Virus record (IMG/VR): IMGVR_UViG_3300009868_000001 | Location: 45,067-109,066 of that record | Reading direction: 5' to 3' (one strand) | From: a virus | Taxonomy: Duplodnaviria > Caudoviricetes | DNA: 64,000 nucleotides | Shown here: positions 1 through 64,000 of the stretch, in pieces | Position numbering within the stretch: position 1 is the stretch's first letter | Layout of the letters: every line of letters begins with the position of its first letter | The notes under the pieces: generated by a model | Seen by the model: only the letters and a program-made list of their open reading frames with translations | Databases searched by the model: none | Told to the model about the DNA's origin: nothing | Made by a program: the position numbers and the translations under genes

Positions 1-180
1 TCGGCATTAAAAAAGGTCTCTAACCGTTCAGCAATAGAAGAGCCTATTTTAACCACAATACAAAATCCTGTTAAAAAACAGGATACGAAGGCCAGTTCAA
101 AACCTGCATCAAAGCAAGCGGTAAAATCTAAACCGGAAACGTCTGACCTTTCTAAAAATTACAAGTTTAAGAAAAAATGA
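1..180 (+). CDS. 3' end of a hypothetical protein (truncated by window edge)
   Basis: Frame 1 is open from base 1 to TGA at 178-180, which overlaps the ATG of the next gene (ATGA). Confidence 0.6.
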   Translation, partial: SALKKVSNRSAIEEPILTTIQNPVKKQDTKASSKPASKQAVKSKPETSDLSKNYKFKKK

Positions 181-1094
181 GAGTTTACACAGGCCCAGAC
201 TTCGCAACAGTCTATAAAGAATCTATAACTGACTTAATACGCTCAGGCAATGCAAATGATCCAAGGGGAACTAAAACCAAGGAGTTTTTAAACACTGCTT
301 TGGTTATGGAAAATCCTCAAGCATGTCTATATGAAAATGAGGTTAGATCATCACAAAGAAAATACGTAGCTGGAGAATTGTTATGGTATTATGCAGGACG
401 AAAGGACGTCCAGTTTATAACCAAGTTTTCTAAGTTTTGGGAAGCTCTACAAAACCCAGATGGTACTGCCAATTCAGCATATGGACACCTTATATTTAAA
501 AACGAAACAATTCACGGATTTACACAGTTTGAATGGGTAGTCAAGAGTCTGCTTAAGGACTTAAACACAAGACAGGCAGTAATGCATCTAAACCTTCCGA
601 CCCATCAATATGAGGGAAATAAGGACTTTGTATGCACAATGTATATCAATTTCCATGTTCGTGAAGGCAAGCTTCATATGTCAGTTCATATGAGAAGCAA
701 TGACGTTATCACTGGAACACCCACTGACGTTGCGTTCTTTTCAACTCTTCAGATGCAAGTTCTTTTTATGATAAATCAAGTTCACCCAGAAATTGGTTTA
801 GGAACTTATACACATATAGCAGACTCGTATCACGTATACGACAGACACTATGACCTTATTGAAAGGATGATTGAAAAACCTTTTTATCCGGTCGTTATAC
901 CATCAATTAAAAAGTCTTTGATTGCAGATGTTAGAGGAAATGCATCAGATGACATAATAAACCTGGTGAATTATGTCGAATCAGATTCTACTGATTTAAT
1001 AATATGTCAAGAAGATGATTTACTTAAATGGATAGTAGATCATGCAATATTAAAAAGAAAGCCTGTTGAAAACCCATCTGTTATAACAGCGTAA
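177..1094 (+). CDS. Thymidylate synthase-fold enzyme, dCMP hydroxymethylase-like
   Basis: NSAYG, DFVCT (catalytic Cys), MRSNDVITGTPTD and SYHVY motifs. Asp sits at the substrate-specificity position, as in T4 gp42. Confidence 0.8.
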   Translation: MRVYTGPDFATVYKESITDLIRSGNANDPRGTKTKEFLNTALVMENPQACLYENEVRSSQRKYVAGELLWYYAGRKDVQFITKFSKFWEALQNPDGTANSAYGHLIFKNETIHGFTQFEWVVKSLLKDLNTRQAVMHLNLPTHQYEGNKDFVCTMYINFHVREGKLHMSVHMRSNDVITGTPTDVAFFSTLQMQVLFMINQVHPEIGLGTYTHIADSYHVYDRHYDLIERMIEKPFYPVVIPSIKKSLIADVRGNASDDIINLVNYVESDSTDLIICQEDDLLKWIVDHAILKRKPVENPSVITA

Positions 1095-1104
1095 AAGAAT
1101 ATAG

Positions 1105-1449
1105 ATGAAAGAGATAGAAATATTCTTTGTTAAGGAACTTAAGACATATGTTGAGACACATGGAAAGAAAAAGAAGTCTGACTATATTCTCAATGTCAAT
1201 AAGCTCATTAAATCAAAGTTCAACACAGAGCTGTTTGTTTTAAACAGAGTTCAGGCATTTATCTTGAACTATGAAATATTAAGACTTGTCGATAAGGTCC
1301 TTAGTATTAAGAATCAAAAGTATAATCGAATCATTTATCTCAATTCTAACCTGACTGAATCTAAAGTCAATAATCAGATGCAGGTTTTAAGTAATCATTA
1401 TCCTGATATTCAATTTAAACCATTTTCACTATATGAGTCAGAGGAATAA
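1105..1449 (+). CDS. Hypothetical protein
   Basis: 114-aa ORF in a tightly packed operon. Confidence 0.6.
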   Translation: MKEIEIFFVKELKTYVETHGKKKKSDYILNVNKLIKSKFNTELFVLNRVQAFILNYEILRLVDKVLSIKNQKYNRIIYLNSNLTESKVNNQMQVLSNHYPDIQFKPFSLYESEE

Positions 1450-2020
1450 TCACATGATTGTAGTTAACTTTTTTGCCGGTCCTGGCACAGGCAAGTCTAC
1501 TCATGCTGCAATGCTGTTTGCAAAGTTAAAGACCCAAAACATTAATTCAGAACTTATCCAGGAATATGCCAAGGACAAGACTTGGTTGCGAGATTCTAAG
1601 ACATTAGAAGTTCAACCATATATTGCTGGGAAGCAGTTTTTCCGTCAGGCTCGTCTTCGACATGATGTCGATGTAGCAGTAACAGATTCTCCTTTACTAA
1701 TGGGTATGGCGTATTCAGGTTACGGTATCACAGACAACTTCAATGGTTGGCTCGTAGATGCTTTCAAAATGTTTAGTAACATCAATATCTTTTTGGTAAG
1801 GAATACTGAACACCATAAGTTTAACCCAGCTGGAAGGTGGCAGGACGAAAACGCAGCAATCGAAAAGGATAAAGAAATCAAGGCAATACTTGATAAGTTT
1901 AACTTTCCATATTACACTATCGAAGTAAACGAGGACTCTCACGATAGGGTGTATGAAACTGTAATTAATGACCTTAAATTTAGGGCTCCTCATTTATTTC
2001 AAAAAGAAGAAACAGTATGA
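1433..2020 (+). CDS. P-loop nucleoside/nucleotide kinase-like protein (AAA_28/NadR-like)
   Basis: Walker A GPGTGKS, plus EYAK and VTDSPL motifs. Confidence 0.7.
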   Translation: MSQRNNHMIVVNFFAGPGTGKSTHAAMLFAKLKTQNINSELIQEYAKDKTWLRDSKTLEVQPYIAGKQFFRQARLRHDVDVAVTDSPLLMGMAYSGYGITDNFNGWLVDAFKMFSNINIFLVRNTEHHKFNPAGRWQDENAAIEKDKEIKAILDKFNFPYYTIEVNEDSHDRVYETVINDLKFRAPHLFQKEETV

Positions 2021-2499
2021 ACAACTTAGTATACCTGGCTGGAGCAATAACCGGCTGTACTTATAACGAATGCACAGATTGGAGACAAAAAGTCAGAGAC
2101 GCAGTCCCATCTCATATTCAAACAATATCTCCAATGAGAGGTAAACAAAGACTTAAGGAAATCGAAGAAGGTTCCACTATTAAAATGGTCTACGAGGACA
2201 ATCCACTAACCTCGGCTAAGGGTATAAACACCAGGGACTATAACGATGTTCGTCGAGCAGACGCAATCTTTGTAAACCTTTTAGGAGCAAAGAAAGTCTC
2301 CATTGGAACTGTTATGGAGATCGCCTGGGCACGGGCATTTTCTAAGCCCGTTATATGTGTCATGGAACCGGACAATATACATCAACATACAATGCTCAAC
2401 TATGCATGTGGATACATTCTAAATGACCTAGATTCAGCCATCTCAGTATTGATAACAGTATTAAGTACAGACCGTCAATTGGAGGACCTGACAAAATAA
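2017..2499 (+). CDS. Nucleoside 2-deoxyribosyltransferase / nucleotide N-hydrolase family protein
   Basis: VYLAGAI, RD..DVRRAD and SIGTVMEIAWA (catalytic Glu) motifs. Confidence 0.8.
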   Translation: MNNLVYLAGAITGCTYNECTDWRQKVRDAVPSHIQTISPMRGKQRLKEIEEGSTIKMVYEDNPLTSAKGINTRDYNDVRRADAIFVNLLGAKKVSIGTVMEIAWARAFSKPVICVMEPDNIHQHTMLNYACGYILNDLDSAISVLITVLSTDRQLEDLTK

Positions 2500-2516
2500 T
2501 TAAAGATGTCCTAATA

Positions 2517-2783
2517 ATGTTAGGACTCACGATCCTGCAGAATGCAAGTTTTACATTAGTTGGGAGAGCCAGAAACAGTGATTCACTCTTATTTCATGCG
2601 TTAGCTGCAATTCTTTCAAATGGAATCTGGCTTCTAGTCATACGTAAGGTTGTAAGTAACTTTGACCAGCCGGTTTTAATGATAACTTACTTAATCGGTT
2701 CTGTTTCAGGTTCAGTTTCAATGCACTACATATCTATGAATTACATAGAAAAGAAATTTAAAGCAAAACAACAATCATCATGA
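2517..2783 (+). CDS. Small membrane protein
   Basis: 88 aa with 2-3 hydrophobic segments. Confidence 0.6.
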   Translation: MLGLTILQNASFTLVGRARNSDSLLFHALAAILSNGIWLLVIRKVVSNFDQPVLMITYLIGSVSGSVSMHYISMNYIEKKFKAKQQSS

Positions 2784-3103
2784 AGATAACATTATGTGGC
2801 TCTACTAAATTTAAAGAGCAATTCGAAAAAGCTAACCAAGAACTTACTTTAGGTGGAAATATTGTATATTCAGTTGCAGCCTTTGGTCATGCAGATGCCA
2901 AGAACTGGACAGAAGAACAAAAGACTACCTTAGACTTGGTACATTTTGCTAAGATTGAAGAGTCTGATGTGATTTACGTTATTGACGTAGACAATTACAT
3001 TGGATTTTCGACTGCCCGTGAGATTCAATGGGCTAAGATGAGAGGTAAGAAGATATTTTATCTTTCAGAGACTCCGCCATACAAACTAGACGCAGTCATA
3101 TAA
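2780..3103 (+). CDS. NDT-superfamily (DUF4406-like) protein
   Basis: ITLCGS, KIEESDVIYV and YIGFSTAREI motifs. Confidence 0.6.
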   Translation: MKITLCGSTKFKEQFEKANQELTLGGNIVYSVAAFGHADAKNWTEEQKTTLDLVHFAKIEESDVIYVIDVDNYIGFSTAREIQWAKMRGKKIFYLSETPPYKLDAVI

Positions 3104-3107
3104 AATT

Positions 3108-3132
3108 AAAAAGGGAGCATTTAGCTCCCTTT
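3108..3132. terminator. Bidirectional intrinsic terminator
   Basis: AAAGGGAGC/GCTCCCTTT hairpin with A and T tails between convergent genes. Confidence 0.8.
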
Positions 3133-3134
3133 CT

Positions 3135-3995
3135 TTATTTTGCTGGTTTTCCAAACGGGAAACCGCCTTTCTTTTCCTTTCCTTCTTCTGGTTTAAGTTC
3201 CTTTGGTTCCGCTCCTGGAGCGGCTCCTGTCGGAGGGGTTGTTGGTCCTGCACCTGGTGCTTTCTTAGGACGTGGCCTTCTCCTTTTCTTCTTAGGTTTT
3301 TCTGCGCCAGGCTCTCCTTCCTTCTTTTCTTTGCCTTCTTCACCCTCTTCTTCCTCTTCCTCAGGCTTAAACATCTTAGTTACGGCTGCTATTACTAGGT
3401 CTGCTGCTTCTTCCTTCTCAATTTCCATTGAGTTAACGATGTCTCCTACTAGTGTGTCTAAAGTATCGCTAAAGTTTTCAAGAACCTGATTTAGCTTTTC
3501 TTCGTCTACTTCAGGAGCTTTACCCTTTTCACTATCAAGCTTAGGAAGCTTTTCAGGTTCAAGTACATTTATAGATCCTGGAAACGGGTTGTCGCCTCCT
3601 TCCTTAGACAATTGCTGAAACTCTTCAAAAAGAGCTATCCTGCCTTCGTTTAGGAGTGTTTGTTTAATGCTCATGCTATTTGCTTTATTTTCTTTTAATT
3701 CAATTGTGCCTGTAGTAGGAATGGCATGCCTAATCTCAGACGGTTTCTTTCCAGCTTGCTTGTGAACTAAATCGCTAGTAAAAGCCTTCCACGTTGGATC
3801 GTAATTTGGGTGTTCTGTACCGTTCTCAGAAGAATGATACCTTTTCACCGTGTTCGTCCATTTTTCCAACGTCTTTCTCTTCTTCTTTGAATCCCATTCA
3901 ATAGCTTGCTTAGGCCCGCCAAAAGAAGGCTTAGACAAATCCATATACTGATCAAAGTCATACACGTCGTTTGACCTAAGATTGAATATTTCCAT
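3135..3995 (-). CDS. Hypothetical late (probable head) protein with Glu/Lys/Pro-rich tail
   Basis: ATAAATA directly upstream. Internal LLNE-GRIALFEEF motif and low-complexity C-terminus. Confidence 0.6.
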   Translation of the reverse strand: MEIFNLRSNDVYDFDQYMDLSKPSFGGPKQAIEWDSKKKRKTLEKWTNTVKRYHSSENGTEHPNYDPTWKAFTSDLVHKQAGKKPSEIRHAIPTTGTIELKENKANSMSIKQTLLNEGRIALFEEFQQLSKEGGDNPFPGSINVLEPEKLPKLDSEKGKAPEVDEEKLNQVLENFSDTLDTLVGDIVNSMEIEKEEAADLVIAAVTKMFKPEEEEEEGEEGKEKKEGEPGAEKPKKKRRRPRPKKAPGAGPTTPPTGAAPGAEPKELKPEEGKEKKGGFPFGKPAK

Positions 3996-4003
3996 AGTTA
4001 AGT

Positions 4004-4010
4004 TATTTAT
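4004..4010 (-). promoter_or_regulatory. T4-type late promoter (ATAAATA)
   Basis: The same heptamer recurs just upstream of many structural genes and matches the T4 late consensus TATAAATA. Confidence 0.6.
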
Positions 4011-4018
4011 CCCTCAGT

Positions 4019-4603
4019 TTATATTCCAATAGAACCAATACGGTCTTCGACCCATGCGTCTGCTTCAAACTGAGCGGTTAATACATAGATACCAGCTTGA
4101 CCGTCTGCCAAATAATCAAGCTTCATTTGAGTTAGCTTTCCAGTTGGCATACATGGTTTAAATCGGTATTCCCTATAGATGTCACCAATCCTATTAAAAA
4201 TGGCCACATATATTTCGCCAGTACCATAATCTCTCTTTAGACCCTGACGTCCTGTCATAGGTTCAGAAGATAGGTCAAACCATGCACGTATAGTGTTGTA
4301 AATATACATGTCGTTTGCGTCATTAAGGTTGACTTCAAACTGCACAGTAAGTATAGTAGTGGTTATTTCAGGCTTAGCTGGTGCATAGGTCCTTTCCGCA
4401 AACTTGTAATATTGTTTTACAAGCGTACCTGATGCTGAGAGCTCTGGAAGACCGTCTAAGTTCTTAATGTGTTCGACCAAAAGGTTAACACCCTGAGTAA
4501 TTGAAGGTGGTGGAGTTATCACTACCTCAAACTGGTTTAAGTATAGAGGCTCCCAAAGATTAATTGCGGCTTGAGAGTTATTCCAATGTGGTAATCCAGG
4601 CAT
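4019..4603 (-). CDS. Tail tube protein (T4 gp19-like)
   Basis: 194 aa. Has the EPLYLNQFEV N-terminal motif and the LDY...LTAQFEADAW C-terminal pattern; late promoter at 4626-4632. Confidence 0.75.
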   Translation of the reverse strand: MPGLPHWNNSQAAINLWEPLYLNQFEVVITPPPSITQGVNLLVEHIKNLDGLPELSASGTLVKQYYKFAERTYAPAKPEITTTILTVQFEVNLNDANDMYIYNTIRAWFDLSSEPMTGRQGLKRDYGTGEIYVAIFNRIGDIYREYRFKPCMPTGKLTQMKLDYLADGQAGIYVLTAQFEADAWVEDRIGSIGI

Positions 4604-4624
4604 GTGTAATTAAGTTACTTTTTC

Positions 4625-5278
4625 TTATTTATTACGAGCTTTTCTTTCTCGATCTTTAACTGCTCCTAATTCTCGTAATAAAGATGCTTTTGCGTCTGCT
4701 GGTAACTCAGACCGGTCTCTAATAAAGTCCATAAGACGACTTGACCTTCTGATTGCTGCTTCTGCTTCTCGTGAAAGACTTTCTTTACTTTGAAAAGAAA
4801 GCTCGACTGAAGGAATCACCTGCACTATTAGGTTATCCTGGCCCTGACCGAAGATGTCCAGGTTCACACGAGTTCCGTTTACTATGATTTGTATACTTGA
4901 AAGATTATCCGAACCATCCTCTGTCTTTGTGATATTATTAGACATGATGTGTTTGAAGGTAGAGAACTGTCCGCCCTCACTAACTTCATAGTCTATAAAT
5001 CTGATCTTCTCAGCATTTATAAGTATCTCATATGAGTTTACATTTGATGTTGCTTTAATCGCTCTTCCTATTTGTCTAAGAAGTCCAGATATCTGTTCAG
5101 CTGATTTATACTTTAAGTACTCAGCTTTACCTGATGCTTTAACTATATCTAAGTCTGGATAGATACGAGTCTCATGCAAGTGTACGACCTGCTCATGTTG
5201 ATTCCATTGTGGTTGTTCAACATCATCAGCTTTCCATCTTAGCTTAAAAGATATTATCGATTCAGCAATAGCACTCAT
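4625..5278 (-). CDS. Hypothetical protein
   Basis: 217-aa ORF in the structural operon. Confidence 0.6.
   Translation of the reverse strand: MSAIAESIISFKLRWKADDVEQPQWNQHEQVVHLHETRIYPDLDIVKASGKAEYLKYKSAEQISGLLRQIGRAIKATSNVNSYEILINAEKIRFIDYEVSEGGQFSTFKHIMSNNITKTEDGSDNLSSIQIIVNGTRVNLDIFGQGQDNLIVQVIPSVELSFQSKESLSREAEAAIRRSSRLMDFIRDRSELPADAKASLLRELGAVKDRERKARNK
4626..4632 (-). promoter_or_regulatory. T4-type late promoter (ATAAATA)
   Basis: Lies upstream of the tail tube gene. Confidence 0.55.
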
Positions 5279-5886
5279 TATGGAGTTTCAGGGCTCTCTC
5301 CTTGGAACAGTTTGCCCTTATTTGATTTTTTCTTCTTAGGGTCTACTGGTTTGTAGTTTGCCCAAATCTCATTATAGATTCTACATGATGCTCCCATGAA
5401 ATTGACAATTCCTATATACTTCTTACGGTCCTGTCCTTTCATCTTAGATATCTTTCTACCGATTATTGCAGCATCATCGACGTCAAGTTCGTCATCGTCA
5501 CTCTTTCCAACAAGGTCCTTAAGACTGTTTTCATAAACAGCATATTTATTAGACCATTGTCTGAATTCCATAATGGGACCAAAATTGTTTTCTTGGCTCA
5601 TCTGTCTTTCTTGATTTTTAAGCCCAGGGACATCTAGACTATATTTAGGAAGCTTTCCATATTTTGATGATAAGAAATTGTATATGCTTTCAGCCGTTGA
5701 TTCTAGGTCATCGTCATCATAAACTTCAGTCTCCACTTGACTAGGTATTGCTCCGCTTATTGGAACTAGGTTTTCATTTTGTGGAATCACACCTTCATAC
5801 CTTAGACCACCGGAAGACCTGTCATAATAGATATTGACCTTGGACTGGTTATCCAAGTCTATTACAAAATACGGTATCTCTCCCAT
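5278..5886 (-). CDS. Hypothetical protein
   Basis: 202-aa ORF in the structural operon. Confidence 0.6.
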   Translation of the reverse strand: MGEIPYFVIDLDNQSKVNIYYDRSSGGLRYEGVIPQNENLVPISGAIPSQVETEVYDDDDLESTAESIYNFLSSKYGKLPKYSLDVPGLKNQERQMSQENNFGPIMEFRQWSNKYAVYENSLKDLVGKSDDDELDVDDAAIIGRKISKMKGQDRKKYIGIVNFMGASCRIYNEIWANYKPVDPKKKKSNKGKLFQGESPETP

Positions 5887-5894
5887 TTTTATTC

Positions 5895-6260
5895 TTACTT
5901 CTTAAGGGTAGCTAAGTTAGGATTTACTTCCTTCTTGCCTGCAGCCTTTCCGCCTACTTTAAGGTCTTCTCTCTTTGGATTGACTTCCTTAGATACTTTA
6001 GAACCCTTGCCGGTGTCTAGCTTACTAAGACCTGGTTTAACTTCCTTTGAAGGTGCAGAACCTCCACGAGTCTCTATCTTAGCCATACCTGCATTAGGTG
6101 ACTTGCTGCCAGCTCCTTTGCCGCCAACTTTTAGACCAGACAGTTCAGGGTCTATTTCTTTTGTTACCTTAGAACCTTTTCCAACGTCTAACTTAGCCAA
6201 ATTTGGGTTAAGTTTTTCGTTAAGCAAAAATTCCTTATAAGATACAACTGGTTTGTTCAT
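5895..6260 (-). CDS. Basic Gly/Lys-rich repeat protein, probable head-internal protein
   Basis: N-terminal VVSYKEFLLNE, then about six 19-aa repeats. Has its own TATAAATA promoter. Confidence 0.65.
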   Translation of the reverse strand: MNKPVVSYKEFLLNEKLNPNLAKLDVGKGSKVTKEIDPELSGLKVGGKGAGSKSPNAGMAKIETRGGSAPSKEVKPGLSKLDTGKGSKVSKEVNPKREDLKVGGKAAGKKEVNPNLATLKK

Positions 6261-6281
6261 CTTTTCAAAATCTATTTTGGT

Positions 6282-6289
6282 TATTTATA
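6282..6289 (-). promoter_or_regulatory. T4-type late promoter (TATAAATA)
   Basis: Exact T4 late consensus between the capsid terminator and the next gene. Confidence 0.7.
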
Positions 6290-6311
6290 AGAGACACTAT
6301 CTCTATAAAAT

Positions 6312-6342
6312 AAAAAACCCTAAGATTTCTCTTAGGGTTTTT
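6312..6342 (-). terminator. Intrinsic terminator after major capsid gene
   Basis: AAAAACCCTAAGA/TCTTAGGGTTTTT perfect hairpin. Confidence 0.85.
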
Positions 6343-6367
6343 GTTATGTGACTTAGTCACTCAGTGC

Positions 6368-8095
6368 TTACGACTGAGGAACTAATGTGCTACCTGTTAG
6401 GATACCAAGGTTGTCAACAGTCATTGTGATGTACTGAGACTCTGGGTGCCATCCTGCTTCGGTGATTGCATACCTTGACTTCAGTGCGATGACTGGAGAC
6501 ATTGTAGACTCAGAAACAGTTTGGAAGCTTTCAGCCATGATGTAAGGCATGAACTTGATACCTGGCTCTTCGTCACCACCTTTACGACCGATGAATATAC
6601 GAGAGTCTCCCCACTTGAAGTTAGGGTCAACGTATACTTGAAGACCGTAAACCTTACCGGCTGGATACAGTTGACCTGCACCTGATGGAAGATCGTTGCT
6701 GAATGGAGCGATTGAGTAACCTTGAGCATCAGCAAGAGCAGATGCAACACGTCCGTTTGTTACAACGAAAGTACCGTTACCGAAACGACCACGGTGGTAG
6801 ATAAGGTTAGCCATTTCAAGGATCTTAGTAGCAACCCTTCTTTGTAGAGTAGTGATGTTTTCGAATCCACCAAAACCTGCTGCTAAGTTAAGGGTAGTGA
6901 TACCTGAACCTTCAACTTGACCAATCTTAGTTGTGTGAAGCTTACCAAGTTGTAAGTGTTTTACAACAAGTTGCTTGTTGATTGACTGTGCAACATCGTT
7001 AACTGCTGTGTTTTCCAACATAGAGATAACGTCATAGTTCCATACCCTGTTAAGGTCTTGGATCTGGTTGATTGTTGCAGAGATCTTTACTTGGTCGTCA
7101 ACTGCTTCGACGAACTTAGTAAACATCTTGATACCCATTGAACGGAATTTGTTCTTTTCCGCTACTTCCCTCTTCATACCAGTTGGAAGGGTTGCTTCGT
7201 CTCCGTATTCTGGAAGGAATGGACCAACAAATGGGCTTGTACCAGCTGCATAGTCGTCATCAGACATTGAGGTAAAACCAGAGATATGGTTTTCTAATGC
7301 TGAAGTAAGAGCTGCTGTGGTAGTAGTTGTGAAGTCATAATCTGCAGTAGATGCAGTAAAGGTAATTGTGTTACCGTTAGCTACATATGTTGCGATTGTG
7401 TTTGTGCTCGAAGTGTCGTTGATAACCCTTAGGATTGGGTTTGCATCCATCCTAGAGAAACCTACAAAACGTAGAGTCAAAGTCTGACCAGATACTACGA
7501 TTGTTGCTTGAACGTTGTTATCAAGATCTCCCCAAGTTGAAACACCACCACCAGTTGTTGTCATGGCAGTTGAAGGTGTAATACCTTGGATTTTGATAAG
7601 GAACGGTTCGTAGTTAGAATCCAGGTTACCACCTAAGTATACGTAATCCAGATAAGGTAAGAAACCAACTGGAGCGTCCATAGTAACGACTGGTGTAAAG
7701 TCGAATGCTATAGTCTTAGATGCAACTTGAATTGCAACTGGCATAAGGGTTGGGAACTTGTCACCAGAACCTGATGCTTTGCCTACTGGGTAGTAAGCGT
7801 TTTTAGCTGCACCACCTGCAGTGAACGGAGTCATGCTGTTGGTTGGAGCTGAGATTTGGCCGATTTGGCTGATCGATGTTGGTTGTTGGAAAAACAGACC
7901 AGGAGCACCGCTTTCAAAAAGAGCTCCATACAGTTGTTGTGGAGTTGCAGTTTGATCGAACATCGCGTGATAGTGGCAGTAATCTGACAACCAAGGTCTT
8001 GCTTCCACGTTACCACCATGTGCTTCTACGATAGGCTTCCACGTTTCGTTGATAACGTTATCGTTAAGCCTCTTGAAAATTTTTAATGATGCCAT
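6368..8095 (-). CDS. Major capsid protein (T4 gp23-like)
   Basis: ETWKPIVE N-terminus and RGRFGNGTFVV, VYVDP, FMPY and KSRYA motifs; next to the prohead protease. Confidence 0.9.
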   Translation of the reverse strand: MASLKIFKRLNDNVINETWKPIVEAHGGNVEARPWLSDYCHYHAMFDQTATPQQLYGALFESGAPGLFFQQPTSISQIGQISAPTNSMTPFTAGGAAKNAYYPVGKASGSGDKFPTLMPVAIQVASKTIAFDFTPVVTMDAPVGFLPYLDYVYLGGNLDSNYEPFLIKIQGITPSTAMTTTGGGVSTWGDLDNNVQATIVVSGQTLTLRFVGFSRMDANPILRVINDTSSTNTIATYVANGNTITFTASTADYDFTTTTTAALTSALENHISGFTSMSDDDYAAGTSPFVGPFLPEYGDEATLPTGMKREVAEKNKFRSMGIKMFTKFVEAVDDQVKISATINQIQDLNRVWNYDVISMLENTAVNDVAQSINKQLVVKHLQLGKLHTTKIGQVEGSGITTLNLAAGFGGFENITTLQRRVATKILEMANLIYHRGRFGNGTFVVTNGRVASALADAQGYSIAPFSNDLPSGAGQLYPAGKVYGLQVYVDPNFKWGDSRIFIGRKGGDEEPGIKFMPYIMAESFQTVSESTMSPVIALKSRYAITEAGWHPESQYITMTVDNLGILTGSTLVPQS

Positions 8096-8112
8096 TTTTA
8101 AAATGGATTTTT

Positions 8113-10143
8113 TTAGTTTCGAGCCCTTCTTTTCAGAGACTCAAGGTATTCGTTTGAATATCCTCTTTGGTGTTCTGCAATCTTGCTAACGTGGACAAAT
8201 CCTTCTTTACCTTGGTTGCTTTCGTCAAGCTTTTGCAGTTCTTGATTTCTCTTATTTGTATATATCCTCTCCTGGATGTTACGAAAATCGTAAGAATCCC
8301 AGAAGTTTTTAACTTGATATGGAGTATTCAACACAAATGTTGTTGCTTTCACAGCAAGTTGATTCTTTTCGCCATCGTTCATAGCTTCAAAAAGTTCTTT
8401 GTAACCTTGTGGCATGAACTTTATGTAGGTAGGAACTCCGACGTATTTTTGGTTTAGAACAGCTTCCATTAAGTTAAGGACCTCTGCTTCATTTGTATAA
8501 ACAGAGAACTTAAGTGTCTCAACAATTGCTGTCTTAGTCTCTTGGTCTAATGAATAGAACTTAGACTTATTATCTTCGCTGAGTAGTTTTAAGAACGGAT
8601 ATTGATTCTCTAATACTGCCTTTGCTGTATTGTTTTTAACGTAGTTAAGTATCTTATCTACTGATTCGACTATGTCATCTACTGGTGATGATTCATCTAC
8701 TGATATGTTAAGACCTTCATCTACTTTCTTAACTTCATCAAGTAATCTGCGAGTTCTTAACTTAGCACTAGGTATAACTGATTCGTTCATCATTTCTGCA
8801 ACGTGTTCAGTATATAGAACGGTCTTTTCAAGTTGTTCGCCTAGATAGTCAGAAGAGTATTGGATGCTTTCTCCAAGTGTTTCACCGAGATAGTTTGCGT
8901 ACCCAACAACACTCTTAATGTTCTTACCTAAGTATTCAGAATATCTGATACCTTTCTCAGCCATTTCTCCAACATATTCAGTATATCCTACTCCTCTTTG
9001 GATAGACTCTGCTAGGTAGTTCATGTAACCTACGCTTTGGTTAAAGTTACGTCCTAAATAATTTGAATAGTTGACTGCTTCGTTTAAGGTAGTTCCTAAG
9101 TAAGCTGCATAACCACGAGTTTGGTTAACGCTCTCTGTGAGGTAATTGGAGAAACCAATAACCTTGTTGACCATTGTGCCAACATGTTCAGAGTAACCGA
9201 TGCTCTTATTTTGCATTTCTGCCAGATAGTCAGCGTAATTAGTTACGTTCTGAATTTCTGTTGCTAAGTAGTTAACGTATTCTACCAGTTTAGGATCTTG
9301 AGTCGTTGACTCATTAACCCTTCCTGATTTAAGGTCGTTTATCAACCCAGTTAACTGGTCGAATTTTTCCTTAACTACTTCTGTGTACTTATTAAATTGC
9401 TCTGCTGTGATGTATGCACCCTGCATTTCCAATATGTTATTTTCGTTGAAATCGTTGAAAATGTTTTTCTTATTTATCTTGTAAACTTGAATAGACTCAG
9501 ATAGACCGAGGCTCTCGCTAATGTTTTGGAAATTGTTTACGGAGATAACAGATTCCTTTTTCAAAGAATCGAAAGCTTCGAAAAGCTTATTATAGTTATA
9601 ATCATAACTTTCATTTAAAGTGGTCCTGTGAAGAGATGCTTCCTCGAAGCCAGGTTCTGCCACTAGGTCATATGTGAAGATTCTATGAAGTTTGACCCTT
9701 CCTTCATTCATTATTTGACCAGCAGCTCTTGATGAGATTGATACTGTGCAACCTGATTCTACGATAGTCTTTGCTATCCTACCACATGGAGTATCAAGAA
9801 GCTTTACACGTATTTTAACTCTATTTGAACCTTCATCATATGTAAGAGATTCAACAACGTGTGAAACGTTTTTAAGAGCAATATCAAAATCCTTTGGGTG
9901 GTCTAATTCTCCGAAGAGCTTACCCCTCTTGATTTTTTCTTGTAAATATGTAAGATGGGGAAGGTATTCGTCCTTCTCGTAAATACGATTGTTATTGTTC
10001 TTAACTCCAAAAACAGCTGCAGTTCCCTCTAACGTAATATCATCTCCTGACTTATTAACAGTTAGAGCCTCGTTTACCCTAGTTATAACAAACGCTGGGT
10101 TATCAATGGATGCAAAAAGCTTTGCAAAATCGGGTGCTACCAA
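8113..10143 (-). CDS. Prohead protease (gp21-like) fused to scaffold/core domain
   Basis: NNNNRIY, GELDHP, ISSRAAG and TYDLVAEPGF protease motifs, followed by 14-aa helical repeats. Confidence 0.88.
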   Translation of the reverse strand: MVAPDFAKLFASIDNPAFVITRVNEALTVNKSGDDITLEGTAAVFGVKNNNNRIYEKDEYLPHLTYLQEKIKRGKLFGELDHPKDFDIALKNVSHVVESLTYDEGSNRVKIRVKLLDTPCGRIAKTIVESGCTVSISSRAAGQIMNEGRVKLHRIFTYDLVAEPGFEEASLHRTTLNESYDYNYNKLFEAFDSLKKESVISVNNFQNISESLGLSESIQVYKINKKNIFNDFNENNILEMQGAYITAEQFNKYTEVVKEKFDQLTGLINDLKSGRVNESTTQDPKLVEYVNYLATEIQNVTNYADYLAEMQNKSIGYSEHVGTMVNKVIGFSNYLTESVNQTRGYAAYLGTTLNEAVNYSNYLGRNFNQSVGYMNYLAESIQRGVGYTEYVGEMAEKGIRYSEYLGKNIKSVVGYANYLGETLGESIQYSSDYLGEQLEKTVLYTEHVAEMMNESVIPSAKLRTRRLLDEVKKVDEGLNISVDESSPVDDIVESVDKILNYVKNNTAKAVLENQYPFLKLLSEDNKSKFYSLDQETKTAIVETLKFSVYTNEAEVLNLMEAVLNQKYVGVPTYIKFMPQGYKELFEAMNDGEKNQLAVKATTFVLNTPYQVKNFWDSYDFRNIQERIYTNKRNQELQKLDESNQGKEGFVHVSKIAEHQRGYSNEYLESLKRRARN
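8790..9280 (-). repeat. About 12 tandem 14-aa repeats (YxxYLxExxxxxxG) in scaffold domain
   Basis: YADYLAEMQNKSIG / YSEHVGTMVNKVIG / YMNYLAESIQRGVG etc.; boundaries approximate. Confidence 0.8.
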
Positions 10144-10162
10144 CTTGGTCTAATTTTTTTCT

Positions 10163-10169
10163 TATTTAT
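10163..10169 (-). promoter_or_regulatory. T4-type late promoter (ATAAATA)
   Basis: Upstream of the protease-capsid operon. Confidence 0.65.
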
Positions 10170-10213
10170 TAAGAGAAGACCAAGTAAAAATGAAAAGGTG
10201 TGTAATTATCCTA

Positions 10214-11137
10214 TCATCTGCACTTTTTTAGGATAGTTTTCAGCGTTTCTAACTCACTTTCAGTAATATTTTTAGTGTTTAGGTCTCTTGGTTGAACAAT
10301 AAACACATAGTTAGATACCACGTCATTAGGCATTTTTATGCCTTTATTATAGATTGTAAACTTAATTCTACTTAAATTCGATGAGTCGTATGATTTGACC
10401 TTAAACTTTTCTCCAACACATGTATCCACAAAGATTGGTTCCTTTAAAAGCAAGTCGACCAGGTTACATGGAACTACATGATACACAGTTCCATCAGGCT
10501 CCATCCATAAAGTATCATCCGTTTTAAAAACTATGTCAATTAAGGCGTCACCTGCGTATTTTACGTTCATACTGACCTGTTCTTCACCCATACCCTTAGC
10601 TATAAACCTAATATAATAGGTCTGTTCACCATTATTGTTTAGGATATTAATAGGTTGCCAGTTTTCCCTAAGGTTAACCTTTATTGTTATAGATTCGTTT
10701 GAGATTGAACCAATACCTACGTCTGAAACAATGGTTCGTGAATATGGTATTTCAAACGAGACTCCTTTCATCAAATCAGCAAGAGGCACTTCCTTTCTAA
10801 TATAAATGTTAAGGTTTTCGACTGACCTATTTGATTTTTCAAAGTCCTTAAACCATCTATCTCTAAAACTAGTTCCAAAACCATCGATAAAATCTGCTCG
10901 ACCGAAATCGGAGCTGAAGGATTGTTCGCTAGTCTCAGGCGTTTTTCTTCGTACGTCGTATTTTTGACGGGCTGTTTCGTTTCCTAATGTCTCAAAAGCT
11001 TCAGTTATTTCCTTAAACTTGTTTTCGTCTCCTCCCTTATCAGGGTGATGTTTCTTCGCAAGGTTACGGTATGCTGTTTTTATCTGAGCAGCCGTCGCAT
11101 TTTCATTAACTCCTAATATTTTATAATAGTCTTTCAT
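10214..11137 (-). CDS. dnaJ: DnaJ-family co-chaperone without zinc finger
   Basis: KDYYKILGV...HPDK J-domain; no CxxCxGxG repeats. Confidence 0.85.
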   Translation of the reverse strand: MKDYYKILGVNENATAAQIKTAYRNLAKKHHPDKGGDENKFKEITEAFETLGNETARQKYDVRRKTPETSEQSFSSDFGRADFIDGFGTSFRDRWFKDFEKSNRSVENLNIYIRKEVPLADLMKGVSFEIPYSRTIVSDVGIGSISNESITIKVNLRENWQPINILNNNGEQTYYIRFIAKGMGEEQVSMNVKYAGDALIDIVFKTDDTLWMEPDGTVYHVVPCNLVDLLLKEPIFVDTCVGEKFKVKSYDSSNLSRIKFTIYNKGIKMPNDVVSNYVFIVQPRDLNTKNITESELETLKTILKKCR

Positions 11138-11142
11138 TTCCT

Positions 11143-11169
11143 TAAACTAAGAAGCATAGCTTAGTATAA
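11143..11169 (+). promoter_or_regulatory. Putative early/middle promoter TAAAC-N16-GTATAA
   Basis: The same bipartite motif recurs at 33698, 36384 and (minus strand) 33239. Confidence 0.45.
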
Positions 11170-11202
11170 TACTTTACTAAAAAAGGAAATAATCAGGACA
11201 AA

Positions 11203-11853
11203 TTGGAGCTCAAAAATTTCATCCAGGCCCACCCAAATGAAAAATTTCTCATTCTTGGAAACGGAAAGTCAATTTTAAATCTTCCTAAAAAGATTGACTT
11301 AATTACCATTGGTGTAAATGACATAGAACGCCATATGATTCCTACTTATTTAGTTTTAACAGACAATCCTAATAGATTTGGTGTTGTAAATTCCAAACGA
11401 AGAAACCAAGTTCAATCGACTAAATCTAAGTTTGTCTTTGTTTTCGATAAATGGTGGACTTTTAAAAGTGATGACGGAAAAAACTTAGACTATAAAAGAA
11501 TAGTCATGAAATTAGGTAAAAAGGGAAAACTTGATAACCTAGATTCAAAGGACACTGTTGACTATTCAATAACGTCTCCGTATGTCGCTGCTATACTTGC
11601 ATATAAAATGGGAGCCAAAGAAATTGGAATAATCGGAGTTGATTTTACGGACGGTCATTTTTATAGACCAGAGGATGGTGTTCACCCTATAGTTAAATCG
11701 TCTCGGTTAGAAGAGGTTGAGTGTCATTTCAAGGCATTAACTGAAGAGCTTGAACGTCGTGGTATTAAGGTTTGGAACTTAAGTGAAGAATCTATCTTAA
11801 AGCCAATTCCAAAAAAGAGCCTAAGTGAGTTTTTATGTTACCAGACAACGTGA
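11203..11853 (+). CDS. Maf/DUF115-like (nonulosonate transferase-like) protein
   Basis: ILGNGKS, IGVN, YKMGAKEIGIIGVDF, HFY and VWNLS motifs. Confidence 0.6.
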   Translation: MELKNFIQAHPNEKFLILGNGKSILNLPKKIDLITIGVNDIERHMIPTYLVLTDNPNRFGVVNSKRRNQVQSTKSKFVFVFDKWWTFKSDDGKNLDYKRIVMKLGKKGKLDNLDSKDTVDYSITSPYVAAILAYKMGAKEIGIIGVDFTDGHFYRPEDGVHPIVKSSRLEEVECHFKALTEELERRGIKVWNLSEESILKPIPKKSLSEFLCYQTT

Positions 11854-12461
11854 AGATAGTTATACCTGCCAGAAGAGGTTCTAAGGGGTTTCCGTTTAAA
11901 AACAGAAAGCTTCTTCAATATACTCTTAATTCAATTCCTAAAAAATATAGGAAAATGGTCTGGATAACGACGGATGACGAAAAAATTATAGATAAATGTA
12001 GAGGTGATTATAATGTAGTTGTTAGACCTAAATCATTAGCACAGGATAATACTCCAATATGGAACTCCATGTTTCACCTCATTATTTCCAATAAGTCCTT
12101 TAAAAAGGACGACATTATCATAATGTTGTATTTAACTTACCCAGATAGAAAATGGAAGTTAGTATTAAAGGCATTAAAGTTCTTTAAGAAACATAAAGCT
12201 AAAAGTCTTTTATGTAAAATTAAGGTTGATTCTCATCCATATTTAATGATGTATGAAAACGGAATCAACGGCCGAATGATTGTATCTCACAATAAGTTTA
12301 GAAGACAAGACTATCCTGAAGTCTTTGAGCTCAGTCATTGTGTTTGCATCTTTAAAGTTAGTGAAATCCAAAACCTAGGTAGAAACCTATGGAATAATAA
12401 TACAGTATACTTTCCAATTAAAAGACATCGGGACGTAGACTATAAAAATCAATATAAGTAG
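11835..12461 (+). CDS. neuA: Acylneuraminate cytidylyltransferase (CMP-nonulosonate synthetase)
   Basis: IPARRGSKG..KN, ITTDD, RPKSLAQD, RRQD and DVD motifs. Confidence 0.85.
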   Translation: MLPDNVKIVIPARRGSKGFPFKNRKLLQYTLNSIPKKYRKMVWITTDDEKIIDKCRGDYNVVVRPKSLAQDNTPIWNSMFHLIISNKSFKKDDIIIMLYLTYPDRKWKLVLKALKFFKKHKAKSLLCKIKVDSHPYLMMYENGINGRMIVSHNKFRRQDYPEVFELSHCVCIFKVSEIQNLGRNLWNNNTVYFPIKRHRDVDYKNQYK

Positions 12462-12466
12462 TAAAA

Positions 12467-14011
12467 ATGAAAAGTGCGTTATTTACATACATTACAGAGT
12501 ATTTGGTAAATGAGGTTGAACATGCAATAGATTCATTTATGGTCAATCATGATGATTTTAATGGTAACATAATCATCCTGTATTCTAAATATGAACCGAT
12601 AAGTGAAAAGACTCAACTTAAATTTAAGGAAAAATATAACCCAATATTCAAATTAGTTTCAAGTGCTGGCCTTGATGTATTGTATTCAAGACTCAGAGGA
12701 GAGTTTAATCAAAACCCTTCAATCTGTCAATATCTTTTAGTTGAAGCATTAGGCGCCGTAAGTTATGACAAAATATATGCGATTTCGCCTAAAGTAACGA
12801 TGACAGGCAAGTCAGACCAATATGTAAAAGCAGGTGACATAATTTTCTTTAAAAAGGATATGACTTATCGTGAAGATAAGAAGTTAATAGTTAGACTGGG
12901 ACCAACTCTAGTCAATCCTAACTTTTTTATAGTTAACAAGCCGGCAATGGGGCAAAATTATCCAGGTTTTTTATATAAGAACCTTGTGTTTAATCGAGAC
13001 CTAAGTACTGCAATGACTTATTTTCTCGTAAACTATCTTTCAACCAAATGTCAGGTAAAAATTCTTGAAAATTCAGCTTTTCCAATAGTCGAAAATTTTT
13101 CAAATCAGGCATTTCCGATATTCGTTGCAAATCAATCGAGGATGATAGGGATAGACTTTACGTTTATCAATAATGTAAATCAAAAAAATTATCTAAAGGT
13201 CCTGGATTTTTACAAAAAGAACCGGGAATTTGTTGATTCGTCTATCAAAGATAGACTTTTTAGGTATTCACCAGACAATTCTTTTGAAAATATTGACGTA
13301 GATATTGCAACTGAAATACCAGATGACTTGAAATACAATGTTCAGGGCCAAAATGAAAAATTATGTTTAATTGTCTCATTTAGAAACAGAGACCAACACC
13401 TCGAGGTATTTCTTCCATACATAACTGCGTACCTTGAAAATGTCAATAATATTCATGACTATCAAATAGTTATAGTCGAACAGGCCGACAATAAGCCATT
13501 CAATCGTGCTAAACTATTTAACATAGGTGTTAATGAATGTCCTGGTTTCGATTACTATTGTTTTCATGACATTGACCTAATTCCAATCAATGTAGACTAT
13601 TCATATTCACCTGATCCAACACACTTAGCTGTTTATGTAGAACAGTTCGGTTATGAGATTCCATATGCTGAATATTGGGGAGGAGTCATTATTGTTCCGA
13701 CTGATTCATTTAAAGCAGTTAACGGATTTAGTAATGAATATTGGGGATGGGGAGCAGAGGATGATGATTTTTACCATCGTTTGTTAAATGGTAAATGTAA
13801 TCCTGTTCGACGACCTGGCGGTAAATACAGGTCTCTTTCACATGTTAGTAATATGGATCCAGTCATACGTGAGAAAAACTGGAAACAGTTTTTGGAAGCT
13901 AAAAATTCTGGATTTAATAAGCAAATAAGCAGCGGTCTTTCAAACCTAGAGTATAAACTTCTTAGTGTTTCAGGATACGGCAAAATAAAATTTATCAAGG
14001 CTGAATTATGA
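12467..14011 (+). CDS. Two-domain glycosyltransferase with C-terminal GT7 (beta-1,4-galactosyltransferase-like) domain
   Basis: FRNR, FNRAKLFNIG, FHDID and NGFSNEYWGWGAEDDD are GT7 hallmarks. The N-terminal half looks like a degenerate GT-A domain. Confidence 0.85.
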   Translation: MKSALFTYITEYLVNEVEHAIDSFMVNHDDFNGNIIILYSKYEPISEKTQLKFKEKYNPIFKLVSSAGLDVLYSRLRGEFNQNPSICQYLLVEALGAVSYDKIYAISPKVTMTGKSDQYVKAGDIIFFKKDMTYREDKKLIVRLGPTLVNPNFFIVNKPAMGQNYPGFLYKNLVFNRDLSTAMTYFLVNYLSTKCQVKILENSAFPIVENFSNQAFPIFVANQSRMIGIDFTFINNVNQKNYLKVLDFYKKNREFVDSSIKDRLFRYSPDNSFENIDVDIATEIPDDLKYNVQGQNEKLCLIVSFRNRDQHLEVFLPYITAYLENVNNIHDYQIVIVEQADNKPFNRAKLFNIGVNECPGFDYYCFHDIDLIPINVDYSYSPDPTHLAVYVEQFGYEIPYAEYWGGVIIVPTDSFKAVNGFSNEYWGWGAEDDDFYHRLLNGKCNPVRRPGGKYRSLSHVSNMDPVIREKNWKQFLEAKNSGFNKQISSGLSNLEYKLLSVSGYGKIKFIKAEL

Positions 14012-14625
14012 AAATTGATTTGACTAAAATTCCTGCTTTTTGGTTTGGTGGCATTAAACCAAATCGGGCAAAAAGAATCACAAATATGTTTAAGCGGACA
14101 GGTATCAATGCTTCCAAGCTTGAAACATTTATAGATTCCGACCCGGTTATGGGTTGTGCACTCAGTATGAAAAACGCCCTTAAGGTCGTCAATCAAATAG
14201 ACGAACCATGTTTAGTATTTGAGGATGACGCAGAAACTACTGCCCATGTTAGGTCTATGGTTATTGAAGTTCCTGATGATGCAGATGCAGTTTATCTTTG
14301 TTTAAGTAAATATGGAGTAATGAAGGATTGGAAACTTCAACACCGAGATAAAATGGCTTCAGAAAAGGATTTTTCCTTTGTTAGGACCAGAGATCCTAGA
14401 TTTGTTAAGTTAAACAATATGGTAACGTTGACTGCTGTTGTTTACATAACTGAGAGGTATAAGAAACATGCATTAAAAGAAATTGATTCAGTGATTCCTA
14501 CCAAACTTCACTGTGATGTTCCTATTGCATTGGCCTTACGTGATTTTAATGTATATGCTATGACCAAACCTCTTTTTTATCAAGAGTGCCCATTGTCTAA
14601 AAAAACAACCAATTTTGTGCTATGA
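14008..14625 (+). CDS. GT25-like glycosyltransferase
   Basis: GCALS, LVFEDD, DAVYL and HCDV...FYQ motifs. Confidence 0.65.
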   Translation: MKIDLTKIPAFWFGGIKPNRAKRITNMFKRTGINASKLETFIDSDPVMGCALSMKNALKVVNQIDEPCLVFEDDAETTAHVRSMVIEVPDDADAVYLCLSKYGVMKDWKLQHRDKMASEKDFSFVRTRDPRFVKLNNMVTLTAVVYITERYKKHALKEIDSVIPTKLHCDVPIALALRDFNVYAMTKPLFYQECPLSKKTTNFVL

Positions 14626-15446
14626 TAGCAAGAACTTTTTTCTCTAGAAAATGGAACGATAATGGGGAACCTTGGTTTCAAGTTGACCTTCCGTTTAAGT
14701 GTGATATTTACATGAATTATATAGACCATGAAACCCTTGCTAAAACCCCATCAGGCGTTAAAAAGGTTTTCATGGACATAAACGAACCTACGTTTTACGG
14801 TCAGTCTGTTGAGACTTTATTGGAAAACGCTGATAAATTTAATGCTATAATAACTAAACACCAAAGTGTTATAAATTCGATTCCTTGGGCAACAACTGAT
14901 ATTTGGGCATCAAGCTACATTATTCCCAACAAAAATATAGACAAGGATTTCTCCGTTTCCTTTCTTTGCACGAATAAAAAAGGTTACCCTGGATACGAAG
15001 TCAGACACCAGCTTTGGAACAGACAGGACGAAATAACAGTCCCAAAAAGATTTTGGAGTTCAAAATATCTACCAGTAGACCCCAATCGCATTTTACCTGG
15101 AACCGGTGAAAATACCGATAAGATTGTTTTATTTAAGTCTATGTTTTCAATCTGTCCTGAAAATTCAAGTGAAGAGAACTACCTTACTGAAAAGATTATG
15201 GATTGTTTTTTAACGATGACTGTTCCAATCTATCGTGGGTGCACGAATTTTGAAAAATATTTTAATCCAAACGGTGTCATCTTTTTTAATGACATTGACG
15301 ATTTAATTCAAAAGATTAATAATTTAACTCCTTATGAATATTTCAGTAGACTTCCAGCTATGCAGGAAAATTTCAACAAAGCTATGAAAATGATGAATCC
15401 CGGTGAAAGAGTTAGGGATCTCATTTTACAAAAAATAAAACAATAA
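14622..15446 (+). CDS. GT10 (fucosyltransferase-family) glycosyltransferase
   Basis: FSICPENS...YLTEKIMDCF..TVPIYRG GT10 motif. Confidence 0.8.
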   Translation: MIARTFFSRKWNDNGEPWFQVDLPFKCDIYMNYIDHETLAKTPSGVKKVFMDINEPTFYGQSVETLLENADKFNAIITKHQSVINSIPWATTDIWASSYIIPNKNIDKDFSVSFLCTNKKGYPGYEVRHQLWNRQDEITVPKRFWSSKYLPVDPNRILPGTGENTDKIVLFKSMFSICPENSSEENYLTEKIMDCFLTMTVPIYRGCTNFEKYFNPNGVIFFNDIDDLIQKINNLTPYEYFSRLPAMQENFNKAMKMMNPGERVRDLILQKIKQ

Positions 15447-15447
15447 C

Positions 15448-16203
15448 GTGGATTTAATAGTCGATAATAAAAACAAGGTCCTAGTGTTTTGGAATGCTAA
15501 GTGTGGGTGTTCTTTTGTAAAAGCATTATTTTTACAATCTCGTGAAATACCTTTACCTGAGTTTGAGCAGTTACATGAAATCATAGGATATGGGTATAGT
15601 CCAAACCAGGAATTTTCGTTTATTGATACAAACGATTTAGAAAGATATTCTTCATATAAAAAGGTCCTTATCGTTAGGGACCCATATAAAAGATTGGTGA
15701 GCGGATTCTTAGAAAAGATCCCCAAATGGATTAAGGCTGGTCACTTTAATCAATCATGTTACCTGTCATTTAACGATTTTATTTCTAAAATATCAGAGAT
15801 AAACGGAGTAGTTTCATGTGGCTCTTCTTCTTTTTATGACATTAAACACTTCATTCCCCAGTTTTCTGAAAAATATGAAATATTTGAAAAGATGGGGTGG
15901 ACTTTTGACTATGTGATAGACGTTTCTCAGCTTTCTAAAAATATAGATGTGTTTGAGAACTTATTCAGTTCTAAACTCGATGAAGTCGCTGCATTTGAAA
16001 TTGGTAGCTCACACCAAGTCAAATATTCCGATTCAATTAGAGAAGGTTCAGCAGACGTTCCACTAGAAGAATGGATGAACACTAACGTTTTCCCAAACTA
16101 CAAAAGCTTTTATATGAACGAACAGGTCATGCAGTCCTTTAATCATCTCTATTCAAATGACCTACTAAAATTAAAAGAACTTGGTTTTGAATATTCATTA
16201 TGA
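15448..16203 (+). CDS. Sulfotransferase family 2 protein
   Basis: NAKCGCS (5'-PSB), VRDPYKRLVSGF (3'-PB), HFIPQ and C-terminal Y..D...GF motifs. Confidence 0.8.
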   Translation: MDLIVDNKNKVLVFWNAKCGCSFVKALFLQSREIPLPEFEQLHEIIGYGYSPNQEFSFIDTNDLERYSSYKKVLIVRDPYKRLVSGFLEKIPKWIKAGHFNQSCYLSFNDFISKISEINGVVSCGSSSFYDIKHFIPQFSEKYEIFEKMGWTFDYVIDVSQLSKNIDVFENLFSSKLDEVAAFEIGSSHQVKYSDSIREGSADVPLEEWMNTNVFPNYKSFYMNEQVMQSFNHLYSNDLLKLKELGFEYSL

Positions 16204-17018
16204 AATTAGGAGTATCATATAGTGTGTTTGATGGCGTTGAATTACTTGAATCATCAATAAAACAGATCAGAAAGGACGTTGATTTTATAGATGTTCAGTA
16301 TCAGGAGAAATCATGGTTCGGTAAGCCTGCAAAGCCTATTGATTTATGTATTCTTAATGAACTTAAGAAAAAAGGTCTCATTGATTCTCTGACTCTATTT
16401 AAGAACTTTTATGAGCTTAAGCCCATAAAGATGCACGTCATGCAGTCTAAAATATTTGAGACCGCTAAGAGAAATGCCGGGTTGGACTCATGTCTAAAGA
16501 AGGGTTGTACTCATTTTATGAATATGGACGTTGACGAATTTTATGACACGGAACAGTTTAGAAAAGCAAAATCAATAATTGAAGAAAAGGACCTTGAAAC
16601 GACTGCTGTTTCGTATTTGAATTACGTAACACCGACTTTACATAGAGGTTATTCTCCTCATTTGGTTCCATTCATTCATAAAATAACGCCTGCGGCCAGA
16701 CATACTAAATTTCAACCGTATTTTCCAGGAGTAGATCCTACTCGTGGTCTTGGAGATGAGTCTTATAAGAGATGGCGTATATTTCCTAAGGAGGATATCA
16801 TAATGCATCATATGGAAATGGTCAGAAGGGATCTTGCATCGAAATACGAGTCTACTTCAAGGTTTTATTTAGAACGTAATAGAATTAATGAACTGGTTCA
16901 ACTTGTTGAAGAGTCTAAATCAAAAAACTCCATAAATTTTAAAGGTATAATATATCCTGGAGCAAAGGAAGATTCTATTTTGACTCCTGTTGAAAATAAA
17001 TTTGGGATTAAAATATGA
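16200..17018 (+). CDS. GT-A fold (GT2-like) glycosyltransferase
   Basis: KRNAGL...MDVDEFY DxD motif and MHH motif. Confidence 0.7.
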   Translation: MKLGVSYSVFDGVELLESSIKQIRKDVDFIDVQYQEKSWFGKPAKPIDLCILNELKKKGLIDSLTLFKNFYELKPIKMHVMQSKIFETAKRNAGLDSCLKKGCTHFMNMDVDEFYDTEQFRKAKSIIEEKDLETTAVSYLNYVTPTLHRGYSPHLVPFIHKITPAARHTKFQPYFPGVDPTRGLGDESYKRWRIFPKEDIIMHHMEMVRRDLASKYESTSRFYLERNRINELVQLVEESKSKNSINFKGIIYPGAKEDSILTPVENKFGIKI

Positions 17019-17845
17019 CCCAGATAATTGCAGAGATAGGAATCAATCATAATGGAAGTCTTGAGATTACTAAAAGACTGATAGATGAAGCAGTTGAAGC
17101 AGGTGCTGATTATGTAAAGTTTCAAAAAAGAGACCCAGATATCTGCGTTCCTGATGAAATGAAAAATGTCTTACGTGACACTCCATGGGGCAGAATAACT
17201 TACCTTGAATATAAGAAGAATTTAGAATTTTCATATTTAGAATATGAAGAGATTGACAAATACTGTAAACTTAAAGGGATTAAATGGTTTCTTTCAGTTT
17301 GGGACCTTAACTCTGCTGAATTTGCTCGGGAAATCGATCACACTATTGTAAAGATTCCATCAGCTCTTGCTCTAGACCAGCCCCTGTTAGAATATTGTAG
17401 AAAACATTTTGAGACTCTCATTATATCTGTCGGTATGTGTGAAGGCTATCAAATTCAAAGCATAATAGATAGAATTAAGCCGGATGTGATTATGCACACA
17501 AATTCATCATATCCAAGTCCAATTGAAGAACTAAACCTAAACCACATTAAATGGCTTGAAAAGGTGTCTAATGGGTCGGGTCATAGATTTGAAATTGGTT
17601 ATTCTGGACATGAATTTGGATTGGTGACGACATTTGCTGCAGTTGCAATGGGAGCGACTTGGATCGAAAGACATATCACATTAGACAGGACGATGTGGGG
17701 TTCTGACCAAGAGTCTTCAGTCGAACCGTTGGGCTTTAAAAAACTTGTCAAGGGTATTAGAGATATAGAAAAATCGCTTGGAGAATATGGACCACGTAAG
17801 GTCACTCCTTCTGAGCATCAAAAAATAAAATCATTAAGAAAATGA
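17015..17845 (+). CDS. neuB: N-acetylneuraminate/KDN synthase family, lacking C-terminal SAF domain
   Basis: IAEIGINHNG, VKFQKR, KIPS, GYSGHE and IERHITLD motifs; 276 aa. Confidence 0.9.
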   Translation: MTQIIAEIGINHNGSLEITKRLIDEAVEAGADYVKFQKRDPDICVPDEMKNVLRDTPWGRITYLEYKKNLEFSYLEYEEIDKYCKLKGIKWFLSVWDLNSAEFAREIDHTIVKIPSALALDQPLLEYCRKHFETLIISVGMCEGYQIQSIIDRIKPDVIMHTNSSYPSPIEELNLNHIKWLEKVSNGSGHRFEIGYSGHEFGLVTTFAAVAMGATWIERHITLDRTMWGSDQESSVEPLGFKKLVKGIRDIEKSLGEYGPRKVTPSEHQKIKSLRK

Positions 17846-18810
17846 AAAGAGCATTAGTATGTGGTGCAGGTGGATTCATCGGAAGCCATCTTGTAAAAAG
17901 ACTTAAGAATGAAGGATTCTATGTAATTGGCGCCGATTTAAAGATGCCGGAGTTTAGTAAAACAGCAGCAGACAAGTTTATAATAATAGACCTTAGAGAA
18001 CCGGGTCTTTGTGATGCTCTATTTAGAGAAGGAAAGTTTGATCATGTGTATCAGCTTGCTGCCGATATGGGCGGAGCAGGTTATATTTTTACTGGAGAAC
18101 ATGATGCGGATGTGATGCACAACTCTTCACAAATTAATCTTAATATTGCTAAACTTTGTGTAAAGTTTAACGTTGAACGTGTATTTTATTCTTCATCTGC
18201 TTGTATGTATCCTGCATACAATCAAGAGGACCCTAATAATCCTAACTGTAAAGAAGATTCAGCATATCCTGCAAACCCAGACTCAGAATACGGTTGGGAA
18301 AAGCTTTTCAGTGAAAGGTTATATCTAAGCTTTCATAGAAACTATGGCTTAAATGTTAGGATAGCCAGGTTCCATAACATATTTGGACCTGAAGGAACCT
18401 GGACAGGCGGAAAAGAAAAGGCTCCAGCTGCCATATGTAGAAAGGTTGCTTCAGCTGAAACTGGAACGTCAATCGATATCTGGGGAGATGGAGAACAGAC
18501 CCGATCGTTTCTTTATATTGATGAATGTGTTGAAGGAATCAGAAAATTAATGGAATCTGATTTTGTTGGTCCGGTCAATATTGGTTCAGATGAAATGGTC
18601 ACTATAAACGACCTTGCAAACAGGACAATTACAATATCAGGAAAAACCCTTTCCTTAAACCATATTGAAGGTCCTCTTGGAGTAAGAGGTAGGAATTCTG
18701 ATAATAATTTAATTCAGGAAAAATTGGGATGGTCACCTAATAAACCATTAAATGATGGTCTTGCTTCCACTTATGCTTGGATTGACGAACAAGTTAAAAA
18801 GACTAAGTAA
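17842..18810 (+). CDS. GDP-mannose 3,5-epimerase-like NAD-dependent epimerase
   Basis: GAGGFIG, LAADMGG, SSSACMYP, YGWEK, GGKEKAPAA and GVRGRNSDN motifs are typical of GME. Confidence 0.85.
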   Translation: MKRALVCGAGGFIGSHLVKRLKNEGFYVIGADLKMPEFSKTAADKFIIIDLREPGLCDALFREGKFDHVYQLAADMGGAGYIFTGEHDADVMHNSSQINLNIAKLCVKFNVERVFYSSSACMYPAYNQEDPNNPNCKEDSAYPANPDSEYGWEKLFSERLYLSFHRNYGLNVRIARFHNIFGPEGTWTGGKEKAPAAICRKVASAETGTSIDIWGDGEQTRSFLYIDECVEGIRKLMESDFVGPVNIGSDEMVTINDLANRTITISGKTLSLNHIEGPLGVRGRNSDNNLIQEKLGWSPNKPLNDGLASTYAWIDEQVKKTK

Positions 18811-18811
18811 T

Positions 18812-19132
18812 GTGAGTAAGACATATTTAATAGACATAGACCAGACCATTTCTAAGACAGACGGTCTGGCTTATGAAAGGGCAGAACCAATACTAAACAA
18901 CATCAACACTGTAAATCGATTATTTGATGAAGGTAACACAATAATTATATGGACTGGACGTGGTCTATCTAAAGGACCTGAAGAGTCGTTAAAAATAATG
19001 CAAATGACCCGGAATCAGTTACGTAAATGGAACGTTAAGTTTCATAAGTTTATACAAAAACCGGTTGATTTTGATTTTGTTATAGATGATAAAGCAATTG
19101 AGTCACATACGTTCTTCTCTAAGCAAGCCTAG
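18812..19132 (+). CDS. Small HAD-family phosphatase
   Basis: DIDQT, WTGRG and KP...IDDK motifs. GTG start at 18812 preferred over the ORF-track start. Confidence 0.75.
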   Translation: MSKTYLIDIDQTISKTDGLAYERAEPILNNINTVNRLFDEGNTIIIWTGRGLSKGPEESLKIMQMTRNQLRKWNVKFHKFIQKPVDFDFVIDDKAIESHTFFSKQA

Positions 19133-19133
19133 G

Positions 19134-19757
19134 ATGGACGTCCTGGTCTTAGGAAATGGACCTCAAATATTAGACATAAATTTTGAAATGATTAAGCCTG
19201 AAGTAGTGACTTTAGGTGTCAATCGTATTTGGCTTAGGTTTGTTCCAGATTATCTTTTTTTTCATGATTCGGACGTATTATATGAAATTGAAAAGAGACA
19301 TGACATTGATTTTTCAAAGACCACTTTAATAGTAAGTGATTGGCTCAAAGAACCTATTACTTCAATTGAAGGTAGGTTCAAGCGTGTAGTTAAAATAAAT
19401 CGACCTAGACCCACCTCCTTTCCAGATTCAGTCTCTACTGCTATTCAGATTTTTGCTGAATCGATATTTAACAATAAAGACATTAGATTTTACATCGCTG
19501 GTGTCAATCTTAAGTGGATTGAACCTAGTCATTTTTGGAAGTCTATTGATTATTCTGATTCCATGAACAGTCATGGAAAAGATTGGTATGATTCTAGGTT
19601 TATTAAGATGTTTAAAAACTTTCAACACTTAATAAAGTTAGGTTATAAACTTCAATCCCTTACTCCAAATTCCTTATTAAATAAACTGATGAATAGGTCT
19701 AATATAGAACACCTCTATATGAATCCTGTCCTACTTAGAAACAGTAACCGTATCTGA
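19134..19757 (+). CDS. Second Maf/DUF115-like protein
   Basis: VLGNGP, LGVNR, PDYLFFHD, IAGV and HFW motifs. ATG 19134 preferred. Confidence 0.6.
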   Translation: MDVLVLGNGPQILDINFEMIKPEVVTLGVNRIWLRFVPDYLFFHDSDVLYEIEKRHDIDFSKTTLIVSDWLKEPITSIEGRFKRVVKINRPRPTSFPDSVSTAIQIFAESIFNNKDIRFYIAGVNLKWIEPSHFWKSIDYSDSMNSHGKDWYDSRFIKMFKNFQHLIKLGYKLQSLTPNSLLNKLMNRSNIEHLYMNPVLLRNSNRI

Positions 19758-20522
19758 CATTGCAAGTGTCTTAAATGTCTCGACAAAGTTTGCGGCTAAA
19801 CCTGGTGTCGTTGGAAACTTTGAATCGATTAAAGTTGCCATAACAGTTAATAATGCAAACATTTTATCTCCTAAAAGTGCAGGACCTGTCACTGTGCTGT
19901 GACCTAACCGTGTAAACTGACCGTCAACATGAACGTTATTTGAACTTGCCTTTATTTGAGACCCTGAAGTAAGGTTTATTTGACTGTCTGATGTTATCCG
20001 TATCGTTCCACCCTTAAGTTCAATAAGAGATTGAGACTGCTTATGAACTATTTCTATTGAACTGTCTTGATTGATACGGATCATAGATTCCTTGTTCTCA
20101 ATCGTTATACCCTTCTTTACTGTAAAATAGATTTTAAGACCTTCGTCCCCGTCATAAAGTATGTAATGGGAGCCTAAATACTCTCCTTCCTTCTTTAACT
20201 GTTCCCTAACGTCATCTGCTATTTCTTGAATCTGTCCATATTCTGGTGAATATATGTCACCGTTTACAAATTCAATTTGGACCAGGTTTCCGTTCTTAGG
20301 AATCGAAACAGAACCTCCCTTGCCTTCTTTTCCAAAATATGTAGATTTTTGTGACGGGTTTGCCCAAGGTAAATCAGCGTCCTCTATTCCTTCATACACA
20401 CCATATACGCGAACCTTACACCTACCTATTTTTTCAGGATCTTCTGAATTGACTACTATTCCTAAATATTTGTTTCCAGCATATTCAGACCCATATGAGT
20501 CCTTTTTAATATCGTTTATCAT
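19731..20522 (-). CDS. Baseplate hub/spike protein (gp5/VgrG OB-fold), no lysozyme domain
   Basis: GIVVNSEDPEKIGRCKVRV, LPWA and P..G..V.IEF.NGD..P motifs, then beta-helix-like repeats. Confidence 0.85.
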   Translation of the reverse strand: MINDIKKDSYGSEYAGNKYLGIVVNSEDPEKIGRCKVRVYGVYEGIEDADLPWANPSQKSTYFGKEGKGGSVSIPKNGNLVQIEFVNGDIYSPEYGQIQEIADDVREQLKKEGEYLGSHYILYDGDEGLKIYFTVKKGITIENKESMIRINQDSSIEIVHKQSQSLIELKGGTIRITSDSQINLTSGSQIKASSNNVHVDGQFTRLGHSTVTGPALLGDKMFALLTVMATLIDSKFPTTPGLAANFVETFKTLAMSDTVTVSK

Positions 20523-20541
20523 AAAGTCTTATACTACTTTT

Positions 20542-22380
20542 TTAGTCACGGTACACGTTTCCTAAATCTTCAGGTCCATTGTCTAATGGTCGAATGTTGT
20601 AGTTTTCACCTAAGTCTGATGGACCGTTTGGAAGTTGTTCATCTGGATAATTATCACCTAGAAACTTTGGACCACCTGACAGTTGATCGTTTGGATAGAC
20701 ATCTCCAATTGTGTCAGGGCCGTTCATTAAATGATTGTTCGGATAGACGTCCCCTAAATCAGAAGGTCCATTTGGTCCAGGGCCGTCTGGATAGACATCA
20801 CCTAGGACATTAGGTCCATCAGGTAACTGTCCGTCTGGATAAACGTCTCCTATTACTTCAGGTCCGTCTGGTAATTGGTTATCTGGATACACATCGCCAA
20901 TTGAGTTAGGTCCGTCTAATATTTGAGAGTCTGGATAAACGTCTCCAATTACTTGAGGTCCATCTGGAAGTTGACTGTCTGGATAGACATCACCTATTGA
21001 GCCAGGTCCATCAGGTAATTGACCATTTGGATAAACGTCTCCAAGAACCTGAGGTCCGTCTGGTAACTGATCGTTTGGATAAACGTCTCCAATTGTATTG
21101 GGACCATCTGGTATTTGAAAATCAGGATAATTGTCTCCCAAGTCGGTCGGACCGTTTGGTATTGCATCAATATCATATATCTTCCCAAGGTCATTAGGAC
21201 CGTTTGGAAGTTTAGTTGTCGGATAAACGTCTCCTCCGAGGTTATCATCAGGTCGTCTAGCGGCCCTACGTTGAGGACCAAAGTTAAATAGAGGAGTTGT
21301 GTGATTAAATAGAGGGTCTTGGTTGTATATGTTTCCTAAAGAACCGTTTTCTACTAACTTTTGAAGCTCGCTTATTCCTGTGTTTATTAATTGAGAAGGA
21401 ACCGACAGAACCTTTTCAAGAGCACCTTCACCACGTAATAAAGCATTTTTAGCAACGTTTGCAAACGGACCTAAATCGTTTGCTATTCCTAAAAGGTCCA
21501 GACTATTACCTCCGCCTATAAACTGTTCTTTAAGTGCATGTGCTTCTTCGAAATACCCAATCTTTATTTTAAAGCTTGAAGAAAAAGGTTTTTCAGGAGT
21601 GTAAACTGTAAAACCAGAACCGTCTCGTGCCCTTAAAGAATCTGAGAAATCAAATTCACACTGATAACACCTATACCTTAGATAGCCAAAATGATCTAAT
21701 GCATTTGATATAGATATCTGTGCATTAGGGTTTATTGTACCAGGATCGTCTTTTTTGACAGGGTATTTCACTTCATTAATCAGACGGTTACCTGCATCGT
21801 TGTTTTTCTTAAGACCAAATGTTGTAATACCTGTTTCGAGAATCTCCCTAAAGTTTCTTATTTCAGCAAGGTAAATGTCCATACTAAACCACCTAAGATT
21901 ATCAGGCAGTCTATAACGAATGTTTCGTTGATCATATGCAAGCTTTCTATAAAGGTTAGCTATTGTCAAAACCCTTAGGTCTAATGATTCTAAAGTGTTT
22001 ATTGAAACAACAGCCCCGCTTTTTAGTTTTGGACCCATTCTAGTTGCAATGTTCCATAAGTCTCCTACTCCATCAATAGATTGAAAATACCATGGAGTCT
22101 CGTCTGTTATACTCTGTAAAAGCTGCTTCATCGCTGGAATGCAATTAGCATTTGCTGAATAATCATACTTATTTAAAAACTGTTTAGCAGAGGCAACGCT
22201 GTCTGTTTCATGAAACAGAGGGCTTGCTGTCAGATTAGTAAAAGGATCAATCATTTCACCAGTGAAGTCAAAATCAATAGCAAACGTTAAGTATGTAGGT
22301 TCATCGAACGGGTCTCCGTTCATAAATCCCTTTCTAAACCGATTGGTCTTATTTGATATGTCTAAGAAATTTGCTGGCAT
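20542..22380 (-). CDS. Baseplate/tail-tube-related structural protein with 16-aa C-terminal repeats
   Basis: PWYFQSIDG and LESLDLR tube-like domain; sits among baseplate genes. Confidence 0.55.
   Translation of the reverse strand: MPANFLDISNKTNRFRKGFMNGDPFDEPTYLTFAIDFDFTGEMIDPFTNLTASPLFHETDSVASAKQFLNKYDYSANANCIPAMKQLLQSITDETPWYFQSIDGVGDLWNIATRMGPKLKSGAVVSINTLESLDLRVLTIANLYRKLAYDQRNIRYRLPDNLRWFSMDIYLAEIRNFREILETGITTFGLKKNNDAGNRLINEVKYPVKKDDPGTINPNAQISISNALDHFGYLRYRCYQCEFDFSDSLRARDGSGFTVYTPEKPFSSSFKIKIGYFEEAHALKEQFIGGGNSLDLLGIANDLGPFANVAKNALLRGEGALEKVLSVPSQLINTGISELQKLVENGSLGNIYNQDPLFNHTTPLFNFGPQRRAARRPDDNLGGDVYPTTKLPNGPNDLGKIYDIDAIPNGPTDLGDNYPDFQIPDGPNTIGDVYPNDQLPDGPQVLGDVYPNGQLPDGPGSIGDVYPDSQLPDGPQVIGDVYPDSQILDGPNSIGDVYPDNQLPDGPEVIGDVYPDGQLPDGPNVLGDVYPDGPGPNGPSDLGDVYPNNHLMNGPDTIGDVYPNDQLSGGPKFLGDNYPDEQLPNGPSDLGENYNIRPLDNGPEDLGNVYRD
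20545..21240 (-). repeat. About 15 tandem 48-nt / 16-aa coding repeats (GDVYPDxQLPDGPxxI)
   Basis: Directly visible in both DNA and protein. Confidence 0.9.
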
Positions 22381-22381
22381 T

Positions 22382-23809
22382 TTATGAACCGAATGTTTTT
22401 GCTGGTTTCCATTCTTTTCTGGCTAACCAAAGCTCAGTTACATACCTATTTTTATTTTCAGGTGTGACTGGTCTATATTTATAAACTACGTCTTTTATGT
22501 AGTATTGTCCTGTCGTGTATTCATCGACATATGTTGACCTATCCAAAGAACCTGCCGGAGTATTTTGAGTATTTGTTTCAATTGCAAGTTCTTCTGCTGT
22601 GTCAACGAAAATTGCGGCCAAAACCTTTTGTCCTCTTGTCAAAGATGCATTAAATCCTCTAAGTGTTACCTTTAAAAGGTTTTTATCTAATTCTCTATTG
22701 TTATGGTCATTTATAAGTCGTGCAAACTTATAGTTCTTATGGGCATTATGATAATCTATTCCTAACCATTTCACAATCTCTCCCTTTTTAAAATCTTCAA
22801 GTTGAGGTAACTGATATTCTTGACCTTGAGTTGGAGTCTGTTTAGTTATAGGTTCTTGGTAAAAGCTAAGAACCTTTTGTTCTTTTGCATGGTCATACCA
22901 CATTGCCCTCTTTCTAATAAATTCTTCCTTTAGGACTTGTCCGTGTTCGCTCATAAATCCATAATTGATTATGAATGAGTCTCCTTGTTTTGCATTTGGG
23001 TGGTTTGTTACTATTGCTGGTGTTGGAAACTTCGCTTCCTCTTGGCTTGAATAGTTAAACCTAGTTTGTCCTATTGACGCTTGATTTAAACCCAATAAAG
23101 TTTCATCCAAGTCTCCTGCTTGCATTATCTTTTCAATGTTGACATAATTCAACATATAATATCTGTCGATGAAACACGTAAAGAAACTTGATTCGTCCTT
23201 ATACGCATATTCAATTATTCTCTTAATGAGACCTCGATAGTTTATGTTTGGTGCCAACCAAGTCATCTTGTCGTTTGGCTTTTCCTCATTTGACGCAAAT
23301 CCCAGACCAAGTTCCTCTGATATCTTTCTAAGTGCATCAAATGAAGACATGTTTGAGTATGCCTTACTAACATTGTTATAAAGATTAGGAACATATAACT
23401 CTCCACGCACATCATAAACTGGTGTTGGACCATATGATGGCCTTATTGAAGTTATCAAAAAATCTGCACGAAACGGTTTCAGCTGAGTGTGTGTTGATTT
23501 TACATAAACGCTCATTATTGGTTTATATTTAGGAGCCCTAATACCGGTGAAAACTTTGTCATGGTCTATAAAGCTCATGGAGATTTCAGGTAAAAATGAA
23601 TTCTGAGTGACCTGAAAATTAATTATTGAGCTTCCATTTATATAATGGTCATTGATTTTTACAAATGGAGTTATAGCACCGGTTACTTCAGATGGAGCAG
23701 GTTGGACGTTATAATTGTTTCCATCTGCTTTCTCTAAATATGGTTTGTCTAGCGTCTCTAATGCAATTTTAGGTTGGCTTATCGATAATATTTTATAGTC
23801 TAACGCCAT
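22382..23809 (-). CDS. Baseplate hub protein (gp27-like)
   Basis: Size, position and C-terminal TGQYYIKDVVY..Y.TELWLAR pattern. Confidence 0.55.
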   Translation of the reverse strand: MALDYKILSISQPKIALETLDKPYLEKADGNNYNVQPAPSEVTGAITPFVKINDHYINGSSIINFQVTQNSFLPEISMSFIDHDKVFTGIRAPKYKPIMSVYVKSTHTQLKPFRADFLITSIRPSYGPTPVYDVRGELYVPNLYNNVSKAYSNMSSFDALRKISEELGLGFASNEEKPNDKMTWLAPNINYRGLIKRIIEYAYKDESSFFTCFIDRYYMLNYVNIEKIMQAGDLDETLLGLNQASIGQTRFNYSSQEEAKFPTPAIVTNHPNAKQGDSFIINYGFMSEHGQVLKEEFIRKRAMWYDHAKEQKVLSFYQEPITKQTPTQGQEYQLPQLEDFKKGEIVKWLGIDYHNAHKNYKFARLINDHNNRELDKNLLKVTLRGFNASLTRGQKVLAAIFVDTAEELAIETNTQNTPAGSLDRSTYVDEYTTGQYYIKDVVYKYRPVTPENKNRYVTELWLARKEWKPAKTFGS

Positions 23810-24399
23810 TATTGTTTAAAGATCTTGTTATTTATGAGTGCTTCTTTTATTCTACTACGGGATAGAGGTTCAGGACAGTCTCTTTTTTGAACTTGAGTTA
23901 CGTCTTCTCCAAATACCACACTTCCTCCGCTAATCTTAATGCTTGTGTCTCCTGGAAGAACAACATTAGGCGGAGCGACTGGGTCCCTAGATATTTTATT
24001 AAGATGGTCCATCCTAGATTTATCACGCTGAGTCTTTGGTTTAACTAATTCAATCTTAGAAGACCTAGCCGACCTGTCTGACGATATATTAAGCATCTGT
24101 TTTCCACAAGACAATAAATCTTGTTCAAGCGGTGCGTAAATTATCTGTCCTGGATATAATGAAAATGGATTTGATATTCCATTAAACTTTAGAAGGTAGT
24201 CCATTAAGTTCTGATTTCGATAAATGTAATGAGAAAGAAGGTCAGGTCTCATGGCAGTATCATCTGTCACTCTATAAACAGAGTGTTGGTTGAATCCACC
24301 AAGCGCACTAAAATCGAAGATTCCACGAACAAGTTCAACAATCCTTTCTCCAGTCTTCTTGACAAAGAAACCCTTACTTAATGTTTTTAATAAAATCAT
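23809..24399 (-). CDS. Baseplate wedge protein (gp53-like, LysM-like)
   Basis: RPDLLS..IY...LLKFNGISNPFSL..G motif. Confidence 0.7.
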   Translation of the reverse strand: MILLKTLSKGFFVKKTGERIVELVRGIFDFSALGGFNQHSVYRVTDDTAMRPDLLSHYIYRNQNLMDYLLKFNGISNPFSLYPGQIIYAPLEQDLLSCGKQMLNISSDRSARSSKIELVKPKTQRDKSRMDHLNKISRDPVAPPNVVLPGDTSIKISGGSVVFGEDVTQVQKRDCPEPLSRSRIKEALINNKIFKQ

Positions 24400-24412
24400 C
24401 TCTTCTTAATTT

Positions 24413-26329
24413 TTATTGACCTCCTGTTGTCTGGGTAGAGCTTCCGCCTGCTACGTTTTGAATAATCTGAGGATTTGAGTTTCGTTCGGACGGATTCTGA
24501 ATACCTTGAGACACTATCTCTTTATTTGAACCAAAGTATGAATCAATAAGGTCAGTATTATATCCTTTACCATATGCATTTTCAATTCTCTTTCTAATCT
24601 GTCCAATATCAACTCCTTGGTTTGCTTCTGCTTTATTTGCAGTGCTACCCTGTTTTGCTTCACTGTCGCTATATACTGGTTTATAATTAAGTTGAGTGTT
24701 TCCTGCTGTGTAGGTATTAGACTGGCTAGACGGAGATTTAAGGTCTTTGACATACATTGCACCGTTACCCAAGTTGAATATCGATTCATATCCAAAAAGG
24801 TCCCTAGGTTTAGCCATTTGCAGAGTCACAGTAAAGGTAACTTCAGTTGGGAAGTCATCAGGGCCCAGTTCGTCTCCTAATTCAATTTGAACGTCCTTAC
24901 ATATAAGGTCTCCAAGTGTTGCGATAGGATTTAATGGATTTCCTATGACTAAGTGCCATTCTCCGATTGGACGATAGTTTAACGGACTTCTTTCGATTAT
25001 AGGTCTCATTGAACTACCGAAATAGCTTGCTAGAAAGTTATTCACCAACGTATTTCCTACGTTTCCAATAGTTCCAGTTGGGTCTTTTTTGGCATCGTTT
25101 CCTACGTTTTGTATAGATGTGTGTATGACTGAAAGCATGTTTCCGGTCAAAACTTTCATGGCTTCAATTACCTTGTCCATGTTTCCACTCTGCATGGCTG
25201 AACTGACAAGCTCATTTACCTTAGGGTCGTTTAAGATTGCACCAGCAGTTGGGACATATCTTTCTAGTATGTTGAGATATGTTCCGTTTAAATAAGTCAA
25301 TTCTAAAAAGTTTGACAGAAGGTCAAGAAATGCAACTTTGGCCCTTACTCCTGCGTATGAGCGTAGGTTGTAATGAAACTTTATCGTGATAGGTTGAGCA
25401 TATGATCCAGTAGACAGACCCCTGTCTCTTATCATCGTTCTGTCAATCACGCTGACCGGACCAAATATTTGGTCCCAGTAAGGTCCGTTTGTATAAAGCT
25501 GTTTAAAATACTTCTGCATATTCTCAAAATATCCTGTAAAAAGAAGTTGTGATGACCCGTTAGAATAGTTACCGTCTTTTTTATACTCTGAAAGGTCATA
25601 TAACGTACTTAAAAACGGCTGGATTGCGTCTGCTTTATCCTTGCCTAAAAGACTCAATAGAGATTTCACGGTAATTTCGTTACCTTCAACTAATTGTTCT
25701 TGCACTTGAATCTGTTTCCAGTTTATGGAAAGTTTGTTTGGAATTATCTGACTCAATTTGTTACCTGTCTCTTCACCAAACCAAGTTACAGCCTGAGAAA
25801 GTGGGACCAATACTCGATTTTTTGCGGCTTTGAGATTGTCGTTTACAGGAAATGGATATCTTCTAAGTGTTATTAATCGGTTGTTTGGAATTTTACCATA
25901 GTGTTTACACCATAGAAAATCTGTCCATGAATATGGAGTAGGGCCTAAGGCATCTTCGGATGCATCCTTAAAGTTTCTAAAGTATTCGATGATGGTTTTT
26001 GCATCTGGATTATCGATGACATCCTGGAAGTCCGGACCTATCTCTTTCATCTTACCTCCACCAAACACCTGGTTTTGTAGGTTTTGGGAAGATTGTGAAG
26101 CGTTTGGGTTTCCATTAGGAACTGCTGACCTTCCTTGATAGTGTAGACCAACATTGTATGTGTTAATGTTTGCTCCAAACTTAGAATACCTGAAAAGGGA
26201 ATACTTATTGAATATGGCATCTACTCCAAATCCTTTACCTTGACTTATAATATGATCCCTAACTTGGGGTGCATATGAATTTTGAAGACCAGGATCTCCA
26301 AATAAATCAGCGACTGTTAGTTTAGCCAT
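24413..26329 (-). CDS. Virion structural protein (baseplate/tube-initiator-like)
   Basis: First gene of the baseplate operon behind TATAAATA. C-terminal GDLIC...LGPDDFPTEVTFTVTL...PRD tube-like motif. Confidence 0.5.
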   Translation of the reverse strand: MAKLTVADLFGDPGLQNSYAPQVRDHIISQGKGFGVDAIFNKYSLFRYSKFGANINTYNVGLHYQGRSAVPNGNPNASQSSQNLQNQVFGGGKMKEIGPDFQDVIDNPDAKTIIEYFRNFKDASEDALGPTPYSWTDFLWCKHYGKIPNNRLITLRRYPFPVNDNLKAAKNRVLVPLSQAVTWFGEETGNKLSQIIPNKLSINWKQIQVQEQLVEGNEITVKSLLSLLGKDKADAIQPFLSTLYDLSEYKKDGNYSNGSSQLLFTGYFENMQKYFKQLYTNGPYWDQIFGPVSVIDRTMIRDRGLSTGSYAQPITIKFHYNLRSYAGVRAKVAFLDLLSNFLELTYLNGTYLNILERYVPTAGAILNDPKVNELVSSAMQSGNMDKVIEAMKVLTGNMLSVIHTSIQNVGNDAKKDPTGTIGNVGNTLVNNFLASYFGSSMRPIIERSPLNYRPIGEWHLVIGNPLNPIATLGDLICKDVQIELGDELGPDDFPTEVTFTVTLQMAKPRDLFGYESIFNLGNGAMYVKDLKSPSSQSNTYTAGNTQLNYKPVYSDSEAKQGSTANKAEANQGVDIGQIRKRIENAYGKGYNTDLIDSYFGSNKEIVSQGIQNPSERNSNPQIIQNVAGGSSTQTTGGQ

Positions 26330-26346
26330 CCCTTATGCTTTCTTTT

Positions 26347-26354
26347 TATTTATA
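26347..26354 (-). promoter_or_regulatory. T4-type late promoter (TATAAATA)
   Basis: Exact consensus upstream of the baseplate operon. Confidence 0.7.
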
Positions 26355-26372
26355 AAGAAAGCAATAGAATCA

Positions 26373-26828
26373 CTAGTCACTAGACTTACCGATGCTTATT
26401 GAGTATTTAAAGTTATCTTTATTTAGGGACTGACCCATGCTTATGTCTACTGAGTCAATGTAGAATGGTAGGTTTTTAAGCTCAACCGTCACAAACTCGT
26501 CTTGGTTTGAAAAATCAGTCTCCTTAAATTCAAAGGTCTCATCAGTTGATATATCTCCTGACTCTGAGTGATATGTTGTTACTTTAATTGAAAAGGATAT
26601 TTCCTTGATCTGGACATACATTCCAGATATTCCATTTTTGCTGGATTCAATCTTAACTGAAAACTTAATGTTAAAGTCTAGGAGCTCAGTCTCAGTGTCA
26701 TCGTCTCCTGGTCCGTCATATAAGAAAACATCAAACGATTTTCTAGAGTTAGTGCTTGAGTCGAAAAAATCTAACTCTAGATCATTCGTTCCAAAGTTTT
26801 CAAAAAGAACTATTTGATTGTTTCTCAT
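26373..26828 (-). CDS. Hypothetical acidic protein
   Basis: 151 aa; N-terminal IVLFENF motif. Confidence 0.6.
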   Translation of the reverse strand: MRNNQIVLFENFGTNDLELDFFDSSTNSRKSFDVFLYDGPGDDDTETELLDFNIKFSVKIESSKNGISGMYVQIKEISFSIKVTTYHSESGDISTDETFEFKETDFSNQDEFVTVELKNLPFYIDSVDISMGQSLNKDNFKYSISIGKSSD

Positions 26829-28294
26829 GACCTTTTTCTTCTCTTATACTTTTTCTTAACATTGCCATCAAACTTATCCCCAGAACCATCGGAAGTCGGT
26901 GTAGGTGGAGTTATAGGTCCCATTGAAGAGACAGACGACGGGGTTTGCATGGCTAAACCTGGGGCTCCTTCTTCGTTTAAGTATTTGTCTTTATAAATTG
27001 AATGAACGTGAGAGTGAGCTTTAATTTTACCTTCTTTACCTCCTATTGCATTTCCAATTGCACCTGCCGCTTTGTGAACTACTGGTGCTGAGAAATGTTT
27101 AATCGTATCTCCAAGTTTCACCATTGCTTTATCCATCTCGGTATCTCTAAGAGAAGGCATGAGTTTTCCAAGTTTGTCGAAGAAATCATGGACTCTCTTT
27201 AAGAAGGACGTCTCAGCTATTTGTTTAGCCGTCACTGGAAGGTCAACTCTTTCAAACAAAGGTAACCTCTTTTCAAAAACAAACTTAATTCCTTTATTAT
27301 CAGCTAACGTTGTTTTCTTAAGTTCAAGATGTCCTTGAGCTTCAGCAACAGCTTCTGTTAGTTTCTTTGTAAGGTGAGTGACAACAGTCTCACTAAACAC
27401 TCGACCTGTGCTTGTTATCATTGTTACAATCTTCTTAACTTCGTCATCAAAGGTCTTAGGATCGTTCCATGTCCTTAGTTTTTCAATTCTTTCTAAGACA
27501 CTTAGATATTGATAGTCTACTTCTTCGATTGATTTGTAATACTTGTGATAGCGTTCGCTTTGTCCTCCGTTTTTAATAAAATCATCAAAGATACTGCCTG
27601 CATAGAATTTGGTCTTTCTCTTAGTAGTCTCATCTCTTGTGTTGTCTCCAATTTTATTTAGAGCTAATGCAACTGCTGCTGATTTAATTGTAATGTTTTC
27701 CTGCTCTTTTTCAGGTTTTTGTTGAATTCCTGGAAAGAGTGATTTTATTTGATCTGACGAGTTCTTCGAAAAAACCACTAAATTATTATTGGTTTCTCTT
27801 TCCTTAACGTTTAGTTCGTCATACAGGCCCTTTAAGACTCCGTTGCTAAATGGATCTTTTCCCTTTTGTCTAACCAATTCATTAATCTTCTTATAGATTG
27901 CCTGAAGGGTTTGTAACCTTTCAGCAAGCATTATAATGTCTTTTGAAATCTGAGCTGAGTTTATTCGTTGACTTGCATGTCCAGTCTTAACATAATTGTC
28001 GAAATCTGCAAGTTTTTTCTCAAGTCGACTCTTTGTAAACTTAACGTAAGCTAATACGTTTTTCAGGGTCTTTTCGTCCAAAAATGCAGCAAGACCTGGA
28101 CTTAAGTCGTGGAGATCTAAAACTATTTTAAGTCTCTGTTTCTCATTTTCAATCATAATATCGAGAAACTTGTCCATTGATTCTATCCATGAAGAAGAAT
28201 CTGCTTGGACGACGTCTAACACAGCATTATTAATCTGAACTAATTCAGATTCGATTATAAGTTTTTCGAAAGTTTCTAGCCTTTTTACTATCAT
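26825..28294 (-). CDS. Hypothetical helical protein with C-terminal capsid-N-arm-like segment
   Basis: N-terminal RLETFEKLIIE. C-terminal LNEEGAPGL...GSGDKF resembles major capsid residues 59-114. Confidence 0.65.
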   Translation of the reverse strand: MIVKRLETFEKLIIESELVQINNAVLDVVQADSSSWIESMDKFLDIMIENEKQRLKIVLDLHDLSPGLAAFLDEKTLKNVLAYVKFTKSRLEKKLADFDNYVKTGHASQRINSAQISKDIIMLAERLQTLQAIYKKINELVRQKGKDPFSNGVLKGLYDELNVKERETNNNLVVFSKNSSDQIKSLFPGIQQKPEKEQENITIKSAAVALALNKIGDNTRDETTKRKTKFYAGSIFDDFIKNGGQSERYHKYYKSIEEVDYQYLSVLERIEKLRTWNDPKTFDDEVKKIVTMITSTGRVFSETVVTHLTKKLTEAVAEAQGHLELKKTTLADNKGIKFVFEKRLPLFERVDLPVTAKQIAETSFLKRVHDFFDKLGKLMPSLRDTEMDKAMVKLGDTIKHFSAPVVHKAAGAIGNAIGGKEGKIKAHSHVHSIYKDKYLNEEGAPGLAMQTPSSVSSMGPITPPTPTSDGSGDKFDGNVKKKYKRRKRS

Positions 28295-28467
28295 TTCCTA
28301 TAATTTGTTTCTTGCCATTCGTTGAAGCTAGAAACCTTCTTTAGATGGCTTTTAACGAAGTCAAATGCAGAGTCTCCTGTTGGGTGAGGTAGAACACCAA
28401 ATTTTAGCTTTTCCTTTCCTTTAATGTAATTGCGATAGTTTGTATCGCCACGTTCACTTTTTTTCAC
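28291..28467 (-). CDS. Small late protein (58 aa) missing from the ORF track
   Basis: GTG start, MKKSERGDTNY...KKVSSFNEWQETNYRK. Its stop overlaps the next ATG, and TATAAATA lies upstream. Confidence 0.7.
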   Translation of the reverse strand: MKKSERGDTNYRNYIKGKEKLKFGVLPHPTGDSAFDFVKSHLKKVSSFNEWQETNYRK

Positions 28468-28483
28468 AGGAGTTCCTTTTTTC

Positions 28484-28491
28484 TATTTATA
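28484..28491 (-). promoter_or_regulatory. T4-type late promoter (TATAAATA)
   Basis: Exact consensus 16 nt upstream of the small ORF. Confidence 0.7.
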
Positions 28492-28497
28492 GAGGAA

Positions 28498-31368
28498 CTA
28501 TTGGCGGTTGACGTGAATTCTGAAGGATGCATGTCTTGTGTCAGACCAGCTTAATCCTGAATCGGGGGAAATGAACTTTTTAAAGTCCTGATATGATATG
28601 TTTTCAGGTATGTATACTATAGAATTATTGTTCTTTAATCTTGTCCCAATACCTATCATTCCCTTAAACCCATCGACTTTAGCATAATACTTAAAGTTTG
28701 CATAAAGGACTGAATTAATTAACTCTTTAGAATCTTCATCGACCAACACGCTTGAATCAAAAGCATCAATTGTCTTTTCAAATATTAAATCGGTCGTTTC
28801 TGGAACATGAAAAAGGTGGTTAGAAAACATATCTGCAAACCAAGTTGCAAACTCGTCTAAAGACACTCCCTGTTTTTCTAGCATTTCCTTGACTGTCATC
28901 CAGTTCTTCATGTTTTCAAGATTGATATTAAGACCGTTTTCTCCAATGCTTAATATGAATGTTTGAACACTCTCATTAATGTTATGTTTCTTTATTAAGT
29001 CTAACACACGTGAAAGAAGGACTTCCTTTCCAGAAACAAACGAGTTTTCTCCGTTTTTTCTACTTGATGACAGTCTACCCTTGTCTTTTTTTACTTCAAT
29101 TGAAGATTCATTTATCATTATGTCTCCGACCTTAGCCTTTAGTCCTCCTTTAAAAAGAAGAGCAATTGCTTCTCCTAGACCCTTCCCTATACCTGGTTCT
29201 TGATAATGAACTATTGTGTCTATTATTTCCTCATTTAGACCAGATTGGTTTAAATCAATAACATTTGGTTTTTCAAGGTCTATTGAAAGGCCTTCGTTTT
29301 CAAATAAAAAGGTCTTAAATTTTTCGACCTCTTCTTCAGGTAGATTTAATCTACTTATTGCTTTTGCTAAATCATGTGCAGCTTTTGCTGAATACCCACG
29401 TTCAATAATAGATTCCTTTATTTGAGTAAGTGTCTTATTGAGATTAAAGGTTACGAGGTTTCTTGTAAAATTTTCAAGAAGCTGATCGACTGCTTCTGTC
29501 TTTTCTTGACCCTTTAAACCTGAAAGAAAGTTTATAGTCGAATCTATTTTAGCTTCATCGTATTTTGTAGACTCAGAAAGAACTTCTGACTGAAACTTAG
29601 GAGCGATTGCAACGAAACCGGAATAGACAGCCCTAGGGACAAGCTTTTTAAATGAAGAGTAATCGTTTGCTTTTAAAGCAGATCTTACCTCCTCAGTGAT
29701 AGTTGAAACTGGCGCTTCTAGGAGTTGAAATTCTTTTCGTATGTTATAGTTTAATGCTTTTCTTCTTGCATGTTCTAACTGTAATGCATAGTCCCTCAAT
29801 CTGTTTGTTGTTGTTGCAAGAAACAGAGGGTCATAATCAGGTCTAATTGCTTTAAGTATCTCAGAGATTATTCCCTTATTGATGACTCGGCAGTCACATA
29901 TGATTTCCTTATATTCCTTGACAACTTTGTTAAGTATGTCTTGGACCTCTTTTGCTGGGATTGGGTTCTTTGAATTTGGCTTGTCTGGAGCAATTGCAAT
30001 TAATACTACAGGATGTCCGTTCTTTTTCTTAAGAGTCATTGCAGTCTCTATGTGCCCATTATGTAATGGTTGGAAATCAGAGACCAAGAGGTTTACTTTT
30101 TCTGATTTTTTCTTGCCTTCTCTTATGTCAAACTGAGAAAAATAGTTAGCATCACTGACTCCACCTATAAATTCATTGAAGGTTGGAAAATAACCTTCAA
30201 ATATTGATTCTTTAGAAATGACCCGTTGGATCTTATCAATCTGAGAGTTTAGGTGTTGTACCATACTTTCACTAAAGAAGTTTGAATTGACCTTGTCTTT
30301 TTTCTTTCTAAAGACATTTAAGGCTATTCGATAGACCTCTTTGAATGTTTCATTTTGATTGATAAACTTAATGACCTGTGGGTCCTTAATGAGGTCGTAG
30401 TTCACATTAAACTCGTCCTTCTTCAGGTATTCAGGAATACTGATGTTTATCTCTCTATATTTATTGCCATATTTATTGATGAACCTCTTATAAATTTCAT
30501 TTAACAATGAAACGTATTTCTGGTCATAATTCTCTCCCTTTAACTCTATTGATGTTAATTCAGGATACGAATAGCTCTCAATGAAATTCATTATGTCGGA
30601 AACAGTCAACCATACATAATCATCAGACTTCTTTCCCTTTGTCTGAGGCCTACTAAAGCTTTCAGAGTTAAAGCTTGGATCTACTAGTTTAGTTACATAG
30701 AAAGTAGAAGGTTCAGTTCCAACCGATTCGTAAAACCTAAAAACGACCGAATCGAAGTCCTTGTCACCCGACTCATATATTGCCATTTTATCTGGGCTAA
30801 GAGTCTTTACGATATGTTTTGAGAAAGACAATGATTTATATTTGTCGGTCAGTTCTGAGAACGGAGTAAAAACAAATTCAAGTATTCCCTGTTTCTGCTC
30901 TTCGCTTAAGTTTCCTTGAAAAAGAATGGGAGGTTCCGCCACCTCAAGGGCTTTTGCCCAATCTGTCAATATTTTTCTGTCATGAACCATTCTAACAGAT
31001 TTTCCGGTTTCGTTTAACCTGTTGATATAGCTAAGAGAAAGTATGTTGTTTAATGGTCTGTCTTTTCCTGGAAAATATTCGAATCCGACTACAATATTGT
31101 CTGGGAGGTTAATTCCCTTTTCAGACAATGCAGCTATCCGTGCATCCATATGTATTATTGCAGGTTCGTAAAACTTGCTCAACACACGGTGCATGTATGT
31201 TATTGGTTCGTCTTTCTTGTAATACTCAATCTTACCCTTTTCCTTTTTTAATGAAAAAGCTGAACCATCGAGTTTCTCGCTGACTATCACATACTTGGAA
31301 AGAAGGTCCTTAATGAACTCTTCACCCTTCCTTTCATATATTTCACGTAAATGAGTGATTCCGGCCAT
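28498..31368 (-). CDS. Multidomain protein: ligase-like adenylation domain + HxGH nucleotidyltransferase + PD-(D/E)xK nuclease-like domain
   Basis: SEKLDGS; FQPLHNGH; GE...GD...IEVK. Confidence 0.65.
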   Translation of the reverse strand: MAGITHLREIYERKGEEFIKDLLSKYVIVSEKLDGSAFSLKKEKGKIEYYKKDEPITYMHRVLSKFYEPAIIHMDARIAALSEKGINLPDNIVVGFEYFPGKDRPLNNILSLSYINRLNETGKSVRMVHDRKILTDWAKALEVAEPPILFQGNLSEEQKQGILEFVFTPFSELTDKYKSLSFSKHIVKTLSPDKMAIYESGDKDFDSVVFRFYESVGTEPSTFYVTKLVDPSFNSESFSRPQTKGKKSDDYVWLTVSDIMNFIESYSYPELTSIELKGENYDQKYVSLLNEIYKRFINKYGNKYREINISIPEYLKKDEFNVNYDLIKDPQVIKFINQNETFKEVYRIALNVFRKKKDKVNSNFFSESMVQHLNSQIDKIQRVISKESIFEGYFPTFNEFIGGVSDANYFSQFDIREGKKKSEKVNLLVSDFQPLHNGHIETAMTLKKKNGHPVVLIAIAPDKPNSKNPIPAKEVQDILNKVVKEYKEIICDCRVINKGIISEILKAIRPDYDPLFLATTTNRLRDYALQLEHARRKALNYNIRKEFQLLEAPVSTITEEVRSALKANDYSSFKKLVPRAVYSGFVAIAPKFQSEVLSESTKYDEAKIDSTINFLSGLKGQEKTEAVDQLLENFTRNLVTFNLNKTLTQIKESIIERGYSAKAAHDLAKAISRLNLPEEEVEKFKTFLFENEGLSIDLEKPNVIDLNQSGLNEEIIDTIVHYQEPGIGKGLGEAIALLFKGGLKAKVGDIMINESSIEVKKDKGRLSSSRKNGENSFVSGKEVLLSRVLDLIKKHNINESVQTFILSIGENGLNINLENMKNWMTVKEMLEKQGVSLDEFATWFADMFSNHLFHVPETTDLIFEKTIDAFDSSVLVDEDSKELINSVLYANFKYYAKVDGFKGMIGIGTRLKNNNSIVYIPENISYQDFKKFISPDSGLSWSDTRHASFRIHVNRQ

Positions 31369-31380
31369 AGATTAAATTTT

Positions 31381-32016
31381 TTAGTCAAGGCTTCCTTGTT
31401 CGCCGCTTGACATTGATTCTGCATGTTCATCTGATGACTTACTCTCAAGGCTAATTGAGACGCTCTTTAGAAGACCTGCATCGTCTGGGTTTGCTTGAAA
31501 ATATTTAACAAGTTGACCTAAATCGATGAACTTATACTTTTCGTAATTGACTCCAGCTCGTTTGAATTTCTTTTCAACTGCACTTCCGCTTTGATAATCA
31601 TTCCAACCAAGATTCCAACAATAGAATTTTACTCCTTCGTTCTTCTTTGAATAATAATGAACGTGATCTTCTATTTTTTGGATTGCTTTTTCAATGTTAC
31701 CGTATGCTGTTCCATGACCGTTAACATCAGACGGAACACCAATAGAAAGCTTGTCACTTGTTACTTCGACTAATGATTTCAATTGGGTTATTATTTCTTG
31801 TGCATTGCTATCACCAACTTCAACCGGTTGATCTGTCTGTTCTTCCCCGTTTGGTTGGGTTTGAGGCTGTTCCTGTGGAGTAGTCTGTGGGTCTACTGTT
31901 GGTGTAGTTCCTGCATCAGGTTGAACATTAGCAGACGAATCAGGCACAAATGTTTGTTCTTCTTCCTCGTTTATAAACTGAGAGAAGGTTGAAATTTGCC
32001 ATTTTTTAGTGGACAT
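31381..32016 (-). CDS. Hypothetical late protein, probable head-internal
   Basis: N-terminal ISTFSQFINE followed by a Q/P/T-rich linker; ATAAATA at 32037-32043. Confidence 0.6.
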   Translation of the reverse strand: MSTKKWQISTFSQFINEEEEQTFVPDSSANVQPDAGTTPTVDPQTTPQEQPQTQPNGEEQTDQPVEVGDSNAQEIITQLKSLVEVTSDKLSIGVPSDVNGHGTAYGNIEKAIQKIEDHVHYYSKKNEGVKFYCWNLGWNDYQSGSAVEKKFKRAGVNYEKYKFIDLGQLVKYFQANPDDAGLLKSVSISLESKSSDEHAESMSSGEQGSLD

Positions 32017-32042
32017 ACTCTTTAAAAGCTTTTTGTTATTTA

Positions 32043-32636
32043 TTAAGAATGGGCCACAAATGAGTCTATAGTTGCAGTAAACTTAGAAATGCTATCTTCG
32101 TCAAACACATTGTCTATAATAACAAGCTCATTATTTCTAACAGAATCAGATAGGTGATCTTTACCTGCTTCAATCAGTTCTGACATAATGTGCCATTCTT
32201 CTAAATTATTAGAACCATCCCAACTGTCTTTAACTCTACTTGAAATTCCAAGTGAATTATGACGTATTACAATTGTTTTACTGTCTCTAAAAAGAGGAGA
32301 ACCTATTAGCTTTAAAAATTCTTCAGTTGCCTTTTCCTTGGTCAAACGTTTTCTGAGTATTGCCCAAGTGTATGCTGATATTATTGCTCTATCGAAAACA
32401 ATCGGAAGGTTTAGCTTGTTTTCAACGTTCATTTCCATTATGGTCATGATGTTTCCTAAACTAAAATAATGTAATGCTGGTGAATCTTCAATCCATTCGA
32501 GTCCTAGAGTTTTAAAATGGTTCGCAAAATAGAACTTATAATATTCGATCGTGTCTTTTTTTGACGACCTATCGAAATATTTTGTCAATAAAAAAGTCTT
32601 TCCACAGTTTCTTGGGCCTTCAATATATGTTATCAT
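32043..32636 (-). CDS. Thymidylate-kinase-like P-loop kinase
   Basis: IEGPRNCGKT and VFDR motifs. Confidence 0.7.
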   Translation of the reverse strand: MITYIEGPRNCGKTFLLTKYFDRSSKKDTIEYYKFYFANHFKTLGLEWIEDSPALHYFSLGNIMTIMEMNVENKLNLPIVFDRAIISAYTWAILRKRLTKEKATEEFLKLIGSPLFRDSKTIVIRHNSLGISSRVKDSWDGSNNLEEWHIMSELIEAGKDHLSDSVRNNELVIIDNVFDEDSISKFTATIDSFVAHS

Positions 32637-33205
32637 CCTACGTCTTTAACTGATTTGTCTTTTGTTGTGATAATTATTCTATCATGGTCATAGACGATAG
32701 GTTCACCTATTCTCATAATCTTTGAGTTGTCAATATAGAATAAATCAAGGCCAAGCCCATAGTCTCCTAAGTGTTCGTATTTTTCCTGAGCATAAGTTAC
32801 ATAACTATGTAACTCTGATAGAGAATCATCAAATGCTCTAACTCGGTTTGCTTCGTATTTTTTAACAAGTTCAGACATTATTCGTCCCTTTTTATCCATT
32901 CGACCCAACATAAACAGTTCGTCGAAACTTAGGTTAAAGTGATCGAATATTGTTAAAATTTCGTTTTTAAGGGTTTCTACCCTCTGTGTTATTAAAAATA
33001 CAAGCTCTCCTTTTTTAGACCTTTCTCTAACATCATTTGCGACGTTTTCTATGCAATAAATGTTAAACCTATTTAAGTCTAACGAATCTGGAGAGTCATA
33101 CCAATGATAGAGTTCCCTTTCATGATCGTTATGGCTTTGGTGATCTGGTGTTCGTATTAGACATCTGTCAAAATCGTACACATTTATAGTCTTATTCGTT
33201 TCCAT
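32633..33205 (-). CDS. HAD-superfamily phosphatase
   Basis: VYDFD, LITQR, K and FDD motifs. Confidence 0.7.
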   Translation of the reverse strand: METNKTINVYDFDRCLIRTPDHQSHNDHERELYHWYDSPDSLDLNRFNIYCIENVANDVRERSKKGELVFLITQRVETLKNEILTIFDHFNLSFDELFMLGRMDKKGRIMSELVKKYEANRVRAFDDSLSELHSYVTYAQEKYEHLGDYGLGLDLFYIDNSKIMRIGEPIVYDHDRIIITTKDKSVKDVG

Positions 33206-33211
33206 ACAATC

Positions 33212-33239
33212 TTATACTTGGAATAAATAAAAAAGTTTA
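33212..33239. promoter_or_regulatory. Overlapping divergent promoters (minus TAAAC-N17-GTATAA; plus ATAAATA)
   Basis: Both motifs fit in the 33-nt gap between divergent starts. Confidence 0.45.
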
Positions 33240-33700
33240 TGGCTTACTACAGAAAGACACAACAGTATCCGGGAAATAGATACACCCTTATTCGAGACAG
33301 CGTTCAACAGAAAAAGCCGTTTCTGATTTATAATTTCAGAGACCCCAATCAATATAAGGCATTTCTGTATGACCTTGACAAATACGGTAAGCTGAATTAT
33401 GTGTTGCAAACAATTCATTCATTTGATAACACATTTCAGAGAAACTTTCAACAACCTAGCATCTTCGTGACAAATGAAGACACAAATGTTTCATTAGAAG
33501 AATTTAAGAAAATTGCAATAGGATCGCTGGAGCACTATAGATTAGATTCAGTTATATGTTTGTTTGAAGGAAAGGTTGCAATCTTTTATAAGAACGGTGA
33601 ACATAAAATCATAGGTTCTGAAATTTTCACAACGTTTGACAAGAACGAATTTAGTGGAGATTACTATCAAATAGGCTCAAACTATTACACTTTTGCCTAA
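33239..33700 (+). CDS. Hypothetical protein
   Basis: 153-aa ORF with ATAAATA upstream. Confidence 0.6.
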   Translation: MAYYRKTQQYPGNRYTLIRDSVQQKKPFLIYNFRDPNQYKAFLYDLDKYGKLNYVLQTIHSFDNTFQRNFQQPSIFVTNEDTNVSLEEFKKIAIGSLEHYRLDSVICLFEGKVAIFYKNGEHKIIGSEIFTTFDKNEFSGDYYQIGSNYYTFA

Positions 33701-33730
33701 ACTTCTTAACAATTCTTAGTAAAATATTTT

Positions 33731-34177
33731 ATGGCAGAAACACCTGAAAAAAAGAAAGACTTACTTGAGGTTTTTGAAGAACAGAGAGTATCTATATCTA
33801 AGGAGATTAGAGCTGGAGCAAAACTCTTTGAAGATTCAAAAAACATTCCTGAGATCCAGGTAAAGTTTTTATCCCTGAGACAGAGACTCGTTGAGGATAA
33901 TCACTCATTAATGGAACACTTCAATCGACTTAAGAAAAGGTTTCGAGATTTAAAGGGTGAAGAATGGGTTAATGTTTCAACTAATGGAAACTATAGGTAT
34001 CAATCCTCTGAAAAGGGGGTAGTTGTTGAGTCTCAACCGAATGTATCTGAACTTAAATTAAAGATGGACCAGGTTGAAAATCACATAGATTTCTATGTTG
34101 AATCGATAAAGACGGTTGACAATGTCTTGTTTGGATTAAGAGTTCGACTTGAGGTTGACAAAATGTTTGAAGTTTAA
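33731..34177 (+). CDS. uvsY: Recombination mediator UvsY-like
   Basis: 148-aa helical protein directly upstream of UvsW, with a IKTVDN.F.L C-terminal pattern. Confidence 0.55.
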   Translation: MAETPEKKKDLLEVFEEQRVSISKEIRAGAKLFEDSKNIPEIQVKFLSLRQRLVEDNHSLMEHFNRLKKRFRDLKGEEWVNVSTNGNYRYQSSEKGVVVESQPNVSELKLKMDQVENHIDFYVESIKTVDNVLFGLRVRLEVDKMFEV

Positions 34178-34193
34178 AAAGTCATAAAATGAA

Positions 34194-35768
34194 TTGCTTA
34201 GGTTTGAACTTTCACAAGATCAAAAGCATTTTGAGCTTAAGCGCTACGACCTTAGGTCTGAGTTAAATTCCCTGCGTTTATATTTTAGAAAGAAAAAGAG
34301 TTCTCAATACTCTCCCTTTGCCAGAAGGAAACAGTCTGCATCTTATCATTCGTTTATAACACAAGACAACAAAATTGGTTCCGGTCTTTGGAAGGAAATT
34401 ATCAAATTTTCCAAAAAGTCTGGATTCGATGTTGATATTGATGGAATCGAAGACCTTGTTAATTTTGAAATTACTAAGGAGAAGATTGAAAAGTTTTCAC
34501 AGGTATTATTGGATGGTTGTCCGAGCGTACCTGAATTAAGACCCTATCAACTTGAAGCGGCTTATCGCGGCCTTAAATATAAGATGTGTACGCAGGAACT
34601 TGCAACATCCGGCGGAAAGACAGTTATCTTTTACATTTATTTGGCATACCTTAAAAGGAAAGGATTTATATCCAAGGATAAAAAAGCAATCCTAATAGTT
34701 CCAAACATAAAACTGGTTACCCAAACAAACGCAGCCTTTAAGGATGAATACCACACAGGTCTGATTGATTTTGATATAATGATGTTAGGTGGAGATCATA
34801 GCTTTAAACAAAAAAAGTTTGATGACTGTGAATTGCTTATAACGACATACCAAAGCCTTGGTGACAGACCTAAAGAGTTTTTCTCAAATTTTAATGTTGT
34901 CTGTATAGATGAATGTCATTTTACCAGAGGTAAGACGATACAGTCTGTTCTTGACTATTCTAAGAATGCAAAATATAAAATGGGACTTTCCGGAACCATA
35001 AAGATTAAAGAAGACCATTTAGATTTTTTTAAGATTCAGGAAAAGCTGGGTCCTCTCATGTTAACTGTTTCTGCCAAACACTTACAAGAAAATAAGTATT
35101 CAGCAGACGTCGACATACGGGTTATTAACTTGATATATGAGATTGATGATTTTATAAGAAGATACACAGAACTCAAGGAATCTGTAAAGGATAACTTCGA
35201 TGCTAGGGCATCTATGGGTAAGGAGCTTTACGCCATGGAAAAAGCTTATATTATTGCATCAGAGAGCAGACTAGATTATATTTCTGAAATGACTAAGAAG
35301 CTTTCTGGAGGTAACACTTTAATCTTGTTTATAGACATAAAGAACAAGTATGGTTCTCGTCTGCATGAAAAGATAAGTAAATGGAACCAGCACTGTTATT
35401 ACATAGATGGTGCGGTAAAAGAAGGTCAGAGATCTGAATATCAAAATATCATGGAATCAAACAAGGGCGTAGTCCTTGTTGCGTCATATGGGACGTTCTC
35501 TACAGGTATTAACCTTAAAAATTTAGATTACATAATCTTCGCAGAAAGTTATAAGTCTGAAATAATAGTAAGACAGTCAATTGGACGTGGAATGCGTCTT
35601 ATTAAGGATAAGACCAAGGTGATCGTGTTTGACATAGTCGACGTTCTTTTAGAAGGAGAAACTTCGTGGATGAAGAACACCGTCCTTAAACATTCGCTTG
35701 AAAGAATCAAAATTTACAAGAAACAAGGTTGGCCTGTTCGTTCCTTTAGGATTCCAGTATTAAACTGA
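34194..35768 (+). CDS. uvsW: UvsW-like SF2 DNA helicase
   Basis: LRPYQ, ATSGGKT, DECH, GLSGT, STGIN and QSIGRGMR motifs. Confidence 0.9.
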   Translation: MLRFELSQDQKHFELKRYDLRSELNSLRLYFRKKKSSQYSPFARRKQSASYHSFITQDNKIGSGLWKEIIKFSKKSGFDVDIDGIEDLVNFEITKEKIEKFSQVLLDGCPSVPELRPYQLEAAYRGLKYKMCTQELATSGGKTVIFYIYLAYLKRKGFISKDKKAILIVPNIKLVTQTNAAFKDEYHTGLIDFDIMMLGGDHSFKQKKFDDCELLITTYQSLGDRPKEFFSNFNVVCIDECHFTRGKTIQSVLDYSKNAKYKMGLSGTIKIKEDHLDFFKIQEKLGPLMLTVSAKHLQENKYSADVDIRVINLIYEIDDFIRRYTELKESVKDNFDARASMGKELYAMEKAYIIASESRLDYISEMTKKLSGGNTLILFIDIKNKYGSRLHEKISKWNQHCYYIDGAVKEGQRSEYQNIMESNKGVVLVASYGTFSTGINLKNLDYIIFAESYKSEIIVRQSIGRGMRLIKDKTKVIVFDIVDVLLEGETSWMKNTVLKHSLERIKIYKKQGWPVRSFRIPVLN

Positions 35769-36359
35769 TAGTTTACTTGCAATTATTATTCCAAGCATTA
35801 CCTTAGTGTAAAAGAAGTGAAAATCATAGTAGGCGTTCAAAGTTTTATACTCTTCATCAGATAAAATAACCACTCCTTTGTTTGAAGTTAACCTATTTAG
35901 GTTTGAAATAAACTTAGTAGTGTCTTTGACTCCATAGTGGTCTATTAAACCGAGCAGGACGTCGCTGAACACTAAAAAGCTAATAGTTGCTTTTCCGTCG
36001 TTTATCTTAACTAACCACTCTAAACACTTCCTCATAAAGTTTCTCTTCTCAATTAGATCAGTTGAGATTACAGCGTCCCTTAATATAGAGTGTATTTGGT
36101 CAAGATCAGTTATCTTTTCAGATATTTTAGACATCCATTCTAACTCAGAATCATAGGTTACTATGCTAAATTTATGACTTTTAGAATCGGTAAAGGCGAA
36201 TGTCACCAGATCTATATTAGTCCTTTGTGAATCTTCATCATCCATGTTCATAATAGATATTTCCGACCCATTTATAGAGAATTCCTGAAAGGGAAAGTCC
36301 TTTAAAAAGGGAAACTTTTTGAGAACTCGTTCGTCTTGTGTTATTGTTTCCATGTTCAT
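35760..36359 (-). CDS. Hypothetical protein
   Basis: 199-aa ORF; ATAAATA at 36363-36369. Confidence 0.6.
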   Translation of the reverse strand: MNMETITQDERVLKKFPFLKDFPFQEFSINGSEISIMNMDDEDSQRTNIDLVTFAFTDSKSHKFSIVTYDSELEWMSKISEKITDLDQIHSILRDAVISTDLIEKRNFMRKCLEWLVKINDGKATISFLVFSDVLLGLIDHYGVKDTTKFISNLNRLTSNKGVVILSDEEYKTLNAYYDFHFFYTKVMLGIIIASKLSV

Positions 36360-36383
36360 TTCTATTTATTTTACTACGACCAA

Positions 36384-36411
36384 TAAACCAGGTTTAAGTA
36401 AGTTTGTATAA
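36384..36411 (+). promoter_or_regulatory. Putative early/middle promoter TAAAC-N17-GTATAA
   Basis: Recurrent motif upstream of replication genes. Confidence 0.45.
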
Positions 36412-36419
36412 CTTTTCAT

Positions 36420-37892
36420 ATGGAAGATATTAAACAACAAATTAAGAAACTCGATCTTAAACAAAACGCCATTAAAATCTTGATTAATGCGTTCTATGGT
36501 GCATTTGGTAACAAATACTTTTATTTTCATAATTTAGATATAGCTCAGTCCATTACTCTACAGGGACAGGACATGATTAAGTTTACAATCACAGCCGTAA
36601 ACCATTTCTTTAGAAACAAGTGGCATTTAGATACTGAACTTCATAAGATATTGGGAATTGACGGTTATGAAATACAACAGATAAACGAGGATTGTGCAAT
36701 CTATACTGACACAGACTCCATATATGTTTATTTCTATCCGGCTTTAAAATCAGTAGTCGGTCTTCCACCGATGACCGAGGAAGAGAAACTAAAATTTTGT
36801 CTGGCGGTCAATGACAATCGACTTGCACAATATTTTAATGAAGTGTTCCAAAAATACGGTAAACACTTTAACACTAAAAACCGTCAGGACTTTAAACTGG
36901 AAAACCTTTCTAAATATGCAATCTGGTTAAAAAAGAAGAACTATATTCTTAAAGTAGCAGCAAAAGGCAACCAGCTTTTAGGAAAAGACAAGGAATACCT
37001 AATCGTTAAGGGTCTTGAAAATGTAAAATCATCTTGGCCTGTTTGGGCAAGGACTCATCTTCAAGCATTAGACGAAATCATACTTCAAAGAGGCCCTGAC
37101 CTTGATATCGAGAACGAATTGGTTCCAACCCTTAAAATGCTAAGGGATGAGATGGAGACTCTTGAAGTAGACCAAATCGCTCAAAACTTTAACTTAAATG
37201 AATATGATAAGTATGTAGTCAGTGATTATCCTCTGATTCTTGAAAAAGGAATTCCAATTAACTCACGAGCAGCCTCATATCATAACTACATGCTCAAACA
37301 CAGTCGAAGCCAAAAATACAATCCGGTTCGATCAGGCAGTAAGATTAAAATGTATCGTGTGGATCACACTAAGCATTCTCTTCCTGACCTTGATCCGGAG
37401 AAGCATCCATTAGACATTTTCGCGTATTCACCTGGTTCTTTTCCAAAAGAATTTGCTCCTGAGATAGACAGAAAAAAACAGTTCTTCATATTAATAGTTG
37501 AACCTGTAAACCGTCTTTTGACCGCAATGAAGATGACTGAACTTGATGAAGATTTAAAACGAAATGTCAAGCTTCAACATACAAAATCTAAAAAGATTAA
37601 ACCAGCGGAAGACTGGTATCCGGTAACCGTTGTGAATTCTGAGACATATGAAACTACTGAGATGCCTGAACACCTATCTCAAATATTAGTCAATGCATCC
37701 TTAAACCAAACTCCTATTGATATTCCAGACGAATACTTCTCTGAATATCTATCATACATCTCAAAATACGGTCTCAATACTGTGTTAGTTCCTAGGTTTG
37801 ACTTGGAAAAGCAAATAAAGAAAATGAAGGACAAAAAGGCAAGAGCCCTTGCCAAAGAAAACGAGGAGACTGAAGCTGAAACTGAAGAATAG
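36420..37892 (+). CDS. Family B DNA polymerase, C-terminal subunit of a split gene
   Basis: KILINAFYGAFG (motif B), YTDTDS (motif C), KKNY. No exonuclease domain or motif A. Confidence 0.88.
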   Translation: MEDIKQQIKKLDLKQNAIKILINAFYGAFGNKYFYFHNLDIAQSITLQGQDMIKFTITAVNHFFRNKWHLDTELHKILGIDGYEIQQINEDCAIYTDTDSIYVYFYPALKSVVGLPPMTEEEKLKFCLAVNDNRLAQYFNEVFQKYGKHFNTKNRQDFKLENLSKYAIWLKKKNYILKVAAKGNQLLGKDKEYLIVKGLENVKSSWPVWARTHLQALDEIILQRGPDLDIENELVPTLKMLRDEMETLEVDQIAQNFNLNEYDKYVVSDYPLILEKGIPINSRAASYHNYMLKHSRSQKYNPVRSGSKIKMYRVDHTKHSLPDLDPEKHPLDIFAYSPGSFPKEFAPEIDRKKQFFILIVEPVNRLLTAMKMTELDEDLKRNVKLQHTKSKKIKPAEDWYPVTVVNSETYETTEMPEHLSQILVNASLNQTPIDIPDEYFSEYLSYISKYGLNTVLVPRFDLEKQIKKMKDKKARALAKENEETEAETEE

Positions 37893-37912
37893 TTTAAGGT
37901 AAAAGGATATAG

Positions 37913-39028
37913 ATGAAACGAGAAGACATCATATCATTTGTTCAGGAAATACTCAGACACAGATTTCCAGGTAACCTTGAAAAACAGAAGATTGAAGAAA
38001 ACGACGAAAAGCTTGTCATTTCTTGTCCTTTCTGTGGAGACTCAGAAGTTAAGTCTTCGAAGAAGAGAGGTAACCTTTGGTTTGATTCCAAATCATATAA
38101 GTGTTTTAATGGCGGATGTCTTGTATGGATGCCTCTTGAAAAACTATTCTTAACATTTAGTCGTAAGTATCATATACACTTACCTGATATCGAGGTTACA
38201 AAGAGGGACAAATCAGAGAAAATTAAAGTCAAGAGTCATAATCCTCTTCTTCGGTTTATGTCATCTAACCTCAACCTTGTTAAAATCGATGACATATCAC
38301 GAAGGTTTGGGTTAATTCACAAAGACGGTGTCATGAGCGGAACAAATGCTCAAAAGTTTTTAAAGAAAAGAGGACTTGTTGACATTAAGGCTCCAATCTA
38401 TTTTACACAATCTGATGATTCTGCTTTAATTTTTAACATTGATGAAAAGACCGGAAAGACTTTGGGTTATGCAATACGAAAGTTTGAAGTCAATCCTAAT
38501 GCTCCGAAATATGTTTTAAAGTATTATTCTGATATCACCAAGATATATTCAGAATTTAAAGTCGATGAAGACCTTGAAAAGGATGCAAACTTTTTAAACA
38601 ACTATTTTAACGTCCTTAATCTTGATTTTTCAAAACCTGTGACTGCTGTTGAAGGTCAAATAGACTCACTATTCATAGATAACTGTCTCGCTACTTCAGG
38701 TTTAGGAAAGGTTCATATACTTCTCGACACTGTCCTTAAAAATAAAAAACAGGTCAGAATACTATTTGACCGAGATAAGGACGGTAAAAAGATGATGATG
38801 GAGTTAATGCTGATGGGATATTCTGTCTTTCTTTGGGACTCATTGGTGACTGATTTGAAAAAGAGGTTTCAGGGTTCTGACGACTTTTTTGCAATAAAAA
38901 ACATCAAGGACGTAAATGACCTCTATCTCTTCTTAAAGGAAAGAGATCCTAAGACCACTCGTGATTCCTTTAACTCATATATTTCTAATTTTTTTAGCAC
39001 ATCTACATATGACCTGATTCATCTATAG
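37913..39028 (+). CDS. DNA primase (T4 gp61-like)
   Basis: CPFCGDS...CFNGGC zinc domain; TOPRIM EGQID, FDRD and KDVND motifs. Confidence 0.88.
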   Translation: MKREDIISFVQEILRHRFPGNLEKQKIEENDEKLVISCPFCGDSEVKSSKKRGNLWFDSKSYKCFNGGCLVWMPLEKLFLTFSRKYHIHLPDIEVTKRDKSEKIKVKSHNPLLRFMSSNLNLVKIDDISRRFGLIHKDGVMSGTNAQKFLKKRGLVDIKAPIYFTQSDDSALIFNIDEKTGKTLGYAIRKFEVNPNAPKYVLKYYSDITKIYSEFKVDEDLEKDANFLNNYFNVLNLDFSKPVTAVEGQIDSLFIDNCLATSGLGKVHILLDTVLKNKKQVRILFDRDKDGKKMMMELMLMGYSVFLWDSLVTDLKKRFQGSDDFFAIKNIKDVNDLYLFLKERDPKTTRDSFNSYISNFFSTSTYDLIHL

Positions 39029-39037
39029 ATAAAATAG

Positions 39038-39535
39038 ATGAAAAAGAAGCAAGATATTAAAAGCTTTGGTCCTAGAACAACTAAAGTTAGCAAACAAGGA
39101 TATTTCATCCCTTCTCGACCTGAAAAATATATTGGAAACCCCAAGATCATTTTTAGGTCTTCATGGGAGTTTAGATTTATGCAATGGTGCGACACTACTC
39201 CAACCGTTGTTAGATGGTCGTCTGAACCTATTGGTATACCATATTTTAATCCACTTGACCGAAAGGTTCATACTTACTTCGTAGATTTTTATGTTGCTTA
39301 TACTGATTCTGATGGAAATGAAAAGGCCTGGTTGGTAGAGGTAAAACCGACTAAATACATTCAACATCCAAAGGCACCAGAACGAATGACTGAGAAACAG
39401 ACGGCAAATTATCTATGGGCAGCCAAACAATACATCATAAATAAGGCAAAGTTTGAGGCAGCAAAAGAGTATGCTTCAGGTTTAGGTATAGGGTTCGGTA
39501 TAATCACTGAAAACTTTTTATTTAATGCCAAGTAA
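39038..39535 (+). CDS. Head completion nuclease (T4 gp4-like)
   Basis: PEKYIG, RSSWE, WSSE, YFVDF, VEVKP, NKAKF and ITE motifs. Confidence 0.9.
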   Translation: MKKKQDIKSFGPRTTKVSKQGYFIPSRPEKYIGNPKIIFRSSWEFRFMQWCDTTPTVVRWSSEPIGIPYFNPLDRKVHTYFVDFYVAYTDSDGNEKAWLVEVKPTKYIQHPKAPERMTEKQTANYLWAAKQYIINKAKFEAAKEYASGLGIGFGIITENFLFNAK

Positions 39536-39541
39536 GATATT

Positions 39542-40069
39542 ATGATGGATAGGAACAACCTCATTAAGGGGACCAAATATACTCTTCCTGTTTTTATTGC
39601 AGGCCACATCTATTCGTTTGTTTCAAACGAATCGGTTGATTTAGGCGAGATACCAACACAAAAACAGTTAGATGATCCTAAGGTTGCTCGTAACTTTTTG
39701 AGAGACCAGACATATTACGACCAGAGACCAATTGGTATTCCAATACTTCATGAGTTTCATAGGGACTTTGAGCTTATAATCAATCTTAAAGTTCTTCCAA
39801 TTGAAGCCAAAAGAAAACTGGTAATTCCTCTAATGAAGAGAGGCGAAAAAGAAAACCTCTCAGAAGGCCTCAATCTTAAATCAACAGACAAACATTTAGC
39901 TGTATTGACACAAGAAGTAGCAGAGAGGCTTGCTGGCATTCATCTAGGACCATATTTGAATAAATACTATAGGAGAAACATAATTGACCCTAAACACATT
40001 GGATGGGACCAAGCATTAAAGGTCTTTCTAATAGATTGGGAGAATGACCCAAACATAAAAAGAAACTAA
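39542..40069 (+). CDS. Hypothetical protein, possibly gp2-like DNA end protector
   Basis: Next to gp4, with a YYDQRP...INL..LP pattern. Confidence 0.4.
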   Translation: MMDRNNLIKGTKYTLPVFIAGHIYSFVSNESVDLGEIPTQKQLDDPKVARNFLRDQTYYDQRPIGIPILHEFHRDFELIINLKVLPIEAKRKLVIPLMKRGEKENLSEGLNLKSTDKHLAVLTQEVAERLAGIHLGPYLNKYYRRNIIDPKHIGWDQALKVFLIDWENDPNIKRN

Positions 40070-40073
40070 TTAA

Positions 40074-41765
40074 ATGGCAGGATTTTTAGATAGATTTGGA
40101 CCGAACGTCGGTTCTAAAGGAAACTTAAGCAACTTGAGTAGGATCGGCATGAAGTATGACGACCTTCTCATTAAAAACTCACAGGCAATAGGTTACATTG
40201 AGAGCACGTTCCTTCAGAACATGAACGGTAGCGGTTCGATTGATGCTGTCACTAGGGCAACCCTGGCAATATCTGACACGACTTCTGCTCTTAGGACTAA
40301 ATCAATAGCCTTCTTTCAGATGGATTATGATACCAAACGTGAAAGGCTAAGAGATCTTGCGGCAAACGGTGAGATTGAGTTCATTCTTGAGACAATAACA
40401 GATGACGTTATTGTTTTTGACAATGACAACCGCTTTTGCTACCCAAGCGACCTTATAGGCGAAATTAGATATCGTGGTAAAAATAAGGATGAACGTCTCA
40501 AATACCAGGAAAAGATAATCAACAAGTATTATGAAAACTTCGAAAAGGTGTATAATGCTTGGGGGTTCTCAGAAGGAATCTCAGCTTGGCAATACCTTTT
40601 CCAATGGTTGATTGAAGGTCACATTGCCTTTGAAATCCTGTACGATGACTTAAACAATCCTAAAGAAATAATTGGGTTTAAGGAACTTGACCCATTTTCT
40701 CTTTCACCAAGTGTAAAGACCGATCCAAGCGGAAAAGTTTATCTGGAATGGACACAGATGATAAAGGACAGGAGTCAGGTCAGACGACTGACTGATGCTC
40801 AGATCATTTACATCTCATATTCTAATCACTTTAGAACCAAGAGAATAAGCTTTGTTGAAAGACTGATGAGATCCTTCAATCTTATGCGTGTAATTGAACA
40901 TAGCAAAGTCATCTGGCACGTAATGAACGCTCCGATTCGTCTCACAACGACCGTTCCAGTAGGAACTAAGTCTATCCAAAAGTCTAAAGAAGACGTCAGA
41001 GAGTTTGCAAACATGTTAAAAGAAGACATTTATTTTAATGGAGACTCAGGCGAACTTTTAGTTGAAGGTAAACCAAACATTCTTTTCTATAAGAACTATG
41101 TGTTGCCAGTAAACGATAAAAACGAACAGGTAAAAATTGAACCTCTTGAATATCCCGGTCCTAACATGTCAGGTTCTGAACTTTTAAAATACTTCCAGGA
41201 CAAACTCAAGCTTGACTCTAAGATACCTTATTCAAGGTGGTCAAACGAGACAGGTATGGGAGCATACACAATGAACGCTGAAGGTATAAGCAGGGAAGAG
41301 ATTCGTTATAACAAGTTTATATCAAGGCTTCGTTCAGCATTCAAAGAGCTTTTGACTAAGCCATTATACCTTCAAATGTGTCTGGATTTCAAAGAGCTTA
41401 AGGATGATTATCGTTTTAAAAACGCAATAGGTCTTCAATGGTATGACGATAACGTATTTGAAGAAATTAAGAATCAAGAGCTTCTCAATAAGAGGCTTGC
41501 AACCATCAACTCCCTTAAATCCGTTACTGACGATAAGGGTCAGGCTTACTTCTCTGTTGAATACTTGCTCAAAGAATACTTACATCTTAGTGATGAAGAC
41601 CTCCGTAAGAACGAGGACTACAAGAAAAAAGGTGGAGCTAAAGTCGGAGACCAAGAAATTGAGGTTGCTCAACCAGGTCAAGCAGCAGCACCTCCTAAGC
41701 CACCAGCAGCAAAGACACCTGGTTCTGAAACAAAATCTGAAGTTGGAGGTAAAGGTCAATCTTAA
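40074..41765 (+). CDS. Portal protein (T4 gp20-like)
   Basis: WLIEG, SFVERL, YFQDKL..SKIP.SR and ISREEIRY.KFI.RLR motifs. Confidence 0.9.
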   Translation: MAGFLDRFGPNVGSKGNLSNLSRIGMKYDDLLIKNSQAIGYIESTFLQNMNGSGSIDAVTRATLAISDTTSALRTKSIAFFQMDYDTKRERLRDLAANGEIEFILETITDDVIVFDNDNRFCYPSDLIGEIRYRGKNKDERLKYQEKIINKYYENFEKVYNAWGFSEGISAWQYLFQWLIEGHIAFEILYDDLNNPKEIIGFKELDPFSLSPSVKTDPSGKVYLEWTQMIKDRSQVRRLTDAQIIYISYSNHFRTKRISFVERLMRSFNLMRVIEHSKVIWHVMNAPIRLTTTVPVGTKSIQKSKEDVREFANMLKEDIYFNGDSGELLVEGKPNILFYKNYVLPVNDKNEQVKIEPLEYPGPNMSGSELLKYFQDKLKLDSKIPYSRWSNETGMGAYTMNAEGISREEIRYNKFISRLRSAFKELLTKPLYLQMCLDFKELKDDYRFKNAIGLQWYDDNVFEEIKNQELLNKRLATINSLKSVTDDKGQAYFSVEYLLKEYLHLSDEDLRKNEDYKKKGGAKVGDQEIEVAQPGQAAAPPKPPAAKTPGSETKSEVGGKGQS

Positions 41766-42130
41766 CCAAATAGAACACCAAAGGAACCGAGGGTTCCCAT
41801 TTTAATATCAACACCTAGGGCGTCTCTGGCATCGTCGAACTGTAAAAGGAACGGCTTTACTGAGACGCCATACTTTTTAGCAGCGGTCGCATAATCATTT
41901 AACTGTGCGGATGCACGACCCTCAATGACATTAGGGTTTATTGGACCAAGCTCAAAAAGATAGTCTTCAGCGTTAAACCCAAAGTTAGGTTCTCCTAAAA
42001 CCTCACCTTTGTTTGTAAGAAGAGTCATCTTGGTCTGATAAATTGCCTCTTCAATCTCATTATGAATCACAGGTAGTCCCTCAACAAAGTTGGGGTCGTC
42101 TTGTGCTCTAAAGTAGAAATCGCTTAGCAT
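41762..42130 (-). CDS. Baseplate wedge gp25-like protein
   Basis: LLTNKGEVLGEPNFG...YLFE motif. Confidence 0.8.
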   Translation of the reverse strand: MLSDFYFRAQDDPNFVEGLPVIHNEIEEAIYQTKMTLLTNKGEVLGEPNFGFNAEDYLFELGPINPNVIEGRASAQLNDYATAAKKYGVSVKPFLLQFDDARDALGVDIKMGTLGSFGVLFG

Positions 42131-42372
42131 TATAGGTTTTCGTCTATTAATTTTAGAACCTCTTTCCAGTTATCGACATCGTCATAACCTAATAGGATGG
42201 GTTCTCCTTCCTTTCTATAGAACTCTATAAAATAGTTTCTATATCTGTCTCCTTCATACCATGATTGAACTCCATCATGATTCTCCATCCTTAACTCTAA
42301 GTGAAGGCTATCATTTATATAAATCCTTAGGCTGTAGTAAGTTCTCTCAGCTCTTATGCTAGGTTTAGCCAT
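42130..42372 (-). CDS. Hypothetical protein
   Basis: 80-aa ORF coupled to its neighbours. Confidence 0.55.
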   Translation of the reverse strand: MAKPSIRAERTYYSLRIYINDSLHLELRMENHDGVQSWYEGDRYRNYFIEFYRKEGEPILLGYDDVDNWKEVLKLIDENL

Positions 42373-42373
42373 A

Positions 42374-43108
42374 TTAGAATCTAACCATATACATCCAGTC
42401 AGGAGTGTTCTCTCCTTTTAACATTGTCATAACCTCTTCAAGTTCCTTGTCTGCTCTAGTTACGACATTTTGATAGTTTATCTTAACATTACCTGGAAGT
42501 TGATAATCGAACATTGTCAACAGCTCTCCAAGTCTTATCTTTGCTTTTGCCCTAACATACCTTTGGAATATTTCATCATCAAACAGGGCTCCCCTATCAA
42601 TTTTCTTGGCAACTTCAGCGACTGCTCCTGCGTTTGGTGTCCTACCCTTAACTGTTATCTCATTAGTGTTCTTATTGAAAGTGTAGGCAATTGTATCTAT
42701 CATAAAACCCTTAGTGAGGTCTAAAAACGAAAACATCACTGTCCTATACATTAGAGATTCTCCCATAAAAGGAGTAAGAAAAATCTCCGAACCCATAAAC
42801 TTAGTCTCAGTGAAGTCCCTGTCAAACGTTCCAAATATGCTTGAACCGCCTGGTTCCCTTAATTGCCAAACAAAATGAACACAATCAGGTAGTTTAATTA
42901 TCTTGTGTTTCTTGTAATGTTCTGTCTGAAAAACTTCCTGAGGAATAAACAGGTATGCTGAGTCTACTGCATGACGATAATTGTCATAAAAATACCTTTC
43001 TGCGTTCTTTATAATACGCTTTATTTCTTCGACAGGTATTGTATATGGCATCGCTCTCGCAAACGTCAATTCATCTGTGATGTCTTTGATTAACTGATCC
43101 TCTGTCAT
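42374..43108 (-). CDS. Neck/head-tail adaptor protein (gp13-like)
   Basis: YVRAKAK..LG.....F...LPGNV.IN pattern. Confidence 0.7.
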   Translation of the reverse strand: MTEDQLIKDITDELTFARAMPYTIPVEEIKRIIKNAERYFYDNYRHAVDSAYLFIPQEVFQTEHYKKHKIIKLPDCVHFVWQLREPGGSSIFGTFDRDFTETKFMGSEIFLTPFMGESLMYRTVMFSFLDLTKGFMIDTIAYTFNKNTNEITVKGRTPNAGAVAEVAKKIDRGALFDDEIFQRYVRAKAKIRLGELLTMFDYQLPGNVKINYQNVVTRADKELEEVMTMLKGENTPDWMYMVRF

Positions 43109-43123
43109 GCTATCTTGTTAGTT

Positions 43124-43861
43124 TTAAGATATTGGATTAGGCGGTACTGCAGTCGGTTGTGTTGCTTGTGCTGGAACCTGTGTAGGTTGCTGAGCAGGTT
43201 GTGCAGGCTGACCTGGCTGTCCTTGTGATGCTTGCATATTTGTCTTGGCTGCTGCTATCTCGACGTTTGCACGCTGTATGATAAGCTGATTTACCTGTTG
43301 TGAAAGTTGGGCTGCCTGTAACTCATGCTGTTTCTTTTGTTTTTCAAGTTCAGCTATTTGTTTGTCTAGATCTTTGACGGCATCCGCTCCTTGTGCTTCT
43401 GTTACGACTTCTGTCTCCACTTCAGGCTTTTTCGGAAACATAACATCGGTAGGTTCCTCGTTGTCAAGGTCAGTGAATACTGAGTCGAATTCCTGGAGAG
43501 AAGACGTTATTCCTTCAGCTATCCTGTCGACTTTTTCGCTATATGTCTCAAATCCTTTACGATAAAGGTCGGACGAAACTCTTTGAAGTTCGGTCACATT
43601 TGATTCCAAATTTCCCTTAACTTGGTCCAGAGTTACTTTCATGTCTCCGACTTCAGTGTAGCTTTCGTATGCTGCTTGATTGATTTTAAGGTCTTTGCTC
43701 ATACCTTGTTTAGAGGTATTGTCTTTCCCTTTTTCTAATTCATCAACCTTTCCGCCATCTTTCAATGCATTCTTTGGGTCTTGGACCTTGTTTTCTTTAA
43801 ATGCATTGAAGGTCAATATTTTTGTCCTTTCAGTCTTTGGAAGTTCAAAAGTATGTTTCAT
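43124..43861 (-). CDS. Hypothetical coiled-coil late protein with Q/P-rich tail
   Basis: KILTFNAFKE motif; ATAAATA at 43883-43889. Confidence 0.6.
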   Translation of the reverse strand: MKHTFELPKTERTKILTFNAFKENKVQDPKNALKDGGKVDELEKGKDNTSKQGMSKDLKINQAAYESYTEVGDMKVTLDQVKGNLESNVTELQRVSSDLYRKGFETYSEKVDRIAEGITSSLQEFDSVFTDLDNEEPTDVMFPKKPEVETEVVTEAQGADAVKDLDKQIAELEKQKKQHELQAAQLSQQVNQLIIQRANVEIAAAKTNMQASQGQPGQPAQPAQQPTQVPAQATQPTAVPPNPIS

Positions 43862-43915
43862 TATATGTAGACTTCTTTTTTCTATTTATTATTCAGGTTA
43901 ACTCGTTAAAACAAG

Positions 43916-43940
43916 AAAGGGAACCAAATGGGTTCCCTTT
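43916..43940 (-). terminator. Intrinsic terminator after clp gene
   Basis: AAAGGGAACC/GGTTCCCTTT hairpin. Confidence 0.8.
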
Positions 43941-43966
43941 CAAAAATTATCGAAATACTCTATTAA

Positions 43967-45961
43967 TTACACCGACGTTGTTTGTTTGTCCTTGACAATT
44001 AGGTTTTCGTTCTTATCGTCAACATCGATGTTTAGGGTGTCCCCTTCACTAATGTTTCCATCGATGTAGTTTTCAGCAAGTAGATCTTCTAAGTTCTTCT
44101 TAATGCTTCGGTTAAGGTGTCTTGCACCAAACTTTTCATCATATCCTGAATCTATTAAGAAATCTTTAGCTCGGTCGGTTAAGATGAACGAGTATCCATT
44201 TTCTTCCGTCATCTTTTTGATGTTTGTTAGTTCTATCTCAATAATCTTTCTTAGACTTTCCTTAGATAGGTTATCAAAATAGACTATCTCGTCTATACGA
44301 TTTATAAACTCCGGAGGAAACTGTTTCATCAATTCCTTTTTAATTGTCTTCTTTACAGCTTCACCTGTTTCCAATGAACTTGCAGTCTTAAATCCTACAC
44401 CTGCTCCTAATTCAGATGCCTGGCGTACGCCGACATTTGAAGTCATAATTATAATAGTGTTTCGGAAGTCAATTTTTCTACCAGTCGAATCCACAACTAT
44501 ACCTTCGTCAAATATCCTTAAAAAGTGATTAAAAACAGAAGGGTGTGCTTTTTCAATTTCATCAAGCAAAATGACTGAATACGGTTTTCTCTTAACTTTT
44601 TCTGAAAGCTCGCCACCATCTTCATAACCAACGTATCCTGGAGGTGCACCAAATAACCTTGATGCTGTAAATTGCTCACTATAATCGTTCATATCAATCC
44701 TTATTAGAGCATCTTCTGAATCAAATATAAACTTGGCAATTTGTTTAGCAAGTTCGGTCTTACCTACACCTGTTGGTCCAAGGAATATAAATGTTCCTAT
44801 AGGTTTTTTGGTCGATTTTAGGCCGGCCCTTGACCTATGGATTGCCCGACATACTCTTTCAACTGCGTTTGATTGGCCGACGACATTGTCATTCAGTTCC
44901 TTTTTCATGTTACTGAGCTTCTCAATCTCTCCTTCTTCAATCTTAGAGACCGGAATACCTGTCATTGACGAAATAACTTCGCCGATGTTATGTGCAGTGA
45001 CGACCGGACGATTTTCATTCTTCATCAGATTTTCTTTCCACCTATTCGTCTCTTCCTCAAGCACTTTCTTAAGCTCAATTACCTTGTCTCGATATTCGGC
45101 TGCAAGTTCATATTTTGACTGTTTGGCAGCCATATTTTTTTCTTCAGTAAGAACATTGATTTTGGTCTCAATCTCGCTTATTTCTTCAGGAGTCTTCACT
45201 CCTTCTATTTGAACATTAGCACCTGCTTCATCTAAAAGGTCGATTGCTTTGTCTGGAAGGAAACGTTCAGTTAAATACCTTTCAGATAGAGTGACACATG
45301 CGTCAATAGCTTCCTCAGTGTATTTAACTGAGTGGTGATTTTCATATTTAGGCCTCAGTTTATTAAGGATTACCATAGTTTCAGCAGGAGTCGAAGGATC
45401 GACTAATACCTTTTGAAACCTACGATTAAGGGCTGCATCCTTTTCAATAGACAGACGATACTCATCTAATGTGGTTGCACCTATACATTGAAGCTCACCA
45501 CTTGACAGTGCAGGCTTTAAAATGTTTGCTGCATCCATTGCACCTCCTGCACCTCCTGCACCTATCATCGTGTGTATTTCATCAATAAAGATGATGATGT
45601 TAGGGTTGTTTTTTAACTCATGAACCATTTGTTCGAGACGTTCCTCAAACTGACCACGATACTTTGTTCCAGCAACAACTGATGATAGGTCAAGTGTAAT
45701 GATTTTCTTATAAAAAAGAATTCGGGGACACGTTTTACCCACAATCATCTGTGCAAGACCCTCAACGATTGCTGTTTTACCAACACCAGCCTCGCCTACT
45801 ATAATAGGATTGTTCTTTTTTCTTCTGGCAAGGATTTGGCTTAGTCTTTTGACTTCTCTTTCTCTTCCGATGACCGGATCAAGTTTACCCTCTTTTGCTA
45901 GCTGGGTTAAGTCCTTCCCGTGATTGTCTAGCATGGGTGTTGTGGATTTCTTAGCTGTCAT
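43967..45961 (-). CDS. clpC: ClpC-like Hsp100 AAA+ ATPase lacking the N-terminal domain
   Basis: Two AAA modules ([16 protein letters not shown]), UVR-type middle domain and VGF loop. Confidence 0.88.
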
Positions 45962-46362
45962 AACACCTTATTATTTTCTCTTTTTTCCAAGGAATTTGCA
46001 ATCTTTTCAAGCGAAACTGAAACATTATTTAACATTTCCTTTTCCATCTTTCTTCTTCGCATTTCAGTGACCCTATCAAAGATTACGCTTAATTCCTCGG
46101 CTGCATCTGTTCCAATTGAGATGTCGTAAAAGTATTGGTGATTGCTAATTACGACACTATCAGCATAGATGATGACAAACATCTTGTCATCGCTTGTTTT
46201 TATGTATCTTGTGTTGTTTATGGGTGCATAATAAAGGTCGGTCGTCACGTCTTTTAAGAGTGATTTAACTATTCTTAAAATTCTTTCCTCCCTTGGGTTT
46301 ATCTTTTGATGGTTCTTTCTAAACTTTAGAAACCAACGTATTGCTCGGTACTTAATATTCAC
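45958..46362 (-). CDS. Hypothetical protein
   Basis: 134-aa ORF coupled to the clp gene. Confidence 0.6.
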   Translation of the reverse strand: MNIKYRAIRWFLKFRKNHQKINPREERILRIVKSLLKDVTTDLYYAPINNTRYIKTSDDKMFVIIYADSVVISNHQYFYDISIGTDAAEELSVIFDRVTEMRRRKMEKEMLNNVSVSLEKIANSLEKRENNKVL

Positions 46363-46393
46363 AAATCACAGTTTATGGAATAAAGATACCCAA

Positions 46394-46603
46394 TTATGCG
46401 TCCAACACAATATCATTTTTTACCTTCTGGTCATCCAGTACAATCTTTTCAGTCTCTTCCATCACTACTTCAATACATGAACATAGTATCTTAGATAGAT
46501 CTTCGTCTGTCTGAATCATTCCAACTGAACGAGTCGTTTTTATTGCATCCATTGCACTTAACGTTGCCTGTTGTGCAAGCTCTTTTCTTTTCGCTTTCTC
46601 CAT
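46394..46603 (-). CDS. Hypothetical protein
   Basis: 69-aa ORF. Confidence 0.5.
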   Translation of the reverse strand: MEKAKRKELAQQATLSAMDAIKTTRSVGMIQTDEDLSKILCSCIEVVMEETEKIVLDDQKVKNDIVLDA

Positions 46604-46631
46604 TGTTAGCTATTACTTTAATAACTTTATA

Positions 46632-47102
46632 CTAAACAAGGAACTTTAAGATTTTGTCTTTTAACCCGGTCTGTTTAATTCCTTCTTTAGTTCTTTTTAT
46701 ATGAATGAAGTTTGGAACTGTTAAAAGTAAATCATCAATTGCAACCCATTTTCTATTGGATCCGTTTGTTTTCAACCATTCTATTATCTCAGCACTTCTT
46801 GCTCCTTCTAAGTCTAATGAAGTAAACTGTTTAGAAAAATTACAAGTAACTCCAATTGGTTTCTTTATTACTCCAAAGTATTCAAATATTTGTTTTAATT
46901 CTTCAAGGTAGTAATGGTGTCTCCAATCACTAGAAATGATTATTTCAGCATCAGATAGCTTAAGTATCTTGTTAAGAACCATAACATTATCTTTATCAAA
47001 CTTAGTGGCACCCCACTTATTATTGTTTGATTGACACGCCATCTGGTCTGTCACGATTGGACCATCTAAATCAAGAAAAATGATTGGAGTTGAATTTTCC
47101 AT
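46632..47102 (-). CDS. HAD domain protein (Swiss-Army-knife RNA-repair-like)
   Basis: FLDLDG, ISSDWR, R..EI..WL and VAIDD motifs. Confidence 0.8.
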   Translation of the reverse strand: MENSTPIIFLDLDGPIVTDQMACQSNNNKWGATKFDKDNVMVLNKILKLSDAEIIISSDWRHHYYLEELKQIFEYFGVIKKPIGVTCNFSKQFTSLDLEGARSAEIIEWLKTNGSNRKWVAIDDLLLTVPNFIHIKRTKEGIKQTGLKDKILKFLV

Positions 47103-47123
47103 ATTACCAATATACTAAAAACG

Positions 47124-47147
47124 AAAAAGGGACCTATTGGTCCCTCT
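47124..47147 (-). terminator. Intrinsic terminator
   Basis: AGGGACC/GGTCCCT hairpin with an A-run (U-tail on the minus strand). Confidence 0.7.
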
Positions 47148-47169
47148 TCAAATTCGTCAACTACTGTCT

Positions 47170-47853
47170 TTATTTAGGTCTTTGTGCTAGATTGAACCAT
47201 ATGAATCTCGCATCACCAAAAAGACTTTCAAGTTCGTCTTCAGTAAACGTAAGTTTTTCGATATGACTGTTAATTATCATCAAACCGTCTGAAATGTCAT
47301 TTGTAAGTTTAACAGCGGCAGTTGACATTATTCCATATGCTCTTAACAGAGAAGCAATCTCATCGTCCTTTTCGGATTTAGTCTCTCCATCGAGAATGAC
47401 AGTGCCATCGTCGTAAAAAATTCCATACTTTACATCAGTTGGAATAAAGAGACCATTTATTGGTGCAAACCATGATGCTGGAACCTTATTAAACTTGTCT
47501 CGAATATTTGCAATATATTCAGCAGTCTTTTCAAAGGTCATTGTGATAAAGAGAAATGGAAATCCAGTGACAGTTTTATCTGAATTACTAAATTCCCAAA
47601 TTGCAACTCTATCAACGCCTGTCCTTGCACGTGTTTCAACGATTCGATTATTAACTATCGATTGAATGTCAAGCTTTTCTTTGGTCCAATTTATGGTCTT
47701 AGCTTTCTTTTGGATCCAAAGATAAAGTACAGGTAATCCGACAGCTAATGCACCACCTATTGTTTGACCTATCAACTTAAGAACATCCTCGCTTAATATC
47801 TCCTTGGACGTCTGAACAACATTCAATACCTGTGTTGTATCCACTACCATCAT
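47170..47853 (-). CDS. Single-TM protein with GAF-like domain, possible T4 T-type holin
   Basis: One N-terminal TM helix, then a DRVAIWEFSN soluble domain. Confidence 0.4.
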   Translation of the reverse strand: MMVVDTTQVLNVVQTSKEILSEDVLKLIGQTIGGALAVGLPVLYLWIQKKAKTINWTKEKLDIQSIVNNRIVETRARTGVDRVAIWEFSNSDKTVTGFPFLFITMTFEKTAEYIANIRDKFNKVPASWFAPINGLFIPTDVKYGIFYDDGTVILDGETKSEKDDEIASLLRAYGIMSTAAVKLTNDISDGLMIINSHIEKLTFTEDELESLFGDARFIWFNLAQRPK

Positions 47854-47895
47854 AGACCCCTTTTTTTAAAATTTCACAAGTATTAATACTTGCTC

Positions 47896-48180
47896 TTATG
47901 CTACTGGTTGAGCTGGAGCAGTGGCGGCTGGAGCTGCAGTTTGACCTTGATCTCCTGATTCAGGCTCATCTAGTAACATTAAATCAGTATCATCACCAGC
48001 TGGTGCTGCATCGCCTGTTCCACCTGCTGATGGAGCTGGAGTTGCATCCGGTGAAGTTGATGCCTGAGCTGTTGAATCACCTTGTGGAGTATCAGTAGTT
48101 TGAGTATCAGTTGAACCTTCTTCTTTTGCAAGATATTCCTCAAACGACATAACTACACCCTTTTTCTTTTCATCTGCCAT
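47896..48180 (-). CDS. Small acidic low-complexity late protein
   Basis: VMSFEEYL motif followed by a T/A/P/D-rich tract; TATAAATA at 48199-48206. Confidence 0.65.
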   Translation of the reverse strand: MADEKKKGVVMSFEEYLAKEEGSTDTQTTDTPQGDSTAQASTSPDATPAPSAGGTGDAAPAGDDTDLMLLDEPESGDQGQTAAPAATAPAQPVA

Positions 48181-48247
48181 AATAGCGAAACTTTTTCTTA
48201 TTTATACTTGATTATCACTAAAAAAGAGGCCTAATTTACATCAAAAC

Positions 48248-49987
48248 TTATTTTGTTCCCTTAAGCCGAATTCTGTTAGTAAATTCTTCTGGAAATTGGT
48301 CCGGACTGTTTCTCAAAATATCAGAAAAACATCCGTCAAGTATGTATGTTCTTGCCCAATCTTCAGGAGTCCTGACTGAACGCCCTACTCCCTGTAATAT
48401 CGAAAGGGCAGTCTTCCAGTTATACCATTTTTGTGAATGCTTTAGTTTTGCAGCAACGTATCTATCACCAAGAGATGGATAGGGTATTTTCACGAAAATT
48501 TGGAACCTACTTAAGTCGTCTATTAAGTTTAGACCTTCAAGCAAAGATGGTCCCATTATTACCATGTTTTTAAGACTTGTAAATTTATTGAGGCTTCTTT
48601 CCTTTTCTTCGGTTCCTCTATATAAAAGCACCCTTGCTCTCTGTTCCTTGCTTAATCCTTCATATATTCTATTTGCAAGTTCATACGAACCTGAATGTAT
48701 GATGCCTGGAAATTCCTTGTTTTCTTCAAGGATTTCAGAAACAGTTTCAACTAACCATGGTAGGTTTTGTTCCTTATTTTTCATTGACATCCGCCTTCCT
48801 GGATAATAAACAATTGGTGAATTGCTGTAATCGAACGTGGAATGCATCTTAAAATATCTCACAGACTTAGCAGCAAGACCTCTCATATAGTCTTCAGGTT
48901 TTCCCATCGTCGCCGTCATCATAAGTTTAAATCCAAAACGAGAGTTGAAGTGTTTATACATCAAATACCTTTCATCTAAACAATTAAACACTGTGGCATT
49001 CTCCTGAGGGTTTTTAATCATGCTTTCGACATCTGTTTGGTCTAATATGAAGCAATAGTCCTCCACTTTGCACTGAACATCCTTAATGAAGTCCAGGTTC
49101 CTCATAGCATTTCTCCATTCTTTTGGAAGTCTAGTGTTTGCTGAATAATTTGCTTTAGCTCTTCTTTTAACAGATTCACCTACTCTGACTAACTCCCCTA
49201 AATTGACTTTAATCCTCTCAAGTTTTTCTTTGAGTTTCACTTTATCTTCCTCTCTTTCAATTGAATCTATGTCTCTTTTCAAAAAATTCAAATCACATTC
49301 AGGTTTCTTAAACCTGTTCTTTGAATAAAAGTCTCTTAATTTCTTTGAAGTCTTAAGTATGTTTTCGTTTACTACTGGGCTGAAATGATTTTGAACTATC
49401 TCAGTCACCTTATGAGCTTCATCACAGACTACAAAGTCCCTTCGTCCAAATGGTGCAGGTTGTCCCATCTCTCTAAATTTATCCTCAACATAGTTTCGTT
49501 GAATGAGAGCATATGGATAAGTCATCAAGCTAACAGGTGCTTTCATTGCCCTTTCACGAGCCGAAAAATAACCACATGTTGGATAACATGGTAGTTCCAT
49601 TGCTTCGGTCGTTGTCATGCTTCTCATCTTACATTCACCTAATGAAAACTTTTCTCCGTTTATGTCACATATGTAATTGTCAATTCCTTTCACTATTCCC
49701 CAGTTGAGGTTAAACCCATTAAAGTCATTAACATACTGTGAGTGAAGGGCAAGGTCTGATGCAAGAATATACCCGGTTTTTCCCTCACTTGACACAAAGT
49801 CTGAAAACAAAATAGCTATCACTGATTTTCCAGAACCAGTAGGTGCGTCCAATAAGTAAAACTCAGTCTTACCTTCATAGAAGGTTTCTATGATGTCAAT
49901 AATAACTTCTCTCTGTTGTGGCCTAAATTTTAAGGTGGGGTATTTGTTTGCGATAAACTCGTCGAACCGTGCTGCTACGTCTTTCAA
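48248..49987 (-). CDS. dinG: DinG/XPD-family helicase
   Basis: RPQQ, APTGSGKS, Fe-S cysteines, DEAH, TAT, KIPYP and QGVGRSVR motifs. Confidence 0.88.
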   Translation of the reverse strand: MKDVAARFDEFIANKYPTLKFRPQQREVIIDIIETFYEGKTEFYLLDAPTGSGKSVIAILFSDFVSSEGKTGYILASDLALHSQYVNDFNGFNLNWGIVKGIDNYICDINGEKFSLGECKMRSMTTTEAMELPCYPTCGYFSARERAMKAPVSLMTYPYALIQRNYVEDKFREMGQPAPFGRRDFVVCDEAHKVTEIVQNHFSPVVNENILKTSKKLRDFYSKNRFKKPECDLNFLKRDIDSIEREEDKVKLKEKLERIKVNLGELVRVGESVKRRAKANYSANTRLPKEWRNAMRNLDFIKDVQCKVEDYCFILDQTDVESMIKNPQENATVFNCLDERYLMYKHFNSRFGFKLMMTATMGKPEDYMRGLAAKSVRYFKMHSTFDYSNSPIVYYPGRRMSMKNKEQNLPWLVETVSEILEENKEFPGIIHSGSYELANRIYEGLSKEQRARVLLYRGTEEKERSLNKFTSLKNMVIMGPSLLEGLNLIDDLSRFQIFVKIPYPSLGDRYVAAKLKHSQKWYNWKTALSILQGVGRSVRTPEDWARTYILDGCFSDILRNSPDQFPEEFTNRIRLKGTK

Positions 49988-50491
49988 TTATGCTAAGTTT
50001 TTTTCAAGAACATGATCATTCAATCCCTCAAATTCTTCAGGATCATAACCTTCCTTTTCAATTATCTCTGAAACAATACCAATCTTTTTAAAGCCATTTC
50101 TAAAATAAAAAGAAAGCGGCTTACCTTCCTCATCAACATATGTTCTTATGGTTTTGCAGCCTATTTTCTTGGCATATGCCTCCATTGTCTTAAGGACGTC
50201 TTCTCCAATTTTTAGGTTTCTAAATTCAGGTAAGATCCCAAACCAACCAAGCCACAATGTTTCTACTCCTGGGACAAGAGAATACATTCCACATATCCCA
50301 ACAGTCCTTCCTTCTTTTTTGATGACCCACACTTGCCAAAAACAGACATCGTCTTCTCGATCTGTGTGTATGATTCCACACCAAGTAAGAATGGCATGGT
50401 AGTAAGTGTAACCAAAATCGTCTACGAGGCCCTCTAAAATTGGCTTAAACTCTTTGAGGTCTCGTGTATCGTCTAACATAAGATTGTGCAT
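49988..50491 (-). CDS. GNAT acetyltransferase
   Basis: PEFRNLKIG acetyl-CoA motif A; FY.RNGF. Confidence 0.8.
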   Translation of the reverse strand: MHNLMLDDTRDLKEFKPILEGLVDDFGYTYYHAILTWCGIIHTDREDDVCFWQVWVIKKEGRTVGICGMYSLVPGVETLWLGWFGILPEFRNLKIGEDVLKTMEAYAKKIGCKTIRTYVDEEGKPLSFYFRNGFKKIGIVSEIIEKEGYDPEEFEGLNDHVLEKNLA

Positions 50492-50533
50492 ATTATTTTT
50501 TACTCTAAGGTGTGGCTGGGGTTCTCTTAAAAC

Positions 50534-50562
50534 AAAAAGAGCCGACTCAAGGCCGACTCTTT
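50534..50562 (-). terminator. Probable intrinsic terminator after nadV
   Basis: Hairpin with G-U pairs on the minus strand and a U-tail. Confidence 0.55.
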
Positions 50563-50585
50563 CCGCTCTTAGAGATTATTAATCT

Positions 50586-52124
50586 TTATGAAAAGTCTTT
50601 TTCTAACACCGGGTCGATTTTAGAACCTGGTTTAATCTTTGCCCTTTCACGTATTTCTTCAAATCGATAGTCTTCAATCAACTCTCCCATTTCAAAGACT
50701 GTCACAAGCTCATCAAGAGCGGTGTCAAAGTCAGGGTCATGGTTTGTTATTGTCTTGTAGACATCACGTTCCTCCTGATTATCTGTTCGTACCAACTTAA
50801 GGTTACCACTCTTACTTCTCTTAAACGATACGACACGATTGCCCTGGTCATCAAACTCTATCGGAGACTTAGAGACCTCGACCATCGTCAATACTCCCTT
50901 AACTTCTTGATAAAGAGCACAGCACTTAAATGCAAACTTTTGAGTGTCTCGGTCGATTTTTTGAAGAAGTGCTCCACCCATACCGAAAACGAGGTTTTCA
51001 GGGGATATCTTTTCTTCCATCATCATTTTCTTAATCTCAAGGATTGAGAAGTAATTGATACCATCACCTTGTAACAAACGGACATTTTCCTTTAATACTT
51101 TAAACCCTTTACCATTCACATGTCCACCTGCACGGTCCCATAAAACATCAAAGATGACTTTTATCGTTACCTTAGCCGACCCTGAGTCAAGTCGTATGAC
51201 AACTTTACCGTCTCGGTTTAAAACAAGTGGTTTTAACTCCTTGCCCATCCATATGTTTTGGACTGCATTTAATACGTCATATGAGTCAGAAACACATGCA
51301 AATGTTCCTTCAGGATATATTTGAAGCATATTTCTATAAGCTTCAATTTCATTTTCTTTGCCCCAACTTGTTATTGTTGAGTGTTCTGACGCACTCACTG
51401 AGAAGCCCAACATTTCACGTGTGTTATACCATTTCTGGGCAAGACGGATTGCCATTCCGTTATCTGTTCCTCTGAAGTTTAAGAGGTGGGCCGAACCGCC
51501 CCAAGCAGCAGATTGTGGCGAGCTTGCTCCACGGATACCGAAATCATGCAACATAAATTCTATGATTGACAGGATCTCTTCATCTGAGTAGGTTGTAGTC
51601 TCTTTGAACCACTCAAAGAAAACTTTCTTAATTTCCCTGGATAAGGTTCCTACTGTTATTGGGTACCACACCTCAACTATGAGGGTTTCTAAAAAGTTGG
51701 TCAGCCATGGAAGCTCATCATCTAAGCTTTCAATAAGGACGAGCACATTCCTTGTGCCAACTAATGTTCCTTCAGGGACAGCTTTAATCCTTACGGGTAG
51801 TCTACCTCCATGGACGTTTACGATTCGTTCCCATGCAGCACGCGGAAACACCTTTTTCCCGAAGTGTGCGTTCCAGAACTGCTCCGCATCGTCAATTTTT
51901 TCCATGGTGACTACCTGGCCGACTAAGTATTTCTTTATCAGATAATTTAGGCCGTAAACCAGTGTGGTGTTGAATAGACCTCCACGTGATTCCAAATAAG
52001 ATATAATCTTCTTTGTTCCCTTAGGGTATTGGCCTGGGTGAGTTAGTTTATATGAGTCCGACATGATAAGTAAGTTCTCATCATAGTCGAATATAGGACC
52101 GAAGTTAAATTGCGTTTTCGACAT
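50586..52124 (-). CDS. nadV: Nicotinamide phosphoribosyltransferase (Nampt)
   Basis: DSYK..H..QYP, LHDFG.RG, SEHS, VSDSYD, RLDSG, QGDG and FGMGG motifs. Confidence 0.93.
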   Translation of the reverse strand: MSKTQFNFGPIFDYDENLLIMSDSYKLTHPGQYPKGTKKIISYLESRGGLFNTTLVYGLNYLIKKYLVGQVVTMEKIDDAEQFWNAHFGKKVFPRAAWERIVNVHGGRLPVRIKAVPEGTLVGTRNVLVLIESLDDELPWLTNFLETLIVEVWYPITVGTLSREIKKVFFEWFKETTTYSDEEILSIIEFMLHDFGIRGASSPQSAAWGGSAHLLNFRGTDNGMAIRLAQKWYNTREMLGFSVSASEHSTITSWGKENEIEAYRNMLQIYPEGTFACVSDSYDVLNAVQNIWMGKELKPLVLNRDGKVVIRLDSGSAKVTIKVIFDVLWDRAGGHVNGKGFKVLKENVRLLQGDGINYFSILEIKKMMMEEKISPENLVFGMGGALLQKIDRDTQKFAFKCCALYQEVKGVLTMVEVSKSPIEFDDQGNRVVSFKRSKSGNLKLVRTDNQEERDVYKTITNHDPDFDTALDELVTVFEMGELIEDYRFEEIRERAKIKPGSKIDPVLEKDFS

Positions 52125-52143
52125 TTTCCTCTTTGTTTTTTCT

Positions 52144-52431
52144 TTAGAATAATTTACTAAAATCTATTGAATCCAACCACTTATTAAATCGTCCAATCGA
52201 ATTTTTATATAGCCAGACGATACTCATGATTATTCCAGCGATGATCATCACTATTGCTACTGGATAATTAAACCACACAATTACAGGAGGATCATTATCT
52301 TCAAATATAAAAAGAAGAGTCACGAATCCTAGGATTCCGTTAACCGTCGCTTCGGCTTCCCAGCAGAATATTAAAAGGATAAGCTGTGTCAGGAGTCCTA
52401 GACCTGTCCAAAATTTAGCTGAATTGCTCAT
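52144..52431 (-). CDS. Small membrane protein
   Basis: 95 aa with 3 hydrophobic segments. Confidence 0.6.
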   Translation of the reverse strand: MSNSAKFWTGLGLLTQLILLIFCWEAEATVNGILGFVTLLFIFEDNDPPVIVWFNYPVAIVMIIAGIIMSIVWLYKNSIGRFNKWLDSIDFSKLF

Positions 52432-53395
52432 TCTCTTTCTTTATTATGACCTTATTAAGTAGTGCTTCCATCAACGGATGGTGCTCTTCTACTAAGAAGG
52501 AGTTCATCCAGTATTGTATGATTTTCTTATCGGCTCCTTTTGCTTTCTCTCCAATGATTTCGCTTATTGGGAACCATCTAATCTCTGATATATCATCAGA
52601 CGGTTCAAGCGTACCAAAGGAATACGTCGTGTAAAATAGAGCCGTCATTATTTTATCAGACTCTGCCTTATACCTCCAATCGTTTACTAAAAACGAACCA
52701 ACATAGTTGGCGTTTCCGGTCTCAATATGACCTGCTTCTTCTTTAAGTTCCCTAAGAGCAGCGTATTCTAAGCTTGAGTCTTTAGGGTCTATAAACCCAC
52801 CAATAAAACGATATTTAGACTCATTAGGTTTCTTACCTAAGAGAATCTTTTGCATCTCAGGAGTGTCGAAAAGAGCAATATCAACCGTCATATAGAGACA
52901 GTCATACCTATTGTATATTTGATAGATTGCACCGGCCCTGAAATCAGGAGAAGAAAGAACCTCACATTTTATGTTTTTACGAATTTCAGTTCCAGACACG
53001 TAAACTTCCTGCTTTAATTCTTCACACTTAAACTGTCCTTTATAGTGAGAAATAAAAGAATCACGACCGCCATACAACAACACCTTACCTGTCGGATAGA
53101 CTTCACGTATTCGAGAATCAAGTTGTTGACTCCACACTTCATCTATTCGTCTGTCCTGTAAAGGCATAACAGTTACATGAGGATAAAGTTCTTTTATCAT
53201 CAGTTCGCGCTCTTTGTAACCTAATGGGTTTCGTTTAGAACGAGGTATCTGCGCATTGTCTCCAATAAAGATGATTACCTTTTTATGGTTTTTACAAACC
53301 TCATCAATGAGGTTTCTGTGGGCTTCGTGAAGTTCATGGACTTGAAATCGTCCTATTATGACTCCTATGTCGTATTCTGAAGATAAATCTGACAT
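52415..53395 (-). CDS. nadM: Bifunctional NMN adenylyltransferase / Nudix (ADP-ribose) hydrolase
   Basis: GRFQ..H..H, RNP, SGTEIR; Nudix box GGF.....LE.AA.REL.EE. Confidence 0.9.
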   Translation of the reverse strand: MSDLSSEYDIGVIIGRFQVHELHEAHRNLIDEVCKNHKKVIIFIGDNAQIPRSKRNPLGYKERELMIKELYPHVTVMPLQDRRIDEVWSQQLDSRIREVYPTGKVLLYGGRDSFISHYKGQFKCEELKQEVYVSGTEIRKNIKCEVLSSPDFRAGAIYQIYNRYDCLYMTVDIALFDTPEMQKILLGKKPNESKYRFIGGFIDPKDSSLEYAALRELKEEAGHIETGNANYVGSFLVNDWRYKAESDKIMTALFYTTYSFGTLEPSDDISEIRWFPISEIIGEKAKGADKKIIQYWMNSFLVEEHHPLMEALLNKVIIKKENEQFS

Positions 53396-53866
53396 TTACT
53401 TTTGTTTAGAGAAATATACCAAAATTGCATTCCAGTTTGGGAATTCATCAGATCCAAAAAGAAGAGATTTTCCTGTGAATCCTTTATGTATGTTATCGTC
53501 AATTAAGTAATGACCAATTACCATAGACTTATTCGGTACTATCATTAACTTATTACACATATCAAACCCAAAATACTTCTCTATTAAGATTCGTTTTTCA
53601 GAGTATGAGTGAATGTTGTGTGGGCTTGCTCGTGTACAAATCCATACATCATAATTCTTTTCAAGTTCCCTGACAGACTCTATTGCTTTTGGCATTGGTT
53701 CAAGGTCAGAAAAGAATCCAGGGGTCGATTGTGGGTATTGAATTGATGGATCTTTTTCTAAAATCTCTACCTATTTTTTCTTATAGTCAAAGATTACACC
53801 GTCCATGTCAACAAGGACTATTTCTTTATCACCTTCCAGTGCACTCTCAAACTTCTTCAGTAGCAT
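53396..53866 (-). pseudogene. 5'(3')-deoxyribonucleotidase (NT5C, HAD) interrupted by one in-frame TAG
   Basis: ATG 53866 gives MLLKKFES...VLVDMDGVIFDYKKK*VEIL...PGFF..LEPMP, continuing in frame into the 99-aa ORF. TAG at 53771-53773. Confidence 0.75.
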
Positions 53867-54584
53867 ATGATGCTTCTATTATTTTATCAGACATGTCCTT
53901 AAACCTTATGTTGTATGTCTCATATCCTTTCACAGAAAGGTATTCTAAGATCTGGTGAAAGACTGGACCTTTATCTACTTTTTCTGCAAGTGCACCGACA
54001 TAAAAGGTGTTCCATTTAGAAGAACGTTTTATCGCATCGACCTCTTTATTGTAAGATGTATATAGAAACTGTTGAAATAACTCATCACACGTTTCATAAT
54101 AGACTGAAGAGACTACGTATGCTAGATTAGTGTCTAAGTTTTCAAGGATGAAAATGTTTCGGATTCCTTGGCTTACCCTCAATTCAGGTAGGACATTTTC
54201 TTTAAGGTGTTTTAGTCTTCTTTGAAATTCCTTTCGTTCGGCATAAATCTTAGAAAAATCGGCTACCCATTCTCCTTTCCTTTTTGGGTCTTCCTTTAGT
54301 GGAATTTTTATGCCTGGGACGGTTTTAGACATATAAAAAGGAAACTTTGATGCGTTTAGCATCTTTATTCTTCCTAATTCAGCATCAAATTCTTCGTTTT
54401 TTAATGACTTAACCTTAGATTGTAACGATGATATTTGATGTCTTACGTCTGTTATCTCAGATGTATCATCAGTGAGGATGTTTCTTTGAATGTGTTCAAG
54501 GTCTTCAATCAGCAAGACCATTGGTTCGTTGTCTCTAAACGAGTCCAGACGGCCTGCCGTTGGGCGGGCAGTAGAAATTATCAT
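53847..54584 (-). CDS. Hypothetical protein
   Basis: 245-aa ORF. Confidence 0.6.
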   Translation of the reverse strand: MIISTARPTAGRLDSFRDNEPMVLLIEDLEHIQRNILTDDTSEITDVRHQISSLQSKVKSLKNEEFDAELGRIKMLNASKFPFYMSKTVPGIKIPLKEDPKRKGEWVADFSKIYAERKEFQRRLKHLKENVLPELRVSQGIRNIFILENLDTNLAYVVSSVYYETCDELFQQFLYTSYNKEVDAIKRSSKWNTFYVGALAEKVDKGPVFHQILEYLSVKGYETYNIRFKDMSDKIIEASYATEEV

Positions 54585-54596
54585 TTAAGAATGCGG

Positions 54597-55955
54597 TTAT
54601 TTTATAACAGTTACACTGCCTTTTCTCATTTCATCCATGTATGTATCAAGGTATGTCACTTTAAAAATGTAGACATATACGCCAGGCAGAGTTCCTTCAC
54701 CATCAAACCTACCGTCCCATTTAAAGTCGGGGTCATTTGATTGGAAGAGTAAGATACCATCTCTGTTAAACACTTGGACGCTCATCTTTTTCCAGTTGAG
54801 CTTGTTACCATATGCTTCAAAGTAATCGTTGTTGCCATCTCCATTAGGCGAAAATGCATTAGGAATGAACACGTCTCGGTTATGAGTGTTTACAATGTGT
54901 TCAGAACCGCTTACTGAACAACCATTGAAATCGGTGACAGTAAACTCATAGTCTCCTTCCTTTAAACCGAAAATTGAGTCCGATGTACTTCCGGTCGACC
55001 AGAAATATGAATACGGTGGAGTTGCTCCAGACGCAAAAACATTAATTTGACCTGCATCACATGTTTTACATGAAGAATAACTTATAAGACGGTTTGCTTC
55101 AAGTTTTGAAGGTTCACCTATGTCCACTGATGTTGTAACACTACACCCAGTAGAATCAGTCACGGTCACATTGTAAGTTCCTGCTACAACTTTAATCGTC
55201 TGTTCAGTTTCCCCAGTGTTCCACTTATATGTGAATGGAGAGAATTTACCAGAAGACTGACATGTTATAAACCCGTCGTCTAATCCATTACATGTAGGCT
55301 CACTTATAACACCTGGTGTAAGGTTTACGTTAAACTGTGCTGGCCTAACGTCACGTATGTTATCTAACATTATGTAAGGGTTGGTCGGCGGCCAGTTCCA
55401 ATTTCCCAAGTTATAACAAAGAAAGGTCACCCATGTTATCTGTTGGTTGGGAATAAAGGACACATTTAGGGTCATCCATGTATCAAAGGGATATAAATCA
55501 TTAGACGACCATAACAGTGTATCTAAATCATAGAGAGAGTCTCCTCCATATATTAAAAGTTGAGCATGGTCCGGTATGGTACCTCCTTCGTGTGTGCTTG
55601 AATTGGCAGCATCTATTTTAAACGAGTATTTGATACCTGGTTCGAAAGGAAAGTTTATCTTTTGAGTGACTCCTTCCTGCCAACCGTATTGTGATTGGTG
55701 ACATAGGCCTAAAAACCAGTTGCCATCTGTTGGCTGCATATTAAGTCCAAAGAATCCAGGCTGCATGTCGGGAGTTTGGTTTGGTCCAACTTGAGTCCAT
55801 TCAGGCGGCGGTATGCCTGGCCAAAAAAACCTCCAACCTTCAAATGAAGGATTGTTAAAATAGGTTACACATGTGTTAGGTTGTTGTGGCTTTACTGTTA
55901 AAAACAGTGCAATCAACAGTGCAATTAGACTTATCTTTATCTTAAAAAAGTTCAT
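54597..55955 (-). CDS. Secreted SprB-repeat protein with T9SS type-B (gliding-motility-associated) C-terminal domain
   Basis: Signal peptide from MNFFKIK, two SprB-like repeats (C.G..DG.I...Y.W..G...Y.VTVTD..GC), and IPNAFSPNGDG.ND.F...FNR.G...WDG...GVY.Y. Confidence 0.85.
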   Translation of the reverse strand: MNFFKIKISLIALLIALFLTVKPQQPNTCVTYFNNPSFEGWRFFWPGIPPPEWTQVGPNQTPDMQPGFFGLNMQPTDGNWFLGLCHQSQYGWQEGVTQKINFPFEPGIKYSFKIDAANSSTHEGGTIPDHAQLLIYGGDSLYDLDTLLWSSNDLYPFDTWMTLNVSFIPNQQITWVTFLCYNLGNWNWPPTNPYIMLDNIRDVRPAQFNVNLTPGVISEPTCNGLDDGFITCQSSGKFSPFTYKWNTGETEQTIKVVAGTYNVTVTDSTGCSVTTSVDIGEPSKLEANRLISYSSCKTCDAGQINVFASGATPPYSYFWSTGSTSDSIFGLKEGDYEFTVTDFNGCSVSGSEHIVNTHNRDVFIPNAFSPNGDGNNDYFEAYGNKLNWKKMSVQVFNRDGILLFQSNDPDFKWDGRFDGEGTLPGVYVYIFKVTYLDTYMDEMRKGSVTVIK

Positions 55956-56022
55956 TTCGAGTGTATTTCTAATAAAAAATACCAAAACAGCTGTGTTAAT
56001 ATTATTTAAGTGTGTTAAAAAC

Positions 56023-56053
56023 AAAAAAGGAAGACACTTTCATGCCTTCCTTT
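56023..56053 (-). terminator. Intrinsic terminator after vWA gene
   Basis: AAAGGAAG/CTTCCTTT hairpin with an A-run. Confidence 0.7.
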
Positions 56054-56075
56054 CAACTAACACTCACTCCCAACT

Positions 56076-58031
56076 TTACTTTATCACCGAATATCTTGGG
56101 TCATCATAGATAGCCCAAAGTTCGGTCTCAGGGTCAATAGAACCTGTTTTTATGTTTCGAAGGACTTGAGAGATTGTTCCTTCGTTAAATCCGCTCACTA
56201 GGAGTACGTTTGAAACCTTATCCATTTCCTTGGTTATGGTGTATGGTAGGTCCTTAATACCCCAGAAGATTACCAGTGGGTTCCAACCCATCCTCGAAGC
56301 TTTCATTAAAGTCAGCTTAGGGTGTGTTCCGGTGTTATGTTCACCGTCTGTTATGAATAACAGGGCAGATGGTAGGTCTTCAAGGTTGCATTTACCCTTG
56401 TTGACAAGGTCCATGAAGTATTCAAGGGCAGACGATATGTTTGTCGATGATACTTCCTGAGGGTCAGCAGCCTTTATTGCTGCCAGGTTTTCCGTAAAGG
56501 TCTTACCTGGAGAAAGAACTGCGTATTCTGGGACCTGACGTTGAAACGCTCTTCTTTGGACGTATGGGTTTGGCCTTTCGTCCACATACTTGGAGTTACC
56601 GCAGACGTGGAAGTTGCTTGAGAACCAGCCAAAGGTGTTTCTAAACTCGTCAACTGGGTTTCTTGTGCTTAGAGCGATTGCAAGAGTATATGCAACCAAC
56701 CTTCTGCTCAGGTAGTTTCCGTTGACGTTTATGTCGTTTGCGTCCATCGATCCAGAACCGTCGATTACTGGGAAGACGTTTGCAATAAGGTCCATCTTTT
56801 CGATAAGGGCCTGGTAAGTGGTATTAATCTGAGAGTCAGAATATCTACCACCAAGCAGTTGAACAATTAAGTCTACTGTCTGCATACCGGTTGCCTTAAC
56901 TTTAAGTTGAGTCATCAGTTCCTTTTTCTTCTGTGGGTCTTCTACTCCATGAACGGCAAGCTCCCTTAGGGAGTCAGCGACTTTTTCTTGTCCCTTTTCC
57001 CATTGAATATACCATTCACCAAGTTTTTCCCACTTAGGCCTTGCGTTAAGCTTACCCTTCTCGTCCTTGAAAGCAAGCATCCTTGCTACACGGAACCTTT
57101 GACCAGCTGTCAGCTTGTCAAGAAACTCATCAAAGTCTGACTTTGCCATTCCTAAGACATTCTTGCTTGAGAACTTCTGTTCTGCTGAGTCTTGCTTTTT
57201 ACGGAAGTCTCGGTACTGATCAGTTGTCCAACCCATAACCTCACAGAAATTCCTTATCCAGGCATTGACAAACACTTGTTTCTTAAGTGTTGCTCCCTTC
57301 TTTTGACGTGAGTATGTAACTATATCACCGACCTTAACCTTTATGGTAGGACCCTCAACTCTCTCACCGTTTACCTTAATCCATTCACGACCGTCAATTT
57401 TTACCTTAAACTCGGTCTTATCTTTCTTGGCCTTAACTACGAGCTTGCTTACACGGTTCTTACCTGTCTGATATTTAGGTAAGTGTCTTGCTATCAGGCG
57501 TAGGTCTCGTCCTGCTCTGATTTGAGATGCAAGAAACTCATGAACAACCTCAGGCATTGGAAACAGTGTCTCTTCTGAGATGACATTACCCTTTTTCCTG
57601 TCAGTAGTTATCTGGTAGAACATAAGGTTCTCATACAAAGTAAACTCTGCAATAAGCTTAATGTTTCTCTTAAACGATTCAGGCATCTTCTTTTCCCACC
57701 ATCTTAGGATGGAACGGAATATTGAACGTTCTTGTGCACCGCCTGTCTGAGACTTGATACCAAGTTCCTTGAGCACGTTGTGTTGACGAGAAACGTCACC
57801 AATATGAATGAAGATACGCTCAAGTAGTAGCTCAAACCCTTCCTTCTTTACTTCTGCATATGCCTTGTCCAGGTGTGCATGAATTAAAGAATCAGATTTA
57901 CCTTTAGCTGTCCTTAAGAACTGCAGGGTCTCCAATGTTTGTGGGAAACGTGGCTTGTCACTTGATGTGTTGCTTCCTATTTGAAGCTTTCTTGGTCTCT
58001 TAGTTGAGACGGTTGATGCTGTCTGTGTCAT
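56076..58031 (-). CDS. DUF2828/TROVE-like helical domain + vWA domain protein (Ro60-related architecture)
   Basis: GGAQERSIFRSILRW and LIARHLPK resemble DUF2828 motifs; vWA MIDAS DGSGSM, ST and ITDG. Confidence 0.7.
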   Translation of the reverse strand: MTQTASTVSTKRPRKLQIGSNTSSDKPRFPQTLETLQFLRTAKGKSDSLIHAHLDKAYAEVKKEGFELLLERIFIHIGDVSRQHNVLKELGIKSQTGGAQERSIFRSILRWWEKKMPESFKRNIKLIAEFTLYENLMFYQITTDRKKGNVISEETLFPMPEVVHEFLASQIRAGRDLRLIARHLPKYQTGKNRVSKLVVKAKKDKTEFKVKIDGREWIKVNGERVEGPTIKVKVGDIVTYSRQKKGATLKKQVFVNAWIRNFCEVMGWTTDQYRDFRKKQDSAEQKFSSKNVLGMAKSDFDEFLDKLTAGQRFRVARMLAFKDEKGKLNARPKWEKLGEWYIQWEKGQEKVADSLRELAVHGVEDPQKKKELMTQLKVKATGMQTVDLIVQLLGGRYSDSQINTTYQALIEKMDLIANVFPVIDGSGSMDANDINVNGNYLSRRLVAYTLAIALSTRNPVDEFRNTFGWFSSNFHVCGNSKYVDERPNPYVQRRAFQRQVPEYAVLSPGKTFTENLAAIKAADPQEVSSTNISSALEYFMDLVNKGKCNLEDLPSALLFITDGEHNTGTHPKLTLMKASRMGWNPLVIFWGIKDLPYTITKEMDKVSNVLLVSGFNEGTISQVLRNIKTGSIDPETELWAIYDDPRYSVIK

Positions 58032-58048
58032 ATTAATTAAAAAATTTA

Positions 58049-58106
58049 AGACCGACTAATTTCATTTTTTCCACAAAAACTGAGTTTTGATTTTCTAAGT
58101 CGGTCT
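58049..58106 (-). ncRNA. Leader stem-loop with CU-UAGAA/AUU-AG junction motif (element A)
   Basis: 9-bp stem AGACCGACU/AGUCGGUCU ending 17 nt upstream of the vWA gene start. Confidence 0.65.
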
Positions 58107-58167
58107 GTTAAAAATATCGAACGAAAGAGCCCCTTGTTGTTCAAGGAATATTAAGCTCAGTCATTCT

Positions 58168-58247
58168 TGGTGCCCGAGGCCGGATTTGAGCCAGCCATAC
58201 CTTCGCTTATAAGGCGACGATTTACTTCATTTTCTTCTATCTCAGGC
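58168..58247 (-). tRNA. Atypical tRNA-Ile(UAU)-like
   Basis: Acceptor GCCUGAG/CUCGGGC-A-CCA and anticodon loop CUUAUAA. T-loop is CUCAAAU and the D-arm pairs poorly. Confidence 0.6.
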
Positions 58248-58251
58248 ATAG

Positions 58252-58360
58252 AGAGGGACCATAAGGTATCTAAGGTACTGTTCGCGTCTTCACTTAGATT
58301 TTCGGTGGACGGTATTGCTCCTTCCGTTTACTCCTCTTTGTTAGGTGACAAAGACCCTCT
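58252..58360 (-). ncRNA. Putative multibranch structured RNA
   Basis: Closing stem AGAGGG/CCCUCU with three internal hairpins. Confidence 0.4.
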
Positions 58361-58445
58361 TGAAAAACCAACTTTTTGTTTAGGCTTAATAGGGCAAGCC
58401 CAGTAGAAAAAGTCATAAAAATATCTAAAATCCCGGCATAAGTTT

Positions 58446-58561
58446 ATCCTTCTAATGATGTTTGAAACGACTGGGATCGAACCAGCAACGGATTGTTTGG
58501 ATTACAATTGGCCTACCTATTGGCCAACATTTCACATTGTTTTACGTATTCTAAGAAGGAT
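58446..58561 (-). ncRNA. Y-RNA-like RNA: tRNA module enclosed in an outer stem (element B)
   Basis: Outer stem AUCCUUCU/AGAAGGAU around an inner cloverleaf with D-arm GGCC/GGCC and T-arm GCUGG-UUCGAUC-CCAGU; no free CCA end. Confidence 0.75.
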
Positions 58562-58571
58562 TTAAGCTCTT

Positions 58572-59054
58572 TTATTCTTCGCCTACCAGGTCCTCACCAA
58601 ATTTGGTTTGGAACTCAGACAGCTTAGAAGTAGCGTCCTTAATCTTGTCCTCAGTCGACTTGTTTTGGTCGATGAATTTCTTAAGGTCACGTGCTTCTTT
58701 CTGTGCCTTCTTGTATTCAGCAGTTTCTTTTTGGTAAACGTATGCTGCACGCAAGAACAGGTATATGTCGAAGAAGGTTACCTTCACTTTCTTACCACGA
58801 CCGGTAGTATGAGTGAATGCAACTGAAGTGTCTCCTAAAATAGGGTCATCGCATGAGGTGTTTATCTTCACAGCAACTTCCAACATCTTATTACGCAGTT
58901 GGTTTATGCTGTAAAGTTCAGGGTCAGTCAATTCGCCCCATTTTGCTTCAACTCCTGAGGCCAGTTTATTCATCTGAACTCCGAGGTTGTTTTCAGTGAA
59001 CTTCAGCTTAGCTGCGTTCATTTGTTCTTCTGTGATGTTCTTGAAATCTGTCAT
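58572..59054 (-). CDS. Hypothetical helical protein
   Basis: 160-aa ORF at the head of the ncRNA/vWA unit. Confidence 0.65.
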   Translation of the reverse strand: MTDFKNITEEQMNAAKLKFTENNLGVQMNKLASGVEAKWGELTDPELYSINQLRNKMLEVAVKINTSCDDPILGDTSVAFTHTTGRGKKVKVTFFDIYLFLRAAYVYQKETAEYKKAQKEARDLKKFIDQNKSTEDKIKDATSKLSEFQTKFGEDLVGEE

Positions 59055-59104
59055 ATCTTTAAATGTGTTTTGTTATTATACTTAATTGATTGTCTGATTG
59101 GATG

Positions 59105-59347
59105 TTATGCTTCAACTTCTTCTTCATAATGAGCAAGACTTGAAAGTCCCAGCTCTTCAAACTTATGAGAAAATGCTTTATATAACTCCCAGGTACCTTT
59201 TATAGAAAAAAGATACCCGTCTCTATTGGAGACACGGTGGGTCGAATGATATCGTTGGTCGACGTCTGACTCATTAAGTTCAGACAGCATGAACCTAACT
59301 TTGTCTGCTGACTCGTCTGTGTATGCCTCGAGGTAGAACTCAATCAT
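59105..59347 (-). CDS. Hypothetical protein (80 aa)
   Basis: Start moved to MIEFYL because the longer ORF runs through tRNA-Asp. Confidence 0.55.
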   Translation of the reverse strand: MIEFYLEAYTDESADKVRFMLSELNESDVDQRYHSTHRVSNRDGYLFSIKGTWELYKAFSHKFEELGLSSLAHYEEEVEA

Positions 59348-59363
59348 CTTTAATTTTTTAGTG

Positions 59364-59437
59364 CGGAATGGATGGGACTCGAACCCACGACCTCCGCCGT
59401 GACAGGGCGGCATTCTAACCAGCTGAACTACCAATCC
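59364..59437 (-). tRNA. tRNA-Asp(GUC)
   Basis: Canonical cloverleaf, anticodon loop CUGUCAC, G73; CCA not encoded. Confidence 0.93.
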
Positions 59438-59495
59438 GAATCGAGACAGCGGCACCCAGGGAATCCTATACCTCGGCTGTACACACCTTTCAGTC

Positions 59496-59687
59496 TTACG
59501 ACCTACTGGAGCCTGTCTCTTTACATTTATCGCAATAACAAGGTTCAAGGTCTATTTCACCTCTCATGGCCTTTCTTTCATCATCTGTGAAAGAACTTCC
59601 AGTTCTTATTATTACACTACACCCAGAACAAAGTAAGGCACCAAGACCTCCATTAAACTTAAAAATTGCTTTGTCCTTTGGGCGCAT
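59496..59687 (-). CDS. Small zinc-finger protein
   Basis: FNGG.GALLC..C ... C..C pattern. Confidence 0.6.
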   Translation of the reverse strand: MRPKDKAIFKFNGGLGALLCSGCSVIIRTGSSFTDDERKAMRGEIDLEPCYCDKCKETGSSRS

Positions 59688-59690
59688 TTT

Positions 59691-60395
59691 TTACAATTTT
59701 TGTAATTTACCACTATCAAACCATATTGGAATTTTCTGAGTTAATTCACAATATGCCTTAAGTGCTCTTTTCTTCTCTTCAACTGTTAAAAAATAAAACG
59801 GACGAGTTTCCTTTAATGTTGAGTTTTTACTTATCGTAGACTTACATTCAAGAATAATAATTCCGCCATCTTCTTTTTCAATCAAGAAATCAGGATTAAA
59901 GTAGTGATTCTTATTATTATATTGATACTTAATAGAAAAATCACAGCGTCTAATATCCTTAATTTTATATTCTTTTATTATTGCAACTATTCCTAATCTT
60001 TCAATATTTGAATCACATCTCACTTTAATGTTTTTAAATTCAAATATCGATTTCTTATTACCAAAAGAAAAACCAGCTTTACCTTCTCCGTTTCGTAAAC
60101 TTATAATTTTACCAAAAGATTCTCGTTTATCTTCAGTCCAAAATATTTTTCTGGCACATTTACGAGAACATGTTTTCTGTTTTCTTTTATTCCAATGTAC
60201 AGTAAATGGTTTTTCACAATTATTGCATATTAAAGTAACATCTGGATTTCCTTTACCGATCATTCGACCGGAGATACTTTTATTAATCTCCTTTCTCTTA
60301 GCTTTTGTGCTAAATCCTCTAGCACACTTTAAAGAACAAAATCTTCCACTACCGTAACTTCCATCATGTTCACATTCACAATTTTGACAAATCAT
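59691..60395 (-). CDS. Putative homing endonuclease (zinc fingers + PD-(D/E)xK/TnsA-like domain)
   Basis: CxxC clusters, S..E, PDF and LECK motifs; directly downstream of tRNA-Val. Confidence 0.7.
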   Translation of the reverse strand: MICQNCECEHDGSYGSGRFCSLKCARGFSTKAKRKEINKSISGRMIGKGNPDVTLICNNCEKPFTVHWNKRKQKTCSRKCARKIFWTEDKRESFGKIISLRNGEGKAGFSFGNKKSIFEFKNIKVRCDSNIERLGIVAIIKEYKIKDIRRCDFSIKYQYNNKNHYFNPDFLIEKEDGGIIILECKSTISKNSTLKETRPFYFLTVEEKKRALKAYCELTQKIPIWFDSGKLQKL

Positions 60396-60397
60396 TT

Positions 60398-60428
60398 AAG
60401 TTCGAGTTTTTATTATTTATTCGAACTT
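60398..60428 (-). promoter_or_regulatory. Start-proximal hairpin with late promoter in its loop
   Basis: AAGTTCGA/TCGAACTT enclosing ATAAATA, 2 nt from the ATG. Confidence 0.7.
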
Positions 60429-60444
60429 TCGACTTTATATATTG

Positions 60445-60518
60445 TAGGAGTAAGCAGGATCGAACTGCTGAACCTCATCGATGTCAACGATGCGCTCTTC
60501 CAACTGAGCTATACTCCT
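60445..60518 (-). tRNA. tRNA-Val(GAC)
   Basis: Canonical cloverleaf, anticodon loop UUGACAU, A73. Confidence 0.92.
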
Positions 60519-60779
60519 ATTTGATGTCGGCATCTGCATCTTTACCTGATTCGGCTGCCGACATCAATTCCTTTAGGCTTCAGAGGTGACCTCCTCCACC
60601 CATTTACTTCTTCTGCTGTCCAAACTAAGTTTGTTCTAAACAGTCTCCATCACCAGCTTTCAGGAAAATCCGTCAGTCACTACTTTGTTTCTCTTTGAAG
60701 CTTCTCAGCCTCTTCTCTTGTTTCCGCTTCTACAAACGAGTAGGGAGCGTGGTACCCATCAGTGTGGGTCCATTCGACC

Positions 60780-60968
60780 TTAAACAGTCGAAGTGGTAGC
60801 TTTTGCCTTTTCATCTTTCGTTAGGTCCCATTGATAATTAAGCCACATCGCTGGGCTTTCGTTCTTTAGGATTTGTTTTTGTCTCGGCGTACAGTCATCG
60901 ATGCTTTTGATCCCCTTGCTTTCAAGGAAGATCTGAATTAAGTCCGACTTTTTAACAACGTTACGCAC
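60780..60968 (-). CDS. Hypothetical protein
   Basis: 62-aa ORF coupled to its upstream gene. Confidence 0.5.
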   Translation of the reverse strand: MRNVVKKSDLIQIFLESKGIKSIDDCTPRQKQILKNESPAMWLNYQWDLTKDEKAKATTSTV

Positions 60969-61353
60969 TTTCCCCTTCTTTTATCCGTTCTTCCCTGTGT
61001 TTATCACAAAGGGTTAAAATCCAACTAGGCGACTTCTTAGCCATTCCAGGTTCTCCACACTTCTCACAAGTCTCATATGACTTGTTTTCGGCTTCTCGGA
61101 TGGCTGCAAATATCTCAGGCGAACCATCATTGATATAGAAGCGTAAGCCTCCGAACTTTTCCTTAACTTGGCATATCTCTCGGTTCCAACCAAGCTCAAT
61201 AAGCTTTTCAATCAGATCCTTTACGATGGAGTACCATCCTGGTCCTATTGAAAAAAAGCCGTGTGAGACTATCTTTGGTCGATCAGGATAGCGTCCGTTT
61301 ATCAGCCCACCAACCTTAAACTCTAAGAAATCGTCAAACTCCTTTTCGGTCAT
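60961..61353 (-). CDS. Conserved phage hypothetical protein
   Basis: GW, QVKEKFGGLRFY and CE.CG...TLC..H motifs. Confidence 0.7.
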   Translation of the reverse strand: MTEKEFDDFLEFKVGGLINGRYPDRPKIVSHGFFSIGPGWYSIVKDLIEKLIELGWNREICQVKEKFGGLRFYINDGSPEIFAAIREAENKSYETCEKCGEPGMAKKSPSWILTLCDKHREERIKEGESA

Positions 61354-61357
61354 AACC

Positions 61358-61690
61358 TTATCCTCTTAAATAAGTATTATTTAATGACTTTGCCTGGATC
61401 GAAAACGGAAGTTCATCCAAAACATATTGGTTAAACTCGCTTTGTAATAACTCTACAACCTCTTCAATTTCCCATTCAAACATCTTGATGATCTTATCAT
61501 ACTCATCAGAGATGTTTACCGGTGAAACCAGATGTAGGTGGAGGCTCAATTCGCCGTTACGAAGCTTCTTTGTCTGCTCGCGTAACTGTTTTTTAGCTTC
61601 TACCCTGTAGGCCACTACCACTTTTTCGTATTCGACAATGTGGCTTTCTTTGTTTTCCTTGATTTTTGCAAGGAGGTCTGCCCTTTTCAC
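61358..61690 (-). CDS. Hypothetical protein
   Basis: 110-aa helical ORF. Confidence 0.6.
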   Translation of the reverse strand: MKRADLLAKIKENKESHIVEYEKVVVAYRVEAKKQLREQTKKLRNGELSLHLHLVSPVNISDEYDKIIKMFEWEIEEVVELLQSEFNQYVLDELPFSIQAKSLNNTYLRG

Positions 61691-61715
61691 GGTGACAGTC
61701 GGTCTGAGTTATGTC

Positions 61716-62333
61716 TCATTTTCTTCCTTTTACCCAGCCTTCCGGAATTAGTTGGCTTTGTTTTATCTTTTGATTTTTAAATCCATTAGTTATCCACATT
61801 GTTCCAAATTGAGAGTTTTTATTTCCGATTTTTAATTTGGCTTTTTCACTCATTTTCATTTTAGCTTCAAAGCTGTGTGTCTTACCTTTCCAATTTGGAA
61901 TTTCTATAACACCGTCTTTATGTAGGTTTATAAAACGTCTTCTTTGTCTTTGTCGATTCTCTTCACTACTTCCTGAAATTTTTCCGCCTAATGTATGAAA
62001 ACTTAAAAGTTTTTCAGCGTCGTCTAATATTGACTTAGGAATTCCTCCCTGCCCGCCGTGTGTTAAATTCATACATAGCTGATCTTTCAAAAGATCATCA
62101 TTCACTAACTCCGCTTCACGTTTTGCTAACTCTTCTCGTGAATCATATTGTTCTAAAATCTCCAGAACATGATTCTTTTTACCGTGTTTATATAAAGAAC
62201 GCCTCAACCTTAACCCTGAACCTAAATACCCATCGTCTAAGTTATCGGTTGAGTGCATCCCAACGTAAAACCTATTTGTTACTTTACAAGTCGTCTTGTA
62301 AATGTAATGATATTTATGTTCCTTTCTTGGCAT
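61716..62333 (-). CDS. GIY-YIG (Seg-like) homing endonuclease with NUMOD3 motif
   Basis: YIYKTT...FYVG.H, YLGSG, E and N catalytic pattern; GKTHS.E.K.KMS. Confidence 0.85.
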   Translation of the reverse strand: MPRKEHKYHYIYKTTCKVTNRFYVGMHSTDNLDDGYLGSGLRLRRSLYKHGKKNHVLEILEQYDSREELAKREAELVNDDLLKDQLCMNLTHGGQGGIPKSILDDAEKLLSFHTLGGKISGSSEENRQRQRRRFINLHKDGVIEIPNWKGKTHSFEAKMKMSEKAKLKIGNKNSQFGTMWITNGFKNQKIKQSQLIPEGWVKGRK

Positions 62334-62379
62334 CTCAGTATTCCTTTAGACTATTTATCTAACGAAAGTACAAAGATGC
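62330..62379 (-). promoter_or_regulatory. Start-sequestering hairpin with late promoter in its loop
   Basis: GCAUCU...UUAGA-UAAAUAG-UCUAA...AGAUGC; the AUG is in the stem. Confidence 0.75.
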
Positions 62380-62386
62380 ACTGGTG

Positions 62387-62460
62387 TTGCCCCGACGGGG
62401 TTCGAACCCGCATTTTCGCCTTGAGAGGGCGATTACCTAAGCCAATTAGTAGACAGGGCC
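62387..62460 (-). tRNA. tRNA-Glu(CUC)
   Basis: Cloverleaf with anticodon loop CUCUCAA; 1:72 appears mismatched. Confidence 0.85.
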
Positions 62461-62465
62461 ATAAA

Positions 62466-62566
62466 GAGCTCCACTGAAACGATTTGAGACGGTAGTCCAG
62501 TTCCGTTCTCCCCTTTACAGGGTTGTTGTGTGCATTCCAGCCGCTTTGGACCAGCGTTTGGAGCTC
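62466..62566 (-). ncRNA. Structured RNA with predicted loop-loop pseudoknot
   Basis: Five helices, a GUAA tetraloop, and complementary loops GGUCCA/UGGACU. Confidence 0.65.
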
Positions 62567-62576
62567 AAATAAGTTT

Positions 62577-62716
62577 GATTAACGTAACCTCCTCATATCC
62601 CTTTACTCTTGGGGTTTACAAACCTTCGAAAGTCTGCTGGCTGACCTTTCAGTCATCGTCTCAAACAACAGGGTATAGCGATGTCTGAGTTCATTTCGTT
62701 ACTACCAACGTTAATC
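62577..62716 (-). ncRNA. Multibranch structured RNA
   Basis: 9-bp closing stem GAUUAACGU/ACGUUAAUC with internal hairpins, one with a GAAA loop. Confidence 0.55.
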
Positions 62717-62739
62717 GTTAGGCTATTATACCTAACTTG

Positions 62740-62816
62740 CGGAACCGATGGGATTCGAACCCACCTGATTGTACTCCGTGACAGGGAGACGTCCACTCCG
62801 AGCAGACCCCGGCTCC
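62740..62816 (-). tRNA. tRNA-Asp(GUC), atypical D-arm and 8-nt variable loop
   Basis: Acceptor GGAGCCG/CGGUUCC-G, loop CUGUCAC, canonical T-arm; G at position 8. Confidence 0.85.
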
Positions 62817-62821
62817 GTATT

Positions 62822-62918
62822 GTCTGACAGCCGTAAGCTATTACCTGCGGCATTTCTTAGCAACTTTGCATACTTACTCGCGAGCCATATGCAACACCAC
62901 ATTTTACGGCTGTCAGAC
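62822..62918 (-). ncRNA. Rod-like structured RNA between two tRNAs
   Basis: 15-bp perfect terminal stem with nested 9-bp and 7-bp stems. Confidence 0.6.
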
Positions 62919-62924
62919 CGTTAG

Positions 62925-62997
62925 TATCGCGTAGGGAATTCGAATCCCTGTTACCTCCGTGAAAGGGAGGGGTCCTAGGCCACTAGACGAACGCGAC
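62925..62997 (-). tRNA. tRNA-Glu(UUC)
   Basis: Canonical cloverleaf, loop CUUUCAC. Confidence 0.93.
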
Positions 62998-63006
62998 GTC
63001 TTTATG

Positions 63007-63089
63007 TATCGCATGCGGGGCTCGAACCCGCCCACATCTTTCGAATACGGCTTGAAAGGCCGTTGCCCTACCTACTAGGCGAATGCGAC
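63007..63089 (-). tRNA. tRNA-Glu(UUC) with 15-nt variable region
   Basis: Acceptor GUCGCAU/AUGCGAU-A, loop CUUUCAA, variable region AUUCGAAAGAUGUGG. Confidence 0.82.
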
Positions 63090-63700
63090 ATTTTTCTTCC
63101 TTTTTTCCATCCTTTTGGAATTAAGGAGTCTTTCTTTATTTTCTTATTTTCAGATTCATTAGTTATCCACATTGTTCCAAATTGAGAGTTTAATATTCCT
63201 GTTTTTAACTCACTTAATTTAATTTTAGTTTCCTGTGAATGAGTCTTTCCATACATTGGATTATTTTCTCCCTTTTGAATTCCTCTTTCAATAGAAGTCT
63301 TAGATATTTGCTGTTTAGTTTCCTGTGAATGCTTCTTTCCTAAAAATCTTTTATGAATACTGTTCCATTTTTTATTTTTAGAAGCGTTTGCATCTTTATT
63401 ATATGCAGTCCATCCATTACCTCCTCCTAACGCTAAATTCATACAAAGAGGATCTCTCAAAATTTCTTCAGTTACTAACTGAATTTCTCCTTTTGTTAAA
63501 TCTTCCCGACTCTCAAAGAACTCTAAAATCTCAATCTTATGATTTTCCCTTCCATATTTATAAAGAGATCGTCTTAAGACTATTCCTGAACCTAAATAGC
63601 CATCATCCAACTTACGGGTCGAATGCATGCCTAAGTAATATCTCCCGTTTATCAAACACGTTGTTTTATACGTGAAATGATATTGTTTGACATTTGACAT
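63068..63700 (-). CDS. GIY-YIG (Seg-like) homing endonuclease with NUMOD3 motifs
   Basis: FTYKTT...YYLG.H, YLGSG and two GK.HSQETK repeats. Paralogue of 61716-62333; its last codons overlap tRNA-Glu. Confidence 0.85.
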   Translation of the reverse strand: MSNVKQYHFTYKTTCLINGRYYLGMHSTRKLDDGYLGSGIVLRRSLYKYGRENHKIEILEFFESREDLTKGEIQLVTEEILRDPLCMNLALGGGNGWTAYNKDANASKNKKWNSIHKRFLGKKHSQETKQQISKTSIERGIQKGENNPMYGKTHSQETKIKLSELKTGILNSQFGTMWITNESENKKIKKDSLIPKGWKKGRKMSHSPSR

Positions 63701-63746
63701 CTAAGTGAAACTTTAAGATATTTATCTAGAGTTTAGCACTTAGATG
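63698..63746 (-). promoter_or_regulatory. Start-sequestering hairpin with late promoter at its apex
   Basis: CAUCUAAGUG/CACUUAGAUG 10-bp stem containing the AUG; ATAAATA at 63719-63725. Confidence 0.78.
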
Positions 63747-63784
63747 CACTTCGCGGGGAAGCACTTAGATGCACTTCGCGGGGA
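63735..63784. repeat. 25-nt perfect tandem duplication
   Basis: AGCACTTAGATGCACTTCGCGGGGA twice, spanning the tRNA 3' end and the hairpin 5' arm. Confidence 0.9.
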
Positions 63785-63895
63785 AGGCTGGATTTGAACC
63801 AACTACTATTGCGTGACAGGCAATCGTTTTAACCTATGGTTAAATGTTTCTAAGAGAAGTCACAACATCTCTAATGTTTTGTAAACTTCTTCCCC
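63779..63895 (-). tRNA. 117-nt tRNA-Asp(GUC)-like RNA with large D-loop insertion (element C)
   Basis: Acceptor GGGGAAG/CUUCCCC-G, D-stem GUUU/AAAC, loop CUGUCAC and T-arm are intact; the D-loop is about 50 nt. Confidence 0.75.
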
Positions 63896-63901
63896 TTTTA
63901 G

Positions 63902-63986
63902 TAGGAACTGGCTGAATCGAACAACCGACCTCCTCGTAGTTACTCGAGGCGCTCTAATAGCTAGCATACCACTGAGCTAAGTTCCT
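63902..63986 (-). tRNA. tRNA-like RNA (Val-like acceptor) with 8-nt anticodon loop and enlarged D-loop
   Basis: AGGAACU/AGUUCCU-A, GCUC/GAGC, CCUCG-AGUAACUA-CGAGG, canonical T-arm. Confidence 0.7.
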
Positions 63987-64000
63987 GTTAGACTTGTCCT

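What the first reader, a model, noticed from the sequence alone, without database searches (positions are those of the whole stretch)
58446..58561. tRNA cloverleaf locked inside an outer stem (unchargeable tRNA mimic)
Seen: acceptor-like UGAAAUG/CGUUUCA, D-arm with GG, a 5-bp anticodon stem with loop AAUCCAA (no U33), and a canonical UUCGAUC T-loop. Both ends continue into an 8-bp outer helix. The elbow is preserved while decoding and aminoacylation features are lost, as in YrlA-class Y RNAs.
Basis: partly seen in the sequence, partly recalled or inferred. Interest (0 to 1): 0.8.

Follow-up and report, generated by a model that had tools for sequence, protein, structure and literature searches.

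The report
Phage tRNA mimic beside Ro60-like gene
A tRNA-shaped RNA closed by an outer stem lies just upstream of a distant relative of the Ro60 RNA-binding ring protein in an uncultured jumbo phage, and the same stem-plus-junction "handle" recurs with different cargos in related phages, which points to a new Y-RNA-like system rather than a normal tRNA gene.

Summary
On the minus strand, 58534-58462 is a full cloverleaf (Rfam tRNA 44.3 bits) with A33 in place of U33. An 8-bp helix (58561-58554 / 58453-58446) encloses it, but 19-nt and 8-nt linkers separate that helix from the acceptor stem.

The Y-RNA-like reading gains strong support from context.
- In relatives of that gene, a helix ending in CU/AG and flanked by UAGAA and (A)UU recurs directly upstream, on the gene strand only. 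I found 48 distinct modules with 29 different but complementary arms, at 1.1/kb against 0.05/kb elsewhere.
- The cargos vary: normal cloverleaves, acceptor-less bodies, YrlA-like permuted tRNA bodies and small hairpins.
- In close relatives the handle is 94-100% identical, while the anticodon loop changes 7 of 7 bases.

It is not a YrlA member: the Rfam models give no hit, and the topology and motif differ.

Expression and protein binding are untested. Another note from this scan on the same window (e1-5767035) flagged the shared junction. Confidence 0.6.

The parts
58554..58561 (-). 5' arm of the closing helix ('handle'), 8 nt, ending in CU
   Evidence: Perfect complement of 58446-58453. Invariant in L082/L083; one A-to-G change in L084 gives a G.U pair.
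58546..58553 (-). 5' junction motif UAGAAUAC, directly after the arm
   Evidence: CU|UAGAA is shared by all 48 distinct modules of related loci. It is 100% conserved in L082-L084.
58535..58545 (-). Variable A-rich 5' linker between junction and cloverleaf
   Evidence: 27-55% identity to relatives.
58462..58534 (-). tRNA-shaped cargo: acceptor, D arm with GG, anticodon arm, canonical T arm, discriminator A, no encoded CCA
   Evidence: ARAGORN. Rfam tRNA 44.3 bits. Compensatory changes in the acceptor and D stems in L082/L084.
58497..58503 (-). Anticodon-like loop AAUCCAA with A33 (58502)
   Evidence: The loop is UUCUGGU in L084 (0/7 identical). Homologous bodies with the same anticodon stem carry six further different loops.
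58454..58461 (-). 3' linker ending in AUU (58456-58454), the 3' half of the junction
   Evidence: U occupies the position before the 3' arm in 44 of 48 modules, a feature the search did not impose.
58446..58453 (-). 3' arm of the closing helix, starting with AG
   Evidence: The 14 nt at 58456-58443 are invariant in L082-L084.
58049..58106 (-). Second handle module (58 nt, 9-bp arms, same junction) in the leader of the Ro60-like gene, ending 18 nt before its start codon
   Evidence: Conserved in L082-L084. These two are the only modules with the full signature in the 109-kb contig.
58168..58248 (-). Degenerate tRNA-like RNA between the two modules: 8-bp terminal stem followed by AUAGAA, a hairpin with a 7-nt loop, a T arm and an encoded CCA
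   Evidence: RNAalifold on window/L082/L084 with compensatory pairs in the terminal stem and T stem.
56076..58031 (-). 651-aa Ro60-fold protein (HEAT-repeat ring plus vWA/MIDAS); DUF2828/DUF7788 superfamily; presumed protein partner
63779..63895 (-). tRNA-Asp-like RNA carrying the same junction in closed (hairpin) form between the acceptor and D arms
   Evidence: Equivalent closed-handle tRNA-like RNAs occur in L002, L004-L006, L085, L092 and L112.

Best explanation
The element is a roughly 116-nt non-coding RNA module made of two parts. The first is a 'handle': an 8-bp helix that pairs the two ends and closes on a conserved asymmetric junction, CU|UAGAAU on the 5' strand and AUU|AG on the 3' strand. 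The second is a tRNA-shaped cargo with an intact cloverleaf and an anticodon loop unsuited to decoding (A33). It belongs to a family of handle-bearing RNAs encoded directly upstream of, and on the same strand as, a divergent Ro60-fold ring protein (DUF2828/DUF7788) inside the tRNA arrays of uncultured jumbo phages. Shown here: the fold elements; covariation and strand specificity of the handle; its tight co-location with the gene; conservation of the handle above that of the cargo; and the Ro60-like predicted fold. Inferred by analogy with Ro60 and Y RNAs: the protein binds the handle. In Y RNAs the 5'/3' stem and a (C)GAA-containing 5' strand form the Ro60 site, and a second module engages another factor. 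On this reading the tRNA-like cargo acts as a tether or decoy for a tRNA-recognising factor, such as a processing, modification or repair enzyme or a host anticodon nuclease. The second, cargo-less handle in the gene's own leader (58106-58049) would then let the protein feed back on its own translation.
For: (1) The cloverleaf and 8-bp helix are real.
(3) In loci of the gene's relatives, CTTAGAA occurs 119 times on the gene strand and 21 times on the opposite strand. A complementary arm of 7 bp or more lies within 135 nt for 46% of the gene-strand sites, against 4.5% with shuffled downstream sequence; for 8 bp or more the figures are 33% against 1.5%. The opposite strand is at background.
(4) There are 48 distinct modules with 29 different 7-nt arms, giving 397 Watson-Crick and 11 G.U pairs. 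Positions -3 and -4 of the arm covary perfectly with their partners. U precedes the 3' arm in 44 of 48 modules.
(5) Module density is 1.11/kb in the 1.5 kb upstream of the gene and 0.05/kb elsewhere. 19 of 29 loci with enough upstream sequence have at least one module. In the 109-kb contig only the two modules next to the gene carry the full signature.
(6) Compared with the 72%-identical relative L084, the handle is 94-100% identical, the cloverleaf 59% and the anticodon loop 0/7. L084 has also lost the canonical T-loop and D-loop, and ARAGORN no longer calls it a tRNA.
(7) Homologous cargos sharing the same anticodon-stem sequence carry seven different loops. Some lack any acceptor pairing, and other modules hold a T arm, closed acceptor stem and D arm in the permuted order known from YrlA.
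(8) The same junction occurs in closed, permuted connectivity inside tRNA-like RNAs. This fits a structural protein-binding motif better than a linear processing signal.
(9) Published Y RNAs lie within 4 kb of Ro60 on the same strand. They have a 5'/3' stem with a GNCGAA or CGAA motif near the 5' end and often a tRNA-like domain (PMC4201824; PMC12135203).
Against: The protein matches neither Pfam TROVE nor any solved structure by sequence, so 'Ro60-like' rests on a predicted fold plus remote homology to DUF2828, a family of unknown function. The RNA matches no Rfam Y RNA or YrlA model. The window's cargo is a complete cloverleaf that RNase P/Z could in principle release. Two modules in relatives (L003 2017-2137, L097 1458-1566) contain plausible tRNAs with U33. 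The shorter DUF2828 genes of other phages show no enrichment of open handles. Co-location with the gene might instead reflect co-location with tRNA arrays, in which the gene is always embedded.
Confidence: 0.6

Rival explanations
1. It is a working, if unusual, phage tRNA-Gly(UCC). The outer helix is only leader-trailer pairing of the precursor, serving stability, folding insulation or ordered processing within a polycistronic tRNA transcript. RNase P and a 3' nuclease release a 73-nt tRNA, and the host enzyme adds CCA.
For: The cloverleaf is complete, with all elbow nucleotides and an A15:U48 pair, and scores 44.3 bits on Rfam tRNA, close to the weakest accepted neighbour at 45.7 bits. It lies at the edge of a tRNA array. 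C35 and C36 are present. Modules in L003 and L097 contain tRNA-like bodies with U33. Modules are spaced from neighbouring tRNAs like array units, with gaps of 1-5 nt.
Against: A33 replaces the near-universal U33, whereas all six regular tRNAs of the array keep U33. The element has U1-A72 and A73; from established knowledge, not tested here, bacterial tRNA-Gly identity uses G1-C72, C2-G71 and U73. The orthologue in L084 has a completely different loop and degenerate T and D loops, yet an unchanged handle. Homologous modules have no acceptor stem. Ordinary tRNAs in the same arrays carry no handle. The partial contig contains no CCA-adding enzyme, though the host could supply one.
Confidence: 0.2
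2. The handle is a cis-acting processing or regulatory signal unrelated to the neighbouring protein. It could be the recognition site of an endonuclease or ligase that excises or circularises the enclosed unit, which would allow permuted tRNA-like units to mature through a circular intermediate. Alternatively it could be an operator or attenuator structure of the operon.
For: The junction is invariant while the arms vary, as expected of a cleavage or recognition site. Some cargos are circularly permuted tRNA bodies. Modules are packed between tRNAs and next to each other like excisable units. One module lies in the gene leader. GIY-YIG and HNH nuclease genes are interspersed in the array.
Against: The 109 kb in hand contain no RtcB, and the only RNA-ligase match is weak and below cut-off. 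The same junction occurs in closed hairpin form, where excision or circularisation makes no sense. In the permuted units the linkers are too long to restore an anticodon loop after ligation (inference). Handles track the 650-aa gene subfamily rather than tRNA arrays in general.
Confidence: 0.13
3. The outer helix is a chance inverted repeat around a decaying tRNA pseudogene.
For: The single-sequence fold is only moderately better than shuffles (z -2.08). An 8-bp match near a given tRNA has a prior chance of roughly 1% (my own estimate).
Against: Both arms and the junction are invariant across relatives whose linkers and cargo diverge. The same architecture recurs with 29 different arm sequences, far above shuffled controls and on one strand only.
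Confidence: 0.02

Closest known systems
YrlA (Rfam RF02553), the bacterial and mycobacteriophage Y RNA with a tRNA-like domain that partners Ro60/Rsr (Chen et al. 2014, PMC4201824)
   Same: Both are RNAs of about 100-130 nt encoded within a few hundred nt of a Ro60-fold gene on the same strand. In both the 5' and 3' ends pair into a stem, a short conserved motif ending in GAA lies near the 5' end, and a tRNA-like domain has canonical T and D arms. More than one such RNA occurs per locus, one without a tRNA-like domain (compare YrlB). Some sister modules (L100 1981-2103, L003 1590-1719, L107 99-219, L112 688-811) even show the YrlA order of T arm, closed acceptor stem and D arm.
   Different: The YrlA covariance model gives no match at E<=10. 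In the window's RNA the tRNA body has normal connectivity, and the closing stem lies beyond the acceptor end rather than at the anticodon-stem position. The motif is CUUAGAA(U), not GNCGAA(N)G. A full 5-bp/7-nt anticodon arm is present. The protein is DUF2828/DUF7788, not a Pfam TROVE member.
Thermus phage phiLo Ro60 with Yrl1/Yrl2 (PMC12135203; PDB 9KOP, 9L5Y)
   Different: phiLo Ro60 is recognisable as TROVE. Per the passages read, its Yrl RNAs are not described as tRNA-like, the motif differs, and a tRNA-array context and a family of interchangeable cargos are not mentioned.
Canonical tRNA (Rfam RF00005)
   Same: The element has a full cloverleaf, T-loop, G18G19 and an A15:U48 pair, scores above the gathering threshold, and lies in a phage tRNA array.
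   Different: It has A33. Its AU-rich acceptor starts with U1-A72. Its anticodon loop is not conserved among orthologues. It is enclosed by a conserved handle that ordinary tRNAs of the same arrays lack.
DUF2828 (PF11443) + DUF7788 (PF25043) proteins of phages and giant viruses
   Same: The window's protein aligns to such a protein at hhalign probability 98.9%, E 2e-17. The best BFVD structural matches carry these names.
   Different: The window's subfamily is about 180 residues longer, with a beta-rich insertion at about 186-245 that is absent from the short form. Individual members do not reach the Pfam thresholds. The papers I could search assign DUF2828 no function or RNA partner.

Membership tests
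YrlA (RF02553) | Scores on the Rfam YrlA covariance model (gathering 69 bits) | tested here: not met
   No match at E<=10 anywhere in the 109-kb contig. cmscan of 58300-58700 and 57980-58480 at E<=10 lists only tRNA.
YrlA (RF02553) | Encoded within about 4 kb of a Ro60 orthologue, on the same strand | tested here: met
   The module ends 415 nt upstream of the start of the Ro60-fold gene 56076-58031, on the same strand. Caveat: the protein is Ro60-like by predicted fold, not by the TROVE HMM.
YrlA (RF02553) | Permuted topology: the terminal stem occupies the tRNA anticodon-stem position, the acceptor stem is closed by a loop, and the order is V-T-AS-D | tested here: not met
   The window's RNA has the normal order acceptor-D-anticodon-V-T-acceptor, with the closing stem outside the acceptor. 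Sister modules in other phages do show the T-AS-D order.
YrlA (RF02553) | GNCGAAN0-1G motif near the 5' end (putative Rsr site) | tested here: not met
   The sequence after the 5' arm is UAGAAUAC; only the GAA is shared.
YrlA (RF02553) | Conserved tRNA-like T and D arms able to form the elbow | tested here: met
   The window has a canonical T-loop, G18G19 and A15:U48. These are lost in the L084 orthologue.
YrlA (RF02553) | Bound by Ro60; carries tRNA-type modifications; substrate of RNase P | not testable with these tools
   Needs RIP, EMSA and modification mapping.
tRNA (RF00005), functional decoder | Covariance-model score above gathering (29 bits) | tested here: met
   44.3 bits, E 2.3e-8.
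tRNA (RF00005), functional decoder | U33 and an anticodon conserved among orthologues | tested here: not met
   A33. The loop is 0/7 identical in L084, and seven different loops sit on homologous bodies.
tRNA (RF00005), functional decoder | Processed to about 76 nt with CCA and aminoacylated | not testable with these tools
   CCA is not encoded. No sequencing runs could be obtained.
Ro60 / TROVE protein | HEAT-repeat ring followed by a vWA domain with a MIDAS motif | tested here: met
Ro60 / TROVE protein | Match to Pfam TROVE (PF05731), or sequence similarity to solved Ro60 proteins | tested here: not met
   There is no TROVE hit at E<=10 for the protein or E<=0.1 for the contig. phmmer and a profile hmmsearch against PDB sequences find nothing at E<=10. 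One of 29 relatives touches vWA_Ro60 at E 0.0046.
DUF2828/DUF7788 | Homology to proteins that pass the Pfam thresholds for PF11443 and PF25043 | tested here: met
   hhalign of A1 against the L019 protein gives 98.9%, E 2.2e-17 over 384 columns. That protein scores 94 and 170 bits on the two families. The window's protein itself does not reach either threshold.

The most novel reading that the evidence does not exclude
Uncultured jumbo phages may carry a modular RNA system. One universal 'handle' (a helix closing on the CU|UAGAA / AUU|AG junction) would dock interchangeable tRNA-derived cargos onto a Ro60-like ring protein of the DUF2828 family. The cargos are full cloverleaves, acceptor-less bodies, circularly permuted bodies and bare anticodon-arm look-alikes with 7-nt loops. 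The rapidly changing anticodon-like loops would make the cargos a panel of decoys or sensors for host tRNA-targeting nucleases or other tRNA-binding factors. This would give DUF2828, also found in giant viruses and eukaryotes, its first function as an RNA-binding relative of Ro60.
Probability: 0.25. Interest if true: 0.85.

Novelty: new variant of a known kind. Interest (0 to 1): 0.72.

Why it matters
Ro60 and its Y RNAs are conserved from bacteria to humans, yet what the tRNA-like domain of bacterial Y RNAs does remains open. This locus offers a natural experiment. A protein family with a Ro60 fold, invisible to the TROVE model, sits next to many small RNAs that share one short junction but carry different tRNA-derived cargos, all inside phage tRNA arrays.

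If the protein binds the handle, four things follow:
- DUF2828/DUF7788 proteins, so far of unknown function, become RNA-binding Ro60 relatives.
- The recognition element is small enough (two closing pairs plus about eight nucleotides) to test by mutation.
- Ro60-type ribonucleoproteins become linked to phage tRNA biology, and possibly to the conflict over tRNA cleavage between phages and hosts.
- Some genes that tRNA finders call as phage 'tRNAs' would not be decoders.

Tried and rejected
- Rfam: the gathering scan of the window and E<=10 scans of 58300-58700, 57980-58480 and 63700-64000 give nothing but tRNA. The YrlA and Y_RNA models on the whole contig give nothing meaningful.
- Sequence-level identification of the protein failed with Pfam at E<=10, phmmer against PDB, and a 29-sequence profile against PDB. 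Only fold comparison and hhalign to a DUF2828 protein worked.
- Cultured phages: megablast of the locus and tblastn of the protein against 50,697 phage records found no match.
- A relaxed module search (any arm before UAGAA, partner within 330 nt) was too noisy: 191 observed against about 152 in shuffles. I replaced it with the stricter test.
- MAFFT alignments of whole modules (A4, A5) did not keep the 3' arms in register. I therefore did not use the count of structure pairs or build a covariance model, and computed the covariation statistics by script instead.
- An acceptor pairing between 58437-58431 and the CCA-proximal strand was considered for the middle region and rejected because of mismatches. 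RNAalifold instead supports the 8-bp stem 58248-58241 / 58178-58171.
- A k-turn reading of the junction was rejected, because the unbulged strand has no G-A. A hammerhead or hairpin-ribozyme reading was rejected for lack of the core motifs and of any Rfam hit.
- Open handles were sought upstream of the shorter DUF2828 genes (75 loci) and were not enriched: 4 on the gene strand against 6 on the other.
- No RtcB and no CCA-adding enzyme were found in the 109 kb, and only a sub-threshold RNA-ligase domain. The contig is about 41% complete, so their absence is not informative.

Full report
**What is at the coordinates**

The window is the 3' 64 kb of a 109-kb IMG/VR virus contig estimated at 41% complete. 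Its genes point to a large phage of Bacteroidota: a CHU_C/SprB type IX secretion cargo ORF, NAD-salvage genes, a ClpB-like ATPase and homing endonucleases.

The finding lies on the minus strand. ARAGORN calls tRNA-Gly(tcc) at 58534-58462. Rfam tRNA scores 44.3 bits in a local scan, although the whole-window gathering scan missed it. The cloverleaf is complete:
- a 7-bp acceptor stem starting with U1-A72;
- a D-loop with G18G19;
- a 5-bp anticodon stem;
- a canonical T-loop;
- discriminator A, with no encoded CCA.

The 7-nt loop at 58503-58497 has A at position 33. All six regular tRNAs of the adjacent array have U33 and are richer in G+C.

A perfect 8-bp helix pairs 58561-58554 with 58453-58446. 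It is separated from the acceptor stem by a 19-nt linker on the 5' side and an 8-nt linker on the 3' side.

**The neighbouring gene**

The next ORF on the same strand, 415 nt downstream (56076-58031, 651 aa), has no significant Pfam family. It gives only weak vWA hits and a match to phrog_850 'RNA-binding protein'. It has about 100 relatives at 34-84% identity, all unannotated and metagenomic.

By sequence the family joins DUF2828 + DUF7788. hhalign gives 98.9% (E 2e-17) to a phage protein that passes both Pfam thresholds, and the best BFVD matches carry those names, followed by phage TROVE/Ro-like proteins. The TROVE HMM itself and PDB sequence searches find nothing. The 50%-identity representative library holds 88 clusters at E<=1e-30 and 365 at E<=1e-10. 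No cultured phage record matches. The papers I could search assign DUF2828 no function.

**Conservation in close relatives**

Three contigs encode the protein at 84% identity (L082, L083) or 72% (L084). The whole 540-nt region upstream of the gene aligns between them and the window. Identity of the window to L082 and L084, segment by segment:

| Segment (window coordinates) | vs L082 | vs L084 |
|---|---|---|
| 5' arm plus UAGAAUAC (58561-58546) | 100% | 94% |
| AUU plus 3' arm plus AAA (58456-58443) | 100% | 100% |
| Cloverleaf (58534-58462) | 90% | 59% |
| 5' linker (58545-58535) | 27% | 55% |
| 3' linker (58461-58457) | 40% | 0% |
| Anticodon loop (58503-58497) | 7/7 | 0/7 |

The single change in the L084 arm turns an A-U pair into G.U. 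The acceptor and D stems show compensatory changes. L084 has a non-canonical T-loop and no GG in the D-loop, and ARAGORN no longer calls it a tRNA. Selection therefore acts most strongly on the closing helix and its junction, then on the stems. It does not act on the 'anticodon'.

**A recurring handle**

In more distant relatives of the gene (viral and metagenome contigs) the same architecture appears again and again upstream of the gene. It consists of a 5' arm ending in CU, then UAGAA, then an insert, then (A)UU, then a 3' arm starting with AG that is complementary to the 5' arm.
- **Strand bias:** CTTAGAA occurs 119 times on the gene strand and 21 times on the other strand.
- **Arm pairing:** on the gene strand, 46% of sites have a partner arm of 7 bp or more within 135 nt, against 4.5% when the downstream sequence is shuffled. 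For 8 bp or more the figures are 33% against 1.5%. The other strand is at background.
- **Arm diversity:** after removing duplicates there are 48 distinct modules with 29 different 7-nt arms, giving 397 Watson-Crick and 11 G.U pairs. The G.U pairs would be A.C mismatches on the other strand.
- **Covariation:** arm positions -3 and -4 covary exactly with their partners. U precedes the 3' arm in 44 of 48 modules, although the search did not require it.
- **Location:** module density is 1.11/kb in the 1.5 kb upstream of the gene and 0.05/kb in the rest of the loci. 19 of 29 loci with 500 nt or more of upstream sequence have at least one module.
- **Own contig:** only two modules carry the full signature, the finding itself and a 58-nt one (58106-58049) that ends 18 nt before the gene's start codon.
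- **Packing:** many modules abut tRNA genes by 1-5 nt, or each other by 7-16 nt, so they are packed like units of the tRNA array.

**What the handles enclose**

The cargos fall into classes:
- normal-topology cloverleaves (window, L082, and two with U33 in L003 and L097);
- bodies with D, anticodon and T arms but no acceptor pairing (L002, L085, L087, L088, L099);
- circularly permuted bodies in the order T arm, closed acceptor stem, D arm, with or without an anticodon arm (L100, L003, L107, L112), which is the order that defines YrlA;
- 58-75-nt modules holding a short hairpin plus a 5-bp stem with a 7-nt loop that resembles an anticodon arm;
- a few very small modules.

The window's cargo is homologous to the acceptor-less ones. 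They share the anticodon-stem sequence and the stretch after the junction, yet they carry seven different loops and three different, internally complementary, arm pairs.

The same junction also occurs in closed form: 3' half, hairpin, then 5' half. This form lies inside otherwise tRNA-like RNAs, including one in this window at 63779-63895.

Between the window's two modules lies a further degenerate tRNA-like RNA with an encoded CCA (58248-58168). Its terminal stem is followed by AUAGAA and shows compensatory changes in L084.

**Interpretation**

Known Y RNAs share several features (PMC4201824; PMC12135203):
- length of 80-130 nt;
- encoded within a few kb of Ro60, on the same strand;
- a stem that pairs the two ends;
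- a conserved GNCGAA or CGAA motif near the 5' end that is thought to contact Ro60;
- in the YrlA class, a tRNA-like domain.

The present module has every one of these features in altered form, next to a protein with the Ro60 fold. The most economical reading is therefore a Y-RNA-like partner RNA: the handle is the protein's docking site and the tRNA-shaped part is an exchangeable effector or decoy module.

Shown here are the structure elements, the covariation, the strand specificity, the co-location and the relative conservation. Inferred are expression as a discrete RNA, binding by the protein, and any downstream function. The handle in the gene's own leader suggests autoregulation by mimicry, which is also an inference.

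The fast turnover of the anticodon-like loops and the setting in a phage tRNA array make a role in the phage-host conflict over tRNAs attractive, but nothing here tests it. The 109 kb in hand encode no RtcB and no CCA-adding enzyme, and the contig is incomplete.

**Rivals**

- **A working tRNA-Gly with a paired leader and trailer.** This cannot be excluded without RNA data. It is disfavoured by A33, by the non-Gly acceptor and discriminator, by loss of the loop and elbow in L084 while the handle stays intact, and by the acceptor-less homologues.
- **A processing or circularisation signal unrelated to the protein.** This is possible. It fits poorly with the closed-hairpin form of the junction and with the restriction of open handles to the 650-aa gene subfamily: 75 loci of the shorter DUF2828 genes show none above background.
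- **Chance.** Excluded.

**Relation to known families**

The element works like a Y RNA of the YrlA kind but is not a member of that family. The Rfam YrlA and Y_RNA models do not match. In the window's copy the stem is attached at the acceptor end rather than at the anticodon-stem position. The motif differs. The protein is DUF2828/DUF7788, not TROVE.

I classify it as a new variant of a known kind. A separate first-stage note on this same window (e1-5767035) had already pointed out the shared junction in three RNAs and named the protein DUF2828-vWA. I reached the junction independently before reading that note, and then tested the DUF2828 assignment. The scan holds no note of this system on other DNA.

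Noticed in passing
window 58168-58248 (-): Degenerate tRNA-like RNA with an 8-bp terminal stem, AUAGAA after the stem, a hairpin with loop CUUAUAA, a T arm with loop CUCAAAU, and an encoded CCA. The terminal stem and T stem show compensatory changes in L084. A terminator-like hairpin follows at 58148-58130 (-).
   Followed up: partly
window 63779-63895 (-): tRNA-Asp(GUC)-like RNA with an insertion of about 45 nt between the acceptor and D arms. The insertion holds the same junction in closed hairpin form (AUU|AG-arm, loop, arm-CU|UAGAA). ARAGORN does not call it; Rfam tRNA scores only 25 bits on the 3' part. Equivalents occur upstream of the Ro60-like gene in L002, L004-L006, L085, L092 and L112.
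   Followed up: partly
window 63901-63986 (-) and 63006-63089 (-): ARAGORN reports a tRNA of undetermined identity with an irregular anticodon loop and a long extra arm, and an 84-nt tRNA-Glu(ttc) with a long variable arm beside a normal 74-nt copy. The array holds only Asp, Glu and Val species plus odd paralogues, and the contig ends inside it.
   Followed up: no
window 59691-60395, 61716-62333, 63068-63700 (-): HNH-like, GIY-YIG and GIY-YIG/NUMOD3 homing-endonuclease genes are interspersed between the tRNA genes.
   Followed up: no
window 58572-59054 (-): A 160-aa ORF ends 10 nt before the module. It is conserved in L082-L084, with only weak coiled-coil-type Pfam hits. A similar E/K-rich ORF end precedes the modules in L002.
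   Followed up: no
L018, L019, L037, L039, L041, L048 about 2640-2760 (+): Upstream of the shorter (about 465 aa) DUF2828+DUF7788 genes of another phage group lies a sigma-70-like TTGACA-N17-TATAAT promoter. In several loci it is followed at the leader start by (G/A)CUUAGAAA, then by a conserved stem-loop. The heptamer is the same as in the handle but has no long 5' arm. This may be coincidence or a shared recognition element.
   Followed up: partly
window 54597-56024 (-): A phage ORF carries SprB repeats and a CHU_C type IX secretion sorting domain, which points to a Bacteroidota host.
   Followed up: no
window 50586-53395 (-): An NAD-salvage pair: nicotinamide phosphoribosyltransferase (512 aa) and a cytidylyltransferase-like/NUDIX fusion (326 aa).
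   Followed up: no
window about 30889-31293 (-) (G000:C1:75955-76359): A sub-threshold RNA_ligase (PF09414) match (18 bits) lies inside a 957-aa open frame. It is the only RNA-repair-type signal found in the contig.
   Followed up: no
window 58462-58534: Technical point: the whole-window Rfam scan at gathering thresholds missed this 44-bit tRNA match, which appears only when a short region is scanned with laxer filters. Odd AU-rich tRNA-like genes in phages can be lost this way.
   Followed up: yes
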